From: Promethearchaeota archaeon
GTDB lineage: Archaea; Asgardarchaeota; Heimdallarchaeia; Hodarchaeales; Hodarchaeaceae
DNA: 64,000 bases
Assembly: GCA_048938105.1 (NCBI GenBank)
Contig: JBHLMN010000007.1
Location: 205,383-269,382 of the forward strand
Reading direction: 5' to 3'
Shown: positions 1-64,000 of the stretch, piece after piece
Numbering within the stretch: position 1 is the stretch's first letter
Layout of the letters: the number at the start of each line of letters is the position of its first letter
Made by a program: the position numbers and the translations under genes
The notes under the pieces: generated by a model
What the model was told of the DNA's origin: nothing
The model's database searches: none
What the model saw: only the letters and a program-made list of their open reading frames with translations

Positions 1-850
1 CAATATAAATATCCTCAGAATCAAAAATTAAACTCGAATTTAAAAACGATGCTATGTCTCCGACCCAAATCGAGTAGCTATAGTTATTCAGGGGTAAAAT
101 TTCTTCAGTCCGAGAAACAGATACATTTGTAATAGCTATTCCAACCCCCTCACCATCAAAACTTGTTGGATAGCCCGAAGAATCGACCGCATAGGCTGTA
201 CTAAGATCAGTAACGCCAAAATCGGTTCCTGAGTCAACAATACCGATTGTGATACCTGTACCGTCTATTGGATAACTAAATTCACCTTTTCCTGTAACAT
301 TATTGACTCGATCAGCCCCCATTATTTTTTGTGTAGAGAATTGTTTATCGATTATCTCGGGTTCATTTTTCTTAAATTCTGTTTTTCTATCGGCAATTAC
401 AACCCCAACATCAGGTCTCGAATATACACGTCGCAATGCTTTAGGACTTGTAACATATCCTTGTATGATGTAACCACCGTTGAGTTTAGCTGCTTGGACG
501 ACTGTCATGTGCTCACTAAGGGTATTAAAATCAACTTCAGGTGTAGCCCCCATAAGAAAATAAATTCTATTCTTGTACGATCGAACGTCCTCAGGAATTT
601 CATTAGTATCGAGGTAGGAACGAAGTAGGGGATCTAGAAATTGATACTGATCATATTGTGGTTTTGAATAGCTACTAGGAGGAGGATTTCCAAAAAAATT
701 ACTAGAGAAGATCTCAGAAGGTGTACTACTAAATGATGGGGTAGAAAAAATCAAAGCTGGCATGTTTGCGCAAATTGTGATAATGAAAATTGTTATGAGG
801 GTCATTGAGACTGATTGTCTCTTCTTAAGAATTTGGAATTGATGGATCAT
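1..850 (-). CDS. Secreted S8 (subtilisin-like) serine protease, 5' part (runs off the window start)
   Basis: Not in the ORF track. Manual translation from ATG at 850: MIHQFQILKKRQSVSMTLITIFIITICANMPALIFS... (signal peptide), later DGTGITIGIVDSGTDFG, the subtilase catalytic-Asp motif; frame open through the part translated. Confidence 0.85.
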   Translation of the reverse strand, partial: MIHQFQILKKRQSVSMTLITIFIITICANMPALIFSTPSFSSTPSEIFSSNFFGNPPPSSYSKPQYDQYQFLDPLLRSYLDTNEIPEDVRSYKNRIYFLMGATPEVDFNTLSEHMTVVQAAKLNGGYIIQGYVTSPKALRRVYSRPDVGVVIADRKTEFKKNEPEIIDKQFSTQKIMGADRVNNVTGKGEFSYPIDGTGITIGIVDSGTDFGVTDLSTAYAVDSSGYPTSFDGEGVGIAITNVSVSRTEEILPLNNYSYSIWVGDIASFLNSSLIFDSEDIYI

Positions 851-986
851 TTTTCTCGTCTCTTTACAGTAGAGCATATTATATTCTATCAGAATGATAA
901 AGCTGACAGGGTCTTGGGTGGATTTCTATATAAGCTATTGCTACTAAACTAAGAAATAAAATGGAATTTCTTAATATTTTCTAGGT

Positions 987-1823
987 CTACTGGTTCAGAA
1001 AATTAATGATAAGCTGAAAATATTCATCGTGCTTTGTGAGACTAAGAATATGGCCACCACATTCGAAATTATGAAATTTTGCTCCAGGAAAAACTGATTG
1101 TAATGCGGCACTAGTGTCTTTTCCAACGAATGTATCGTCTTCAGCATTTATAATTAAAACCTGATTACTATGGTGCTCTAGTATAGATGAGTCAATCGAA
1201 AAGTGAGTATGAAAATCTACTAAACAATCATAATGACAAAGTACGACATCTTTACTGAATGCCTGATATAGAAATTGCTCATAAAAAGGTTTAATTTCTT
1301 CAGAAAAATCTATCCCTTTAAGAAACAACCTTTTTGCGATAGTTCTAACGACTTTGTCAGGTGTAAATTGTATCACCCTCCGAAAACGTTTTAATCTCTT
1401 CGGAATCTTACTATCTTTAACAGCTGTCCCTGTATTACTCAAAATGACCTTAGAGATCTTATCAGGAGATTCTTTTAATAAAAATTGCGCTACAAGTCCT
1501 CCAAATGATGCTCCAAACACATTAACATTATTTACTGATTCATTGTCAAGGACAGCTATGATTCCATCTATTAATGATTTCATCCGACAGATTAGAGGAT
1601 AAGATGGAGAAATAACTGTATATTTTTCTTCTAATTCCATTAAGAACTGGAACCTCATTCCAGGACGTCGTGGGCCTCCTGGAAGGAGGAGTATAACTTT
1701 ACCAGCTAATCCTCCAATAATATACTTCCATTCTATGCCATTAACCAAAATAGTTTTTTCTGGATGTTTAAGTTTAAAATTTTCATATTGAGCCATTGTA
1801 GATAGGTTTTGAGCGTTATTCAT
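987..1823 (-). CDS. Alpha/beta hydrolase
   Basis: GASFGG nucleophile elbow, ILLLPGG, late Asp (AEDD) and GGH catalytic His. Confidence 0.85.
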   Translation of the reverse strand: MNNAQNLSTMAQYENFKLKHPEKTILVNGIEWKYIIGGLAGKVILLLPGGPRRPGMRFQFLMELEEKYTVISPSYPLICRMKSLIDGIIAVLDNESVNNVNVFGASFGGLVAQFLLKESPDKISKVILSNTGTAVKDSKIPKRLKRFRRVIQFTPDKVVRTIAKRLFLKGIDFSEEIKPFYEQFLYQAFSKDVVLCHYDCLVDFHTHFSIDSSILEHHSNQVLIINAEDDTFVGKDTSAALQSVFPGAKFHNFECGGHILSLTKHDEYFQLIINFLNQ

Positions 1824-1840
1824 AGCGATTCAGCTTTAGT

Positions 1841-2401
1841 TTAGAAAAACAAAAAGTATCTGGGCACTTTTTTCATATATTCTCTATAATCATCCCCATA
1901 TTCCTTTAAACAAGCTTCTTCTTGTGCAAGAATATGAAAATGATTGAATATTCGCGAAAAACCAAAAAAGAAAATGAGAAACCAAGATCCCACTGCAAAG
2001 CAAATACCAAAGAACACTATTGTAAGCATTGTTTCTTGGGGATTACGTGAAATTTTATAAAACCCTCGGGTTACTGGTTCGTCCAAAGGGGTCATTTTAA
2101 AGTTAATGACGGCTATAACTTCTCCTACTATTCCTAATATGAATAAGCTTATTCCAATAAGGAATTCGATGGATCCAATAGCCAATGGAGTCAGTATTAT
2201 AAGAATCTGGACTATTAGAACGATAAGCTTTGACACTCCAGTTAAGATTTTTTGATTCTTTGTAAAAGTAGAGCGATCTAACAACCGAGAGCGGACTTCT
2301 TTAGGCATTATCAACAAAATTGTGGGTTGTAAAACCCAAATCCATATCAAAAGCAACCATCCACCAAACAGACTTAGTTGAAGTGCAGGAAAGAATTCCA
2401 T
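1841..2401 (-). CDS. Isoprenylcysteine carboxyl methyltransferase/PEMT-family membrane methyltransferase
   Basis: Multi-TM; VTRGFYKISRNP and EEACLKEYGDDYREYMKKVPRY motifs. Confidence 0.85.
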   Translation of the reverse strand: MEFFPALQLSLFGGWLLLIWIWVLQPTILLIMPKEVRSRLLDRSTFTKNQKILTGVSKLIVLIVQILIILTPLAIGSIEFLIGISLFILGIVGEVIAVINFKMTPLDEPVTRGFYKISRNPQETMLTIVFFGICFAVGSWFLIFFFGFSRIFNHFHILAQEEACLKEYGDDYREYMKKVPRYFLFF

Positions 2402-2545
2402 TTGAAACAGCCATTAATTGTTTATATTTACAAAACATTCTCTTCCAATTTAAAAAGTTTTCAGTTGTGAACATTTCAATTTTATGAATAGTTATTTCTA
2501 TTATGCGAAGAATGTTTTATTAATAAGGGTAGACATTATTCGAGA

Positions 2546-3643
2546 ATGCAGTTAGATTCATCATTGATAATTTCGAAACCTAAAAGCATGGAAAAACGGT
2601 TGGTGTATGAAATGAAGATAGTAACAATTGAGGATGTGAAAAATCTTCTTAGAATGTACATTCCCTCTGCAGCTTTAAGCGCAGCATTAGAGTTACATCT
2701 CTTCAAACAACTAAACGAAAGTCCACAAAGTGTTCAAAGTATATCTAAGACTTTTGATATTCCATTAGATCGTTGTCGATGTTGGCTTGACCTGTTAGTT
2801 GGATTAGATCTTCTGGAAAGGAAAAATGGAATTTATTCTCCGTCTTCTGTGGCGCAGACTACCCTTATTCAAACTTATAGTCATGAAACATGGTCACAAT
2901 TGGCACAGGAGGGTCGAGAACGATACCTATTAGGAAATGATTTAATATTGCACATTTCACATCCCAGATCAGTTTGGGAAGCACAAGGAAAAAAACCACC
3001 TGATTGGTTTAAACAGATCGAGGAGGATACAGAACGCGCAAGGCGATTTACTAGGATGTTGTACGAACTCCATCAACCCCTAGGAAAGACATTAGCTCAA
3101 ATTCTAGATATGTCTGGAGTGAAAAGACTCATGGATCTAGGAGGTGGATCGGGGGTGATATCATTAGCACTACTAGAGCAGAATCCTGATTTAACCGCTG
3201 TTGTCGTTGACATCCCGAATATTTGTATTGTTGGGAGAGAGATTGCAGCTACAACTACAGCGGAGGATCGTATCATTTATCATGCTGCAAACATCCTCCA
3301 AGATGAATTACCAACTGGATTTGATATGATACTTGATTGTGATGCTGGATTCTATTCAGAAGAGATATTATCCAAGTTATATGGTGTTTTGAATAAAAAT
3401 GGTCATTTAGTAATTGTTGATTGGTGGAATAGAGGAATTACAGATTCACAACCAGCAGGGGAATCATCTCTGCAGCATTTGATGCAAAGATTTGAATCGT
3501 CATTAGAGGTTTCTAGTTTCACCTATACTGTTAATACATTAGTAAAGGAGATAAAAAATCGTTTATCTAAAGCAGGATTTAGTAATATCACAGAGCAGAC
3601 ATTAGAAGATAAAACAATGATTATTCGGGCTCGAAAAGTCTGA
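2546..3643 (+). CDS. SAM-dependent O-methyltransferase (type 2, N-terminal dimerisation domain)
   Basis: AALELHLF dimerisation helix, LMDLGGGSG SAM motif; true start may be ATG 2612 after GGTG. Confidence 0.85.
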   Translation: MQLDSSLIISKPKSMEKRLVYEMKIVTIEDVKNLLRMYIPSAALSAALELHLFKQLNESPQSVQSISKTFDIPLDRCRCWLDLLVGLDLLERKNGIYSPSSVAQTTLIQTYSHETWSQLAQEGRERYLLGNDLILHISHPRSVWEAQGKKPPDWFKQIEEDTERARRFTRMLYELHQPLGKTLAQILDMSGVKRLMDLGGGSGVISLALLEQNPDLTAVVVDIPNICIVGREIAATTTAEDRIIYHAANILQDELPTGFDMILDCDAGFYSEEILSKLYGVLNKNGHLVIVDWWNRGITDSQPAGESSLQHLMQRFESSLEVSSFTYTVNTLVKEIKNRLSKAGFSNITEQTLEDKTMIIRARKV

Positions 3644-3723
3644 ATTGTTATAAAAACCTAAGATACATCAACCACTAATGTGGTATTCACAATCTTTTCT
3701 TACAAAGTTTCGGAAATGTTAAC

Positions 3724-4887
3724 TTAAGTTTCTTTTAGAGTAAATCGGCTGCCAATAAGAAATAATCCAAAGAATAGAAGCATTGCAATTAGATCGATGT
3801 TGAAGAGCTCTAAAATATATCCTTCGATAGAAATTTGTCGCAACAGATGAACTCCATACGTCGTAGGTAGTAAATAACAGACCCATCGAATAATCTCTGG
3901 GATTTGACTAATTGGAATGATTATTCCTGACAATAATAATGCTGGTAAAATCACTATCGGAACAAATTGGATCGCTTGAAATTCGGAACGAGCAAAAGAA
4001 GACAAAAAAATTGCTAAAACTAACCCTGTCCATCCAAGGATGACCGCACCAATATAAAGTGAGATATAATGTGCGAAAGTAGTTCCAAATGATACATTAA
4101 ACATGGCTCTTGCCACGATTATTATCACAGTCGTTTGAACCATACTAACTACTGAAAAGGTGGCAAGATAGCCAATAATAATCTGACCCTTATCATAAGG
4201 ACACTGTAGAAGTAATGGTAATGTTCCCCCTTTTCTTTCCCCTATCAAATTCATCATAACGAGTATGAAAGAGAAGAAAAATACACCGAAGATAATCATT
4301 GCAGGAGCAAAAAAATCTAGCGTTTTCAAATCCTCTCCATAAGCATATTCTACATCCAATTTGAGATTTTCTTGAAATTCACCCGTAGCCTCTTGAAATG
4401 CCTCCTGAAACGCCTGAATTATTACCCCTCCTTCTTGAGGATTACTATTGTCTAAAAATAGCTTGATTGTAAGATTTTGACCAGACCGCGAAGCCAGATT
4501 CTGTGTAAAGTTTTGAGGAATCCAAATAGCACATCGGTATTGCTTTTCGTTAACTAGTTCCTTAGCATCAGTATACTTAAGAGAACTGAGGGTAATATCC
4601 ACTTTGACCGAATCGTTTAGTGAATTTACAATTTTAGCTCCGAGAGAAGATACATTCTGATATGACATCTTTATGTATTCAGGAGGAGGAACTAGTTCTA
4701 TTCCCACTACTTGAGCATCAGTATCCTCATTGATGACAATTATTGGCTCATGTTCGATTTCTCCTCCGAATGCAATACCAAAAACTATTATGTAAATAAT
4801 TGGGGCGAATAATAACAGTCCTAATGTTCGTCTATCCCGTAGGAGTTGTTTCCACAATCTTAAAGCTATTAAATAAGCAAATCTCAT
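3724..4887 (-). CDS. ABC-2 type exporter permease
   Basis: N-terminal TM, large extracellular loop, five C-terminal TMs, ERKGGTL and LLSGIIIP motifs; ATGA overlap with the ATPase. Confidence 0.9.
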   Translation of the reverse strand: MRFAYLIALRLWKQLLRDRRTLGLLLFAPIIYIIVFGIAFGGEIEHEPIIVINEDTDAQVVGIELVPPPEYIKMSYQNVSSLGAKIVNSLNDSVKVDITLSSLKYTDAKELVNEKQYRCAIWIPQNFTQNLASRSGQNLTIKLFLDNSNPQEGGVIIQAFQEAFQEATGEFQENLKLDVEYAYGEDLKTLDFFAPAMIIFGVFFFSFILVMMNLIGERKGGTLPLLLQCPYDKGQIIIGYLATFSVVSMVQTTVIIIVARAMFNVSFGTTFAHYISLYIGAVILGWTGLVLAIFLSSFARSEFQAIQFVPIVILPALLLSGIIIPISQIPEIIRWVCYLLPTTYGVHLLRQISIEGYILELFNIDLIAMLLFFGLFLIGSRFTLKET

Positions 4888-5624
4888 GCCCTATCCCCCT
4901 TGATTAACTCAAAAAACATATTCTCCATATTTTGTTGTCCAGTTCGCTTCAATAGGTTTTCTGGTGTGTCAACTGCTAGGAGGGATCCATTTCTCATCAC
5001 CCCCACTCTGTCAGCCCACTCTGCTTCATTTAAGTAATGTGTAGTGACTAATATTGTGGTTCCTTGTTCATGAGCTATTTCTTTGAAATAATGCCAAAAT
5101 TCTCGGCGCAGTACAGGATCAAGACCAACTGTTGGTTCATCAAGAAACGCAATCTCTGGCCTATTTACCATTGCTTGCGCCAGAGCAGTTCTTTGTTGTG
5201 TGCCTCCTGATAAATGAAGACCTAACTTATTTTGATGTTCATTAAGAGAGAGTTTATCAATCATAAGAGAGGTGTTTTTGTCTGCTATTGTACCTGAAAG
5301 GCCTTTGGCCTGCGCGAAGAATTTAATATTCTCTTTAGTAGTCAAAAGATCATAAAGTGCCCTCTGTTGGGGGAGGTATCCCATTATCCGTCTGAGCTTC
5401 TTCTTCTCTTGAGGAATACGATATCCCTTAACTAAAATGTCTCCTGACCCCTTCTCAGACTTTAAAATTCCTAATAACAAACGAATAGTAGTGGTTTTCC
5501 CTGCTGCATTAGGTCCTACAAGACAAAAAATTTCTCCTCTATTCACTTGGAGATCCAAGTTATCTACTGCAATAACATCTCCAAATCGCTTGGAAACTTG
5601 AGACATTTCAATATCAAATGCCAT
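4884..5624 (-). CDS. ABC transporter ATP-binding protein
   Basis: Walker A GPNAAGKTT, LSGG signature, FLDEPT, TTH; start moved to ATG 5624 because GGTGAG RBS lies just upstream. Confidence 0.93.
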   Translation of the reverse strand: MAFDIEMSQVSKRFGDVIAVDNLDLQVNRGEIFCLVGPNAAGKTTTIRLLLGILKSEKGSGDILVKGYRIPQEKKKLRRIMGYLPQQRALYDLLTTKENIKFFAQAKGLSGTIADKNTSLMIDKLSLNEHQNKLGLHLSGGTQQRTALAQAMVNRPEIAFLDEPTVGLDPVLRREFWHYFKEIAHEQGTTILVTTHYLNEAEWADRVGVMRNGSLLAVDTPENLLKRTGQQNMENMFFELIKGDRA

Positions 5625-5703
5625 AAAACTCACCAAAACATACTTACAAGCATTAATTTCATTTTTTAGTTCTAATATTTAATTATTAATAATAATTAAT
5701 CTT

Positions 5704-5763
5704 TGTTACCCCTCAAGGGGAAACATTTATAAGCTTTTGGTTTTTGATACCCCTCAAGGGGTA
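5704..5763. promoter_or_regulatory. Two palindromic operators (TACCCCT-CA-AGGGG) flanking a TATA box, in the divergent ABC/TrmB promoter region
   Basis: TGTTACCCCTCAAGGGGAAACA at 5704-5725 and TACCCCTCAAGGGGTA at 5748-5763, with TTTATAAG between them. Confidence 0.8.
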
Positions 5764-5774
5764 AATTATATACA

Positions 5775-6674
5775 ATGAGTATTGATGAATTATTAATTGA
5801 GGATTTTCAAACGCTTGGGTTATCACAAAACGAAAGTAAAACTCTCTTAGCTCTAGTTCAACTGGGTGGATTGGGCGAAGTATCTAAAATCGAAGAAAGA
5901 ACAGATATCAGACGTAATAAAATCTATCAGGCACTTGGGGGCCTTATTTCTAAGAAATTAGTATTGAAAGGAGAAATTAAGGGGAGTGCTAATACATTTC
6001 GTCTTCTTTATAATAATCCATCTGATCTTATATCATATATGCAAAAAGCACTTATTGATCCAATTGAAAAAGCAGTTGAAAGGTCAACCCAGAATTTAGT
6101 AAAAATCACTGAAACTGTTGAGAAAATACCTCAAGAGATATGGATGATTAAAGGGAATTCTGATATTGAGCGAATTGAAAAAGAAACCATTGATTCTGCA
6201 AAAGCTTCGATATTTAGTAATTTAATCCCAGAATACATTGAGCCTGTTGTTTCTAATCTTCAAAATGCGATAAAAAGAGGAGTAAATGTATATCTAATTA
6301 TGTTAGAAGAGGAAACTGAACAACTGAAGGTTCCTTTAAGTACTATTTGCTCAGAACATTTAGGAATAAACGCAAGTAAATTAGGAACTCTTGGAAAAAT
6401 GATCCCAGTAGACGCAAATCCAATGATCAGTCCGATTTTAGATAGTCTCGGTCAATTCTTATCAATCCGACCCAATTTCCTTTTTATTGATTCAGAAACA
6501 GAAAATCCATCAGGATTATTAATTATTAAGTCCAGAAAAGATACTTCTTATTCAATTGCCTTACAAACTTATAATCAAGATTTTATAAGTTCATTTATGT
6601 ACTTAATAGAGTTTATTCAAAACATAGCATTGAATTTGAAGATGTTACAAGATGAATTCATTCCTAATGATTAA
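5775..6674 (+). CDS. TrmB-family transcriptional regulator
   Basis: LGLSQNESKTLLAL...IRRNKIYQALGGL wHTH; EIWMIKG and IDSAKASI effector domain. Confidence 0.88.
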   Translation: MSIDELLIEDFQTLGLSQNESKTLLALVQLGGLGEVSKIEERTDIRRNKIYQALGGLISKKLVLKGEIKGSANTFRLLYNNPSDLISYMQKALIDPIEKAVERSTQNLVKITETVEKIPQEIWMIKGNSDIERIEKETIDSAKASIFSNLIPEYIEPVVSNLQNAIKRGVNVYLIMLEEETEQLKVPLSTICSEHLGINASKLGTLGKMIPVDANPMISPILDSLGQFLSIRPNFLFIDSETENPSGLLIIKSRKDTSYSIALQTYNQDFISSFMYLIEFIQNIALNLKMLQDEFIPND

Positions 6675-6705
6675 TTTAGATTGAATACTTGGTTATTACT
6701 AAGGA

Positions 6706-7641
6706 TTGATTGTAATGACAAAGAATGGATTAATTCTAGTCTTGGGAGGCACAGGGCACTATGGTAGACATATTGTAAAAGCCCTGACCTCTAATAATCA
6801 TAAAGTAAGAGTTCTATCTCGAAATATGGCAAAAGCAAGGGAAATTCTTGGAGATGAACCTGAAATTGTAGAAGGAGATATTATTTCCAAAGAGGTAGTA
6901 ATCAAAGCTCTTGAAGGAGTAAAAGCAATAATTATCAGTATTTCTGCCTTCAATCGAAAAACAATTCGTAAATTAAAGCTCATTGAAAGAGATTCTGTGT
7001 TAATGGTTCTTGAAGAAGCAGAAAAACTAGGGATAAGCCGTATTGTGTATATTTCTGTTTATGAAAAACCAGATGCGGATATAGATATGCTTCAAGGCAA
7101 GATCAAACGAGAAATTGAAGATACATTAGAAAAATCAAGTTTCAATTATACAATCCTTGGAGCTCCTCCTTCAATGGAAATCTTCTTTGCTATGATTCGT
7201 AATGGAAAGATGACTGTCCCTGGGGGAGGCCCTCCAGCATTACCAACAATTTCCCCGATTGATCTGGGTATAATAGCGGCACAAACTGTAAGTCGATTTG
7301 ATTTAAATGAAAAACGTTTCAGTTTGGTTGGTTCTGATGTGATATCCTTTAGAGAAGCTGCAGAAAGAATATCAAATATCACGGGGAATAAAATTGGCTT
7401 TCGAAAGGTGCCACTTTTTCCAATAAGGATTGGAGCAGCTATCACGGGGTTATTAAGTCCAATTTTTCCGTATATTTCTCAAATGTTAAGATTCATAATA
7501 CTAATGAATACTGCATTTACAGCTGAGATTATAGATCAGGTTTATGAGCACCAAAAGCTACTTCAAGAGACCTTTGATTATCAACCAATGACTATAGAAG
7601 AGTTTGCAACAAGATATCATTGGAAAATCAAATCACCTTGA
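6706..7641 (+). CDS. NmrA-like/atypical SDR NAD(P)-binding protein
   Basis: ILVLGGTGHYG Rossmann motif, VRVLSRN, VEGD. Confidence 0.85.
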   Translation: MIVMTKNGLILVLGGTGHYGRHIVKALTSNNHKVRVLSRNMAKAREILGDEPEIVEGDIISKEVVIKALEGVKAIIISISAFNRKTIRKLKLIERDSVLMVLEEAEKLGISRIVYISVYEKPDADIDMLQGKIKREIEDTLEKSSFNYTILGAPPSMEIFFAMIRNGKMTVPGGGPPALPTISPIDLGIIAAQTVSRFDLNEKRFSLVGSDVISFREAAERISNITGNKIGFRKVPLFPIRIGAAITGLLSPIFPYISQMLRFIILMNTAFTAEIIDQVYEHQKLLQETFDYQPMTIEEFATRYHWKIKSP

Positions 7642-7683
7642 TAAGGACTTATTTTTTTATCATTTCATTATTGGTGATCATTT

Positions 7684-8262
7684 TTGGACTCAAATGAAGG
7701 AAAATTAATTATCCCCAAAACAGGTAGAATCGGAAGATTGGCGAAGATAATCGAATCTGAAACAAATCAGGATATCTTATTTAAAGTAATGCATGGCGTC
7801 GAGCAATACACATCAACTTCTAATTATAAACAAAAGGCTTCATGGGTACGAGGTGCGATTGAACGATTAGAACTTGAGGTAGGTGTTGAGAAGAGTAAAG
7901 CGATATTAGAGCAATGTGGGAGAAAATGTTGCGGAGTAACCAGTAGAAAGCGTGCAAAACAAGCTATGAATGAGTCAACATCACTTAAGGAATTCATAGA
8001 AAAATTAAATGCTAGAGGTATTGGGGGAGGTAGACTCAAACTTGAAGATAAGAACATAATTACTGGAGGGTATGATATATGTTATTGTGGGCAAGTTAAA
8101 CATACTCAAGAACCTTTTCTTACTGATACATACTGCCATTGCTCTGTTGGTTGGTATAAACAATTATTTGAATCTACTCTAAATAAGTCTGTGAATGTTG
8201 AACTTGTGCAATCCATTATTAGAGGATCAAAGACCTGTGAATTTGTTATTCATATAGAATAA
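7684..8262 (+). CDS. DUF6144/V4R-like Cys-rich protein
   Basis: CGRKCC, CYC, YCHCSVGWYKQLFE, SIIRGSKTCEF. Confidence 0.7.
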   Translation: MDSNEGKLIIPKTGRIGRLAKIIESETNQDILFKVMHGVEQYTSTSNYKQKASWVRGAIERLELEVGVEKSKAILEQCGRKCCGVTSRKRAKQAMNESTSLKEFIEKLNARGIGGGRLKLEDKNIITGGYDICYCGQVKHTQEPFLTDTYCHCSVGWYKQLFESTLNKSVNVELVQSIIRGSKTCEFVIHIE

Positions 8263-8348
8263 TTTAATTATCCTTTCATATCCTATAATCGTATTTTTCT
8301 ACTTATCATTGTTTAGCCAATTCAAAAAAAGATTATTCAGTTTTCAAC

Positions 8349-9209
8349 CTATCTTTTAGCTCTTAGAAATGTCCCTTTATGATATTCTTCAAAAGCGGTT
8401 TTAATTTCTTCTTGTGTATTCATAACAATAGGACCGTACCACGCAACTGGTTCTTTAATCGGTTTCCCCGAAACCAAAAGAAATCGCACATGTTCATCTT
8501 CTGATGCTGTAATTTGTACCAATTCACCTTCCCTGAAGATTATGAGATGTTCTTTGGAAACTAGTTGTTCTTTATTTGGTTCAAAATAGCCCTTTCCCTC
8601 AAAACAATATGCAAAAACAGTATAATCTTTATTAACTCTGTGTTCAAATGTTGTATTCTCAGGGATGAATACATCAATGTATTCAGGATTAGTTACAATA
8701 TTTTGAACAGGTCCCTTGATACCATTGATTTCTCCAGCTAAGATTCTAATTTTAATCCCATTATTAATCATGATTTCAGGAACCATATCTGCAGGAATAT
8801 CTTGGTAGCGAGGTGGCATCATTTTATTAGTTGCTGGAAGATTAACCCAGAGCTGGAACCCCCATAATAGGCCATCCACTTGTGCTGGCATCTCTGAATG
8901 AATGATACCAGATCCAGCTGTCATCCACTGGATATCTCCACTCTTAATGACACCTTGATTACCAATAGAATCTTGGTGTTCTACTTTTCCTTCAAGCATA
9001 TAAGTAACAGTTTCAATACCCCGATGGGGATGATTAGGAAATCCTGCAATATACTCATCTGGATTGTCAGAATGAAAATCATCAAATAAGAGGAATGGAT
9101 CGAGTATTACTACTTCCCGATGAGCAAATGCACGTTTCAAATGAACACCTGCTCCCTCAATTGTCGGTTTACTCTTGGAAACTCTCCGTATTCTTCTAAT
9201 TTTGTTCAT
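8349..9209 (-). CDS. Pirin family protein
   Basis: DPFLLFD, HPHRGIETVTY, WMTAGSGIIHSE, GPIVMN. Confidence 0.95.
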   Translation of the reverse strand: MNKIRRIRRVSKSKPTIEGAGVHLKRAFAHREVVILDPFLLFDDFHSDNPDEYIAGFPNHPHRGIETVTYMLEGKVEHQDSIGNQGVIKSGDIQWMTAGSGIIHSEMPAQVDGLLWGFQLWVNLPATNKMMPPRYQDIPADMVPEIMINNGIKIRILAGEINGIKGPVQNIVTNPEYIDVFIPENTTFEHRVNKDYTVFAYCFEGKGYFEPNKEQLVSKEHLIIFREGELVQITASEDEHVRFLLVSGKPIKEPVAWYGPIVMNTQEEIKTAFEEYHKGTFLRAKR

Positions 9210-9440
9210 ATGGTCCCAAATATTTCAATTAATTTAAATTTAATTTTGCATTATTCGTATTAAACCAAGAAAATCACTCTAGGCACCCCTTGAATTTTTA
9301 AACTAATGGGGATCATATCTATACTGGTTTATGTTGAAATATTATTCAACCGCAAGTTAAGAATCTTCAATCCTATCAAAGTCATCTATTTATCTTCAAT
9401 AAGAATTATCCCAAAAAAGAGCTTCAAGTGATAGAAAACA

Positions 9441-10613
9441 ATGAGACCAGATATTTCTTCTTTTCATATCATGATCAAACCGCATAGTTCTATTTGCAAT
9501 CTAAATTGCCAGTATTGTTATTATCTGTCTAAAAAAAGACTTTATCCTAATTCCAATTACCGAATGAATGATAAAACATTGGAAGAATTCATAAAACAGT
9601 ATCTTGAAGCACAAAAAACACCTGTTGTCTCGTTTGGGTGGCAAGGAGGAGAACCAGCATTAATGGGCATAGATTTTTTTGAGAAAGTGATCCATTACCA
9701 AAAGAAATACAATAAGGAGGGAAAAAAAGTCGAGAACACTTTTCAAACCAATGGAACTTTACTCAATGAAGATTGGGGGCGTTTTTTCAAGAAACACAAT
9801 TTCTTAATCGGAATTAGCATTGATGGTCCTCCGAAAATGCATGATGTGTATCGAGTTGATCGAAAAGGGACTCCCACTTTTAACAAAGTGAAATTAGGGC
9901 TTGACATTCTTAAAAAATATGAAGTAGAATACAATATTCTCACCTGTGTCCATTCTGTGAATGTAAATCACCCATTAGAAGTGTATAAGTATTTAAGAGA
10001 CGAATTACAAGTTAATTTTATCCAATTTATTCCTGTAGTTGAACGAAATATTGATGGGAGAGTTTCAGATTTTTCCACAACTGGAAGCCAATATGGTACT
10101 TTTTTACAGACTGTCTTTGATGAATGGGTTAGACATGATGTAGGAATGATTTTTATTCAAATTTTTGAGGTCGCTTTAGCTGCTTGGTTAAATTTACCCC
10201 TAAATTTGTGTACTTTCGCACCAAACTGTGGAAATGCGTTAGCTTTAGAGTACAATGGGGATATCTATGCTTGCGATCATTTTGTTACACCAGAGTACTT
10301 TCGTGGTAATTTATTATCACAATCACTTAAAGAAATCGTAAATTCACTAGATCAAAAGGAATTTGGGTTGAAAAAATCTAGGTTACTCCCTCAAGAATGT
10401 CAGCAATGTGAAGTGAGATTCGTATGTAATGGTGGATGCCCAAAAAACAGGTTTATTTCAACTGAAGAAAGAAACTCTGGATTAAATTATTTATGTGAGG
10501 GTTATAAGACTTTTTTTTCCTACATCGATCCTTATATGAAGTACATGGCAGATCAACTAAAGAGAAATAGACCTGCTACCAATATCATGGAATACTTAAA
10601 AGAGAAATCATAA
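9441..10613 (+). CDS. Anaerobic sulfatase maturase (radical SAM/SPASM, anSME)
   Basis: CNLNCQYCYY, WQGGEP, QTNGTLL, YACDHF, SPASM CQQCEVRFVCNGGCPK; adjacent to a sulfatase. Confidence 0.95.
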   Translation: MRPDISSFHIMIKPHSSICNLNCQYCYYLSKKRLYPNSNYRMNDKTLEEFIKQYLEAQKTPVVSFGWQGGEPALMGIDFFEKVIHYQKKYNKEGKKVENTFQTNGTLLNEDWGRFFKKHNFLIGISIDGPPKMHDVYRVDRKGTPTFNKVKLGLDILKKYEVEYNILTCVHSVNVNHPLEVYKYLRDELQVNFIQFIPVVERNIDGRVSDFSTTGSQYGTFLQTVFDEWVRHDVGMIFIQIFEVALAAWLNLPLNLCTFAPNCGNALALEYNGDIYACDHFVTPEYFRGNLLSQSLKEIVNSLDQKEFGLKKSRLLPQECQQCEVRFVCNGGCPKNRFISTEERNSGLNYLCEGYKTFFSYIDPYMKYMADQLKRNRPATNIMEYLKEKS

Positions 10614-10705
10614 TAAGAAATATTATTAATGTTAAAAATAATACAACCAGTATTATCAACCTAGAAGATGTATTTTCGTCTCAAGTCTCATTAATTTCCA
10701 ATAAG

Positions 10706-12016
10706 ATGAGGAATATGAATCAACCATCCGAATCTAATCCAAATATCTTATTTATCATCACTCATGATACTGGGGATCTTTTTTATGACAAAGGGATAGA
10801 AACACCAAACCTAGATCAATTGGCTCGAACTGGTGTAATGTTTACAAATAATTTTTGCATAGCTCCCCAGTGTTCTCCTTCTCGTGGTAGTATTCTCACT
10901 GGACAAGTGCCACACACACACGGATTAATGGGATTAACAAACTATGGCTGGAATTTGGATTCAAAGATCACAATTGCCAAAATTCTTGCCAAAAACGGCT
11001 ACTCAACGCATTTAATTGGATTACAGCATGAACATGAGGATGCAAAAGAACTCGGTTATCAAAATATCTCTGATCGTAACATCATGCCTTGGGTAGATAA
11101 CGTCGTTCCCCAAGTAAACGAATTCTTAACAAGAGCTAATCAGGGGAAGGTTCCACAACCATTCTATTGTGCCATTGGCTTTTTTGATACCCATAGGCCC
11201 TTCATTTTTCCTGAGGATATTTCTGTTCCTTTCAAAAACGAAATTTTGGTTCCTAGTTTTCTACCAGACACACCTGAAGTGAGAACGGATATTTCAGAAT
11301 TATATTCATCGATTAAAACAGTAGATAGAGGAATTGGACATATCCTTGACATTTTAAAATCGTGTTCTTACTATGAAAATACAATAGTTATTCTTACCGT
11401 TGATCATGGACCAGCTTTTCCACGAGCGAAATGTACTCTGTATGACACAGGAATTCGGACTGCGCTCATTTTCAGCTGGCCAAAAAAGATTAAGCAAGGA
11501 ATGATACGGACTGAATTGATCTCTAACATAGATTTATTACCATCAATCTTAGATATTGTCGATATTCCGATCCCCGATGAAATACAAGGACATAGCTTCA
11601 AAAATCTTCTTTTTAATGAAGAATATAAGGAACAGGAGTGCATTTTTGCAGAATTAACATATCACGATATTGGCTATAATCCTATCAGAGCAGTTAGAAC
11701 AAAAAAATGGAAATATATCAAGAATTTTAAAGCTCTTGACATATTATTCGAAATACCTGAAGATGTGATCGAAAGTCCATCAGGAAAAGCTTGGCTTAGC
11801 AAACATCCTGAATATTACTCCACTAGACCAAACGAAGAGTTGTATGATCTGATGACTGATCCAATGGAAGTAATAAATTTAGCTAATAATCCCCAATATC
11901 AATCTATCAAACAAAAATTAGATAAGAAACTTATGGATTGGTTGAAAAAGACAAATGATCCAATTTTAACGAAGAACTTTATTGAGGACACTTCAAGGAG
12001 AATGAAGATTGAATGA
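10706..12016 (+). CDS. Cys-type sulfatase (N-sulfoglucosamine sulfohydrolase-like)
   Basis: PNILFI, CSPSRGSILTG formylglycine motif, DHG, ELYDL..DP.E..NLA. Confidence 0.93.
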   Translation: MRNMNQPSESNPNILFIITHDTGDLFYDKGIETPNLDQLARTGVMFTNNFCIAPQCSPSRGSILTGQVPHTHGLMGLTNYGWNLDSKITIAKILAKNGYSTHLIGLQHEHEDAKELGYQNISDRNIMPWVDNVVPQVNEFLTRANQGKVPQPFYCAIGFFDTHRPFIFPEDISVPFKNEILVPSFLPDTPEVRTDISELYSSIKTVDRGIGHILDILKSCSYYENTIVILTVDHGPAFPRAKCTLYDTGIRTALIFSWPKKIKQGMIRTELISNIDLLPSILDIVDIPIPDEIQGHSFKNLLFNEEYKEQECIFAELTYHDIGYNPIRAVRTKKWKYIKNFKALDILFEIPEDVIESPSGKAWLSKHPEYYSTRPNEELYDLMTDPMEVINLANNPQYQSIKQKLDKKLMDWLKKTNDPILTKNFIEDTSRRMKIE

Positions 12017-12626
12017 AATTATTTGGGCTACCCCACTTTATTTATTCTTAAAATATTGCAATGAGAGTTCATTAGATAAAGTAATTCTTGATTGCGGTGC
12101 AGGAGGAGAATCTCCTCCATTAGCCCTTTTCTATCAATACGATTACGAAACAAATGGAATTGATATTTCTGATAAAGCTTTAGAGGAATCTCATCTATTT
12201 TGTAAGGAGAATAACATAAATTTAAATATTACAAAAGGAGATATGAGGAAAATTCCGTTTGAAGACGAGTCTATGAGTTTTGTTTATTCTTTAGATTCGA
12301 TTATATTTTTATCAAAAGATGACACTCAAATAGCTATTAAAGAGATTGAAAGAGTCTTGAGAACAGATGGACTGTGTTTTATAAATTTTAAATCGATTGA
12401 TGATGAAGATTACAATAAAGGGGAGCCAATGGGCAATAATGAATTTAAACTTGATAATGAATGGACAGAAGGGGAGATGGTATGCTCTTTCTATGAAGAT
12501 AATGAACCTGATGCTTATTTTGGCAATTTTGAAATTCTCCGCAAAGAAAAAAGGATTGTAGATTGTTTTTGTATTGAGAATGGTCACAGAATTGGGTATA
12601 TTGATTATATTGGTAGAAAAAAATAA
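12009..12626 (+). CDS. Class I SAM-dependent methyltransferase
   Basis: ILDCGAGG, GIDIS, GDMRKIPFEDES, EIERVL. Confidence 0.9.
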   Translation: MNEIIWATPLYLFLKYCNESSLDKVILDCGAGGESPPLALFYQYDYETNGIDISDKALEESHLFCKENNINLNITKGDMRKIPFEDESMSFVYSLDSIIFLSKDDTQIAIKEIERVLRTDGLCFINFKSIDDEDYNKGEPMGNNEFKLDNEWTEGEMVCSFYEDNEPDAYFGNFEILRKEKRIVDCFCIENGHRIGYIDYIGRKK

Positions 12627-12773
12627 TCTATCGTTCAATCACTCATTTTCCCTTTCATAACTTATTTAAAAAGAAATTAAAGGATTTTTAGGGGAAAGAT
12701 TCAATTCGGGAAGATTTAAAAAATTCTTTCTCTATAATTACATATTTTCAGGAAGAAAAGTGGTGACAATAGA

Positions 12774-13394
12774 ATGAAAACAAATCAAATTATTAGAATA
12801 ATAATTCCTTTGGTACTCCTTTTAGGGGCTGCCACTACCTTTTTTGTGGCAGTTCTGGGCAACCAACAGGCAAATACCTCAGCAGAGGATATACAAAAGG
12901 CAAATACAACCACAAGTAGTTTTATTATGTACCTATATGTAGAAGGCATCCCTGGAGAAGTTATAGAACAAGATCATGAAGAATGGATTGAAGTACTCGC
13001 TTATTCCCATAATATACAAACCCCCTATAATGTTGGCACAGGACAAACTGCTGGAAGCGTAGAGAACGCCCCCCTCCGAATCACTAAGATGGTAGATAAG
13101 GCATCTCCCAAATTATACCAAGCTTGTTATACTGGAAGTGTGAAACCTTTAGTTGAACTAGATTTCTGCATGACTAATACTGCCCAAGATGTGTTTTACA
13201 ACATTGAACTTGAAAATGCCAAAATTGTGTCCGTCCAAGACTTTGGAGTATTATCAGGAGACTATCCAACAGAAACAGTTTCATTCACTTACGAAAGATT
13301 CAAATGGACATATATAGAGTACGATGCTCAGGGACAACCCAAAGGACCTATAGAATCAGGTTGGATCTATTGGAGTGACGAAACCCCTATTTAA
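12774..13394 (+). CDS. hcp: Hcp (type VI secretion tube protein)-like protein with an N-terminal signal/anchor
   Basis: MYLYVEGIPGE...HEEWIEVLAYSH...ITKMVDKASPKLYQAC...IELENAKIVSV...PTETVSFTYERFKWTY...G...GW follows the Hcp1 consensus; extra hydrophobic N-terminus. Confidence 0.88.
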   Translation: MKTNQIIRIIIPLVLLLGAATTFFVAVLGNQQANTSAEDIQKANTTTSSFIMYLYVEGIPGEVIEQDHEEWIEVLAYSHNIQTPYNVGTGQTAGSVENAPLRITKMVDKASPKLYQACYTGSVKPLVELDFCMTNTAQDVFYNIELENAKIVSVQDFGVLSGDYPTETVSFTYERFKWTYIEYDAQGQPKGPIESGWIYWSDETPI

Positions 13395-13429
13395 CCCTTA
13401 CAAACAAATTATATAGCTGTTGAATTACA

Positions 13430-14170
13430 ATGAAAATGTCTAAGACATTTTTAATTCCCTTACTCCTATTGATTTTAGCCATTGGTACCTTTCCTACACT
13501 AGCTTTCGCAAATACTTCCAATGAAGAATATATTGAAGTTCACCAAGTGATTCAGAATGGACCTAATATATTGATTGAATTAGATTATGACTTGAGTTCA
13601 ACTTCTTTACTTGATACTAATGAATCATTGGCAGTCTTAGTAATATTTAGTGATTCTACAAACGAGGATACTCTCACCATTCAAGCAGCGATGTTATTCT
13701 TTCACACGGATGACAATCAATTTCTCCTTTTTTGGATGCTTGGAGACCCCTTTAAACAAGCCCAAAACTGGCAGGAAGGTACTGAAAATGAGCACTTTCA
13801 GACTGATGGTGACCAATTAACACTCACTTTCATCGAATTCGTAGGTGCTCAGGAACCAGAGATTACAGTCTCAGTATATGCCAGGATTACCTCTAGTGAA
13901 ATAAATGCCTATACGACCGATTTTCGAATAGTTCTAGATCAATTCATTGAGGAATTGACAACACAAACTACATCTGAGGAGACTTCTGGCCCCCTGACTA
14001 CAGGAAAAACAACTTCATCAACTACAGGAACAGGAAAAACAGAAAGAACCACATCTACAAAAGAATCATCTCAAACAAAAACGGATATTGCATCAGGATT
14101 CACTATCCTCTCAATTTTTGGTATTCTCCTTTCAGTGGTCATCATAAAAAGATTTACTCGGAAAAATTAA
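13430..14170 (+). CDS. Secreted, C-terminally anchored surface protein
   Basis: Signal peptide, acidic beta-rich domain, Thr/Ser-rich linker, SGF + TM + KRFTRKN tail (PGF-CTERM-like). Confidence 0.8.
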   Translation: MKMSKTFLIPLLLLILAIGTFPTLAFANTSNEEYIEVHQVIQNGPNILIELDYDLSSTSLLDTNESLAVLVIFSDSTNEDTLTIQAAMLFFHTDDNQFLLFWMLGDPFKQAQNWQEGTENEHFQTDGDQLTLTFIEFVGAQEPEITVSVYARITSSEINAYTTDFRIVLDQFIEELTTQTTSEETSGPLTTGKTTSSTTGTGKTERTTSTKESSQTKTDIASGFTILSIFGILLSVVIIKRFTRKN

Positions 14171-14281
14171 GGTTTATTAAAACCTATTGATATCAAAAAG
14201 GCGTTAAGCACCAGCTAAACTCTTTTGGACAAATACAGGCTTAGCATGCAATTTACTTATGAGTCTGTACTCTAAGATTTA

Positions 14282-14908
14282 TTATAAAGTCTGAATTTTC
14301 GTTCCAATATAACTAATTTCACCCAATTTAAGTTGAATTTCTCCTTCATTATATCTATAAATCACTCTATTTTCTTTATGAAGGAGCTCAAAATTTTTAA
14401 AATATGCATCAGCCTCATTAATGGTATGAAAAGAATGGAGTGCTGTTTCATTCTCACCTATGGGCAATAAATATTCTCCCTCACCGATTTTTTCACCTCG
14501 TTCACCGATCTCTGAATCTTCCGACATAAAATTGACATAGCATAATCCATTTATTACCAAGACTCTTTCGATTTCTTTCATTGCAATAGAAATATCTTTT
14601 TTCGATAGATGCATGATTGTATTATATGAATAAACAAAGGAAAAACTTTCATCATCAAAATTTAAATCTCTCATATCACCTATCTTAATATTTAGGTCAA
14701 GATTATACTTATCACAGAAATCTTTTGTGTTCTTGATTGCTTGTTCACTAACATCTATTCCAAAGGTTTTATAACCATTTCTGTAAAACAAGTAAAGAGG
14801 GGACTCCCTTCCACCAGCTCCACAATCAAGTACTTTTTTTTCTAGGTTTGTTTTGTTGCATAATCGTAAAAACTCATATAAGGGAGTTGCACGAGAAATA
14901 AATTCCAA
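14282..14908 (-). CDS. Class I SAM-dependent methyltransferase (paralog of 12009-12626)
   Basis: ATPLY..L..CN, VLDCGAGG, GDMR, FDDESFSFVYS. Confidence 0.9.
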   Translation of the reverse strand: MEFISRATPLYEFLRLCNKTNLEKKVLDCGAGGRESPLYLFYRNGYKTFGIDVSEQAIKNTKDFCDKYNLDLNIKIGDMRDLNFDDESFSFVYSYNTIMHLSKKDISIAMKEIERVLVINGLCYVNFMSEDSEIGERGEKIGEGEYLLPIGENETALHSFHTINEADAYFKNFELLHKENRVIYRYNEGEIQLKLGEISYIGTKIQTL

Positions 14909-14935
14909 AATACCATCTTCTCTTTGGACATGAGT

Positions 14936-15946
14936 TTACTTCTCTACAGTGTCTACAACTTCCTGTGGTAAATGCAAAGCAAACTTACAAACTGAGTCCC
15001 CTTTAAGCACTGATTTTACTAATTCGACTTTCACGGATTGATCTAAAACCGCCTCCCAGAAGTTCTTGTAATACCCTGCACTACAATTACAAAATATCGG
15101 ATCAACAGGTTGATCTTCCTCCAAAAGTGCTTCTCTCACCCAAGGACAGTGACAATACCAATACTTCTTTTTCTTATCATCTGTTTCTTTAAGAAATTGC
15201 TTTGTCATATAAGGGATCTTAATCATAATGACTTTATTTCCTTCTCGAATCCCCGCTTCAGTCATTCCTTGTTGACTCTTGACATATTGAAGGACTTCCT
15301 CGTCAATCTCTTGAGTAAAGAAAAGAGAATTTTCTTGGAAGTGTTTTGTTAAAGTGTTAATAAAATCTTGGCGTTGAATTTCCAAGAATTCGTCGATGCT
15401 TTTTGTTTTTAGATATTTTTTTCTTGCTGATTCATAAGATTGTGGATATTTGTCCCTTAATCCGTGTGCAAGGAATGCAGTGCACTTTTCATGATCAACT
15501 TTAGCGTGAAATCTCTCAATCACCTTTCTAGTAATTTCAGGTTTCTTTTTGGGATGAAAACCTAATGGTGGAACTTCAATATCTTCAAAAATTTCATTTC
15601 TTACTTCTTCACCGAATTCCTCTACTAATCGTTTTGAGAAATTTACCATTACTTCGCTTCCATCAATGTTCTCCATTGCAGCAATAATTAATTGGTTATT
15701 CTTCTTGAAATAGCCATATCGGAGAAGATTAACATAGTTATCGAAAGAATTCTTTTTATTCTCTATTAAATAGGCAGAAAAATCATGAAGATCGTTATAT
15801 GTTGCATCCTCAACTGATTTGTTGGATTTAGAAAGAAAATCATCAAACTCACTAACGATATTAATAGCAGCAGGTATTATATCAATAGCAATATTTCGTT
15901 CCTGTAAATACTCCTGCAAATATTCCTTGAAACCGTCCTGTTCCAT
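14936..15946 (-). CDS. DUF6144/V4R-like protein with an N-terminal helical extension
   Basis: YCHCPW, FCNCSAGYYKNFWE, SVLKGDSVCKF resemble 7684-8262. Confidence 0.7.
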   Translation of the reverse strand: MEQDGFKEYLQEYLQERNIAIDIIPAAINIVSEFDDFLSKSNKSVEDATYNDLHDFSAYLIENKKNSFDNYVNLLRYGYFKKNNQLIIAAMENIDGSEVMVNFSKRLVEEFGEEVRNEIFEDIEVPPLGFHPKKKPEITRKVIERFHAKVDHEKCTAFLAHGLRDKYPQSYESARKKYLKTKSIDEFLEIQRQDFINTLTKHFQENSLFFTQEIDEEVLQYVKSQQGMTEAGIREGNKVIMIKIPYMTKQFLKETDDKKKKYWYCHCPWVREALLEEDQPVDPIFCNCSAGYYKNFWEAVLDQSVKVELVKSVLKGDSVCKFALHLPQEVVDTVEK

Positions 15947-16247
15947 AAAATCACCAAATTCTTTTCGTAAGTCTCAATATATAAACTAAATGATGTGTGC
16001 ATTCCGATTATATATGGAAAATTCAATGTATCATATTACTCGAATTATCTTTCAATTTTTAGATAGAGTCTCAAATATAATCAAGCTATATTTTCATAAA
16101 GAAGCCACAGACTGATTAATAGGCAACACATTCGATTTTATCTTAGTATAGAAACTAATAAATCAAAAACACAATTTTTACCTACATGATAAGATATATA
16201 TACTTAATATATACAATATCTATATTAAAAATATATATGGTGATACT

Positions 16248-16718
16248 TTGGTAGAGGATGAAGAAATACCCTATTTAGAAAAGATTTCTCTAAATATCGC
16301 AATAACAGAATTAGGTCGAATTGATGCATTAATAGAAGCAGGTTATGCAGCGAATCGAACCGAATTTATACGTAGATCCATTAGAAAAGAATTATCTCGC
16401 TATAAAGATGAGATTGAATCCATCACTCCACGAAGAAAGTTTAGAGCAATGGTTTTATACCTTAACAAAGACGATATCGATGAATGTTTAGAAAAAGGCC
16501 AAAAAATTGATATTAGAGTTCTTGGTTATCTACGTTTAGCTAGAGATATTGATCCAGAAGATTTGGATGCAGTTGTCAACTCATGTAGGGTTTATGGAAG
16601 TATTTCAGCACCTAAGAAACTAAAAGAAATTCTTTTAGACAAAAGACCGAGATATTCCTTACTAGGACACGACTATTATCAGGGTAGCGAGGAGAAGGAG
16701 GATAATGAATTAGAATGA
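16248..16718 (+). CDS. CopG/ribbon-helix-helix transcriptional regulator
   Basis: EKISLNI..ELGRIDALIEAGYAANRTEFIRRSIR; GGTGAT RBS before the TTG start. Confidence 0.82.
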   Translation: MVEDEEIPYLEKISLNIAITELGRIDALIEAGYAANRTEFIRRSIRKELSRYKDEIESITPRRKFRAMVLYLNKDDIDECLEKGQKIDIRVLGYLRLARDIDPEDLDAVVNSCRVYGSISAPKKLKEILLDKRPRYSLLGHDYYQGSEEKEDNELE

Positions 16719-16825
16719 TTTTCCTGTAAAAATGTATGAATTCGAAAGAGAATATTTAATTCATCTTAAATTATATAGATTGCTCATCAATAGAACCCTG
16801 AACAAGAAATTGAGAGGAAATCGCA

Positions 16826-17767
16826 TTGAACGAAGAAATCTCTCTTTGTGGATTTAATTGTGGTATCTGTCCAGCCTACAAGGTCAACCTCAAAACCGAT
16901 GAAGATCGGAAATTGGTGGATGAAGGATGGAAAAAGTTCCATCGAACTGGTGGATGGATTTATAAGGAACCTTATTGTGAAGGGTGTTTTAATGTTCCTG
17001 AAAAAGCACCCCTATGGAGTAGGTGCCCCATTAGAAGATGTGTTTTAACCAACAAAGTAGAGAATTGTGGGTATTGTCCTGATTATCCTTGTTCACGCCT
17101 TAAAAATATAATTTACATAACTAAAAAGATCGCTGAAAGAACTAAAAAAAGCGGAACTAAAGATGATTTCGAAAAATTTGCGTTGCCTTTCTTAGGGGAA
17201 CAAAAATTGGAGGAAATGCATCAAGAATTCATTAAAACTGTCCAAAACAACGAGTTTCAACCAGTGAATGCTCATACTATAATTTTTCCAGAAGAATTGA
17301 ATCTGAAGACCTTTTCAGAAACGCAAATTGAACTAGAGAAATCCATAGAGACTCTTCAATATCTACATACAACTCTCGAAAGTATGTTGACATTGCATTG
17401 TAAAACACCTGGTGGGCAAGAACAAGAATTAAAGCAAAACAAAGAAAATTTGAAGTTTCTTTGGGTTATTGGGAGGTATGGGAAACTCATAACAAGCACT
17501 GATGAGTCTTCAATCGAGATCACAGCAAAGGAAATCAAAAAATACCTTAAGTATGGAAAATACAGGACAACGAACAAACTAGAGACATTAGCAAGACATG
17601 GAATAAAGGGGGATTTTATTGAAGATAAAATCACGATAATGTTCACAAAGAAACCAGATGCAGCTTTTGCACTCCAAAAATACATAACGACGCTCCTTGA
17701 AAACATCAGCGAAAGAAGGGCGTTTACAAAATTTTGGAAGGCTGATATGAACGTTTTTTGTAGTTAG
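16826..17767 (+). CDS. DUF3795-domain Cys-rich protein
   Basis: CGFNCGICPAY, CEGC, CPIRRC, NCGYCPDYPC. Confidence 0.78.
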   Translation: MNEEISLCGFNCGICPAYKVNLKTDEDRKLVDEGWKKFHRTGGWIYKEPYCEGCFNVPEKAPLWSRCPIRRCVLTNKVENCGYCPDYPCSRLKNIIYITKKIAERTKKSGTKDDFEKFALPFLGEQKLEEMHQEFIKTVQNNEFQPVNAHTIIFPEELNLKTFSETQIELEKSIETLQYLHTTLESMLTLHCKTPGGQEQELKQNKENLKFLWVIGRYGKLITSTDESSIEITAKEIKKYLKYGKYRTTNKLETLARHGIKGDFIEDKITIMFTKKPDAAFALQKYITTLLENISERRAFTKFWKADMNVFCS

Positions 17768-17810
17768 ATGAAACGAACTTCGACCCCCAAAATTTCGTTC
17801 AACTTAAGCA

Positions 17811-18641
17811 CTATTCTGTGGAATCCGATTGAGGTTCACGGAACTCTCCAAGAATCTCCTTTGGTAAAGCGTAAAATCCGGTTAAAAGAATAGCTAGTGC
17901 AACTAAATATATGTGAAACCATACATACCAGACATATTTCAGTTCTTCAAAGTGCCAAGGAGCCCAAGCAAGATACGCTATCCCAAAGAGCGTGAATCCT
18001 ATTGTTATAACCTTTGGTGAATTTAACCCTGCACCTTTACCATAGTGATACCATAGAAGAGCCAAAATAAAGGCCATTGGTACAAATTCCCAATATAAAA
18101 AGCCATACATTGTCAATTCAATGTCATCAAGCAATACTAAACCTATGAAAAACCAGATTTCTCCTACTAGAAAAATCAAAAGAGCAGCAAGGTAGGTACA
18201 TTTAGGACAATCTGTCATAAGTTTAGTTACACCAATCCACATTCCCGCGACCCAGAGGATCATGGGCGTTCGCCATATTAAAAAGATTAATGGATCAGTC
18301 ATATCTGCAAACCCGAAACCCCAGGCTTGTAATAATAAACCAAGCATAGTTATTGAATAAACAAGGAAAGAAGAACCCCATATGAGCTGAAAAGGAGCTT
18401 GTTCTAGGGGTCTAGCTTTAGTAAAATAACGATAAAGTAAGTACCCTCCAATGATAAGGAGGAGTATAAATCCCACCAAGGAAACCCCAAATAAATCATA
18501 AGAAGTTGTTATCTCAGGAACAGAAAACCCATGGGGTTTAGCTATAACTATAAGAGTAGTAACCATATATATTATAACTATTATAACAATATACCCGCTA
18601 TTTCGGGTAATAAAATCAGAAATATCTTTTTTTAATGACAT
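17811..18641 (-). CDS. Polytopic membrane protein (about 8 TM), paralog of 19676-20464
   Basis: Eight hydrophobic segments; aligns by eye with 19676-20464. Confidence 0.8.
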   Translation of the reverse strand: MSLKKDISDFITRNSGYIVIIVIIYMVTTLIVIAKPHGFSVPEITTSYDLFGVSLVGFILLLIIGGYLLYRYFTKARPLEQAPFQLIWGSSFLVYSITMLGLLLQAWGFGFADMTDPLIFLIWRTPMILWVAGMWIGVTKLMTDCPKCTYLAALLIFLVGEIWFFIGLVLLDDIELTMYGFLYWEFVPMAFILALLWYHYGKGAGLNSPKVITIGFTLFGIAYLAWAPWHFEELKYVWYVWFHIYLVALAILLTGFYALPKEILGEFREPQSDSTE

Positions 18642-18981
18642 GATTTATCAACCTTGGGTTAAATTGTGAACAGAGGTTTTAATATTACCTCTTATACTAA
18701 TATAAGTATTTTCTCCTAAATAACTACAAATCTTCTGTTATGAAATAAATATGCTTAGATTCTCAACAGAAGACTTTATGGACTTAATAACGCTTTCTAA
18801 CTCTTTATATAAAAAATTAAGATCGAATAACGACAGATAAATGTCACTTCTTCCAGTAGAGAATAAGAACGTAGATTGAAAGATTCTTATGATGATTCGT
18901 CCTTGATAGTTGGATTTGCTTCTTCAGGTAGGAAGTTACGCTCAAATAAAGACAATAATATTCATTTAAATTCGAGATTTC

Positions 18982-19524
18982 TTATCTTTCTGAGACAACA
19001 ATCTTAAGAGCATTCAAAAACTCTTTCTTTGTTTCTGGAAAATTCTGTTCAAAGAATGCAAGTGAGATCATTGTTCTTGTACGCGCAACGCCTTCCATTT
19101 GTGAAATCTTTACTAAATTAACTCGAAGAGTATCAATGGTTCTAGTGCGCATTTTCACCAGTATATCTTCTTGACCTGCCACATAATGAATTTCTACAAG
19201 TTCTAGTTCCTTCATTCTAGATATAAGCTTTGTATGAACGTCTATATGTCCATGAAAGAGGTCACCAAATGTTTGCAGTTCAATTAAGATGAAAGCAGTA
19301 ATTTCTTTCCCAAGCTTCTTGTCATTTACTAAAACTGCGTACTTAATAACACCTTCATTCTCTAATTTTTTGATTCGCTTCTGAATCGATTGTCTCGAGA
19401 GCTTTACCTTTTTTTTAAGCAGTTCGTCTACAATTGCTTTATGAGTAATTTTGGGTTTCTTTTGTAGGATTCTTATGATGTCTCTATCTTTAGAATCAAG
19501 CGTAATCTTGTTATCAAAACTCAA
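18982..19524 (-). CDS. Lrp/AsnC family transcriptional regulator
   Basis: LDSKDRDIIRILQ, RIKKLENEGVI, EIHYVAGQEDILVK, GVARTRTMI. Confidence 0.92.
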   Translation of the reverse strand: MSFDNKITLDSKDRDIIRILQKKPKITHKAIVDELLKKKVKLSRQSIQKRIKKLENEGVIKYAVLVNDKKLGKEITAFILIELQTFGDLFHGHIDVHTKLISRMKELELVEIHYVAGQEDILVKMRTRTIDTLRVNLVKISQMEGVARTRTMISLAFFEQNFPETKKEFLNALKIVVSER

Positions 19525-19675
19525 TTTTTTTAACCTCGAAAGAAGCTGAGTGCAACTTTGGGTATTTAAAATTATTTACTCAAGGTTGAAAACAGCTCCA
19601 TAAAATTATATTGGTGCTATATTAAAATTTAAATAAGTAACAAGATGTAAGCTTACTTGGATAGGAGTTGATAAT

Positions 19676-20464
19676 ATGAAGACTGAAAATTATCACGCGA
19701 ATTGGTTTCAACAAATTGTTGAGTTTGGACGTACTCGTCCTTGGGTACCGTTGATCGGTCTAATATATATTTTCTTGGCTACATTTGCGTTTACACGCCC
19801 TGAAGCTCTTCTTACCCCTGAATTAAATATTCAATTAGGTTTATCTTTTAGTGCATTTCTTTTATTAACAGTAACTGGTTTATATTTACTCTCTAATAAT
19901 TATAAATCTGTTTGGGGTGTTTCATTCCTATTGTACGCCATTTCATTTCTAGGAATCTGCCTGAAGGTCCTTAACTTCCCTTTTACAGACATAACAAATC
20001 CAATAATTTTCCATCTGTGGTTATTGCCTCTAGTCTTTTTTGTTTCTGGTGTGTGGATTGGTATTAGTCATCTTATCTTAGAAAACAGAAAGTTCAACTA
20101 TTTTCCAGCCCTTTTTATCCTTTTATTAAGTGAAGGATGGTTTTTTGCCGGCTTATTCATATTAGATAATATCCCATTGGCATTATTCGGATTTAACTAT
20201 GGTTTATTTGTTCCAGTGGCATTAATGGTTTCATATATCTGGTTTCGCTTTGGAAGGGTCTCGGATTCCATCTCTCCTTGGTTATTAGCCTTCGGTTTCT
20301 TATTAATGGTCATTATTAACCTTTTCTGGAGTCCCTGGCTTATCAGTGATCTTGATAAAGTGTATAGTGTTCTTTTGGCTCTTTTCGATGTCTCTCTTGT
20401 AGTAATTCTTAGTGGTTTTCTCATCTTAACAAAAGATCTAATAAGAATTAAGCATCAAGTTTAA
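19676..20464 (+). CDS. Polytopic membrane protein (about 8 TM), paralog of 17811-18641
   Basis: WGVSFLLY..., D.T.P.IF..W..P.....G.WIG shared with 17811-18641. Confidence 0.8.
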   Translation: MKTENYHANWFQQIVEFGRTRPWVPLIGLIYIFLATFAFTRPEALLTPELNIQLGLSFSAFLLLTVTGLYLLSNNYKSVWGVSFLLYAISFLGICLKVLNFPFTDITNPIIFHLWLLPLVFFVSGVWIGISHLILENRKFNYFPALFILLLSEGWFFAGLFILDNIPLALFGFNYGLFVPVALMVSYIWFRFGRVSDSISPWLLAFGFLLMVIINLFWSPWLISDLDKVYSVLLALFDVSLVVILSGFLILTKDLIRIKHQV

Positions 20465-20475
20465 GATACAAGATC

Positions 20476-20520
20476 TTCCTCTAAGACTAGAGGAAAACTC
20501 CAAGATTTTACCCTCTAGTC
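20476..20520. terminator. Inverted-repeat element between convergent genes
   Basis: TTCCTCTA-AGAC-TAGAGGAA, plus an alternative stem GACTAGAGG/CCTCTAGTC. Confidence 0.45.
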
Positions 20521-21357
20521 TTATTCCTTTAAAAGGTATTTAATGGCATCCTGAATAGCTTCCCGTATGCCTTTCTTCGGGGCGTTATATCCCCAACCTA
20601 TTTCTTTCCCATTGATGAAAATCGCTCTGGAAATTTGATATTTTTCGAAAATCTGTCTATCATCAGTGAAATATTCATGTAAAATGACATCGTCTCCAAA
20701 TTCTAAAGCAACCTCCCTTACACGTTGTGCCTCAATGGGCTTACAAAAAGTATCAATGAAAAGATCAATTACTACCTTTCCCTTCACAGCATGAAAATGA
20801 TAGTTAGGTTCTGGAAAACACGGCCGTTCGGCTGATTCATCGAAAACTTTCCAAAGAATTGCCTCTTCATCTAAGAAATCTTTTTCTCCTTCTTTTGTCA
20901 CTTTTTTACATACGATGAGGGTAAACCCGTGTTTTTCATAAAACAACCCAGGCATAAACCAAAAATCCTCATAATAATAAGCACAAACTACTAACGCTTT
21001 CTTCCCTGCTTTTTTAGTCTCTTCTTCTGCAGCTTGAAGCAATATACGCCCTATTCCCTTACCTCTTACATTAACAGCCACGTGTTGGCAAAGGATAACC
21101 ATCAGATCTTTTCCGAGTGGTCCCCAATGTGAGGACTCTATTGGGATCATATGCAGGAAACCGACTGGTTTTTCATCAAAAAATGCTACTTTTGTTCTAA
21201 AACCCTTCAAGCGCATTTTTTTGTACCATGCACTCCGCTCCTCCGCAGCTAGATCACTTTCTTCTGATTCATGAACATGTGAACAGGTAGCTGTATAATA
21301 CTGCCCCTCCTTCCCAGCATTTTCAAAATTTTTGATTACTATGGCTATCATTTTCAA
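20521..21357 (-). CDS. GNAT acetyltransferase with a C-terminal thioredoxin-like (YoaP-like) domain
   Basis: VRGKGIGRILL, FYEKHGF; C-terminal AIFINGKEIGWG. Confidence 0.8.
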   Translation of the reverse strand: MKMIAIVIKNFENAGKEGQYYTATCSHVHESEESDLAAEERSAWYKKMRLKGFRTKVAFFDEKPVGFLHMIPIESSHWGPLGKDLMVILCQHVAVNVRGKGIGRILLQAAEEETKKAGKKALVVCAYYYEDFWFMPGLFYEKHGFTLIVCKKVTKEGEKDFLDEEAILWKVFDESAERPCFPEPNYHFHAVKGKVVIDLFIDTFCKPIEAQRVREVALEFGDDVILHEYFTDDRQIFEKYQISRAIFINGKEIGWGYNAPKKGIREAIQDAIKYLLKE

Positions 21358-21383
21358 CTACAAATTTAACTAAACTTAAGCAT

Positions 21384-21863
21384 TTAGAGTCTTTTGACCA
21401 TATTGAATCCAGTATCAACCTCTTGGATCACAGTATACCCTAGGTGTTCATATAATCGTTTAGCATCTGTATTGTGTCTAAAGACATGTAAGAGAATAGC
21501 TTTGAAACCAAGATTTTTCACTTCTTTCTCTAATATTTGTAGAGTTTGTGTCCCAAATCCTTTGTTACGATGCTCCAGAAAAACCTCGATGTCAGCAAGA
21601 AAAGTATATTTCTTCTTCTGCTCATGAATATACCAAATATGGCCGAGATTTTGATCACTAGAAGTATCCTTAATGAAACCAATGAATACATCAGGAGTTT
21701 CATAACCTTTAGGTAAGTGTGCTTCGATTTGCAATTCAGTCTGCATTTTGGCTTCTTCTATTCCAACTCCTTTTGATTTGGCATAATCGTGACTAGATTC
21801 ATTGATTGTTGATTCTATATAATTTTCGAATTCTTGCTTAGTCATCTTCACAAATTCAATCAT
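21384..21863 (-). CDS. GNAT acetyltransferase
   Basis: HRNKGFGT, LHVFRHNTDAKRLYEHLGY; start moved to ATG 21863 (GGTGA RBS). Confidence 0.88.
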   Translation of the reverse strand: MIEFVKMTKQEFENYIESTINESSHDYAKSKGVGIEEAKMQTELQIEAHLPKGYETPDVFIGFIKDTSSDQNLGHIWYIHEQKKKYTFLADIEVFLEHRNKGFGTQTLQILEKEVKNLGFKAILLHVFRHNTDAKRLYEHLGYTVIQEVDTGFNMVKRL

Positions 21864-22171
21864 TCGTAATTCACCAATTCTTCTAATAAAGTCAAATTCC
21901 ATTTCTGATATTAGGATTGTTCCAAAGATTGGGAATCCTTTTTGCATTGATTTGGATTGGGGTGATTTCGGCTAGAATGCTTTTTTTGAATCGATCTGTT
22001 TTTCAAAAAGCTCAAAATTAATCAGCTAAGGGAGGACCTCTTTTTAAAAATCAAAAGGCTTTCATTTAGTTTGCATTTATCACAATTAGTATATAATTCA
22101 ATTCAAAAAGTTATGGAAAAGCATTTATAGAATTTTCTGGTCATTTTTGAGACTTAGAACGAAATTGTGGT

Positions 22172-23074
22172 TTGATCATGATGGAAAGATTAGGGTTTGC
22201 TTCTGTTTCTAGAAGTTTTGACATTGAAACCCAGATATTTGTTGCAAGTATTCGTCAGTTTGCTGGAAACTTATCTAACTCTCCAATATGGGTGTTTAGT
22301 CCAAGATCTGAGGATGAAATTCCCCAGAAAATAAAGGAACGTTTCTTATCATTAGATGTTAAGATTATTCCGTTTTCAACCAATCCTGAATTGAGGGAAT
22401 TTCCTTTTACAACATATGTTCGTATTACAGCTGAAGCAGAGTCATTTGTAAAAGATAAAGTTGAGATCCTTACTTGGCTCCTTCCTGATACGTTAATAAT
22501 TAACGCACCAAAACATTTTCTACTAGATAGAAAGAAAAATCTAGGCTACCGACCAGTTCACCACACTTTAGTTGGATCGATATATAGTGAGCCAATTGAC
22601 CCATTTTGGGATTTAATCTATCATAAGTGTAATGTGAGCGAAGATATGATCTTTCCAATGAAAACCCATGTTGATCATAACATTCTTCGCCCTTATTTTA
22701 ATGCAGGATTTCTGATTGTGAGACCTGAGAAAGGTTTACTTCAATCATGGTGGAAATATTTCAAAGAATTATATCGCGACCCATCATTTGAGGAATTTTA
22801 TCAAAAAGATAAGCGCTACAAGATCTTCATGCACCAAGCAGTTTTAGCTGGTGTCATTCTTTCGATTATGGAAAAAGAGGAACTTCAGGAACTTCCATTT
22901 AGTTATAATTATCCATTGCACTTATACCATGAAAGTCCAAAAGATTGCCGCCCTCAGAACATTAATGATCTGGTCACAGCACGATATGAGGAAATAGAAT
23001 GGTTAAGCAAAGTTCCAATTCAAGAACCTCTAAAAACTTGGATAACAGAACAGATTAAAGCATTTACTCAATAA
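22172..23074 (+). CDS. Glycosyltransferase family 8-like (GT-A fold) protein
   Basis: YFNAGFLIVRP, HQAVL, LPFSYNYP; the DxD position is degenerate (LPD). Confidence 0.55.
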   Translation: MIMMERLGFASVSRSFDIETQIFVASIRQFAGNLSNSPIWVFSPRSEDEIPQKIKERFLSLDVKIIPFSTNPELREFPFTTYVRITAEAESFVKDKVEILTWLLPDTLIINAPKHFLLDRKKNLGYRPVHHTLVGSIYSEPIDPFWDLIYHKCNVSEDMIFPMKTHVDHNILRPYFNAGFLIVRPEKGLLQSWWKYFKELYRDPSFEEFYQKDKRYKIFMHQAVLAGVILSIMEKEELQELPFSYNYPLHLYHESPKDCRPQNINDLVTARYEEIEWLSKVPIQEPLKTWITEQIKAFTQ

Positions 23075-23097
23075 TAAGTTGAGTCAAGTGATTTAAA

Positions 23098-23676
23098 ATG
23101 AATACATCTAATAAAGTGAAATTTGGAAAAGTACCACTTGTATTCCCAATCCCAATAATTTTGGCTGGAGCACTTGTTCACGGAAAACCAAATTTTGAAA
23201 CCTTAGGCGATGTTGGAATAATGGGGATAAAGCCTCCTATTGTCTATATATCTTCTGGGCAAGATCACTATACAAATATAGGGATTCTTGAACATGGAAC
23301 GTTCAGTATTAATTTTCCGTCTACTACACTTCTCGCAATAACTGATTATTGTGGAACTGTATCTGGGCATGATGTCGATAAGTCTCAACTATTCAGTGTG
23401 TTTTTTGGACAATTAGCCACAGCTCCAATGATTCAGGAATGTCCAGTAAATCTGGAATGTAAAGTTATCAGAGAATTCACGATTCGGCATAGACAAATCT
23501 TTATTGGAGACGTTACCCAGGCTTATGTCAATGAAGAATTTGTTGTTAAGAATGAAGACCGCTCAAGAATAACAGACATGATAAAACTAGATCCTATAAT
23601 CTATGCTTTGGATAACCGATATTACAAAATTGGTCAACGTATTGGGGTTGGATATCAAGAATATAAGAAATTATGA
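23098..23676 (+). CDS. Flavin reductase family protein
   Basis: HYTNIGILEHGTFSINFP, DYCGTVSG..VDK, APMIQECPVNLEC. Confidence 0.9.
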   Translation: MNTSNKVKFGKVPLVFPIPIILAGALVHGKPNFETLGDVGIMGIKPPIVYISSGQDHYTNIGILEHGTFSINFPSTTLLAITDYCGTVSGHDVDKSQLFSVFFGQLATAPMIQECPVNLECKVIREFTIRHRQIFIGDVTQAYVNEEFVVKNEDRSRITDMIKLDPIIYALDNRYYKIGQRIGVGYQEYKKL

Positions 23677-23793
23677 TGCTAAAAATTGGTCTTCATCATC
23701 AGTTTTATTTTTTGGCTCTTTATCCAATTTATATCGATTAAAGGCCATCATAAAAGCCTCTGGAGTCGTTAATTTAATTCGATCAGTACGCAT
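23671..23793 (-). CDS. Putative 40-aa small protein
   Basis: GAGGT RBS then ATG; MRTDRIKLTTPEAFMMAFNRYKLDKEPKNKTDDEDQFLAS*; below the ORF-track cutoff. Confidence 0.45.
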   Translation of the reverse strand: MRTDRIKLTTPEAFMMAFNRYKLDKEPKNKTDDEDQFLAS

Positions 23794-24096
23794 TTTCTTT
23801 GTCTACCTCATTTTATCGAATATTCCTCTAGTGTAAAAACAAATATAATATCCAGGGAAGAGAACAAAGAACCAATTTTACATACAATCTTTTAACTACT
23901 AGTAAGACGCAATCATAAAAGAATAAGGTGCTACTTTGTATTTTATTTTATCCGTTATTAGGTTTAAGGGCTTGTTAACCCTATTGTATTTATGAGATCA
24001 AATTAAACTGATACTTAACCTCAATTCATTCCTTTTTTTCAAAAATAACGGAATTTCCCCAAAAATATGATTGTAATCAGAACTACCCATTTCTAG

Positions 24097-24894
24097 TCAC
24101 AAAATTGTGATAAGAATTAATGTCATAATACCTACTAAAATAAAAACTAATCCCATGGCTATCATTAGACTATTCTCATTTAATTTGTGAGAAATAAATA
24201 TAGAACCAAAACTACCACCAACAATAGCACCGAGACTAACTATAATCCCGTATTCAAGGTTGATATAACCCTGAATTGAATATCCTATTACACCAGATAA
24301 GGCAATGATTGCCATAATTGCAGTTGCTGTCCCAATAGCAGTATGTGGAGGATACTGAAAAAGAATCAATAATACGAACATAATCATCATTCCTCCTCCT
24401 GCTCCAAATATACCACTCATTAAACCAATAAATAATCCAATCAATAATATAATTATTTTTTTCTGCTTTTCTGATTTAAAATTATACCTTTGTGATTCTA
24501 CTATAGTTTCTTTATGTTTAATCTTTCTGGCACCTCGAAGTAATATTATAGCTCCGATACTGATAAAAATAATGCAAACCGAGTAGCTTAAGGAAGCTTC
24601 ACTAGTATTCACAGCAATGAGAACTCCTAATTGAGAACCCACTAGGGCACTGATAATTAATAATAAACTTGCGGTTAAATCAACTGTTTTCTTACGAAAA
24701 AAAGATAATGCCACAACTGACGCACCGATCATATCGATAAAAAGACTTGTACCAATCGCAGCATAGATAGGTGTCGAATAAACTAACATTAGAATTGGAA
24801 TTACAAATACCGATCCGCTTACTCCAATAATACTGATAATGAGTCCTACGGCTAATCCTAATATTATAAGCCCACTGGTAAGTAAAAAATCCAA
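24097..24894 (-). CDS. Sulfite exporter TauE/SafE (TSUP) family protein
   Basis: Two repeats of G..G..G.GG / AIGTSL / AIGTAT; 8 TM. Confidence 0.9.
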   Translation of the reverse strand: MDFLLTSGLIILGLAVGLIISIIGVSGSVFVIPILMLVYSTPIYAAIGTSLFIDMIGASVVALSFFRKKTVDLTASLLLIISALVGSQLGVLIAVNTSEASLSYSVCIIFISIGAIILLRGARKIKHKETIVESQRYNFKSEKQKKIIILLIGLFIGLMSGIFGAGGGMMIMFVLLILFQYPPHTAIGTATAIMAIIALSGVIGYSIQGYINLEYGIIVSLGAIVGGSFGSIFISHKLNENSLMIAMGLVFILVGIMTLILITIL

Positions 24895-25178
24895 TTCGTT
24901 TTCGCCATACCTTGAAGAATTGTAGAAGCATTCTTATGATTAATTCAATTGGTTTTTCCTTGATGGAAAGGATCTTTTTCACTTTAAAACCCGAGAGAAA
25001 CTCGAAAACAAGACCCTGAAAGGTTAAAATACTCGTTAATGTCAATATTATCATATAATTTATAAGCCTAAATGCTATTCTTATTCATAGACAATATCTG
25101 TTTACAAGAGTGACATTAGTGGCACCTGTAACACATGAAATATCTTAATAAGATTAACGATTAATAGGAATAGAATTT

Positions 25179-25652
25179 ATGTCTAATTTTAAACAATATG
25201 AGTATAAACATAAGGCTAGAGTGTCTACAAAGGATAGAGAGATTAGGGGGCAACAACAATGGCTAGAAGATCGTCTCACGTATCTTCAAAAGGTTGAAGA
25301 ATATAATTTACTCATTAAAGAAATCTTCGTATGCCATAAATGTGGAAAAAGGATAACAAAACCTGACTGGGTTTACACGAAAGAAGTTCACTCTCCTGGT
25401 GAGAATAAGAAAATACATTATTATCACTCCAAACGTCAATGTAATCCCCAATACAATAGAATATGTCTTTATTGTGGAAAAAGCTTTCGTATAAAACGAA
25501 AGACCCAAAAGCTCTGTTCCAAGAAATGTTCAGTAAATTATATGACTAGTCCAATTCTTATTAGACAATGTTCCGCCTGTGGGAAAGAATTCAAAATTCG
25601 TTTGATTAAGAATAACGAAAATAATGAAAAATATTGCCCACATTGTCGTTAG
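25179..25652 (+). CDS. Multi-zinc-finger hypothetical protein
   Basis: CHKC, CLYCGKSF...CSKKC, CSACGKEF...CPHC. Confidence 0.7.
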   Translation: MSNFKQYEYKHKARVSTKDREIRGQQQWLEDRLTYLQKVEEYNLLIKEIFVCHKCGKRITKPDWVYTKEVHSPGENKKIHYYHSKRQCNPQYNRICLYCGKSFRIKRKTQKLCSKKCSVNYMTSPILIRQCSACGKEFKIRLIKNNENNEKYCPHCR

Positions 25653-25838
25653 CAAACGAATTAGGTTTTTTTCTGAGTCTATTATTTCTCCCTAGGAACA
25701 TCAAAAACCATGGATAATTAAAGGTTCATTCTAATAAATGAAGACGTAAACTAAGAACTCGAATTCTTGCTAAGTTAAAATTTATCTCGCAAAAAACAAC
25801 CTCACCATTTTTATTTTTAGCAGTTAGTTTAAGAGAAT

Positions 25839-27347
25839 TCATTCTTGAAGTGGAATAAAAATCTCAAAGAATGTACTTTCTTTGTCTGATTGTACAGTAA
25901 TATACCAACCATGGGCTTCAATTATTTTTCTTACAATTGATAGACCAAGGCCCATACTCTCCTTTTGAGTTGTAAAGCCATAATCAAAGATTCTTTTTTG
26001 AATTTCAGCGGGAATGGGAAAACCATCATTTATGATAAGGATTTTTAAGAATTTCTCAGCCTCCTCCAACTTTATCATAATTTTATGGGGCTTCCCATGA
26101 ATTATAGCATTCTCAAACAAATTTTTAAAGACTTGAGCGAGCCTTTCTTGATCACAGAGGATTGTTGGTAATTTATCATGATTAAATATGATATTCTTTG
26201 GAATATTAGATTCAGCAACTCTTTCAATTAGAAGGTTTAAGTCTATATCTTGATCCTTTTTCACAGCTAGTCCAGCGTCTGCTAATGTGAGGGAACGTGT
26301 AAGTAAGCTCTTCATATAATCGATTTGTTTGCTGATGATGTGAGTCTCATCATATTCAATATCCAATAATTGAGTATAGCCTTCAATAGTAGTTAAGCAA
26401 TTACTTAAATCATGAGCAATAAAATGGGCAAATTCGCTTAATTCTTCCTTTTGCCTTCTGAGTTTCTTCTCAACTTTCTTTAACTTTGTAATATCAATCA
26501 CTGAAACAATGATTTTTTCTAGAGTCTCTTCGTAACCAGAAACCACAGATAGTTTTACAATACAATCAATTTTTTCTCCTGTAAGTTTATATCCTGGGAA
26601 TTCATTTTGATATGTAGTTTTTCCATCAAAAAGTGCAACCAATTCTTCCTGGAATAAGACTGTCGCCTCTTCATCAAAAAAGCCGCTCAAACCTTTAAAA
26701 AACTCTGTTATATTTTTAGCTTTGTATAGTTTTAAAGTAGTGTAGTTTACGTTCACTATGTTGACCATTTGAGTGATTTTTTCTACTTCATGGGGATGTT
26801 TATCAAGATAATGGGATAAATCTGTAATACCTTTGGCTTTCAGCTGATCGAAATAGCGTTTAACAGCTGAGAAATCTTCCTCCCACAGGCTGATTGGTGA
26901 TTCATCAAAGATTATTCGATATCTTTCCTCGCTTTCAATTAAAGCCTTTTCCATGCGTCTGTGTTTGACGACCTGTTTAATAACATGGCGGAGTTCACCA
27001 AATTGACTCTCAGTATCAAAACTTTTTTCAATATAATAGTTTGCTCCGAGATTTAATGCATTAATTGCTACTTTTTCTCGGCCGCGACCAGTAAAAATAA
27101 TAACTGGGATGTCTATCTTCTGTTCTCTTAATTTACTTAGAAGTTCTAAGCCATCCATACCAGGCATTTGATAATCTGTCACTATAACATCAAAATCTAT
27201 TTCTTTTAACCTTTCAAAAACCTTGATTGACTCAGAAAGAGGATGAACTTGCAGCTCATTTCCACCCAAAATACTCATATACTTTTTCGTTAAAAATAAA
27301 AAGCTAGGTTCATCGTCAACATGGAGAACATTTATTTTTTTTTCCAT
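25839..27347 (-). CDS. Hybrid sensor histidine kinase (REC-PAS-HisKA-HATPase)
   Basis: VLHVDDE, DYQMPGMDG, IAHDL, NLFENAIIHG, GLGLSIV. Confidence 0.93.
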   Translation of the reverse strand: MEKKINVLHVDDEPSFLFLTKKYMSILGGNELQVHPLSESIKVFERLKEIDFDVIVTDYQMPGMDGLELLSKLREQKIDIPVIIFTGRGREKVAINALNLGANYYIEKSFDTESQFGELRHVIKQVVKHRRMEKALIESEERYRIIFDESPISLWEEDFSAVKRYFDQLKAKGITDLSHYLDKHPHEVEKITQMVNIVNVNYTTLKLYKAKNITEFFKGLSGFFDEEATVLFQEELVALFDGKTTYQNEFPGYKLTGEKIDCIVKLSVVSGYEETLEKIIVSVIDITKLKKVEKKLRRQKEELSEFAHFIAHDLSNCLTTIEGYTQLLDIEYDETHIISKQIDYMKSLLTRSLTLADAGLAVKKDQDIDLNLLIERVAESNIPKNIIFNHDKLPTILCDQERLAQVFKNLFENAIIHGKPHKIMIKLEEAEKFLKILIINDGFPIPAEIQKRIFDYGFTTQKESMGLGLSIVRKIIEAHGWYITVQSDKESTFFEIFIPLQE

Positions 27348-27578
27348 GAACTATTCCTCTTCAACTACATTAAGAAGATTCAGCTTACAAACCTTGCACC
27401 TTTATATTGAAAAAACTGAATTAATCATTTAAAAAATATAGACAAAAAAAATCTATGTTATTACTTTTTTAACTTACTTTTCCCAAACTATAGATAATTA
27501 TCTACTACAATGAAAATTAAAGAATGAGCTCAATTAAACTAACAAAAATTTAAGGAGGTGGTAGATTTTTAACATTCT

Positions 27579-28283
27579 TCAAATTTCATTTGATAATAAA
27601 TCTAAGAGTTCATCTCCAACAGCCGAAATAATAGGAACTGGGGGATAATTTACTTCCTTGAGTGGGGGAAGTCCAAAAACACCAGTTTCAACTACAATTA
27701 CTTTAACCCCTGCTTGTTTAGCAGCCAGTAAATCGACTATAGTATCTCCAATGAAAATTACTTCATCAGCTGAGACTCCTAGTTTCTTAACTGCATAATA
27801 TATTGGCATTGGAGATGGTTTCCAATGTCTAATACTTTTAGAGTCTACTAAAACGTCAAAAAATTTCAAATATGGCTCGAATCTCTTTTTCAAAAGATAT
27901 GGGGATCCATTAGAAACAATAGCTAATTTTAATCCTTTCTGTTTCAATTTCTGCAATGTTTCTGGTACTTTAGGAAACACATGGATCTCTTGGTCCCACT
28001 TCAAAAACTGCCATACCACCCGTCCTAAACCATTTAATAGCCTTATCCATGATATACCAAAGTCTGCTTTTATTCCTCTGAAAAGTTGAAAACTGAACCA
28101 GGAATGTTTATACCAAACATCATTTTTTTTAACATTGTAAAAGCTTCCTAGGCGTTTAAGATACTTTTTCACATTCCTACGAGTTGGTTTTTCAATGAAT
28201 TCCTGTGCGATTAATTGGGGAAACAAACGAAGAGTGTCAACAAGAGTGCCATCAAGATCAAAAAGAATCGCTTTGAGAGTCAA
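27579..28283 (-). CDS. HAD-superfamily hydrolase (phosphatase)
   Basis: FDLDGTLVD, VSNG, KPSP, IGDT..D. Confidence 0.92.
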   Translation of the reverse strand: MTLKAILFDLDGTLVDTLRLFPQLIAQEFIEKPTRRNVKKYLKRLGSFYNVKKNDVWYKHSWFSFQLFRGIKADFGISWIRLLNGLGRVVWQFLKWDQEIHVFPKVPETLQKLKQKGLKLAIVSNGSPYLLKKRFEPYLKFFDVLVDSKSIRHWKPSPMPIYYAVKKLGVSADEVIFIGDTIVDLLAAKQAGVKVIVVETGVFGLPPLKEVNYPPVPIISAVGDELLDLLSNEI

Positions 28284-28352
28284 TTATCGCACCTATCATC
28301 GTTAATAGCTAAACGAGAATTTAAAAGACACTTATGATCTATACAGATTATT

Positions 28353-28862
28353 CTACATACTTTTTCTCCTAAGAACTCTCCATAGGCCTAATAATAGATT
28401 TGATCGGGGCACTTTTTTCATATATTGTACATATTCCTCTCCATATTTTTCTATTGTCATCTTCTCCTCTTTTATCATATAATGATAGCATAACAATGCC
28501 ATTGTAAATCCAAAAAATAAGCTGAGGGGGTGTTGGGAAATTAAAGCGAATCCAATAAACAAATAAGCAAGACTGAGGTAAATTGGATGACGAATAATTC
28601 CATATATTCCAGTGTCTACTAATTTAGTTGTTACAAATCCCTTCCCTTCTTCCATTCCACCTTCTTTCTTGAGAATATTAGATAAGAGAAATAAAATCGC
28701 TGAAATGGCTATAGAAAGAAATCCAAGATACATAATAATATCAAGTTTAGCCCAATTACTAAAAAAAAATAACATGAAAACTTGAATGATAAAACCTATT
28801 AACATATAAACTGCGATAAGTTTATCCTTGCTTGATATCTCATACTTTTTTGTTTCAGTCAA
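28353..28862 (-). CDS. ICMT/PEMT-family membrane methyltransferase
   Basis: LVDTGIYGIIRHPIY, EEKM..KYGEEY..YMKKVPR. Confidence 0.88.
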   Translation of the reverse strand: MTETKKYEISSKDKLIAVYMLIGFIIQVFMLFFFSNWAKLDIIMYLGFLSIAISAILFLLSNILKKEGGMEEGKGFVTTKLVDTGIYGIIRHPIYLSLAYLFIGFALISQHPLSLFFGFTMALLCYHYMIKEEKMTIEKYGEEYVQYMKKVPRSNLLLGLWRVLRRKSM

Positions 28863-28865
28863 TTT

Positions 28866-29186
28866 TCACGCTTCTTCTAATATATAAGTAAGATACTTTA
28901 TTGAAATAATATGTTCTTGAGCATAAATTCTCCCATCTGACGACTCTTCGGCTACTATACGAAGGTTCCCAGGTTTGGGAAGCTTAATTAATGGCACATG
29001 TAATTCCACACGCTTCTGTTCAGTTGTTCCTAAGTATTGACCTCGTACTTTCCCCGAATCATCAATTAAACGGATTCTATATCGTTTAGATCCCTCTGCC
29101 AATTCAACGCGAATATAAAAGGGAATAGGAACAGTTAATTCAGAGAATTCATCTCCAGCATCATCTACAACGACGATTTTAGGCAT
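28866..29186 (-). CDS. Hypothetical small beta-rich protein
   Basis: 106-aa ORF 3 bp upstream of the ICMT gene; alternating beta-strand pattern. Confidence 0.65.
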   Translation of the reverse strand: MPKIVVVDDAGDEFSELTVPIPFYIRVELAEGSKRYRIRLIDDSGKVRGQYLGTTEQKRVELHVPLIKLPKPGNLRIVAEESSDGRIYAQEHIISIKYLTYILEEA

Positions 29187-29391
29187 ATTTCAAACCTTTG
29201 TTTATTCTATCAGCTTCTAATCTAAAAATAAGCCATTTTGATATGTTAGTTTTGAATACTTAAATTGCTTCGATTGTCTATTATAATAAGGCGAAATAAC
29301 CCTAAGTGTATAAAACTCTATTTCTGAAAAAGAAGGAAACTCATTGAAACCTTGATTCATTTTTATCTGTTTCATAGATAAATAGCATTAA

Positions 29392-29511
29392 CAGATTACA
29401 GGTTTAGGTACTTGCATTGTCGGAGTGATACTCATGGTTATATATTCTATAGGAATGAAATTTGTACCTCCTACAGTGATTCCTAAACCTGATGATAAAT
29501 TAGATTCTTGA
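29392..29511 (+). pseudogene. Probable C-terminal remnant of a membrane protein
   Basis: QITGLGTCIVGVILMVIYSIGMKFVPPTVIPKPDDKLDS* directly after a TAA, with no start upstream of the TM segment. Confidence 0.35.
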
Positions 29512-29806
29512 CCTTGAAATTTTTATTTAAACGGATATTTACCCTTCTTCTTGGTCTGCTTTATAAGACCCAAGAAAAGATTATATAAATAAAATCACAT
29601 CCTCATAATTCTTTTTAAGACAATCATCTTCTCAAAGTAAAATATTGTAAAGCTACGGTGGGAAGGTATATCTAAGCTCCATTGTTAATCATTTAAGATA
29701 CTATAGATTAATGTTTGCGTCATAGATTAGGTTATTTTTTATATTGAATAGCAAAATTGTTTTAAATCGGAATGGATACGTTCATGAAATCTTTGCAGGT
29801 GATTTA

Positions 29807-31060
29807 ATGACTATTATAATCAAAAATGGCACTGTTATTGATGGCACAGGAAAAGAACCAATAACAAATAATATTATCAGGATTGAAGACTCGAAAATCG
29901 TTGAAATGATTACAAAGGGTGAAAATTCCAATATTAATCTAATAATAGACCCAGAAACAGAGCTGATCGATGCATCTGGAAAAATAATAATGCCAGGACT
30001 CATTGATGCGCATTTACATCTTTTAGGTATCCGCTCTATGCAGCCAGTTCAATGGAACCTGGATAAGCCAGCTTTAAGGGCCGCAAGAGCAACTGCAGAT
30101 CTCAAAAAACTTATTGAAGCTGGATTTACGAGTGTTAGATGTGCAGGTTCAGATGTGAGTGTCTATCTTAAGAAAGCTATTATAGAAGGTACCATCCTTG
30201 GTCCACGAATTGTAGCTGCAAATAGAATCATTTCTCAAACTGGTGGTCCTGGTGATACCCATGAACTACCACTTGAGTGGGCTATGGATCTCAATGCTTT
30301 TGGTAGAATAGCTGATGGCGTAGATGATTGTCGAAGGGCAGCTAGAGAACAAATCAGAGAGGGTGCTGATGTTATTAAGATATGTTCAACAGGTGGGGTA
30401 TTATCTAAAGCTGATTCTCCAACTAATGCACAATTAATAGAAGACGAAATTGCTGCAATAGCGATAGAAGCTCATCGAGTGGGAATTAAGGTTATGGCAC
30501 ACGCACATAATCCCGAGGGTATTCAAAATGCAATCAGAAATGGAGCTGACACCATCGAGCATGGAATATTTCTTAATGATGAAGCAATATCATTAATGCT
30601 TCAAAATAACACAATAATTGTACCGACTTTAGCAATATCTGATGCCATCAACAAGAAGGGTGTCGAAGGGGGGGTTCCTGATTACGGCTTACAAAAGGTT
30701 AAAGCGATATATGAAGAACATATTAAGTCCATAAAACAAGCATATCAAAAAGGTGTGAAAATAGCTCTTGGTACGGACTTCTGTGGCCCAGATCTCATCC
30801 CACATGGTGAAAACGCGATTGAGTTAGAATTATTGGTTAATAAAATTGGTATGGCTCCTATGGAGGCTATTATAGCCGCAACAAAGGTTGGATCTGAAGC
30901 TTTAGGTCTCGAAGAAGATATAGGTACTCTTGAGAAAGGTAAAAAGGCTGATCTCTTAATCGTTAATGGAAACCCACTAGAGAATATTAAGATCTTACAA
31001 AACAAGAATAATCTCTTAATAGTAATGAAAGACGGACAAATCCTAGTAGATAGGCGATAG
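29807..31060 (+). CDS. Metal-dependent amidohydrolase (Xaa-Pro dipeptidase-like)
   Basis: MPGLIDAHLH, IKI (carboxylated Lys), AHAH, IEHG, LGTD, GKKADLLIV; start ATG 29807 after AGGTGA. Confidence 0.92.
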   Translation: MTIIIKNGTVIDGTGKEPITNNIIRIEDSKIVEMITKGENSNINLIIDPETELIDASGKIIMPGLIDAHLHLLGIRSMQPVQWNLDKPALRAARATADLKKLIEAGFTSVRCAGSDVSVYLKKAIIEGTILGPRIVAANRIISQTGGPGDTHELPLEWAMDLNAFGRIADGVDDCRRAAREQIREGADVIKICSTGGVLSKADSPTNAQLIEDEIAAIAIEAHRVGIKVMAHAHNPEGIQNAIRNGADTIEHGIFLNDEAISLMLQNNTIIVPTLAISDAINKKGVEGGVPDYGLQKVKAIYEEHIKSIKQAYQKGVKIALGTDFCGPDLIPHGENAIELELLVNKIGMAPMEAIIAATKVGSEALGLEEDIGTLEKGKKADLLIVNGNPLENIKILQNKNNLLIVMKDGQILVDRR

Positions 31061-31067
31061 AATCAAG

Positions 31068-31081
31068 GAGATTATAATCTC
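31068..31081. promoter_or_regulatory. Perfect 14-bp palindrome GAGATTATAATCTC (terminator or operator)
   Basis: 7 bp after the amidohydrolase stop, upstream of the oxidoreductase operon. Confidence 0.35.
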
Positions 31082-31211
31082 TCTGGTTTATTCTTTAATT
31101 GTGAAATAATTTAGCAAATTAATGTAGTAAAAATAGAATATATCTGATTTTCTGTGCATAGTATATACATTTCATATAGAGATTTGATGAGATGATTTGA
31201 TATGAAATCTA

Positions 31212-31796
31212 GTGTTAAAAATCAGCTCTGAAGGAATGAAAATGGACAGAATAAAATTCTTCGGGTTAGGAGGTCAAGGAGTAATAACAGCAGCCAAAAT
31301 CCTCTGTCATGCTGTCTTTATTTATGAAAATAAATTTGCGCGAAATTTCCCAGCATTTGGACAGGAAAGACGGGGAGCACCAGTATTTTCAGATGTAATG
31401 ATAGATTCTGAGCCAATATTGCTAAATTCTTTTGTTTATAACCCTGATTTTGTTATTGTTCTTAATCAAAATATAATTGACAAAGGAATCGATATCGGAA
31501 AAGGAATTCATGATAATACTACGCTTGTTATTAATATTGAAACAGAGAGGATGATTAGTCGATTAAGAAAAGAATTTAACTTTAAAGAAATTCATTATGT
31601 TAATGCTACTAAAATCACTACAGAAATAATAGGTAGTAATATCACTGGTGGAGCCATATTAGGTGCGTTCGCAAATACTGGTGTAGTAAAAATCAAATCA
31701 ATTAATAAATCTTTAACTGAATTTTTTACAAAAGAATTAGGTGAAAAAAACGCAAAAGCAGCCCAAGAAGCCTACAGAAAAATCAAAACGATATAA
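31212..31796 (+). CDS. porG: 2-oxoacid:ferredoxin oxidoreductase gamma subunit
   Basis: GLGGQGVITAA, FPAFGQERRGAPV, VNATKI; start may be ATG 31242. Confidence 0.9.
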   Translation: MLKISSEGMKMDRIKFFGLGGQGVITAAKILCHAVFIYENKFARNFPAFGQERRGAPVFSDVMIDSEPILLNSFVYNPDFVIVLNQNIIDKGIDIGKGIHDNTTLVINIETERMISRLRKEFNFKEIHYVNATKITTEIIGSNITGGAILGAFANTGVVKIKSINKSLTEFFTKELGEKNAKAAQEAYRKIKTI

Positions 31797-32058
31797 AAGA
31801 CTATATGGTCCAGTTGCTACTATTTTTAGTTTCTCAAATACTGGTAGCTTAAGATTAGTAAAACCTCTCGTTGATTTTTCTAGATGTACTAAATGTAGAA
31901 TTTGTGAAAAGTATTGTCCTTCGAATGTCATTGAAATAAAACCTAACAGCGAACGATGTGTTGAAATCGACTGGTTTTTTTGTAAAGGGTGTGGTATATG
32001 CGCAAATGTTTGTCGAATTGGATGTATAGAAATGGTGGAAGAGAAAAATAATGAATAG
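31741..32058 (+). CDS. porD: 2-oxoacid:ferredoxin oxidoreductase delta subunit (2x[4Fe-4S])
   Basis: CTKCRICEKYCP and CKGCGICANVC. Confidence 0.9.
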   Translation: MKKTQKQPKKPTEKSKRYKRLYGPVATIFSFSNTGSLRLVKPLVDFSRCTKCRICEKYCPSNVIEIKPNSERCVEIDWFFCKGCGICANVCRIGCIEMVEEKNNE

Positions 32059-33265
32059 TAGGAAAATGTTGTTGGATGGAAATGAAGCCGCTGCTAATGC
32101 ATTAATGTTAGCGAAAGTTGGGGTCATTTCTACCTATCCAATAACACCTCAAAGCCCAATAGCGGAGAAACTTGCTGAATTTGTTGCACAAGGAAGGCTA
32201 AAAGCGAAGTATATTCTGGTTGAATCAGAACATAGCGCTTTATCTTGTGCCATTGGTGCTCAACTGACGGGAATAAGAGCAGCAACAGCAACCTCATCTG
32301 TTGGACTTGCATATATGCATGAAGTACTAGGTGTGGCCTCTGGCTGTCGGATTCCTATCATCATGCCAGTTGTAAATAGAGCACTTGTTAGTCCTTGGAG
32401 TCTATGGTGTGATCATCAAGACACAATGGCTGAAAGAGATTCAGGATGGCTTCAATTTTACGTAGAAAATGTTCAGGAAATCCTTGATATACTGTTAATA
32501 GCTTATAAAATAGCTGAACATAAAGATATTTTATTACCTGCAATGGTTTGTATGGATGGATTTTTTGTATCTCATTCTAATCAGTCTGTAATGGTTCCAG
32601 ATCAACAAACTGTAGATAACTTTCTTCCGAATTATGAATCTAAAAACTTATTTCTTGATCCAAGAAACCCCATGTTTATTAATGACTTAACTTCACCAGA
32701 TGAATTTTCCGAAATGAGATTTCAACAGAAAATGGCTTTTAAAAATGCTTTAAAAATAATCCCAGAGATCCAAGAAGAGTTTTTTGTAAAGCTTGGCAGA
32801 AAATATGAAATGCTAGAGCCTTATCAAAGTGAAGATGCAGATGTAATTCTTGTAACAATTGGTTCTATGTCTGGTACAGCAAAATATGTAGTTAAAAAGA
32901 TGAGGAAAAAAGGTAATAAAGTTGGAATCTTAAAAATAAGTTCTTTCAGACCTTTTCCGGTACAACAGCTTCAGAAGGCAGTCAAAGAAAAAATAATACT
33001 TGGAGTTTTAGATAGAAGCGCGGGTTTAGGCGCTCAAGGGGGGCCTGTGTATCTCGAAGTGACTTCTGCATTGAAAAATAGAGAAATACAAATTTACAGC
33101 TATATTGTAGGATTAGGTGGAAGAGATATCTCAGAAATAACAATAGAAAGAATATTTACCGAATTGATGCAAATTAAGAAAAGACAATTATCTAAACCAA
33201 GAAAAACTTGGATCGACTCTCGGGAGAATGCGCTAGATATCAGGCTGGTGAAACTCAATGACTGA
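32051..33265 (+). CDS. porA: 2-oxoacid:ferredoxin oxidoreductase alpha subunit
   Basis: GNEAAA, YPITPQS, ESEHSA, ATSSVGL, DGFFVSH, GLGGRD. Confidence 0.93.
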   Translation: MNSRKMLLDGNEAAANALMLAKVGVISTYPITPQSPIAEKLAEFVAQGRLKAKYILVESEHSALSCAIGAQLTGIRAATATSSVGLAYMHEVLGVASGCRIPIIMPVVNRALVSPWSLWCDHQDTMAERDSGWLQFYVENVQEILDILLIAYKIAEHKDILLPAMVCMDGFFVSHSNQSVMVPDQQTVDNFLPNYESKNLFLDPRNPMFINDLTSPDEFSEMRFQQKMAFKNALKIIPEIQEEFFVKLGRKYEMLEPYQSEDADVILVTIGSMSGTAKYVVKKMRKKGNKVGILKISSFRPFPVQQLQKAVKEKIILGVLDRSAGLGAQGGPVYLEVTSALKNREIQIYSYIVGLGGRDISEITIERIFTELMQIKKRQLSKPRKTWIDSRENALDIRLVKLND

Positions 33266-34109
33266 ACATAATTTGAAATCAAAAGGTTTAGTATCCCATG
33301 GAGTCAGTACATGTTCGGGATGTGGATTGGAGCTCGCAATTAGAAAAGTCTTGGATGTACTGGGAGAGAATATTGTTATAGTAATACCCCCAGGTTGTGC
33401 AGCACTCTTTTCAGGATTTGGAAACGAAACAGCTTTGAAAATACCAGGAATTCAAGGCAATCTTGCAAATACAGCAGCTTATGCAGCAGGTATAAAAGCT
33501 GGACTCGAAGTTCAAGGGAAAACCGATATTCTAGTCTTAGCATTTGCAGGTGATGGTGCTACTGCTGACATAGGAATCCAAGCTCTTTCAGGTGCGTTTG
33601 AAAGGGGAGATAATATAATCTACGTGTGTTATGATAATGAAGCATATATGAATACAGGCATTCAAAGGAGTAGTTCAACTCCTTATAATGCAAAGACTAC
33701 AACAACCCCAAAAGGTAAGGTTTCATCCAAAAAAGATATGATAAAGATAGCTGCAGCTCATGAGATTCCATATACTGCCTCTGCTTCAATAGGATATCTT
33801 GATGATCTGAAAAGAAAGATAGAGAAAGCAAAAAGTGTCAACGGCCCCTCATATATACATATTCATACTCCATGTCCAACTGGATGGTTATTTGATCCAT
33901 CCAAAACTATAGAAGTCGCAAAAGCTGCAGTTCAAACAGGTATATGGCTTCTTTGTGAAATTGAAAATGGAAAGCAAAAAGTGACGAAAAAAATTAGCAA
34001 ATTAAAACCTGTTGAAGAATATATCAAATTACAAGGAAGGTTTAATCATCTTTCTGGAGACGATATTAAGAATATACAAGAAAGGGCAAAAAAATCAGCT
34101 TTTTTCTAA
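33258..34109 (+). CDS. porB: 2-oxoacid:ferredoxin oxidoreductase beta subunit (TPP-binding)
   Basis: CSGCG, GDGATADIG, YDNEAYMNTGIQRS, PCPTGW, QGRF. Confidence 0.93.
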   Translation: MTEHNLKSKGLVSHGVSTCSGCGLELAIRKVLDVLGENIVIVIPPGCAALFSGFGNETALKIPGIQGNLANTAAYAAGIKAGLEVQGKTDILVLAFAGDGATADIGIQALSGAFERGDNIIYVCYDNEAYMNTGIQRSSSTPYNAKTTTTPKGKVSSKKDMIKIAAAHEIPYTASASIGYLDDLKRKIEKAKSVNGPSYIHIHTPCPTGWLFDPSKTIEVAKAAVQTGIWLLCEIENGKQKVTKKISKLKPVEEYIKLQGRFNHLSGDDIKNIQERAKKSAFF

Positions 34110-34222
34110 TAAAATACCTTAAGACTCTTCTGTATGAAGTTTCAGCTCAAGGACCAACTTCTGGTAATTCTAAGTATTTTTCAGATCCTTGTTTACTATA
34201 TCAATTCTATCTTATTTTATCC

Positions 34223-34819
34223 TTATTTATATCCAAGACGAGGAAAAAATCGCCCTGTGTTTCTCATGTAATCCAAGTATTCTTCACCAAACTGTTCAAT
34301 GAGAAGCTCTTCTTCAGCCTTGACTATCCAAAAGAATGGAATAGCAACAAAAATGGCTAATACGATGAGTAATAGGTTTGCTGAAATCAAAGAAACGGAA
34401 AGAGAAAATAAATTTAGAGTAGTATACATTGGATGACGGACTCTACTGTAAGGTCCTATTGTTATTAGCCTGTGATCCGTTTGTATTTCTAACTTCGCTG
34501 AATATTGTCTTCCCAATGTCCGATGAATCCATACAGTAAATACTATGGCGATTCCAGCCATTCCAACTCCAAACCATCGAATCAATGGTGGTAGAGTAAT
34601 CTGAAACAAATATATAGTTTGGGGAAGGACGATCCATAAGCCCATAACCAAGAAGTATCCCAGAATCGCTACAATTAGGATTATTATGGATTTGGTCTTC
34701 TGGGTATACTCTTTTTCACTTGTTCTACCGAGTGTTTGACTCCTGTAATAAATTCTTACTCCAGCAAAGACTGCATAGAGAGATATGAATAGTATCCTGA
34801 ACATGAGTTCTTCATCCAC
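34223..34819 (-). CDS. Isoprenylcysteine carboxyl methyltransferase family protein
   Basis: LGRQYS, HRLITIGPYSRVRHPMY, EEELLIEQFGEEY..Y...TGRFFP. Confidence 0.9.
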   Translation of the reverse strand: MDEELMFRILFISLYAVFAGVRIYYRSQTLGRTSEKEYTQKTKSIIILIVAILGYFLVMGLWIVLPQTIYLFQITLPPLIRWFGVGMAGIAIVFTVWIHRTLGRQYSAKLEIQTDHRLITIGPYSRVRHPMYTTLNLFSLSVSLISANLLLIVLAIFVAIPFFWIVKAEEELLIEQFGEEYLDYMRNTGRFFPRLGYK

Positions 34820-35179
34820 GGATTCTCACCTTTTAATTACTCAAACAACTTTAGAAAAACCTTTCATTTTTGTAAAAACATTCCAGCAAGTATACTTTGT
34901 CTCAATTTGATATTGAGTTTAATAATATTATAGCTTATGGAAGGGAGTAAAAATTTTCCTCAAGTTATAAGAGACATTCGATTATTTTTACAAAGATAGT
35001 ATTTTTGGAATCTTTTTAACTAATTGAGATAAGAATGGAATAATATTCACAATCTACAATAAACCCCGAAGAATAGAGGAAAAGATAAGTTGATATTCGG
35101 AGGACTTCTTTAGTTCGCTTTTTTAACTTGATCTTCTGAATCTAAAAGTAATCAAATTAACTTCCGAGACTGAGGTAAA

Positions 35180-35512
35180 ATGTTGGTTCATGAAAAACAA
35201 GAGAAAACACTTTTCCAAATATCTGAAGATAATTCTGGCGAACTTAAACCTTATAAAAGCTCCTCTCGCTTATTAAAGAAGGATTCTGTTTATGTATTAT
35301 TGGATAACACATTGAAAAAGATTTTTTTGTGGATTGGACAATCAGCTAATGTTCGTTCAAGGTTTATCGCATCTACAGCAGCCCAGAAATTGAGGAATAT
35401 GACTGGTTTAACCTATCGAGTAATCACTATTGATCAAGGTGGAGAATCAAAGGAATTTATGAAAGCATTATCACCAATGACTATTCCTGCGGTTCTTGAG
35501 AGAATAGTTTGA
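35180..35512 (+). CDS. Single-domain gelsolin-like protein (Asgard eukaryotic signature protein)
   Basis: LKKDSVYVLLD...IFLWIGQSA...RFIA...A..L...IDQGGESKEF matches the gelsolin-repeat consensus. Confidence 0.82.
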   Translation: MLVHEKQEKTLFQISEDNSGELKPYKSSSRLLKKDSVYVLLDNTLKKIFLWIGQSANVRSRFIASTAAQKLRNMTGLTYRVITIDQGGESKEFMKALSPMTIPAVLERIV

Positions 35513-35774
35513 AAACTTTGCAATTTCTTCATCAATCATCGTTTAATCCATGAAAAACTTAGCAAGTGTTTTGTACAATATATCTGTTTATTATACCACC
35601 TATATCGATAAACCTTTCCTGAAGATCAAAGTCTCTTTAATGATTAAGAAATAGTCCTGTTTACAAGTTTAAGCTATAATATTAGTGATTATTCATGAAA
35701 TAAAAGAATTTCTAAGATTTTTAATTACACTCTTGTAGCTTTTTAATAAATCTATTTACTTCTTTCACTAGGCG

Positions 35775-36782
35775 ATGTCTTTGTCTTATTGCCGATTATG
35801 CTGGGGTTGTATTTTCATTGTTTTATCTTTCGTAACAATCAGTCAATCAAGAGGTTGTACGATATTTACTATTTCATCTCCTGATGATAAGCAAGTATTC
35901 TTTGGAAGCAATGAGGATCATAAGTATAAGTATCGTAATATTACCGCAATCTGGTTCAAACCAGGTGACAATGAGCTTTTTGGAGCTGCTTATACGGGCT
36001 GGTATATACCTGATTATCAGTGGGAAGGGTGCACATGGGATGAATTACTAATGGGGGGATTAAATTCAGAGGGGTTATGTTTCGATATGAATGGAGTTCC
36101 AGCATCAGAAGTGGTTATCAATAAGTCAAAACCTTTATGGCCTTCCAAATGCTATACTGTGTATGCATTAGAACACTGTTCAACAGTGGAGGAGGTGATT
36201 GAATTATATAGAACATATAGATTTCCTGATATCACACCATCATCTTTACAACTTCATTATGCGGACGCATCAGGCGATGCTGTAGTCATAAGTATAGACA
36301 CCAATGGATCACTGGCATTTACGAGGAAAAATAATTGAACTTTTCTTATATCAACAAATTATAATTTAGTTAACCCTGATGCTGGTGGATATCCCTGCTC
36401 TCGTTATAACACTGCGGAATCTATGTTAGAAAGTATTGAACAACAAGGAAATCTTTCAGTTAAAGACCTCGAGAAAGTTTTAGATGCAGTCCATGCAGAA
36501 GATCCTCAAAGTGAGGATAATTCAATTCAAACTCTCTATACTACTATTTATGATTTAAAGAATAAAGACATCTATTTATATTATTTTCATGATTACGATC
36601 GTGCAATTAAACTAAATCTAGAAACTGAACTAGCTAATGGATTTACTTATTATTTACTTGAGGATTTATACTCAACAACTTCTACCACTAGTCTTCCACA
36701 TGATTTAGTTTTATTTCCAGGATTAGGTCTGATCCTTTGGTTATCGTTTAATCGTCTAAAGAAGAAACATCGTGAAAAGTAA
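35775..36782 (+). pseudogene. Secreted Ntn-hydrolase (choloylglycine hydrolase/C45-like) with one in-frame TGA at 36336-36338
   Basis: Signal peptide + CTIF nucleophile, GSNED, GGLNSEGL; the two track ORFs share a frame and the gap reads RKNN*TFLISTNYNL...YPCSRY; C-terminal TM + basic tail. Confidence 0.75.
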
Positions 36783-36903
36783 GGTAAAAATCCATTATGT
36801 AATGTAGAAAACTTTGAGTAGAAAGAACCCATAGAGGTCTATTGAAATAAACTACCAGATTTTACGAACAATCAAAAAAATGCTGTTAAAGCCGTCTAAA
36901 TCC

Positions 36904-37614
36904 TTATAATACTGCATCAAACAATGTTATAGGACGTCCCACAGGATTCTTCTTTTTAGAGTATTGAACAACATATCCTTTCGTAATTAACCTTGTTAGG
37001 CTATCATAAATTGTGCTGCGAGCAACATCAGTCAAACGAACCAATTCAGGACGGGACAGAGGGCCATACGCTTTTAAAATCTCGAGTAAAACATGATCTA
37101 AGTCATGTTTCAATATTGGTTGTTCAGATGTTCTTATAGAACCCTGCTCCCATGACGTTGATTGCAGCAATAGAATTCTAAAAAGAAGAGAGTCAGCTCT
37201 ATTGTCTAATGAGGCAAATAGATCCAAAGCTTCTCGCTGAACAATTGAAATAATTTTAGATATAGGTGTTATTTCAGGTAATCCAAGAAGATCTCGGAGA
37301 GTGGTAATCTCAACATATAGTTGGTTCAATTGAGTGAAATTTAATGAAAGTTTCAATGCATGACGAATCTCTTCTAACTTCAGATAAAAGTAGTAATGTT
37401 GCTTAATTGGAGATAATGATGGAAGATCCAATTCTTGTTGCATTCTTTTAAGGAAGCTCCATGTGGCCATTACTACTCTTTCAGAAATGTTACCTCTTAA
37501 TCTTAACAGCTTTCGGAGCTCCTTGAGTTCCTTTTCTTCACTCAATCTACCCATTTCGGGCGCTATAATACCATTATAACTCATGATTTTCCATCTGTCA
37601 CAAATTGAATTCAT
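36904..37614 (-). CDS. Protein with a C-terminal winged-helix (TrmB-type) DNA-binding domain
   Basis: GPLSRPELVRLTDVARSTIYDSLTRLITKGYV...GRP. Confidence 0.75.
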   Translation of the reverse strand: MNSICDRWKIMSYNGIIAPEMGRLSEEKELKELRKLLRLRGNISERVVMATWSFLKRMQQELDLPSLSPIKQHYYFYLKLEEIRHALKLSLNFTQLNQLYVEITTLRDLLGLPEITPISKIISIVQREALDLFASLDNRADSLLFRILLLQSTSWEQGSIRTSEQPILKHDLDHVLLEILKAYGPLSRPELVRLTDVARSTIYDSLTRLITKGYVVQYSKKKNPVGRPITLFDAVL

Positions 37615-38015
37615 AACTAAGTCTGAAATGATATTTCAAACTCAATGTCTACATGAGACGGGATCCTGATAAGTCACGAAGTTGTTCGAAAATGACACAT
37701 CTCAAGAAAAATTGTCACATGTCATGTCAGAATTATCCAAGTAAATTGGGAAGAGGAAGGATAAAGGAGATTCAAGAAATAATTCGATGATTCCGACGAA
37801 AATTATATTATGTTAAGCTGACAAAAGATCGTCTAGTTTACCTAATTAAACTTGGCGGGGAAGAATATTGGTTTTCATTATCCTGTTTTGTCCGAGTATA
37901 TCTAATCTTATTCATTAAATCTGAATTATTTTCGGTTTTATGGCATCCAATTAGTTATCAGAAAGAAATTACTACTTTAGGATTAAGATGACGATCAATG
38001 ACAAAGATGATTTTT

Positions 38016-38330
38016 CTAAAAATTCGGGGCTTCTTTGATAAATTGCTTCAATTGAGTTAATGTTTCATAATAGACCTCAATCCCCTTTTCAGTAACATCT
38101 ACTAGAACTCTCGGACCTTTGATCGTTATAACGTATCTTTGCTCAATATATTGGGCTTTTTGTAATTGCTTAACGTGAGCTGTTAATGCTCCCCATGTTA
38201 ATTGACACTTTTTTTGTAGATCTCCTTGAGTTAAGGGACCAATCGCAACAAGTAGGCTTATAATAAGTAAACGCTTGACATTGAAAAGTACAGGATCAAG
38301 TTCCTTGAAATGATTAACCCAACTAGTCAC
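38016..38330 (-). CDS. Winged-helix transcriptional regulator (MarR/ArsR-like)
   Basis: LDPVLFNVKRL, LTWGALTAHVKQLQKAQYI, VTEKG. Confidence 0.85.
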   Translation of the reverse strand: MTSWVNHFKELDPVLFNVKRLLIISLLVAIGPLTQGDLQKKCQLTWGALTAHVKQLQKAQYIEQRYVITIKGPRVLVDVTEKGIEVYYETLTQLKQFIKEAPNF

Positions 38331-38932
38331 TTACTTACGACCTTCTTCTCAGCTTGATACATCGAATAAGAGGTGCTTAAAGAAGCTAAGATTAAAGCAA
38401 TCCCTGGAGTAAGAAAGACGTTTGGTTCACCTGGTAATAATGACAAAACTAGAAATACAATGGGTGAGGTAACCAGTAAAGCTATTCCAAGCAATAAGAT
38501 AGGTCTTGTAAAGAGCATGTTTCTGCTAAAATGATATTGCTCTGCAGTTAGTCCTACTATCAAACTACTGATTCCAAGAAGGGGAAACCAAAGAAAATGT
38601 ACTGAAACTGGATTAGCAAAGATATAATTGATGACATAACCAATAGTAATGATTGCAGGATATACGATTACCCATAAACCTAATTTAATTCTTCTAAAAA
38701 CATGTCTAAATACATAGATATGAACCATAATTGCAAAAATTGAGACAATAGCCCAGAAAACTAAAAAAATCCAGATCAAGTCAAATAATGACTCCACGAT
38801 AATTAAACTGCTACTGATGATCGCCATAATAACAAGATTTCCTAAAGCATAAGCGAGAGTTTGCCGATATACTGATAAATCGGCTGATATTTGCATTAGT
38901 TGAGTAGCATTCCAAACATCTTTTTCATCCAA
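38327..38932 (-). CDS. Membrane protein (about 6 TM)
   Basis: Hydrophobic; GTGA overlap with the regulator. Confidence 0.75.
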   Translation of the reverse strand: MDEKDVWNATQLMQISADLSVYRQTLAYALGNLVIMAIISSSLIIVESLFDLIWIFLVFWAIVSIFAIMVHIYVFRHVFRRIKLGLWVIVYPAIITIGYVINYIFANPVSVHFLWFPLLGISSLIVGLTAEQYHFSRNMLFTRPILLLGIALLVTSPIVFLVLSLLPGEPNVFLTPGIALILASLSTSYSMYQAEKKVVSK

Positions 38933-39015
38933 TCCTAATATCTCCTAAATAATTTCTCTGAAAAAATTATCGATTTTAATAATTTTCTAATTTAAAATAG
39001 CAGGAAATAAATGAT

Positions 39016-39837
39016 TCATTGGTATAATGTCTTTCTTTGGAATAATCTAATTCCAATAAAAGTGGTAATAAATAGAATGACCAGAATGATAATAAAAGAT
39101 CCCCAAAGTGGCAAAGTACTATATTCTGCATTGATAATGTTTTGAGCATTCAAGCGTAAGGTATCACTCCAGATATCATCACCTAGAATTACTACTTGTT
39201 GATATAACTGATTCGCCCAGAATGGGGGACATAAATAAACAATGGGGTGTTCAAAGGGTATCATCGCTCCACTAAGAAAAAGCATTGGCATAACATACAT
39301 CATGGAGAGGCTGACAGCCGCGTTTGCAGTTTTAGCATTAGCAGAGATAATAATCCCTATTCCAAGGGTCGAAATACCAAAAACATAAACAATGAAAAAG
39401 CCAAGAATAAGTAGATAGGGATTTTTCTCATACCAATGTGCCCCAAGAAAACCATAGCTAATGCAAAACATCAAAATTAGTTGGATAACTAAGAAAAATG
39501 ATTCACTCAATAAAGTTCCAATGAAAATCTTAGCACGACCAACGGGGGTTGTATCAAGCCTAGTTAATGTTAAATGTTCTTTTTCAGCCGTGAGTGAAGT
39601 TGCCGCGTTTATCGTACCGAAAGAGGCAGTGTAAATAAGCATACCTGAGACAGCTAAGTCAAAAACAGTTATTCCACCTGATGCTATGGTCATTGGTTTA
39701 AATATAAAGTAAAATAAGCCTGTGAATAGTAATGGAAATCCAAATGAATAGAGATATGTTTGATAATTCCGTAGTTTAATCTTAAGATTCTTTATAGCTA
39801 TTACATTAATTATGTGAATCTGTTTATTAAAACTCAT
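39016..39837 (-). CDS. ABC-2 type exporter permease
   Basis: EKEHLTLTRLDTTPV, FLSGAMIP; 6 TM. Confidence 0.9.
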   Translation of the reverse strand: MSFNKQIHIINVIAIKNLKIKLRNYQTYLYSFGFPLLFTGLFYFIFKPMTIASGGITVFDLAVSGMLIYTASFGTINAATSLTAEKEHLTLTRLDTTPVGRAKIFIGTLLSESFFLVIQLILMFCISYGFLGAHWYEKNPYLLILGFFIVYVFGISTLGIGIIISANAKTANAAVSLSMMYVMPMLFLSGAMIPFEHPIVYLCPPFWANQLYQQVVILGDDIWSDTLRLNAQNIINAEYSTLPLWGSFIIILVILFITTFIGIRLFQRKTLYQ

Positions 39838-40784
39838 GTTCTTAACCTTCGTCCAGTCAAATGTAAAAATACATCTTCTAAAGTAGTTTGTCTTAAACTC
39901 ATGCTTTCAATTTCAGTTACATCCTTGATTGCTTTCTCTTGTAAGATCTTGATGAAGCTGATAATTCCACCGTCAAAATATACGTTCACTTTTTTATCAC
40001 CCTCTATTATTACCTGTTTTATGAAAGAATTTGACTCTATTACATTCTTAAATTCGTAAGCTTTATTATTTTGATTGAAAATGACTTCTAAAATGTTTTT
40101 CTCACTATACTTTTCTTTTAGTGCTTCTGGAGTCCCTTCAGCGATGATTTTACCATTGTTTACGATTACCACGCGATCACTGAGCATTTCAGCCTCATAC
40201 ATATCATGTGTAGTTAAAATAATGGTTTTACCACTTTCTTTTAACTCTTTTATGTAATCCCAGACAACGTGCTTAGCCTGAGGGTCTAACCCTGCACTAG
40301 GTTCATCAAGAAACAATATATCAGGGTTCATAATAAGAGCAATCGCAATGTTAAGACGGCGCTTCATTCCTCCTGAAAAATTTTTTGTTCTATCTTTTCG
40401 ATTATCCAAACCCAACTTTTTAAGGATTTTTAGGGCTTCTAGTTTTAATTCCTTCTTTTGAAATCCATGCATAGTTCCAAAAAACATCAGATTTTCTTCT
40501 GCACTAAGTTCCTCATAAAAAACATAATCTTGAGGAACAGTACCTATCATAGATTTGATAATAGAGGCTTCATTTAGAACATCTACTCCATTGATTAAGG
40601 CTGTGCCTTCATCAGGTTTGAGTATTGTTGTTAGGATCTTGATTAATGTTGTTTTTCCAGCACCATTAGGACCCAAAACACTAACAAGTTCGCCTCGTTT
40701 TACATAAATCTCAATATGATCTAAAACCACTATATTATTATAGATTTTAGTTAAATCACTTGTTTCTATAGCTAGATCAATCAT
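39834..40784 (-). CDS. ABC transporter ATP-binding protein (DrrA-like)
   Basis: GPNGAGKTT, FSGGMKRR, FLDEP, TTH, TLEDVFL.LTG. Confidence 0.95.
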   Translation of the reverse strand: MIDLAIETSDLTKIYNNIVVLDHIEIYVKRGELVSVLGPNGAGKTTLIKILTTILKPDEGTALINGVDVLNEASIIKSMIGTVPQDYVFYEELSAEENLMFFGTMHGFQKKELKLEALKILKKLGLDNRKDRTKNFSGGMKRRLNIAIALIMNPDILFLDEPSAGLDPQAKHVVWDYIKELKESGKTIILTTHDMYEAEMLSDRVVIVNNGKIIAEGTPEALKEKYSEKNILEVIFNQNNKAYEFKNVIESNSFIKQVIIEGDKKVNVYFDGGIISFIKILQEKAIKDVTEIESMSLRQTTLEDVFLHLTGRRLRT

Positions 40785-41003
40785 TTTTTACCCATCTTTA
40801 TCTCATTTCTTTTTTAATAGTCAAATTTTTATCAAATTTCTATCTTAATAAATATGGAAGAGACTTTGTTCTGCAAAGTGCACAAAATCTCGATATGGGG
40901 TTGATGGGGTATATAACTTCCAGAGAAAAAACTACAAATCTATGATAATTCAAGCAATTAACGTCTTTTTTTATTTAAGAAATCAAAGTAGAGATGAGAT
41001 ATC

Positions 41004-41339
41004 ATGTCTTTTATCAATCTTCAGGAGATAGTTGAACGAGAAGTTGTTCCTGGATTTAATGGAAGATTTATTCACTCAGAAAATGTCACAGTGGTTCACT
41101 GGTCAATTGCAGCAGGGTCAGTACTATCTGAACACAATCATCCTCACGAACAGATAACAAACATTATCAGAGGAGAATTAGAACTAACAATGGAAGGTGT
41201 AACGAAAAGATTGAAATCCGGAGAAGTTGCTGTTGTTCCTTCTGATGTAAAACATCATGGTAGGGCAATTACTGAATGTTATGTTATTGATGTATTCTAT
41301 CCAATAAGGGAAGATTATAGAGTTAAACTGAATGAATAA
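41004..41339 (+). CDS. Cupin domain protein
   Basis: HNHPHEQ, VPSDVKH, DVFYPIREDY. Confidence 0.9.
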   Translation: MSFINLQEIVEREVVPGFNGRFIHSENVTVVHWSIAAGSVLSEHNHPHEQITNIIRGELELTMEGVTKRLKSGEVAVVPSDVKHHGRAITECYVIDVFYPIREDYRVKLNE

Positions 41340-41354
41340 GAAACGTGGAGCACA

Positions 41355-42149
41355 ATGACGGTTCAACGGACAAAAAGATTCATTCTGCCAATGATATTGG
41401 GAAGTATGGGCTTTTTAACAATCTTGGTTTCAGAAGTAATAGTCCAAATCCAAGGATCAAAGATTGTTCAGGTCACTTGGCTCGCTAGCTTCTTGATAAT
41501 GGTGTCAACTATCATTATCAGGTTTTATTCCATTGATCCTAAACACTTTGATGAAATCATTCAAACTACAAATCCAATGGAAAGCCAACATCTAAAGTCG
41601 TTACGTTTCTTGAATTGGATAGTTCTAGCTATGGTGATTGGATTGATTGCGACTATTACTATTGCGTTTGATTTTTTTGTTGGTGTATTGATTTATTTAG
41701 TCATGCAGGTCTGTTTGATTGTTTCATTCTCAGGTATTATTTCTTTAAGACCATCCGTGCTTTTAGCTAATCCAAAGCTACGTAAGAGCTTCATAACCTC
41801 TTTAGTATTTTGGATGGTAGCCGCCCCACTGATCTATTTTGTATTAATATATAGTAATGCAGAATCTCTCTTGGTGATACCGTATGTGATCGCTATCGGT
41901 ACAATGGCATGCATATCTTGTTTTGGATTAGGTTATGATCAACGATCTAAGGCATTCAGGTGGATGATGATCGCTGCATCACTTTTGTTTGTATTCTCTG
42001 ACACACTAATTGGAAACGCAAGATACGGTCAGGTTAGCTTTAAATTGAATCAATTGATTGATATCACTTATGTTCTCAATATTCTACTTATGTCACACGC
42101 TATTCTTTTCCTTAAGGATGGTTCTGGAAACACACCATTTAAAACATGA
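41355..42149 (+). CDS. YhhN/lysoplasmalogenase-like membrane protein
   Basis: PYVIAIGTM, LFVFSDTLIG, TY motifs. Confidence 0.65.
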   Translation: MTVQRTKRFILPMILGSMGFLTILVSEVIVQIQGSKIVQVTWLASFLIMVSTIIIRFYSIDPKHFDEIIQTTNPMESQHLKSLRFLNWIVLAMVIGLIATITIAFDFFVGVLIYLVMQVCLIVSFSGIISLRPSVLLANPKLRKSFITSLVFWMVAAPLIYFVLIYSNAESLLVIPYVIAIGTMACISCFGLGYDQRSKAFRWMMIAASLLFVFSDTLIGNARYGQVSFKLNQLIDITYVLNILLMSHAILFLKDGSGNTPFKT

Positions 42150-42206
42150 TGATTTTTCTTTCCATTAGCGAAAAGTTTCCTAAAGTATAGCCTGGTGAAA
42201 GAATGA

Positions 42207-42635
42207 ATGATACAAATATCTGAAAAGAAGAAATTAGGGTTTATCCGATTTGCGTACTGGTTAGGGGCAATTCTTGACGCAATATGGGGAGTTGTCCCAT
42301 TAATCTATATGTTGTTTTCAAAAGAAAAGATTTTCGCAGATATGGGTTTTCCGAGTCCCATCAGTGACTTTGGCTACTTTGCACTAGTTGGAGTATCTGG
42401 ATTGATGTTAGGCTGGACGTTTCTTTTGATTTGGGCTGATCGAAAACCAATTGAAAGACGTGATACTTTGTTATTGACTGTAGGCGTAATGTTCATTATG
42501 ATTGTCCTTCAATTCATTGGTTTCATCAATGATAATCCCTATATCTCCCTAGGTTCATTATTATCAAACAGTACAATAATTATCTATGGTTTAGCCTATT
42601 ATTTTGCAAATGGCATAGAGAACAGCGGAATATAA
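42207..42635 (+). CDS. Conserved 4-TM membrane protein
   Basis: YWLGAILDA, LMLGWTFLLIWADRKPIERR. Confidence 0.7.
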   Translation: MIQISEKKKLGFIRFAYWLGAILDAIWGVVPLIYMLFSKEKIFADMGFPSPISDFGYFALVGVSGLMLGWTFLLIWADRKPIERRDTLLLTVGVMFIMIVLQFIGFINDNPYISLGSLLSNSTIIIYGLAYYFANGIENSGI

Positions 42636-42890
42636 CCTTTTACTAAGATTAACCGGTTTTATTTTTAATTTAATACTGGGATTCATTTTATTATTATCTC
42701 TTGACGATATTGGATTGTTTGAACTCTTTCTCAAGCAATCGATAAATTGGAACTATAAAATACAAATCAGAATATACCCTAGGTGCAGAATAATCTGAAA
42801 ATTTGTTTGATTGGCCCCTTACAAAGTCTTTTCAAAACCAGAAGGCACTGAATTCCTAGTTCTTAAGACAATGGCTCTTGCCACTATCAG

Positions 42891-44069
42891 ATGGTTAGGC
42901 TGTATTCAATGGGTTCGTTAGAGAGAAAAATAGAGATATTAGGGGATGCCAGTAAGTTTGATGTTTGTGCGTCGATGGCTTCACCACGAGATGTTTCTGG
43001 AACCAGGAGAATAGGTAATCCTGATAGAGTCGGCATTTGCCATGCTTTTGCCCCTGATGGCCGATGCATCAGCCTTTTTAAGGTATTGATGACTAATCAT
43101 TGTATTTATGACTGCAAATATTGTGTAAATAATAGTGGTAATGCCAAGACCAAGGTTATGTTTGAACCTGTTGAATTAGCTCGGGCTTTTATGGGCCTCT
43201 ATATTAGAAATTATGTTGAAGGAATCTTTTTATCTTCTGGAGTGTGGAGAAACGCAACTGATACCGTTGAAAAAATGATTGATGCATTAACGTTATTACG
43301 TAATAAATATCATTTTCAAGGATACATGCATATTAAGATACTTCCTGGGACAACTAAAGAACAAATAAAACAATTAATGGAGCTTGCTGATCGTGTTAGC
43401 CTCAATGTGGAGCTCCCTAGTGCTTCTCGTCTTTCAGAAGTTTCCAGCACGAAAAATTTCAAGACAGATATCATTGATTGTCAAAAATTTATACATCATT
43501 TTAATAAGGAGGGATTAGTTCCAGCAGGTCAAACAACGCAGTTTGTCATTGGCACAACAGGAGAATCTGATCACGAAATTGTAGAAAGACTTCATTGGGA
43601 ATATTCCAATCTTGATCTAAAACGTGGTTATTTTTCAGCATTCACACCAATCAAGGGAACACCATTGGAAAACACAAAAGTCTCAGAAAAGCATTCAAGA
43701 AGAAGAGAAAACTTCCTCTACAGAGTAGATTGGTTGTACCGACGTTATAAATATGAAATTGAGGGTATATTCTCCATCATGGATGATAATGGGATGATTC
43801 CCTTAAATATTGATCCCAAAGTCTCCCTCGCACTAGGAGATGAGATTTTCCCATTAGATGTGAATGAGGCCTCGTATAATGAATTATTACGAGTACCTGG
43901 TATTGGAGAGACTTCTGCACGAAGGATTATCAATTTAAGGAAAATAAACAAGAAAATTCAACGCTATAATGATCTCCAGAGGTTAGGAGTTATGGTTAAG
44001 AGGGCTAAATCATTTTTAATTGTTAATGGTCGCAGACAATCGAGAATAAAGGAATTTTTTGATAAGTAA
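42891..44069 (+). CDS. Putative DNA modification/repair radical SAM protein (TIGR03916-type)
   Basis: KFDVCAS, GICHAFAPDGRCISLFK, CIYDCKYC, PAGQTTQ, RE..LY..DWL.R.Y, HhH LLRVPGIG. Confidence 0.92.
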   Translation: MVRLYSMGSLERKIEILGDASKFDVCASMASPRDVSGTRRIGNPDRVGICHAFAPDGRCISLFKVLMTNHCIYDCKYCVNNSGNAKTKVMFEPVELARAFMGLYIRNYVEGIFLSSGVWRNATDTVEKMIDALTLLRNKYHFQGYMHIKILPGTTKEQIKQLMELADRVSLNVELPSASRLSEVSSTKNFKTDIIDCQKFIHHFNKEGLVPAGQTTQFVIGTTGESDHEIVERLHWEYSNLDLKRGYFSAFTPIKGTPLENTKVSEKHSRRRENFLYRVDWLYRRYKYEIEGIFSIMDDNGMIPLNIDPKVSLALGDEIFPLDVNEASYNELLRVPGIGETSARRIINLRKINKKIQRYNDLQRLGVMVKRAKSFLIVNGRRQSRIKEFFDK

Positions 44070-44084
44070 TCCAAGTGAGATTAA

Positions 44085-44681
44085 ATGTTTCGAAAAATTG
44101 AGAGGAATAAGGTTCTTGAATCTTTATCAAGGCATAAAGACGTTACAGTAGACTTTTTGGATCAAATAAAACGTATTCCAAAAGAAATACTCGAAAATAA
44201 GGGATCTAATTTGGCTGAAAAAGCTATTACTATGAGTTGAGAAGTTAATAATGATCTACATTCACATAAAGCATTCTTACGCTTATCTGTCTCCCCGCAC
44301 GGTATCCTATTTGCAAAATCAGATAAGATGAAACATTATAATGAAGAACCATTGCTTAAATTTTTCCAGAAACGATTCCCTTCTCTCATTATTTTGTTTG
44401 AATCAAATAGAGGTGTTTTCACCATTGATCAGGATTCAATTCTTGTAGTCCCCAATATGCCTTTAGAAGAAGTATTAAGGGAATTAGAAGAAGAACTTCC
44501 ACTGAATCCACTGCTAACTGATTTGAATGGAAAATATTATCACGAATTATGGGAAAGTTTTGCACAATCCCAGATAATTCAGGGAAGAAACTTTTCAAAA
44601 CAGGTAATGAATTTATCGAAAAGATGGAGAAAAACAGTTGCTGAAGATAAGTCACCAAAGAAATTAAACGATTTTTTATAG
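44085..44681 (+). pseudogene. DUF4130/TIGR03915-like partner of the radical SAM protein, with one in-frame TGA at 44238-44240
   Basis: Manual translation MFRKIERNKV...AITMS*EVNNDLHSHKAFLRL...FFQKRFP...YHELWESF..SQ.I..R is in frame with the track ORF 44328-44681. Confidence 0.72.
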
Positions 44682-44788
44682 ACCCCTTCTAAATGATCGA
44701 ATAATATTATTTTAATATCCTAAAAGGTTTTAATAACTCTTAATATTCCTTCTTTCTCCCACACACGTCTTTAACAATCAAAATATAA

Positions 44789-45484
44789 GTGGAGAATAGA
44801 AACATGAGTCGAAAACATAACCCAGAGATTACGTGTACTTGGGATAAAACAGCTGACTGCATGAATTGCACGATAAAGGGGGAATTGGATTGTAAATGGA
44901 GTCGTTCGTTGCTTTTACGTTTTTATAAGGGGGGATCACTAGCAATGATTTCAGGAGGATTGGGCCTAATTATTGTGGGATTGTTTGTTAGTTGGTTACC
45001 AATAATAATCTATGGTGCTTTCTGGATTTTCTTCTTTGGTTTCTTTGAAATTCGTGTTCTTTGTAGTCATTGTCCATATTATGCAGAAGAAGGAAGGATA
45101 CTCCATTGTTTAGCGAACCATGGAACCATAAAACTATGGGACTTTCATCCTGAACCCATGAATATTTTTGAAAAACTAGGATTTCTTGGTGGTGCATTAT
45201 TTTTTGTCTCATTTCCAGTCTTGGCCGAGCTTTGGGGAATTTTTCAATTATGGAATGGCATGCTAGAGATTACTGTGATCTTTCTTCTTATCTGCGTTTT
45301 AACTGTTCTCACTATAGGAGGAGGTGGTTATTTTTTTGTTTTCTTGCGAAAGAATATATGTCCAAGATGTGTTAACTTCTCGTGTCCCTTGAATTCAGTA
45401 CCAAAAAAGGTTGTAGATGCCTATCTTAAAAAGAATCCAATCATGCGAGAAGCATGGGAAAAAACAGGTTATCAACTCGACTAA
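44789..45484 (+). CDS. Cys-rich 4-TM membrane protein
   Basis: CTW...CMNC...C, CSHCPYY, CPRCVNFSCPLN. Confidence 0.75.
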   Translation: MENRNMSRKHNPEITCTWDKTADCMNCTIKGELDCKWSRSLLLRFYKGGSLAMISGGLGLIIVGLFVSWLPIIIYGAFWIFFFGFFEIRVLCSHCPYYAEEGRILHCLANHGTIKLWDFHPEPMNIFEKLGFLGGALFFVSFPVLAELWGIFQLWNGMLEITVIFLLICVLTVLTIGGGGYFFVFLRKNICPRCVNFSCPLNSVPKKVVDAYLKKNPIMREAWEKTGYQLD

Positions 45485-45768
45485 AAACCTTGGGAAAAGT
45501 TTATGTCAACTAAGCACTTAGATACAGTTACATCTTTTCCCCAAACCAATAAAAGAGCTACAGATATGAACACAATTTTTCTAGTAACTGATCCGATTGG
45601 CTTAGAATACGTACACAATATGGAAATTCTTCTGGAACCTCGTGATAAAACCTGATGCTTTTAACTAATAATTGATTCTCATTTCTTCTTTTGTTTGAAT
45701 AAACAGCTAGAGTTACCAATAAATACTAAAAAAATCTTAATAGGTCACTACTCCAAGTTTTTAGTAGA

Positions 45769-47595
45769 GTGAACATCATGGATCTCTTTGATAAAATTAA
45801 ATTGATTATTGAAACACAAGGATATATTCCCTTTGATATCAGCAATATTAACCAAATGGCTACAGGAAACTTCCTAACTCCAACTAATGCCCTAATATTA
45901 CACTTAACATCATTAACAAAACCAAATGATCATTCTCCGATTCTTCCAGAAAACGCTTTTACTATTGACGCAAAATTCTCGCCTGATGACTCATGGTTGG
46001 CTATTCCTATTGATTATTCTGGGAAAGAAGATAGTTTTCTCTATCGATTACCAACAAAGAATGAAGATAGAATGCGACCATTAGAACAACTAAGTAAATC
46101 GTCAGGGAGGCATTTATGGGTAAACTGGAGTCCAGATGGAGAAAAATTAGTGTGGAGCTATTCTCAAAAAGAAAAGAATGTAATAAGTATTCTTTCTAAT
46201 ATTCCTGATTCAGATGAAAATATTGTGTGGAAGGGCGAAAAGATGCCTTTAATCGGTCATTGGAAGCATAAAGATCTAATAAAATTTACTAGCGTCTTGT
46301 CCAGATCAAATGAATATACTGAAGTTGTTATCAATGTTAATACAAAGGAAATTGTGTTGACCCTTCCAATAGCAAGTTCATTAACTTTTTTTGGTTTATG
46401 GCATCCCACACAACACATCTTCCCTTATCTCACTAAAGATGAAAGTAAATTAGCTCTCTATAATATTGATACAGCAGAGAAAATGATTCTTCCAACGCCA
46501 GAAGGAGAAATTGAAAAGGCTGAATGGAGTAGTAACGGCGAAACACTTTATGTAGCTGCAACAAAGGATGCTCGTGATAAGATATACTCTATTGACATAC
46601 AATCTCATGAATTGAAAACTCTTTCAATTCCTGAGGGTATAAACAAACTTTTAAAAATAGCAGAAGTCAATAATGAAGATATAATCTACTTTATTCACGC
46701 GGATGCTACTACAAGGCTTAATCTATGGATGTTCAATCCTAATACAGAGGAATATCAACAACTTACGAAGAAAAGGTCTCCTATAATAGGGACACAGGAT
46801 TTTCCTTTAGTACCATCATTGTCTGAACGTTGGCAGTCTTTTGACGGTTTAGAAATTCATGGCTTTGTCATGGTACCTTCTTCCCCTCCACCAAAAGATG
46901 GTTATCCAGCCGTTGTATATGTCCATGGCGGCCCAATGGCACAAGATACCGATTCTTTTGTTGGGACATATCAAATCTTAACGCAAGAAGGATTTGTTGT
47001 CTTTCGTCCTAACTTTCGGGGATCTACAGGCTATGGTGAGGCATTTATGAGAGCCAATTTCAGAGAAATCGGGAAAGCAGATCTACTTGATATTACAACA
47101 GGTGTGCAAATGTTAATTGAAAAGCACAAAGTAAACCCCAAAAAGGTGATAATAACTGGTGGATCTTATGGGGGTTATATGACTTTACGAGCAATGACTA
47201 AACCTGACGTGTTTGAATTTGTTGCAGGTTGGGCTGAAGCCGCGATTTCTGATTGGGAATATATGTACGATGAAGCAGCAGATGAATTATTCAAACAATT
47301 TGTAGTATTATTATTTGGTCCAATGGAAAATGACGAGAGTAGAACCTTTCTGAAAAAGTCATCTCCTATCCACGATTGGAAAAAGATTAATAAACCACTA
47401 GGAGTAGTCCAATTTGCAAATGATACTAGAACTCCGTTAAAACCAGTCTGGGATTTCGTAAATAACTTATATGAACGAGGAGACAACATAGAATTACATG
47501 TGAGGCCAGCAATGGGGCATGCAAACCTACCCAAAGGATATATCGTTCGTTCAATTGCAAGGTCAATTCAATTCTTTGAAAGAGTGGTTGAATAA
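45769..47595 (+). CDS. S9 prolyl oligopeptidase/acylaminoacyl peptidase
   Basis: Beta-propeller (FSPD, WSPDG), VHGGP, NFRGSTGYG, GGSYGG, Asp (NDTRT), GH. Confidence 0.93.
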   Translation: MNIMDLFDKIKLIIETQGYIPFDISNINQMATGNFLTPTNALILHLTSLTKPNDHSPILPENAFTIDAKFSPDDSWLAIPIDYSGKEDSFLYRLPTKNEDRMRPLEQLSKSSGRHLWVNWSPDGEKLVWSYSQKEKNVISILSNIPDSDENIVWKGEKMPLIGHWKHKDLIKFTSVLSRSNEYTEVVINVNTKEIVLTLPIASSLTFFGLWHPTQHIFPYLTKDESKLALYNIDTAEKMILPTPEGEIEKAEWSSNGETLYVAATKDARDKIYSIDIQSHELKTLSIPEGINKLLKIAEVNNEDIIYFIHADATTRLNLWMFNPNTEEYQQLTKKRSPIIGTQDFPLVPSLSERWQSFDGLEIHGFVMVPSSPPPKDGYPAVVYVHGGPMAQDTDSFVGTYQILTQEGFVVFRPNFRGSTGYGEAFMRANFREIGKADLLDITTGVQMLIEKHKVNPKKVIITGGSYGGYMTLRAMTKPDVFEFVAGWAEAAISDWEYMYDEAADELFKQFVVLLFGPMENDESRTFLKKSSPIHDWKKINKPLGVVQFANDTRTPLKPVWDFVNNLYERGDNIELHVRPAMGHANLPKGYIVRSIARSIQFFERVVE

Positions 47596-47668
47596 AGAGC
47601 TCTCCTTTTCCTCCTTATTTCTGCTTCTATCGTTGAAATACGTCTTTAAAATTCTATTATTCTATTTC

Positions 47669-49468
47669 TTATCCCTCTTCATACTCAGAAAGAATTTTCT
47701 TTGCTTCTTTTAAATAAATTCGAAATTCATCAATTTTCATCAATTCATCAATTGATTTAGTAGGAATATCACTCAATCGTTGATAAATCATTTTAACAAC
47801 AAGATTTTCTAGTTGTGCCAATTCAATCCTACGAGATAATGAAACATTCTTATCTATATACTCCTCCCATTTTTTCAACTGAGAAAAAAAGGAATAATGT
47901 TCAAAGCTGATAGAATCTGCTAATGTTTTCAGGCCTTTTTCCTCGGTTATAGCTTGAGCCTTAAATAGTAACTTCTGTGCTTGTTGAATATCAAATTTTA
48001 ATAGGGCAAGCTTCGATTGCAACCAATAAGACTGAGCTAATAGTGAATGAGAATTTTGATCGCTAGCGATCTTAAGTAATCGAGAACAATAGTGATCTAA
48101 TTCATTAAGAATCGATTCATTACCAGTAATCTTCAATTCATAAATAAGTAATTCACTCAAATTAATGATTGCTTCAACTGTAATATTATAAGCAATCTGA
48201 GGTTCATTAACAATTTTTTGAAATAAACATAATGCTTCCATTTTATCTGCTAATCTTTCACTTGTTTTTAGGAGAAGAGCCCTACTTGTTCGGTATATTA
48301 AATTATGCCAAATATTATTGACTTCCTCCTTCAGCTTTTCTAATTCTTTTATGAGAGGGATGGCTTCAATAGGAGAAAGATGATAGGTATAAAGGCGAAT
48401 TAAATTGTATAATCCTTCAGCTAAATAAAAAGTAGCCTCTTTTTCCTTCGCTATTTTTAAGGCTTTTTTATAAGATTGTAATGAGGGTTGAAACTCTCCC
48501 CGATCCTGTAACAATCTTCCGAGGTCATAATACCCTAGAATTATGTTTACAGTATACTCAATTGCTTTTGAGAGGGTAAGAGATTTAACAATAAAGCTCT
48601 CTGCTAATTCTAGCTCTCCTTGAAAATAGTAAATTTCCCCTAAATGAAGTAAATTATGAGCGATATCACATTTATTCTTGATGCTTTCTGATAAAGCAAG
48701 GGCTTGCTCTGTATAAACTAATGCTTGGTTAAATTCCCCTTTTAACAAATAGATATTCCCTATTGCACGATATGCTTGGGAAATAAGATATTTATTTGCA
48801 ATTCTTTCTCCATAATTCAAACTCTCCTTGAAAAAATTTAATGCGGAATTGTGGTCTCCCTTATAATAATAATAATATCCCAGCCCAAATAATGACTCAC
48901 TAATACCCATTTTATCATTTATTTCTTCTCTAACCGACAAACTTTCCTGAATTAATGGTAGCTGTTTATCTAAATTGATATTTGGGTCATATGAGATTGC
49001 TTTTAAATAAAGAAGTGCTGCTTTCTTACTTTTATAGTCTTTTGATTCTTCATCTAATATCTGATTGAAAAAGGCTTCTCCCTCATTAATAAGTCTCTTA
49101 GTTTCCTTTCTTGTTTCAACCATTAAAGAGATCCTGAGTAAAATGCAGATGGCATCTAATCCAAACATAACTTCTTGAGATTTCTTACTTTGATCAAGTA
49201 ATTGAAGTGACGTCTCCTTAGCTTTACCTAATTCTCCAAGATTATAATAGCAGATACTGATACATTTTAACACTTCTGATTGAGTTTTTTCATCTAGTGG
49301 CTCAACTATAGGAAGGTTCTTTAATGCTTCCTCATAATTCTCCTGATTGATCAAAAGCTCTGCTTTACTTAGATTTAAATCCAGTTCAATCCACTCTAAT
49401 ACTTGAATTGAGCTTTTCAAACTGTAAGTTTTAGTTTTAGAACTCATTTCAAAGAATTTTAAAAACAA
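47669..49468 (-). CDS. Tetratricopeptide-repeat protein
   Basis: Multiple LG..Y...G....AL......L repeats. Confidence 0.88.
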   Translation of the reverse strand: MFLKFFEMSSKTKTYSLKSSIQVLEWIELDLNLSKAELLINQENYEEALKNLPIVEPLDEKTQSEVLKCISICYYNLGELGKAKETSLQLLDQSKKSQEVMFGLDAICILLRISLMVETRKETKRLINEGEAFFNQILDEESKDYKSKKAALLYLKAISYDPNINLDKQLPLIQESLSVREEINDKMGISESLFGLGYYYYYKGDHNSALNFFKESLNYGERIANKYLISQAYRAIGNIYLLKGEFNQALVYTEQALALSESIKNKCDIAHNLLHLGEIYYFQGELELAESFIVKSLTLSKAIEYTVNIILGYYDLGRLLQDRGEFQPSLQSYKKALKIAKEKEATFYLAEGLYNLIRLYTYHLSPIEAIPLIKELEKLKEEVNNIWHNLIYRTSRALLLKTSERLADKMEALCLFQKIVNEPQIAYNITVEAIINLSELLIYELKITGNESILNELDHYCSRLLKIASDQNSHSLLAQSYWLQSKLALLKFDIQQAQKLLFKAQAITEEKGLKTLADSISFEHYSFFSQLKKWEEYIDKNVSLSRRIELAQLENLVVKMIYQRLSDIPTKSIDELMKIDEFRIYLKEAKKILSEYEEG

Positions 49469-49641
49469 TTATGGCTACAATCGCTTCAGATTTATACTCG
49501 TAACATGATTTATTACTACAATTTTTGCAAAGAATATTTTAATCCAATAGAGCTATGTAATAGTAAGGTATTCATACGAGCTAATAATAGTACTCTGTGA
49601 AAAAATTTATTTACATTTGGAAGCAGCATTCCTGTTAAACA

Positions 49642-50241
49642 ATGTCACTTGATAATTATTTTCATCTATTTGAGGCTTTAAGCAGTGAACGGAGAAGAGA
49701 ATTATTTGAGTTCATATCAAAGTATAATTTTGTATCAAAAAATGATTTGGCAATTAAGTTTAATATGAAGCGAGCTTCATTAAATCACCATTTGGATAGT
49801 TTAATTAAAGCAGGATTGATCAATGAAGTATCATTGATTCTAGATGGGAGGAACCATACATTCATAATTCCTATGGCAAATATTTTTCCAGAACGGATAA
49901 AAGAAGACAAAGAGGATACTCAGACATTATTAAAACAATTAAGAATCTGGACAAATCGAAATTTAACCTTAGATACTTGGAATATCTTACGTGAAAGTTT
50001 AAACAATTTGGATATTTCTGAAGAGCTTCTCAATTCAGTAGAATTTCGATTATTTCCTTTAATTGGCACAAGAATCTCTACTGAAACTAATTATTGTTTT
50101 ATCTGCAGAGCTAATAAGGCCCAAATGGCATGTTTTGCCTGTAAAAATCTTATATGTAAAGTCCATAGTTACAATATTGACCGCGAAGAGCTTGGCACTA
50201 TATCTCTGTGCCCAAATTGTGTGAAAAAATTCTTTGGATAA
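49642..50241 (+). CDS. ArsR-type wHTH regulator with a C-terminal zinc finger
   Basis: FEALSSERRR, RASLNHHLDSL; CFIC...CFAC...CKVH...CPNC. Confidence 0.8.
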   Translation: MSLDNYFHLFEALSSERRRELFEFISKYNFVSKNDLAIKFNMKRASLNHHLDSLIKAGLINEVSLILDGRNHTFIIPMANIFPERIKEDKEDTQTLLKQLRIWTNRNLTLDTWNILRESLNNLDISEELLNSVEFRLFPLIGTRISTETNYCFICRANKAQMACFACKNLICKVHSYNIDREELGTISLCPNCVKKFFG

Positions 50242-50256
50242 AGAGAGAGGGAGAGG

Positions 50257-52656
50257 TTAACCAATGATTCGGCTTACTGTCTCCTCAGATATTGATGTAC
50301 GAAACAGAGATCGGAGAGAAATATAGGCAGCTAAGATTATCCCAAAAAAAACGTTTAATACTGATAAACCAGTATTAAATAGAGTGATATCCATAATGAG
50401 CACCACTCCAAATTCCGCTGCCCAGTCAAAGATGAAATTTGCTATAGCAGAACCTGTGAAAAATCCAATGAATATCCCAATTAAGCTAGTTAAGACTAAC
50501 TCCAGCAATACTGTGCTGAAAATCTCTTGATTAGAAACACCAAGAGCTCGGAAGTTCACAAAGTCATGCTTTCTTTCCGAAATAGATATTGATATAACGG
50601 ATACAGCAATACTGACTCCTACAATTAAGCCTGAAGACATTGCTAGCATCAAAACGCCATATCCTACCATCATTCCTTCTCGTACGGACTTTGCTAGTTC
50701 ACTTTTGATGATTATTTCTTGGACTGAAGGATTCTCTTTCAGAGCTTCTTCTATCTGTGATGAATCTGTCGTATGTATGTAAATACCATTAGCTAAATCT
50801 GGATTAGCTATCCCAGCTAGCCATCGAGCAGTTTCAATTGAAGTATATAACCCACCACCAGTGAATTCATTAAGAATATTCTCAACCTTTAATTCACGTG
50901 AATTTATGCCATGGAGAACTGTTACATTATCACCTTTTCCGATATCGAATTTAATTGCCAGGTCTTTAGTAATTACAACCTTCTGATAATCTGGAACACC
51001 TCCAGTATCAAAATTTCGACTCTGTGTTTTTGGTTCAAGTCCAGTAATAATATAATTTTGGGTCATATCTTGTTTTAATCTGATAGGAACCATAACAAAA
51101 GGTTCATATTGTTCCCATGTGAGATTTTCAAGCATTGCCTCTATCTGGGATGAGTTTTGATCTTGGTTGAAGGATATTTGGACATCCCAAGCCTGATAAA
51201 ATGTGAATTGTTTGTCAATACCCGAGATAAAACTTGTTCCTGCAGTTGCACCAAAAAAGGAGATAGACATTGCGAGAATGATTCCAAAAATTATGAATGT
51301 TCCTTTTCGCTTCTCTTGAAAAACTGATCGAATGGAAAATTTTGTCAAGGGGGAGAGTGATTTAACTTTTAATATCAATCTTTCAATGAAAATCGGACGA
51401 GCTGGTTTGAAAACTGCTTGAGGTCTCATTGCTTCGATTGGAGCCATTTGGATAATTCTCCGACACGCTAAGAGAGAACCTGCAGTTATAAATAGGAAAA
51501 TTAAACAAAGAATTCCTGCTGCAGGAACAAACAAGAATAATGAAGTCGTTGGAGTACTGGGTAATCGTTTTATTCCTGCTAGATCGATATAGAAATCTCC
51601 ATATAGAAGAGCTGTAATTAATCCTACCATTGTTCCGATAGATCCCCCTATCAGCCCTATTAACCACGAATATATAATCGCACTCGTAGTAATTTCGCGA
51701 TTTGAAAACCCTAACGCTTTAAAAATACCCAAGGTAGTGATTTCCTCCTCAAGGATTCGCTTTAAAACAATAAATAACATTATCCCTGTAATAATAGCGA
51801 ATACAAAAGATAAAATTAACGCCATACCTGAGAAAGTCGGTGATATAGTTAATAGGAAAGGATCTCGACCACTATATCGAATAATCGAAGCAGTACCATG
51901 TTTTTCGCTGATCACTTTCAAGAATTTTTCTAAGAAAGGAGTAGTTTGAGAAGGTTTGTTAAAATAAACAGCAATTTGATTGGCTTGATTTATATAATCG
52001 GTGCTATTCATATGATTTTCCAAATCTTGATATTTCATCCAAATCACTGGTCCATCCCAAGTCGCTCGCCCATAAAACTCAGTAACTATCCCAGGAGATA
52101 ACATAAACTCTGGTGAATCAGCCATAGCAATAATTGTTAGATTCAAAATCCCATGATCGGGAATGAATACATTTAATTCGTCATCTATTTCCCAGTTTTG
52201 GAGTTCAGCGGTAGTTTTTTCAACAACTGCCACATTAGAATTAGGAGATCTATCGAGAGTATCGTTATACCCTTCATGATAATATAACTTATCAACAAGC
52301 AATTCTTTATCCCGAACACCATATAAATAAGTATTAACAGTAGTTTCTTTTTCTGACTTAGCAACTTGAAGTTCATAGAAATCACGAAGTTCATATTCTA
52401 AATCAATATTCAGTTCTTCTTTGACTTGATTAACCAATAGTGTCAAGTTAGATTTATCCATTCGTTCTGTTGTTATTAAAAGATGATGATATCGATGGCC
52501 GATCCAAGATGTGTTCTCTATTTCAAGCCAATTGAAGTATAATGCTGAATAAAGAATAGTAATCATGCTTCCAATGGTGATGACTATAATAATCGGTATA
52601 GATCGGAGTTTCTTACTTTTCACATCCCTCCAAGCTTTTCGAAGGAAAATATTCAT
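50257..52656 (-). CDS. FtsX/MacB-like ABC permease (duplicated architecture)
   Basis: Two periplasmic + FtsX halves; GIFKALGFS, ERKHDFVNFRALG. Confidence 0.9.
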   Translation of the reverse strand: MNIFLRKAWRDVKSKKLRSIPIIIVITIGSMITILYSALYFNWLEIENTSWIGHRYHHLLITTERMDKSNLTLLVNQVKEELNIDLEYELRDFYELQVAKSEKETTVNTYLYGVRDKELLVDKLYYHEGYNDTLDRSPNSNVAVVEKTTAELQNWEIDDELNVFIPDHGILNLTIIAMADSPEFMLSPGIVTEFYGRATWDGPVIWMKYQDLENHMNSTDYINQANQIAVYFNKPSQTTPFLEKFLKVISEKHGTASIIRYSGRDPFLLTISPTFSGMALILSFVFAIITGIMLFIVLKRILEEEITTLGIFKALGFSNREITTSAIIYSWLIGLIGGSIGTMVGLITALLYGDFYIDLAGIKRLPSTPTTSLFLFVPAAGILCLIFLFITAGSLLACRRIIQMAPIEAMRPQAVFKPARPIFIERLILKVKSLSPLTKFSIRSVFQEKRKGTFIIFGIILAMSISFFGATAGTSFISGIDKQFTFYQAWDVQISFNQDQNSSQIEAMLENLTWEQYEPFVMVPIRLKQDMTQNYIITGLEPKTQSRNFDTGGVPDYQKVVITKDLAIKFDIGKGDNVTVLHGINSRELKVENILNEFTGGGLYTSIETARWLAGIANPDLANGIYIHTTDSSQIEEALKENPSVQEIIIKSELAKSVREGMMVGYGVLMLAMSSGLIVGVSIAVSVISISISERKHDFVNFRALGVSNQEIFSTVLLELVLTSLIGIFIGFFTGSAIANFIFDWAAEFGVVLIMDITLFNTGLSVLNVFFGIILAAYISLRSLFRTSISEETVSRIIG

Positions 52657-52671
52657 GTAATCACCCCAAAA

Positions 52672-53424
52672 TTATGCTTTATCAATAGGAGGAGCTACAG
52701 TGAGTTCTTCCCAGAATTCTTTTTCTTTAGCTGGATCATATTTTGAGGTTCCGAAGATCTTTCCATCTCGAAGGTAAATAACTCTATCTGCTAAAGTGGA
52801 GATACCTACATTGTGAGTAACAAGGATAATTGTGACTTTGTAATTCTCATTCACACGTTGAAGTAGTTTCAAAATTTTCCCTGTGGTTTCGCTGTCAATA
52901 TTTCCTGTTGGTTCGTCAGCTAATAATATTCTAGGATTTTTAGCCAACGCCCTTGCAATAGCCACCCGCTGCTGTTCACCACCACTAAGTTGTGCTGGAA
53001 ATTTATTCATTTTATCGCCTAAACCTACTTCTTCCAGTAACTCTTGTGTAATTCTTCGCGCTTCTTCCGATGTATTAGTGAGCTTACCTGCTAGTTCCAC
53101 ATTCTCAAATGCTGTAAGAGAAGCAACTAGATTATAAAACTGGAAAATGAATCCAACATTAAGTCGTCTGTACTTCGTTAATTTCTTTTCATTGAGAGAA
53201 GTGAGGTCAATTTTCTCTCCATTTCTATCAAAAAATATTTTCCCTGTTGTTGGACGATCAATTCCCCCAACAACATTAAGTAAGGTTGTTTTTCCAGACC
53301 CAGATGGCCCTAGAATAGCAATGAATTGCCCTTGCTCTATATCAAGAGTTATCCCACTTAATGCAGGGACGAGTAATTCACCCATTTTATAATCTTTAGT
53401 CAAATCTTCTATAGCTAATGTCAT
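52672..53424 (-). CDS. ABC ATP-binding protein (LolD/MacB-like)
   Basis: [32 protein letters not shown]. Confidence 0.95.
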
Positions 53425-53815
53425 TTCTTACACCAAGTTAGATGAGACGAGTATTAGTTTTAAGATCCTCAGGTAAAAAGATTTTTTTTACCTTTGAAAT
53501 ATATATACTTAAACTTGCTTTATTCCTTTCAGACACGAAAAATTGCTATTCTTATTCAAAAGAAGGAAAGCAACATCTAATCAACTTTCTACTGATTATA
53601 TTCAAAATAATTATGCCTAATTACTTTTGAATAATTAAGAACATTTTCAAAAGATTTTAAACCCTTCTCTACAAATTTAAGGCAAAAAATCAATATTATC
53701 TCCATACTATTACATATCAATAAAGAAAGGAATTAAACTTCAGCTCATTCAAGAAACATCTATAAAACCGAATGTTTTATATCTCCAGGTTAAAAGGGGG
53801 CATTGAGGAAATTCC

Positions 53816-54742
53816 ATGCAATTCGGTGCTCTATCAGAAACATGTAAATTGAGTACTGTTTTGATGCACAGACCAGGACGAGAAATTTCTGTTGTTACAC
53901 CTGCTACATTATCCTATTATGGATTTAGAGCTGTTCCAAATTTGAAAAATCTGCAAATAGAATTTGATTACCTTATTAAAACTTTAGAAAACGAAGGAGT
54001 GGAAGTAGTTCTACTTAATGACTTGATAAACAGAGTTGATAGGTCTCATTCCCTACCAAACCTCTATTTCACTCGTGACATTATCTCCATCACAGATATT
54101 GGGCTGATAGTAATGAATATGGGAATTGCTGGAAGATTAAATGAACCATCCATTGCCAAACAAGCATTGGAGCAACAAATACCTGTAGCTTTTGAAATTG
54201 CTTCTCCTGGTCAATTGGAAGGAGGTGATTTTGTGTATATAGATGAACGGACTCTTGCGGTGGGATATGGCCCCAGAACGAATAAAAAAGGGATAATTCA
54301 ACTCATTCAAGGCCTAAGGAGTTCCTTGGTTGAAGAAATCATAAGTGTCCCGTTACCTCCTGATTTAATCCACTTAGATCAGATATTCTCTGTAATAGCA
54401 CCCAGATTATGTATAGTACACGAGCCATCTTTGAAATATGGTCTAGCTCATATTAACCGAAGAGGGGAAGAGAAAAAAGAACCATTCCTTTCCTATCTCA
54501 AGAAAAATAGGTTTGAGATGATCCCAGTAAGCACTGAAGAAGTCAAACAATTTGGAGCGAACGTCTGCGCAATAAAACCAGAAAAATTAGTAATATATGA
54601 ATGGAACAAGCGTATTATCACAGAGCTTAAAGAAAGAGGAAACGATGTGATTCCTATTCAAGGTATCGAACTAGTTAAAGGAGGAGGTGGGCCTCATTGT
54701 ATGACTTGTCCTATACTCCGGGAATCATCTTCTAGTTTTTAA
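53816..54742 (+). CDS. Amidinotransferase/arginine deiminase-family (pentein) enzyme
   Basis: VLMHRPG, NLYFTRD, LEGGD, HLD, GGGPHCMTCP. Confidence 0.9.
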   Translation: MQFGALSETCKLSTVLMHRPGREISVVTPATLSYYGFRAVPNLKNLQIEFDYLIKTLENEGVEVVLLNDLINRVDRSHSLPNLYFTRDIISITDIGLIVMNMGIAGRLNEPSIAKQALEQQIPVAFEIASPGQLEGGDFVYIDERTLAVGYGPRTNKKGIIQLIQGLRSSLVEEIISVPLPPDLIHLDQIFSVIAPRLCIVHEPSLKYGLAHINRRGEEKKEPFLSYLKKNRFEMIPVSTEEVKQFGANVCAIKPEKLVIYEWNKRIITELKERGNDVIPIQGIELVKGGGGPHCMTCPILRESSSSF

Positions 54743-54790
54743 TTTTTTTATTATTACGATGTCTCTATAAAATTAATTGAATATCTATTC

Positions 54791-57700
54791 TTATTCAGAA
54801 GAAAAACGACGTCGTGCCAATCGTCTTATAATAAAAATCAAACCAATTGATCCAAAAAGAACACCTAAAACTATTCCAACGGTTACTTCTCCTGGCACTA
54901 ATACAGTTTGAGTATCTTCAGAGGTGTTGGTTAACAGCTCGCCTTCAACACTAGTTGATTCTTCTTGACTAGAAGTTTGTTCTGAAGAGATTTCAGTAGT
55001 TTCTTTTCCATATGTAAGAAATACATATCGAACAATAATCCAATTCCCAGCTGTGTCATTGGCATAAACATACAATACATGTTGACCATATCCCTCTGGC
55101 ATAGCTGTTTCATATGTAATCCACGTGGTATTCTGAGATCTATCCCAATTGTAGATAACTGTATCAAGATGAGTATCGTTAATTTCTAAAGATATAATTG
55201 TACCTGATGGTAATACACTCATGTTTTGGTATTTTAACAACGTAATTTTTGGTTCAATATTGTCAGTTGTGAATATATACTTATTAGTACTCCAATTGTC
55301 TGAGGTATCATTTGCGTAGATGAAGAGAGTATGTTCAGTGTCATTAATAGGTACACTGGTTTCATATGGAGAAGTCCATGTTTGATTCTCATTATCATTC
55401 CAATGAAATAGAACTGTGTCTAAATCAGAATCAGTAACAACAATGACAATTAAAGTGTCTGATGTCAAAATACTTTCATTATCTGGGTTTTCAAGAGATA
55501 TGATTGGGGGAATGGTGTCAATTGCAAACCATTCTTGACTATATGCTTCATTTCCCACACTGTCGTTGAAAAAGACTTGCACAGAATAATAACCATCAAT
55601 CCATGTTAGTTCCTCGATTTCCCATCTAATAGCTGTTGGATTATAAATCATAGAGTAATTATTGGACCATGTTCCATTTCTATAGCGGCACCAGGCCTTA
55701 TACACTCTTGTGGTATTGCTAGCATAGATTGCAACACTAGTTGTCGTATAAGTTATGTTATTTGGGCTAGTGATTATTACAATAGGAGCAGTAGTGTCTA
55801 CTGAAAACCACTCTTGACTATTAGCTTCATTTCCCACACTATCATTGAAAAAGATTTGCAGAGAATAACTACCATCAAGCCATGTTAATCCTTCCACCTC
55901 CCATCTTTGAGATTCAGAGTTATATAACATGGTATAATTATTTGACCAAGACCCATTCCAATATCTGTACCAAGCTGTATGAACAATACTTTGGTTTGAT
56001 GTTAAAATCGAAATTGTTGATATTGAATAAGTAGTATTTAATGGTGAATTGATAATGATGACTGGAGGTGTTGTATCGACAAAAATAACTACTTTTTCTC
56101 CCTTGCTTTGATTTTTCTCATCAAATGCCACAATTCTGTAGCAATGCCACCCCTTGGGTTGACCATTTAACGTTATACTTGTTTCCGTTGTTGTTTCTAA
56201 GTAGATTCCATCTCTAAATATTGCATACTTCTCTATTCCATAATCATCTTTCCCTGTCCATGAAAAGGAAGGATTGTTGTTAGTTATTGATCCATTTATT
56301 GGACTGATAACTGTAACGCTGAATGGGGCTTCATCTAGATTGAACCAATTTATTGATCTATTAAAACTATTGATTCTATCAGATTCGTCATCTATTGCCT
56401 CCCAATTAAATGCAAAGTACATCACCTTGTGTGTGCCACTATATTTTATTGCTGCACCATATTCTGAATTATTGTAGTAACACAAGATCACTGATGCTCC
56501 TGTATTCGCATCAATAATACTTGGAGAGGCATGCTGCCAACTGCCTGCCCCATACCCTACAAAATATCTTTTTCCGTCAAATATCTCACCACTTAATCCT
56601 ATAACATATCTATTAAGTGGATATTCTATTGTATCATTTTCATAAACTGCATGCAAATAATTTTCATAGAATGAAGTTGTATTAATATCAAATCCGATAT
56701 CTTGTCCAGAAATCCACAAATATCCACCATGATCAAGGTATGATTGAAGATTATTTTGATCAGTTGATGTCAAGGTAGTTTGAAAATCTGTTGAAGTAAA
56801 CCAAATTACTAGTTGATATTCCATTAATTTGCCTATTGAAGGACTTCCTGAAGTATTAATCCCATATAAGTCATAATCTATATCTTTATCCAATGATAGC
56901 TTCTTTAATGCTCTCTCATAATATTTTTCGTTGCTTGATCCTATATCATCGTCAACTAATAATATTGGTTGCTTATAATTATCAGTATAAATGTTATGTA
57001 TTGTTGAATAAGTTATATCTCCTTGATCATCGATTGCTTTCACTACAAACGAAAAATTCCCGTCAGGTAAGGCTGTAGTATTATATGTATATTCGTAATA
57101 TGTTCCTCCAAACGTAGTATTTATCCAAGAATCACTTGCAACTTTGAAATAGACTGCTTTTAAATCCGAATCGAACACATCAATTTGAAATTTGCATTCT
57201 CCAGTTAATCTTTCATTTTCGGTGGGGGACACAATAGATACAATTGGAAAATTTTTCCCAGAAGTAGATGATAAGTAAAAAGTACCAGCGCCAGTATTGG
57301 TAAATGAAGATTTTACAACTAAATAATATGTACCACTGACTGGTGGAGTAAAAGTGATGTACTCATCTGCTCCAGGTTCAAAGTTTGTAGAGCTCGCGGC
57401 TATAACAGGTTCCCCAAATTGGTTTGGATTTGGTTCATATATAAATAGATCAAAATCTGCATCATCAGGAACCGACATCTTAAAGGTGTAATTTGTCCCT
57501 GTAGTCATAGTTACATTTTCTGCCCAAACATTCCGTTTTCCTAAATCGAATGAAAGGGTTTCATCTACTCTTGTACCAATTACATAAGTATTTTCAATGG
57601 CTTCAATAGCTGCATAAATATTCAATTTCCCATAACCCTCTACAGGATCTTTTCCTCCCCTATCATCCAGATATATTTCATTTGCAGTCATAAGGATCAA

Positions 57701-59545
57701 TTGTTTAACTTTATACGGATTAATTGCTGTTCCATATCCATTATTCCAAAAATCATATCCCCCCATGGCTTGAATTAATAAAGCCAATGACCCAGAAACA
57801 AATGGACAAGACATTGACGTTCCCTGAATATTGGTGAAATCATTCGGAAATTTATCGCTCCAAGTATAGTTTTTTGAATCTGCATCATTACTATCAACTT
57901 GAAGGATAGCTCCTTGAGTACTTTCTCCACCAGGGGCAGTGATATCAGGTTTTGTCGTATTTGATACATTTCCTGGACCTTCTGATGAATATCTTGTGAT
58001 CTTGTTATAATCGTCCGATGCAGCCACAGTAATTACTCCATCAACCTCTCCTGGACTATAAATAGAATTCCTTCCTTGGCCATTGTTACCTGCAGAAAGC
58101 ACAACAGTTACCCCAGAATTCACTAAAACAGCTGCTGCAATGTTAACGGATCCAACTGTTCCAGAGAAACCAAAAGATCCAGAAGCAATAGCGATGTGAT
58201 AAGTATCCTTATTATTTTTAACCCAGTTAAAAGCTTCAATTACATCATCAGCCTTCCCATTGCCTGTTTTATTGAATATCTTTACTCCTACTAATTTGAC
58301 GTCTGGTGCGACACCAGCAAAGCGGCTATGATTATCTGTTGGATCTGGATAGGGGTATTTATTCACTCCTGCAACATCTATCATTCCTCCTTCAGCTCCC
58401 CAACTAACACCAAGAGCCACTTCCCAATAACCAAAATCTGCTTCAGATGTGAGTGTGCAAGTTACAGTCCTATTCGAGGATACAGATGTATCGCTATCCA
58501 TCAAAGTTCCATTTGGAGCATATAAAGCGAGATATGTTCCTTCAGCAGATTTTTCACCTCGCCAAACATAACTAATGTCAATTGTACCTGTTCTATTTAC
58601 CCAAAGGGTATAGGGAAAAGCCCCAGACAAGCTTCCTCTAGGATCATAACTATAACTCCATGTAGATACTATTCTTCCATTACTATAACTATCATTATAT
58701 TCATTTGCAGCAACTATTCCCGCTACGTGAGAACCATGACCAATATAATCATCTGGTGTTGTGGAACCGTCATTAGTAGTATCATACCATCCTACAATCT
58801 TTTTTGACCAATTAAGATCTTCATATCCAGGGGAGAAGGCTGTGTGTGAATCATCGATACCAGTGTCGAGGATTGCTACTGCGAGATTAGGGTCACCTGA
58901 ATAGTTCAAATTATCCCAGACATGTGTTCGTACCATTGCTAAATGGGTAGCAACATCAGAGTTTCTAATGGTGGGCATATTCTCTTCGACTAGTTCAACA
59001 TTTGAACCTAGTTGGCAAGTAAATTCTATTAATTTTGATACATCAATTTCTCCACTAAAACCACAGACTACATCAGTAGGATCATCCCATACATGACGAG
59101 TTACTCCTCCTAATGCCTCAAATAATGTTATATCGTCTTTAACCATAATAGTTTTTGTTGTAATAATTATTGATACAATCTGATCCTTTTCAAAGCTTTT
59201 TTGTCTTATCTTTTTCTCTAAATTGTCAGTAATATGATTGGTATTCTTATCAAACTCTTTAATATATTCTTTTTTCATCTCTTCAATTGTAATCTCAGAA
59301 TTCTTTACCTGTTCATTTATTTTCTCATGAGCTATTAGTGATTCTGTTGGGATTTCAAAATTTGACGGTGACTCACTACTTTCAGATGAAATTAAACTCT
59401 TCTCACTATCTAGAGGAATTATGTGATTAGATTTTGAATCTTTTTCTTCAGAAGCGACAATATTATTAAAATTAGTAAAAATAGAGATGGTTAAAAGAGC
59501 TAATAGCAAAACAACCTTAGAAAATGATATTAAATAATTTTTCAT
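54791..59545 (-). CDS. Large cell-surface S8 serine protease with PPC/Ig-like repeats and a C-terminal TM anchor
   Basis: ILDTGID, GHGSHVAG, SAGNNG, QGTSMS catalytic motifs; DTTPP..I.SP Ig repeats; TM + RRLARRR. Confidence 0.93.
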   Translation of the reverse strand: MKNYLISFSKVVLLLALLTISIFTNFNNIVASEEKDSKSNHIIPLDSEKSLISSESSESPSNFEIPTESLIAHEKINEQVKNSEITIEEMKKEYIKEFDKNTNHITDNLEKKIRQKSFEKDQIVSIIITTKTIMVKDDITLFEALGGVTRHVWDDPTDVVCGFSGEIDVSKLIEFTCQLGSNVELVEENMPTIRNSDVATHLAMVRTHVWDNLNYSGDPNLAVAILDTGIDDSHTAFSPGYEDLNWSKKIVGWYDTTNDGSTTPDDYIGHGSHVAGIVAANEYNDSYSNGRIVSTWSYSYDPRGSLSGAFPYTLWVNRTGTIDISYVWRGEKSAEGTYLALYAPNGTLMDSDTSVSSNRTVTCTLTSEADFGYWEVALGVSWGAEGGMIDVAGVNKYPYPDPTDNHSRFAGVAPDVKLVGVKIFNKTGNGKADDVIEAFNWVKNNKDTYHIAIASGSFGFSGTVGSVNIAAAVLVNSGVTVVLSAGNNGQGRNSIYSPGEVDGVITVAASDDYNKITRYSSEGPGNVSNTTKPDITAPGGESTQGAILQVDSNDADSKNYTWSDKFPNDFTNIQGTSMSCPFVSGSLALLIQAMGGYDFWNNGYGTAINPYKVKQLILMTANEIYLDDRGGKDPVEGYGKLNIYAAIEAIENTYVIGTRVDETLSFDLGKRNVWAENVTMTTGTNYTFKMSVPDDADFDLFIYEPNPNQFGEPVIAASSTNFEPGADEYITFTPPVSGTYYLVVKSSFTNTGAGTFYLSSTSGKNFPIVSIVSPTENERLTGECKFQIDVFDSDLKAVYFKVASDSWINTTFGGTYYEYTYNTTALPDGNFSFVVKAIDDQGDITYSTIHNIYTDNYKQPILLVDDDIGSSNEKYYERALKKLSLDKDIDYDLYGINTSGSPSIGKLMEYQLVIWFTSTDFQTTLTSTDQNNLQSYLDHGGYLWISGQDIGFDINTTSFYENYLHAVYENDTIEYPLNRYVIGLSGEIFDGKRYFVGYGAGSWQHASPSIIDANTGASVILCYYNNSEYGAAIKYSGTHKVMYFAFNWEAIDDESDRINSFNRSINWFNLDEAPFSVTVISPINGSITNNNPSFSWTGKDDYGIEKYAIFRDGIYLETTTETSITLNGQPKGWHCYRIVAFDEKNQSKGEKVVIFVDTTPPVIIINSPLNTTYSISTISILTSNQSIVHTAWYRYWNGSWSNNYTMLYNSESQRWEVEGLTWLDGSYSLQIFFNDSVGNEANSQEWFSVDTTAPIVIITSPNNITYTTTSVAIYASNTTRVYKAWCRYRNGTWSNNYSMIYNPTAIRWEIEELTWIDGYYSVQVFFNDSVGNEAYSQEWFAIDTIPPIISLENPDNESILTSDTLIVIVVTDSDLDTVLFHWNDNENQTWTSPYETSVPINDTEHTLFIYANDTSDNWSTNKYIFTTDNIEPKITLLKYQNMSVLPSGTIISLEINDTHLDTVIYNWDRSQNTTWITYETAMPEGYGQHVLYVYANDTAGNWIIVRYVFLTYGKETTEISSEQTSSQEESTSVEGELLTNTSEDTQTVLVPGEVTVGIVLGVLFGSIGLIFIIRRLARRRFSSE
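55521..56078. repeat. Intragenic tandem duplication (279-bp unit, one Ig-like domain)
   Basis: AACCATTCTTGACTATATGCTTCATTTCCCACACTG at 55527 vs AACCACTCTTGACTATTAGCTTCATTTCCCACACTA at 55806. Confidence 0.85.
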
Positions 59546-59798
59546 GTTATAGAGCTTCGCTAAATTAAGATTAAAGTTATTAGGAGAATAAATCCCAGCA
59601 GATAATTGATAGTACTCAAATTTATTTAGATATCATTAGTAGAGTTATAAATTATACCGTATCTATAACATTCAAGTGTTATGATATTTAATTCAACATT
59701 AAATTGATAAATTCCGCTATCCTTGATTTTTTAAAGGTGAACGTTCAAATATCATTCAGAACGAGAAAAACACTTAATATCAATATGTAGTTGATAAT

Positions 59799-60005
59799 TT
59801 GACAAGATGAACTAAGTGTAAAAAAGAAATTGAGGGAGAAAAATTTGACTGTTCGATTTTTATCCCTCCAGCCATATTGGTACCACAAACATTTTGTAAA
59901 GAATGTTTTATATTAGAAGAACAAAGAGAAGAAGAGTTATACCCAATACTCCTACTATTACTTATTGTTATCTTTATTCCATTATTCTTTCTTTTCTTAA
60001 TTTAA
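59799..60005 (+). CDS. Unannotated 68-codon tail-anchored zinc-finger protein with TGA at codon 4 (recoded gene or pseudogene)
   Basis: GTTGAT RBS-like, TTG start; MTR*TKCKKEIEGEKFDCSIFIPPAILVPQTFCKECFILEEQREEELYPILLLLLIVIFIPLFFLFLI. Confidence 0.55.
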
Positions 60006-60104
60006 AGAATGACCAATATGGTAATAGTATACTATAATTAAAAAAAAAATAACTGCTTATGAAAGAATGTACTGATTGAATCGATGATTTGGGATTATTT
60101 TTTC

Positions 60105-60398
60105 TTAGTTTGATTTTGATTCTGAGTCTGAAAGAAGTTGAATCAAATATTCTAAGTCTACAATCATCATATCCAACATTGATAATCGAGCGATGATCGA
60201 ATAAAACTCAGGTCTCCCAGGATCATCGTTAACTTTCAATTTTACTTCCCATAAATTACGTTTGGCTTTGTATACGCCTAGTAAATCTAGTAGTTCCTCA
60301 AGAGTCTTATAAATTCTTCTTTTAAACTGCTCTGGAAAATTTAATTCAAGAATCTGATTCAATTCATCTTTATTTTTTAAATCTTTTATTCCAATCAT
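60105..60398 (-). CDS. Hypothetical helical protein
   Basis: 97-aa ORF with a protein-like amphipathic pattern. Confidence 0.6.
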   Translation of the reverse strand: MIGIKDLKNKDELNQILELNFPEQFKRRIYKTLEELLDLLGVYKAKRNLWEVKLKVNDDPGRPEFYSIIARLSMLDMMIVDLEYLIQLLSDSESKSN

Positions 60399-60549
60399 TA
60401 ATTTTCTTCTCTTATTACCTTAAATCAATAAGGAATGATATAAGATTCTTAGTTTGTACTATTCTGATTTAAAGTAAGTATAGTCCCTTATAACTCTAAT
60501 GGTAACAAACTTCAGCAAGAAGCTAAACCACCTTCTATTTCCAAAATTA

Positions 60550-61536
60550 TTATTTTCTTTTAATCGTGATTTCTACGACATCAGTGTCCACTAATACATG
60601 TTCTATTCCCACTCGTTGACCTGGAAAATCAACAGAGTCTCCCCACACTCTTGCATAACGGAATAATTTCGCAAAATCTTTATGGATTTTTTCAGCCAAA
60701 TCACCTACTGTAGTTCGTATAGGACAAATAAAAGGCTGACTATAGTCAGGTTCGCGCCTTGGAGGTTTTGTATAAATTCTCATGACTTCTAGAACATTGA
60801 ATAGGTATTCTTTTAACTTTTCGAGAGATTTCTCGTTTTTAATACTAATAGGGTGTATGGGTAAAGAGGTTTTTTCTTTTAATAGGGTAAAATTTCTTTT
60901 TGATCCATTTAAATCGCCCTTTGTAGCAATAATAGCTAGTCTATACTGAGATTCTTCGGTTTCCAAAAGGCCAATGTTATTTAGCTGTTCCATAAGGAAA
61001 GAATACTGCTGATCTATGTCTAGAGACAAGTCAATTACCAAAAGTATTGCATCACATGTCCTAGCCACTCTTAAAATTTGTCTACTAATTACCCAGTCCT
61101 CTTTAAAGTCTAAAAAGCCTGGAACATCAATAATTTGTATTTTAATATTATTATATTCACATGTACCTGCAAGTGCAGTTTTAGTAGTATGAAGGAATTC
61201 ACTTGTCTTAACATCTGTGTTAGTGATGGCATTCATGAGAGTACTTTTTCCAACATTTGAAAGACCAAATAAAACTACTCTTCCATCACCAGATCGAGGG
61301 ATTAGAAATGGATCATATTGATGTCCTTTCTGTTTAGGTTTGAATTGGGTTTCTGCTTTGAGAGCTTCTAATTGTCGAATTAATTGTTGAAACATACCAA
61401 CTTTATTGAGTTTTTTTTCTTGAATATCTGCAACAATATCCTCTAATTCACTGATTAATTCTTCTCCTTCTAAAATTCGAATTCTTCGTGCAATATTAAA
61501 TCGATACCACTTCAATTTTCTTCTATAATCAGTCAT
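60550..61536 (-). CDS. OBG/DRG-family GTPase with a C-terminal TGS domain
   Basis: G1 GLSNVGKST, G3 DVPG, G4 TKGD, TGS RIYTKPP...IHKDF...YARVWG.SV.FPGQRVG..H.L.D.DVVEI. Confidence 0.9.
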   Translation of the reverse strand: MTDYRRKLKWYRFNIARRIRILEGEELISELEDIVADIQEKKLNKVGMFQQLIRQLEALKAETQFKPKQKGHQYDPFLIPRSGDGRVVLFGLSNVGKSTLMNAITNTDVKTSEFLHTTKTALAGTCEYNNIKIQIIDVPGFLDFKEDWVISRQILRVARTCDAILLVIDLSLDIDQQYSFLMEQLNNIGLLETEESQYRLAIIATKGDLNGSKRNFTLLKEKTSLPIHPISIKNEKSLEKLKEYLFNVLEVMRIYTKPPRREPDYSQPFICPIRTTVGDLAEKIHKDFAKLFRYARVWGDSVDFPGQRVGIEHVLVDTDVVEITIKRK

Positions 61537-62194
61537 TCTTCTCGACTCACTTTCAGGGGTTTTAATTTTAAATACAATTCATTTTTCCTCATTTTAAAGA
61601 GAGGTGTAACAACTAGAGTTCCCATTACCTTTAACACTAGAATTTACGTTTGTTTTCAAGAGGAATCACAGAAAAGTGAGCAGTTTCCTTCTTTAAAGAA
61701 GGAATTAGAGGAGTTTATAACAATATTAGAAAAGATCAAATAATGGATACTGCCCACTCTAATGGTTACTATTTCGATATGCTGCACAAAAGCGAAGAGC
61801 ACTATTGAACTCGTTTGGAACCATAAAAGATATTACTTCTGTTTTTCATGAGACGCAGGAAAGTCTTTAGGTAATTAAGAGCACTAGAGGCTATTCACTA
61901 TCACATCATGACAGTAGCGTATAGTTTAAACCAATTTAGAGCGCGAGTTCCCCTCGCACCGTCTTATATTAGAAGAGTGGATAGTAACATTGTTATCAAC
62001 TCTATCTGATATTAAGTCTTTATAAAACTTAACACTAAGGTAATTCAAGACAATCGAAAAAAATATCCTAAATTACTTATACTCAACTGATATTGCAAAT
62101 TACAACTTCCCCCTCATTCAATGGATCCTCCACAGAATAATCAAGAGTTTATTTCTAAAGCAAGAACACTTAAAACGTAAAAGGTGATGGAATA

Positions 62195-63073
62195 TTGGAG
62201 ATTAATTCAGAATTAGTAGGAACCCACCTGAAAAAACATTCATGTCAAATAAACTGGCGTGAAGTTATGAATTATGCCGCAGCAGTTGATGATAATAATG
62301 AGTACTTTTTTAATGATGAACAGAAAGATGGAATTCTCGCTCCGCCAATGTTTGCTGTAGCAACTACCTGGCCTATCATCGAAAACCTTTCAGAGTATTT
62401 AATCGTTGATGATTTTCCCTTAGAAGTATTAATGACAACTGTTCATTACTCTGAACACTTAAAGATCCATCGTCTTATGAAGCCTGGGGATGAAATAATA
62501 ATTAAGGGAGAGATTGCTGCTATGGTGCCACATCGAGCTGGTACGCATGTTATTCTTCGTTTAGAAGCAGTGGATAATAAGAATGAACCAATATATACGC
62601 AATATCATGGTGGATTGTTACGAGGAGTTGATTGTATTGGCGGGGAGAAAGGAATAGAAAATATTCCTAAAATACCTTCATATAAACAGATATCTAAACC
62701 GTTATGGAAAAAAAAGATTACCATTGACAGTTTAAGGTCTTATATTTACGATGCTTGTTCAGGGATCACTTTTCCTATTCACACTTCAAGAGAATTCGCT
62801 CATCAAGTAGGTCTTCCAGGAATAATCATGCAGGGTACCGCAACCCTTGCTTATGCAGCGAAAGAGATAACAAATAGAGAAGCTGGAAAAAATCCTTGGA
62901 AAGTGAAAGAGATTGCTTGTAGATTTACTAGTCTGATACTACCTGGAACTGAAATTCAAGTTGTTTTGGACAATAAAATAAGGAATAAATCCGAGACAGA
63001 TCTTTTCTTTACGGTTCTCAATGAGGATGAAAAGAGAGCTATCAGTGGTGGGTACATTAAATTAAAAGACTAA
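62195..63073 (+). CDS. Double hot-dog MaoC-like dehydratase ((R)-enoyl-CoA hydratase 2-like)
   Basis: APPMFA, VHYSEH, SG..FPIH...FA..VGLPGIIMQG. Confidence 0.88.
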   Translation: MEINSELVGTHLKKHSCQINWREVMNYAAAVDDNNEYFFNDEQKDGILAPPMFAVATTWPIIENLSEYLIVDDFPLEVLMTTVHYSEHLKIHRLMKPGDEIIIKGEIAAMVPHRAGTHVILRLEAVDNKNEPIYTQYHGGLLRGVDCIGGEKGIENIPKIPSYKQISKPLWKKKITIDSLRSYIYDACSGITFPIHTSREFAHQVGLPGIIMQGTATLAYAAKEITNREAGKNPWKVKEIACRFTSLILPGTEIQVVLDNKIRNKSETDLFFTVLNEDEKRAISGGYIKLKD

Positions 63074-63229
63074 ATCATTATTAGTATTATTTCGAATAAA
63101 AAATTACTTTGAAGTTGATATTCATAAACTCAAAGGTAATTTGTCTTTCAGTAATGTGGTACGGGGATTCCCAATCAAGAACTAAGATTGACTTCTATCA
63201 TCAATCTTTATGGGTTAATGTAAAACAGT

Positions 63230-63433
63230 TTATCGTCTCTGATAATAAATCATCACAATCCACCCTAATTGTAAAAAGACTCCTGTTATGAGAGAACTCC
63301 ATCCAGAGAAGATCAATAATTCAGTATCAATTAATTCTCCAAGTAGAATAATCAATATCCCCCCAATAATAACAAAAATAGGGGGATTTCGAGCAATTAA
63401 GTAATAAATGATATCTATATCTGTTTCTGACAT
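63230..63433 (-). CDS. Small 2-TM membrane protein
   Basis: GTGAGG RBS; two hydrophobic helices. Confidence 0.6.
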   Translation of the reverse strand: MSETDIDIIYYLIARNPPIFVIIGGILIILLGELIDTELLIFSGWSSLITGVFLQLGWIVMIYYQRR

Positions 63434-63458
63434 TTAATTTTCCTCACATATCTTTAAT

Positions 63459-63866
63459 TCAAATATTCGTTATATTTTTCAGACGGGCAGGTATGTTTTT
63501 CCAAATATCCTTATTTTCTCTAACTAGGAATTCAATGGCATCAGAAAAAGTATAAGCAGGTTGATTACTTTCTATTTTCAAACGATTCAGCATTTTGTGA
63601 GCATCAGGCCTTAATAAGATTGTTTTAGGTTTTTCATGGAATATCCGAGAATTTCCTTCGTCTTCAGGAGTTTTTGATTTTATCCGATGCCTTTCCTCAT
63701 CAAAAGTCATTAAAGCTTTTTCAAGGCTTTTTGACCGATTTTTTATCTTTTTGTCCATTAAGATGATAACGTCACTGTAAGACTTTGCTTCAAGCTCAAA
63801 TTTTGCCCATCGGAGAAGTTCCCACGCACGATTAGAAATTTTGATGTTTTGAGCATTCTGTGGCAA
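63459..63866 (-). CDS. Tandem ribbon-helix-helix (VapB/antitoxin-like) DNA-binding protein
   Basis: NIKISNRAWELL...SYSDVI and KTILLRPDAHKML...TFSDAI repeats; GAGGT RBS. Confidence 0.65.
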   Translation of the reverse strand: MPQNAQNIKISNRAWELLRWAKFELEAKSYSDVIILMDKKIKNRSKSLEKALMTFDEERHRIKSKTPEDEGNSRIFHEKPKTILLRPDAHKMLNRLKIESNQPAYTFSDAIEFLVRENKDIWKNIPARLKNITNI

Positions 63867-64000
63867 AATTTTAACCTCAAGAGTTTAGTTTTACTTTTTC
63901 AAAAATTAATAGAACATACACCTTTATATAGGTTTCGGGTGTTACGGGTATTTCGTAAGCTTTAAATAGTGCATGTGGTACGTATATTACATGAGTTTCT

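What the first reader, a model, noticed from the sequence alone, without database searches (positions are those of the whole stretch)
12774..14170. Orphan, signal-peptide-bearing Hcp (T6SS tube protein) paired with a surface-anchored protein in a probable Asgard archaeon
Seen: residues ~52-206 follow the Hcp1 consensus along their whole length. They are preceded by MKTNQIIR, a ~20-residue hydrophobic helix and a linker with N-glycosylation sequons (NTS, NTT). 35 bp downstream, on the same strand, is a secreted protein with a Thr-rich stalk and an SGF-TM-basic anchor. No vgrG, tssB/C, baseplate or phage genes are in the window. Known: canonical Hcp has no signal peptide, forms hexameric rings that stack into tubes, and leaves the cell through the T6SS itself. 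Inference: this may be a contractile-tail tube protein repurposed as a Sec-exported or membrane-tethered ring/nanotube or cargo-binding surface structure, with the neighbouring gene as anchor or cap. It is my best candidate for an undescribed system here.
Basis: partly seen in the sequence, partly recalled or inferred. Interest (0 to 1): 0.82.

Follow-up and report, generated by a model that had tools for sequence, protein, structure and literature searches.

The report
Exported Hcp with anchored surface partner
An Asgard (Hodarchaeales-type) archaeon with no injection machinery encodes a true copy of the bacterial type VI secretion tube protein Hcp behind a conserved export leader, always followed by one sortase-anchored surface protein gene, so the ring-forming fold seems reused as an undescribed two-protein cell-surface device that can be tested in cultured Lokiarchaeum ossiferum.

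Summary
ORF 12774-13394 is a full-length Hcp domain (PF05638, 119 bits; the model matches solved Hcp1 structures). It sits behind a conserved N-terminal hydrophobic leader. ORF 13430-14170 lies 35 bp downstream and has a signal peptide, a roughly 145-aa beta-sandwich, a Thr-rich stalk and an SGF-TM-basic tail.

- **No injection machinery.** The 99%-complete genome has no TssB, TssC, VgrG/gpD, PAAR, gp25 or phage sheath. None of 399 Asgard genomes has TssC.
- **The pair is a unit.** It is adjacent in 27 of 30 Asgard Hcp loci. It falls into two old subfamilies that kept their own partners.
- **Cultured host.** The pair is present in Ca. Lokiarchaeum ossiferum (NEF87_000442/443).
- **The tail is a sortase signal.** It is a Heimdall-CTERM-like signal, and two heimdallarchaeosortase genes are in the genome.
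- **Translation starts at M1, not Met52.**

My best reading is a Sec-exported Hcp ring held at the cell surface with its anchored partner. Its job is unknown.

Leader-bearing Hcps, and single chains of six Hcp domains, are common among the nearest relatives in metagenomes. I found no paper describing any of this. This scan has already reached the same finding on at least eight other genomes.

The parts
12715..12766 (+). Conserved upstream region: TTTAAAAAATTC (12715-12726), ACATATTTTCA (12740-12750) and GGTGA (12762-12766, 7 nt before the ATG). These are candidates for an archaeal TATA/BRE and a Shine-Dalgarno site.
   Evidence: Read directly from the sequence. The same three motifs stand at the same spacing upstream of six to eight orthologous genes. 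Their function as promoter or ribosome-binding site is inferred.
12774..12860 (+). Hcp leader: basic n-region (residues 1-8, K2 and R8) and a 21-residue hydrophobic stretch (residues 9-29). It is either a Sec signal peptide or a signal anchor, N-in/C-out by the positive-inside rule.
   Evidence: Hydrophobicity maximum 2.57 at residue 9. Mean pairwise identity across 18 orthologs is 67% for residues 1-29, against 55% for the Hcp domain. Among differing codons 1-33, 258 are synonymous and 293 nonsynonymous.
12861..12929 (+). Linker (residues 30-52), GNQQANTSAEDIQKANTTTSSFI. It holds sequons N34 and N44 and candidate signal-peptidase sites (A-N-T|S, T-S-A|E).
   Evidence: This is the least conserved part (42% identity). 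N34-x-S/T is present in 14 of 18 orthologs. The other four keep V/A-x-A|S without the Asn.
12930..13394 (+). Hcp (TssD) beta-barrel domain, residues 53-206, plus the stop codon.
   Evidence: PF05638 at 119 bits and TIGR03344 at 95.3 bits. In the AlphaFold2 model, 10-residue block means for residues 51-200 are mostly 70-93, apart from a loop at 82-96 that is under 50. Foldseek gives 4w64 Hcp1 at E 5.3e-14 and 32% identity, and also 1y12, 7fcf and 3eaa.
13430..13510 (+). Partner signal peptide (residues 1-27), with a probable cleavage site at AFA|NTS.
   Evidence: Read from the sequence. AlphaFold2 models a helix at residues 5-18.
13520..13960 (+). Partner globular domain (about residues 31-177). 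It is a beta-sandwich followed by two short helices. The family-wide motif is [FWY]WMLGDP...W..G...H (W102, W114, G117, H122).
   Evidence: Alignment A3. AlphaFold2 pLDDT is 77-89 over residues 31-170. It has no Pfam family and no relative by sequence among solved structures. The best fold matches stay under Z 8: 1ulv at Z 6.7, CBM9 1i82 at Z 5.9, EbdC and the CDH cytochrome domain at Z 5.3.
13961..14092 (+). Thr/Ser-rich stalk (about residues 178-221). Its length and sequence vary between orthologs.
   Evidence: pLDDT is below 50.
14093..14170 (+). C-terminal sorting signal, SGF + TM + KRFTRKN (Heimdall-CTERM-like), plus the stop codon.
   Evidence: NF045529 Heimdall-CTERM scores 15.5 bits here and 21.6 bits in the L003 ortholog, against a cut-off of 24. 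Orthologs mostly read PGF. About 30 further ORFs in this genome end in Thr-rich + PGF + TM + RRK. Two NF045528 heimdallarchaeosortases score 252 and 261 bits against a cut-off of 130.

Best explanation
This is a two-gene operon for a T6SS-independent cell-surface module.

**Gene 1** makes an Hcp-fold protein that the Sec pathway exports through its N-terminal leader. Outside the cell it most likely forms the hexameric ring typical of the fold.

**Gene 2** makes a Sec-exported protein with three parts. Its beta-sandwich head sits on a flexible Thr-rich stalk, probably glycosylated. Its C-terminal SGF/PGF-TM-basic signal is processed by a heimdallarchaeosortase, which leaves it anchored in the membrane.

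The two products act together. The anchored partner holds or plugs the Hcp ring at the surface. Its head is about 16 kDa, within the 10-30 kDa range that Hcp rings carry in their lumen in T6SS. The result is a ring-on-stalk fitting that binds something, either a ligand, a neighbouring cell or a cargo, rather than injecting it.

**Shown:** the Hcp homology and fold, the leader and its conservation, the absence of contractile-system genes, strict adjacency and co-inheritance of the pair, and the presence of the sortases.

**Inferred:** export itself, ring formation, cleavage of the leader, contact between the two proteins, and the function.
For: - **Hcp identity.**
- **The leader is translated and under selection.**
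  - Residues 1-29 are 67% identical across 18 orthologs, more than the Hcp domain at 55%.
  - Of differing codons 1-33, 47% are synonymous, and GGTGA and upstream motifs precede M1.
  - Met52 is not conserved.
- **Every Asgard family member has a leader.** Subfamily II members carry classic cleavable sites: VQA|V, VQS|T, VLG|V, VIA|L, ATA|S, VNA|E.
- **No contractile system.** for the own genome; TssC in 0 of 399 Asgard genomes.
- **The pair is a unit.**
  - The partner lies on the same strand, -22 to +58 bp downstream, in 27 of 30 loci.
  - All partners match the A3 profile, E 1e-96 to 5e-5.
  - The partner tree splits by Hcp subfamily with a single change, and distances correlate (Mantel r 0.76, 0 of 2000 permutations as high).
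  - Several genomes hold one pair of each subfamily.
  - Flanking genes differ between lineages.
- **Anchoring.**. The archaeosortase mechanism is reviewed in PMC6098224.
- **Lumen cargo size.** PMC8262886.
- **Rings outside T6SS.** 27 of the 150 nearest representatives are single chains of exactly six Hcp domains. This argues that a hexameric ring is the working unit in exported relatives.
Against: - No experiment or RNA data exist for this locus.
- Ring formation was not modelled.
- Nothing here shows physical contact between the two proteins.
- The partner's fold gave only weak matches (Z below 8), and only one of five AlphaFold2 models of it was confident. Its binding role is therefore a guess.
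- Three Asgard Hcp loci of another family (L033, L034, L037) have a leader but no partner. Two of them fall in a different leader-bearing Hcp clade. An exported Hcp can therefore work without this partner.
- The unusually high conservation of the leader in the window's subfamily fits a retained membrane helix at least as well as a cleaved signal.
Confidence: 0.6

Rival explanations
1. The leader is an uncleaved signal anchor. Six N-terminal transmembrane helices tether the Hcp ring flat on the membrane, possibly as a helix bundle. The partner is then a neighbouring co-receptor or cargo rather than the tether.
For: - The hydrophobic stretch is 21 residues long, with an invariant P12 and G18. 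It is more conserved (67%) than the Hcp domain (55%).
- The window's own best cleavage motif has Thr at position -1 (A-N-T|S), which is a poor site.
- Engineered fusions to Hcp1 (4ksr GspE-Hcp1, 7o42 TrwK-Hcp1) appear among the fold hits. From memory, the partner in those fusions is joined to the N-terminus of Hcp1, so one ring face can carry six N-terminal extensions.
Against: - Subfamily II and most non-Asgard relatives have short, classic cleavable leaders or lipoboxes.
- What is conserved after the helix is [V/A]-x-[A/T]|[S/T/E], including in members without the Asn. That pattern is the signal-peptidase rule.
- No signal-peptide predictor was available.
Confidence: 0.3
2. The exported Hcp stacks into an extracellular tube or filament, a non-contractile appendage, with the partner as its base or cap.
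For: Hcp rings stack into tubes inside T6SS sheaths (established knowledge; PMC8262886). The partner is membrane-anchored on a stalk.
Against: - In T6SS, tube assembly depends on the VgrG base and the sheath (PMC8262886). No such genes are in the genome.
- The module has only two genes.
- Relatives that are single chains of six domains point to closed rings as the unit.
Confidence: 0.07
3. The two genes are only neighbours. The Hcp is a secreted soluble protein with its own role, for example a carrier or decoy, and the anchored protein is unrelated to it.
For: Leader-bearing Hcps without this partner exist: L033, L034 and L037 and, by their number, many of the 66 metagenomic leader-bearing relatives.
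Against: - Adjacency holds in 27 of 30 loci, down to roughly 30% Hcp identity, in unrelated flanking contexts.
- The pair stayed matched in both subfamilies, with no swapping.
Confidence: 0.05
4. The gene is the tube protein of a cryptic contractile or phage-tail-like system whose other parts escaped the HMMs, or a remnant of one.
For: Hcp is homologous to phage tail tube proteins (established knowledge).
Against: - Six core families are absent from a 99%-complete genome, and TssC is absent from 399 Asgard genomes.
- A cytoplasmic tube protein would not carry a conserved export leader.
- No phage genes flank it in any lineage.
- Purifying selection argues against a remnant.
Confidence: 0.02

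Closest known systems
Hcp / TssD, inner-tube protein of bacterial type VI secretion (PF05638, TIGR03344; solved examples: A. baumannii 4W64, P. aeruginosa Hcp1 1Y12, 7FCF, 3EAA)
   Same: Same domain over its whole length, at 24-33% identity to solved Hcps, with the same beta-barrel fold. A neighbouring small protein of cargo size recalls Hcp-effector pairs (PMC8262886).
   Different: It has a conserved N-terminal export leader and a linker. No sheath, baseplate, spike or membrane-complex genes are in the genome. The host is archaeal and bounded by a single membrane. The fixed partner is an anchored surface protein, not a toxin with an immunity gene.
Archaeosortase/exosortase substrates (PGF-CTERM with ArtA of Haloferax; NCBIfam Heimdall-CTERM NF045529 with heimdallarchaeosortase NF045528)
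   Same: The partner has the tripartite C-terminus (signature motif, TM helix, basic cluster) after a Thr-rich region, plus an N-terminal Sec signal. The genome has two heimdallarchaeosortases and about 30 similar tails (PMC6098224).
   Different: The window's tail reads SGF, not PGF, and scores under the model's cut-off (15.5 against 24 bits). Processing by these sortases has never been shown experimentally, as far as I could find (no paper).
Leader-bearing and multi-domain Hcp proteins of metagenomes (undescribed; some Hcps with PEP-CTERM were noted and discarded in PMC8262886)
   Same: They share an Hcp domain behind a signal peptide or lipobox. Of 96 single-domain proteins among the nearest 150 representatives, 66 have one. 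ESM Atlas neighbour clusters of about 195 aa are labelled Promethearchaeota, Nitrososphaerota and Actinomycetota (leads only).
   Different: The Asgard clade (68 tree rows, local support 91) has its own partner gene.
DOMON / CBM9-like beta-sandwiches (CBM9 1I82, cellobiose dehydrogenase cytochrome domain 1D7C, ethylbenzene dehydrogenase gamma subunit 2IVF_C)
   Same: These are the best structural neighbours of the partner's head (Z 5.3-5.9 over 121-131 residues). The partner has a conserved aromatic and His patch.
   Different: All Z-scores are under 8, so this may be only a common sandwich. There is no sequence relation. The Met/His pair that binds haem in CDH has no counterpart conserved across both partner subfamilies.

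Membership tests
Hcp/TssD domain family (PF05638, TIGR03344) | Profile match above the curated cut-offs over the full domain | tested here: met
   PF05638 at 119 bits against 23.5, positions 1-129 of 129. TIGR03344 at 95.3 bits against 58.9.
Hcp/TssD domain family (PF05638, TIGR03344) | Hcp beta-barrel fold | tested here: met
   AlphaFold2 model mb34adab56621. Foldseek gives probability 1.00 to 4w64, 7fcf, 3eaa and 1y12, with E 5e-14 to 5e-12.
Hcp/TssD domain family (PF05638, TIGR03344) | Assembly into hexameric rings | not tested
Ring formation is inferred from homology and from six-domain single-chain relatives.
T6SS tube component (functional class) | No signal peptide; leaves the cell through the T6SS | tested here: not met
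   A conserved N-terminal leader is translated from M1.
T6SS tube component (functional class) | Genome also encodes TssB/TssC sheath, VgrG, PAAR and a gp25-like TssE | tested here: not met
   No match in the 99%-complete genome. TssC is found in 0 of 399 Asgard genomes.
Extracellular contractile injection system / phage-tail-like particle | Phage-type sheath and gp25 baseplate wedge present | tested here: not met
   PF04984 and PF04965 give no match in the own genome.
Heimdall-CTERM / archaeosortase substrate (partner protein) | C-terminal tripartite signal (motif, TM helix, basic cluster) after a Sec signal | tested here: met
   Read from the sequence: AFA|NTS at the N-terminus and SGF-TILSIFGILLSVVII-KRFTRKN at the C-terminus.
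Heimdall-CTERM / archaeosortase substrate (partner protein) | NF045529 match above its cut-off (24 bits) | tested here: inconclusive
   15.5 bits for the window and 21.6 bits for the L003 ortholog. The model has only 26 positions.
Heimdall-CTERM / archaeosortase substrate (partner protein) | Cognate sortase encoded in the genome | tested here: met
   NF045528 heimdallarchaeosortase at 251.8 and 261.4 bits against a cut-off of 130.
Heimdall-CTERM / archaeosortase substrate (partner protein) | C-terminal cleavage and lipid attachment | not testable with these tools
   This needs mass spectrometry of the native protein.
Archaeal type IV pilin-like (class III signal) proteins, considered for the Hcp leader | [K/R]-[G/A/S] prepilin-peptidase site directly before the hydrophobic stretch | tested here: not met
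   The leader reads ...QIIR-IIIPLV, with no G/A/S at position -1 in any ortholog. Motif recalled from established knowledge.
DOMON / CBM9-like fold (partner head) | Clear structural match to family members | tested here: inconclusive
   VIA-align Z 5.3-6.7, all under 8. Foldseek found nothing at E <= 0.001.

The most novel reading that the evidence does not exclude
Asgard archaea, including cultured Ca. Lokiarchaeum ossiferum, build a previously unseen cell-surface fitting. An exported hexameric Hcp ring is docked on, or plugged by, a sortase-anchored stalked protein. This would be one branch of a large unrecognised class of Sec-exported Hcp rings in prokaryotes that have no T6SS, a class that also includes single chains of six Hcp domains. 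The T6SS tube fold would then have a second, non-injecting life at cell surfaces.
Probability: 0.35. Interest if true: 0.8.

Novelty: new variant of a known kind. Interest (0 to 1): 0.66.

Why it matters
[quoted passage not shown] Here it is a conserved, exported protein in organisms that have a single membrane and no contractile machinery, tied to one partner of unknown fold family.
- **For Asgard cell biology.** The surface of Asgard cells is poorly understood. No S-layer protein was detected in the proteome of P. syntrophicum (PMC11284389). Because these archaea are the closest prokaryotic relatives of eukaryotes, their surface contacts with partner cells are of wide interest. A defined two-protein surface module gives that question a concrete target.
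- **It is testable now.** The pair is present in a cultured strain, so localisation, imaging and pull-downs are possible.
- **For annotation.** "Type VI secretion system tube protein" on these genes is misleading. At least one public call starts at an internal Met and drops the leader.

Tried and rejected
I read gene neighbourhoods from the search for related loci and genome-search loci instead. The contexts of the non-Asgard leader-bearing Hcps could not be read.
- **Complex prediction**, Hcp 45-206 with partner 28-186 as a 1:1 pair: no verdict (score 0.04 against a mark of 0.32). This is neither for nor against binding.
- **The look-up of sequencing runs:** no RNA holder listed. Only sediment and mangrove metagenome DNA holders were listed, and I did not lay them.
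- **Partner protein identity:**
  - No Pfam family in any of 26 members; there was only a weak DUF6520 match to the signal peptide.
  - No relative by sequence among solved structures.
  - Foldseek found nothing at E <= 0.001.
  - ESM Atlas neighbours all had TM under 0.5.
  - I considered and dropped a haem-binding DOMON reading, because the Met/His candidates are not conserved in subfamily II partners.
- **Exosortase Pfam PF09721** gave only a 23-bit fragment. The sortases were found through TIGR04125 and NF045528.
- **Bacterial-type promoter and terminator scan:** at chance level.
- **Literature:** no paper combined Hcp with Asgard, Hcp with Lokiarchaeum ossiferum or TssD with Asgard. Nothing was found on heimdallarchaeosortase or on tandem Hcp domains.
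- **Class III (pilin) signal** for the leader: rejected by inspection.
Full report
**1. The observation**

ORF 12774-13394 (+) encodes 206 residues. Residues 53-180 match Pfam T6SS_HCP from the first to the last profile position (E 2.1e-34, 119 bits, cut-off 23.5). NCBIfam TIGR03344 (TssD) scores 95.3 bits against a cut-off of 58.9.

An AlphaFold2 model built on 18 orthologs has 10-residue block means mostly between 70 and 93 over residues 51-200, apart from a loop at 82-96 that is under 50. Foldseek places it on solved Hcp1 structures with probability 1.00 (4w64 at E 5.3e-14 and 32% identity; also 7fcf, 3eaa, 1y12).

In front of the domain stand MKTNQIIR, a 21-residue hydrophobic stretch (Kyte-Doolittle maximum 2.57 at residue 9) and a linker with sequons at N34 and N44.

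ORF 13430-14170 (+) starts 35 bp after the Hcp stop codon. It has these parts:
- a classic signal peptide (…TLAFA|NTS);
- a conserved head of about 145 residues;
- a Thr/Ser-rich stretch;
- the tail ASGFTILSIFGILLSVVIIKRFTRKN.

**2. Is it an orphan?**

The window is C42:205383-269382 of a 5.85-Mb assembly (65 contigs, 99% complete, 7% contamination). That genome has a single Hcp. These families gave no match:

| Family |
|---|
| VipB/TssC |
| Phage_GPD/VgrG |
| Phage_sheath_1 |
| GPW_gp25 |
| PAAR |
| VipA/TssB |

Each search rang in its control genomes. TssC is also absent from all 399 genomes of the phylum that were searched.

Contamination is not the explanation. The same gene pair lies on two chromosome-scale Heimdall/Hod records (CP070695.1 at 4.94 Mb and CP070760.1 at 3.16 Mb).

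**3. Where translation starts**

Met52 is not conserved; many orthologs have Ala there.

Residues 1-29 are the best-conserved part of the protein. Mean pairwise identity over 18 orthologs is 67% there, against 55% for the Hcp domain and 42% for the linker.

Among the differing codons 1-33 in eight orthologous genes, 258 are synonymous and 293 are not. That is far more synonymous change than unconstrained DNA would give.

Upstream of M1, the orthologs share TTTAAAAAATTC, ACATATTTTCA and a GGTGA 7 nt before the ATG. The leader is therefore made. By the positive-inside rule (K2, R8), the Hcp domain faces outward.

**4. Is the leader cleaved or retained?**

No signal-peptide predictor was available, so this rests on reading the sequences.

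*For cleavage.* The divergent members of the family have short leaders with textbook sites: VQA|V, VQS|T, VLG|V, VIA|L, ATA|S, VNA|E, ASA|S. In the window's subfamily, what is conserved after the helix is [V/A/I]-x-[A/T]|[S/T]. That pattern is kept in the four orthologs that lack the Asn and in L040, which lacks the Ser/Thr. The "conserved sequon" therefore reads equally well as a signal-peptidase site.

*For retention.* The helix is long, with an invariant P12 and G18. It is more conserved than signal peptides usually are.

I put cleavage at about 60%.

**5. The pair is a unit**

Asgard loci with a relative of the Hcp came from two sources: the search for related loci (L002-L007) and a profile search of 399 Asgard genomes. 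The profile search found it in 25 genomes, including 16 of the 20 other genomes of the window's own genus-level group.

- In 27 of 30 loci, a homolog of the partner lies on the same strand, -22 to +58 bp downstream.
- The three exceptions belong to one other family (L033, L034, L037). Two of them fall in a different clade of leader-bearing Hcps.
- Flanking genes differ between lineages.
- The partner-bearing Hcps form one group of 68 tree rows (local support 91). It has two subgroups: 49 rows including the window, and 19 rows at support 98.
- Partners of both subgroups match the profile of the window's partner family (E 1e-96 to 5e-5).
- The partner tree separates the two subgroups with a single change, although that branch has weak support. 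Distances in the two proteins correlate (Mantel r 0.76; 0 of 2000 permutations as high). This is expected for genes inherited together. It shows that the pairs were never swapped.
- Several genomes carry one pair of each subfamily.
- The partner family was found only in Asgard-labelled records, on contigs of the same lengths as the Hcp hits.

**6. The partner's anchor**

About 30 ORFs of this genome end in a Thr-rich stretch, PGF, a hydrophobic helix and RRK-type residues. The genome encodes two heimdallarchaeosortases (NF045528, 252 and 261 bits, cut-off 130).

The partner's tail matches the companion model Heimdall-CTERM below its cut-off: 15.5 bits here and 21.6 bits in the L003 ortholog, against 24. 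Most orthologs read PGF where the window reads SGF.

In Haloferax, the related archaeosortase A cuts such tails, and the protein becomes lipid-anchored (PMC6098224). The same is inferred here and has not been shown.

**7. The partner's head**

- AlphaFold2 gives a beta-sandwich (residues 37-155) plus two helices. pLDDT is 77-89 in one model of five; the other four are poor.
- It has no Pfam family, no relative by sequence among solved structures and no Foldseek match.
- VIA-align's best rows are the glucodextranase C-terminal domain (Z 6.7), CBM9 (Z 5.9), and the ethylbenzene dehydrogenase gamma subunit and the CDH cytochrome domain (Z 5.3). These are DOMON/CBM9-like ligand-binding sandwiches, but every Z is under 8. 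This is a lead only.
- Across both subfamilies the conserved positions are an aromatic residue at W102, plus W114, G117 and H122. That fits a binding patch, not a catalytic site.

**8. Wider setting**

A profile search of 1.84 billion cluster representatives gave 13,066 hits. Among the best 150:
- 66 of the 96 single-domain proteins carry an N-terminal leader or lipobox, and 27 are classical;
- 27 are single chains of exactly six contiguous Hcp domains, for example P0076 (1068 aa, six PF05638 stretches, 649 bits);
- three-domain forms with an N-terminal helix also occur.

ESM Atlas neighbours are clusters of about 195 aa labelled Promethearchaeota, Nitrososphaerota and Actinomycetota (leads only). 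Howard et al. 2021 discarded Hcps with PEP-CTERM signals from their survey (PMC8262886), so exported Hcps have been seen but not studied.

A signal-bearing Hcp is therefore not unique to this archaeon. The Asgard pair is one defined branch of a broad, undescribed class. The six-domain chains argue that a closed hexameric ring is the working unit.

**9. How it most likely works**

Both proteins are exported by Sec. The partner is anchored by the sortase and stands on a glycosylated stalk. The Hcp forms a ring that is either held by the partner's head or held by its own leader. The head is about 16 kDa, within the 10-30 kDa range of Hcp lumen cargo (PMC8262886).

The module binds rather than injects. 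Ring formation, contact and function are inferences.

Rivals:
- a leader-tethered ring with the partner as co-receptor (0.3);
- a stacked tube (0.07);
- mere neighbours (0.05);
- a cryptic contractile system (0.02).

**10. Testability and novelty**

Exact look-up shows the pair in cultured Ca. Lokiarchaeum ossiferum B-35. NEF87_000442 is named Hcp/TssD or hypothetical, depending on the source, and NEF87_000443 is named hypothetical. The pair is also in Ca. Harpocratesius repetitus, where the public Hcp call is 163 aa from an internal Met against an ORF of 194 aa.

No paper in the library links Hcp or TssD with Asgard archaea.

Earlier follow-ups of this scan reached the same reading on at least eight other genomes. 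I re-derived it independently here and checked their lead about L. ossiferum.

It is a new variant of a known kind. The fold and the anchoring system are known. The exported, partner-coupled, T6SS-free use is not.

Noticed in passing
Proteins P0071-P0218 (hits), e.g. P0076, P0072, P0073, P0079: Among the 150 best relatives in the representative library, 27 are single polypeptides with exactly six contiguous Hcp domains (median 1312 aa, linkers of about 25 aa). Eleven of them begin with an LExRxLL-like motif. Three-domain forms with an N-terminal helix also exist (P0088, P0104). These may be covalent pseudo-hexameric Hcp rings. I found no paper on them.
   Followed up: partly
Proteins P0112-P0218: Many single-domain Hcps outside the Asgard clade carry classic signal peptides or lipoboxes directly before the first Hcp strand (e.g. 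...AQA|AVDMFIKIEGIDGES...LLAAC|DG). Of 96 single-domain hits, 66 do. Their hosts and gene contexts are unknown.
   Followed up: partly
L038:1417-2758 (Ca. Lokiarchaeum ossiferum) and L032:1465-2831 (Ca. Harpocratesius repetitus): The Hcp-partner pair is present in a cultured Asgard archaeon (NEF87_000442/000443). In the Harpocratesius record, the public Hcp call is 163 aa from an internal Met, while the ORF with its leader is 194 aa.
   Followed up: yes
G000:C64:57995-58747 (L012:1141-1893 +) and G000:C38:34226-34999 (L013:1444-2217 -): There are two heimdallarchaeosortase genes (NF045528, 252 and 261 bits). About 30 ORFs across the genome end in Thr-rich + PGF + TM + basic tails, including large subtilase- and adhesin-like proteins.
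   Followed up: partly
window 12009-12626 (+) and 14282-14908 (-): Two paralogous class I SAM-methyltransferase genes (49% identity) flank the Hcp pair in inverted orientation. The closest ortholog locus, L002, has only the downstream copy.
   Followed up: partly
window 9441-12016 (+): A radical-SAM/SPASM protein (anaerobic sulfatase-maturase-like) lies directly before a sulfatase (PF00884 + SGSH_C). In the window, this pair and the upstream methyltransferase lie between the 286-aa ORF at 8349-9209 and the Hcp gene. In L002, the ortholog of that ORF lies directly upstream of the Hcp gene.
   Followed up: no
window 14936-15946 (-): A 336-aa protein has a C-terminal DUF6144 match (31 bits) and weak N-terminal phage-integrase SAM-like matches. 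Its function is unknown.
   Followed up: no
Alignment A3 (partner orthologs), columns 1-30: About a third of the partner orthologs have a Cys right after the hydrophobic part of the signal peptide (e.g. ...FALVGC|TLS), which is lipobox-like. The window's protein instead has AFA|N.
   Followed up: no
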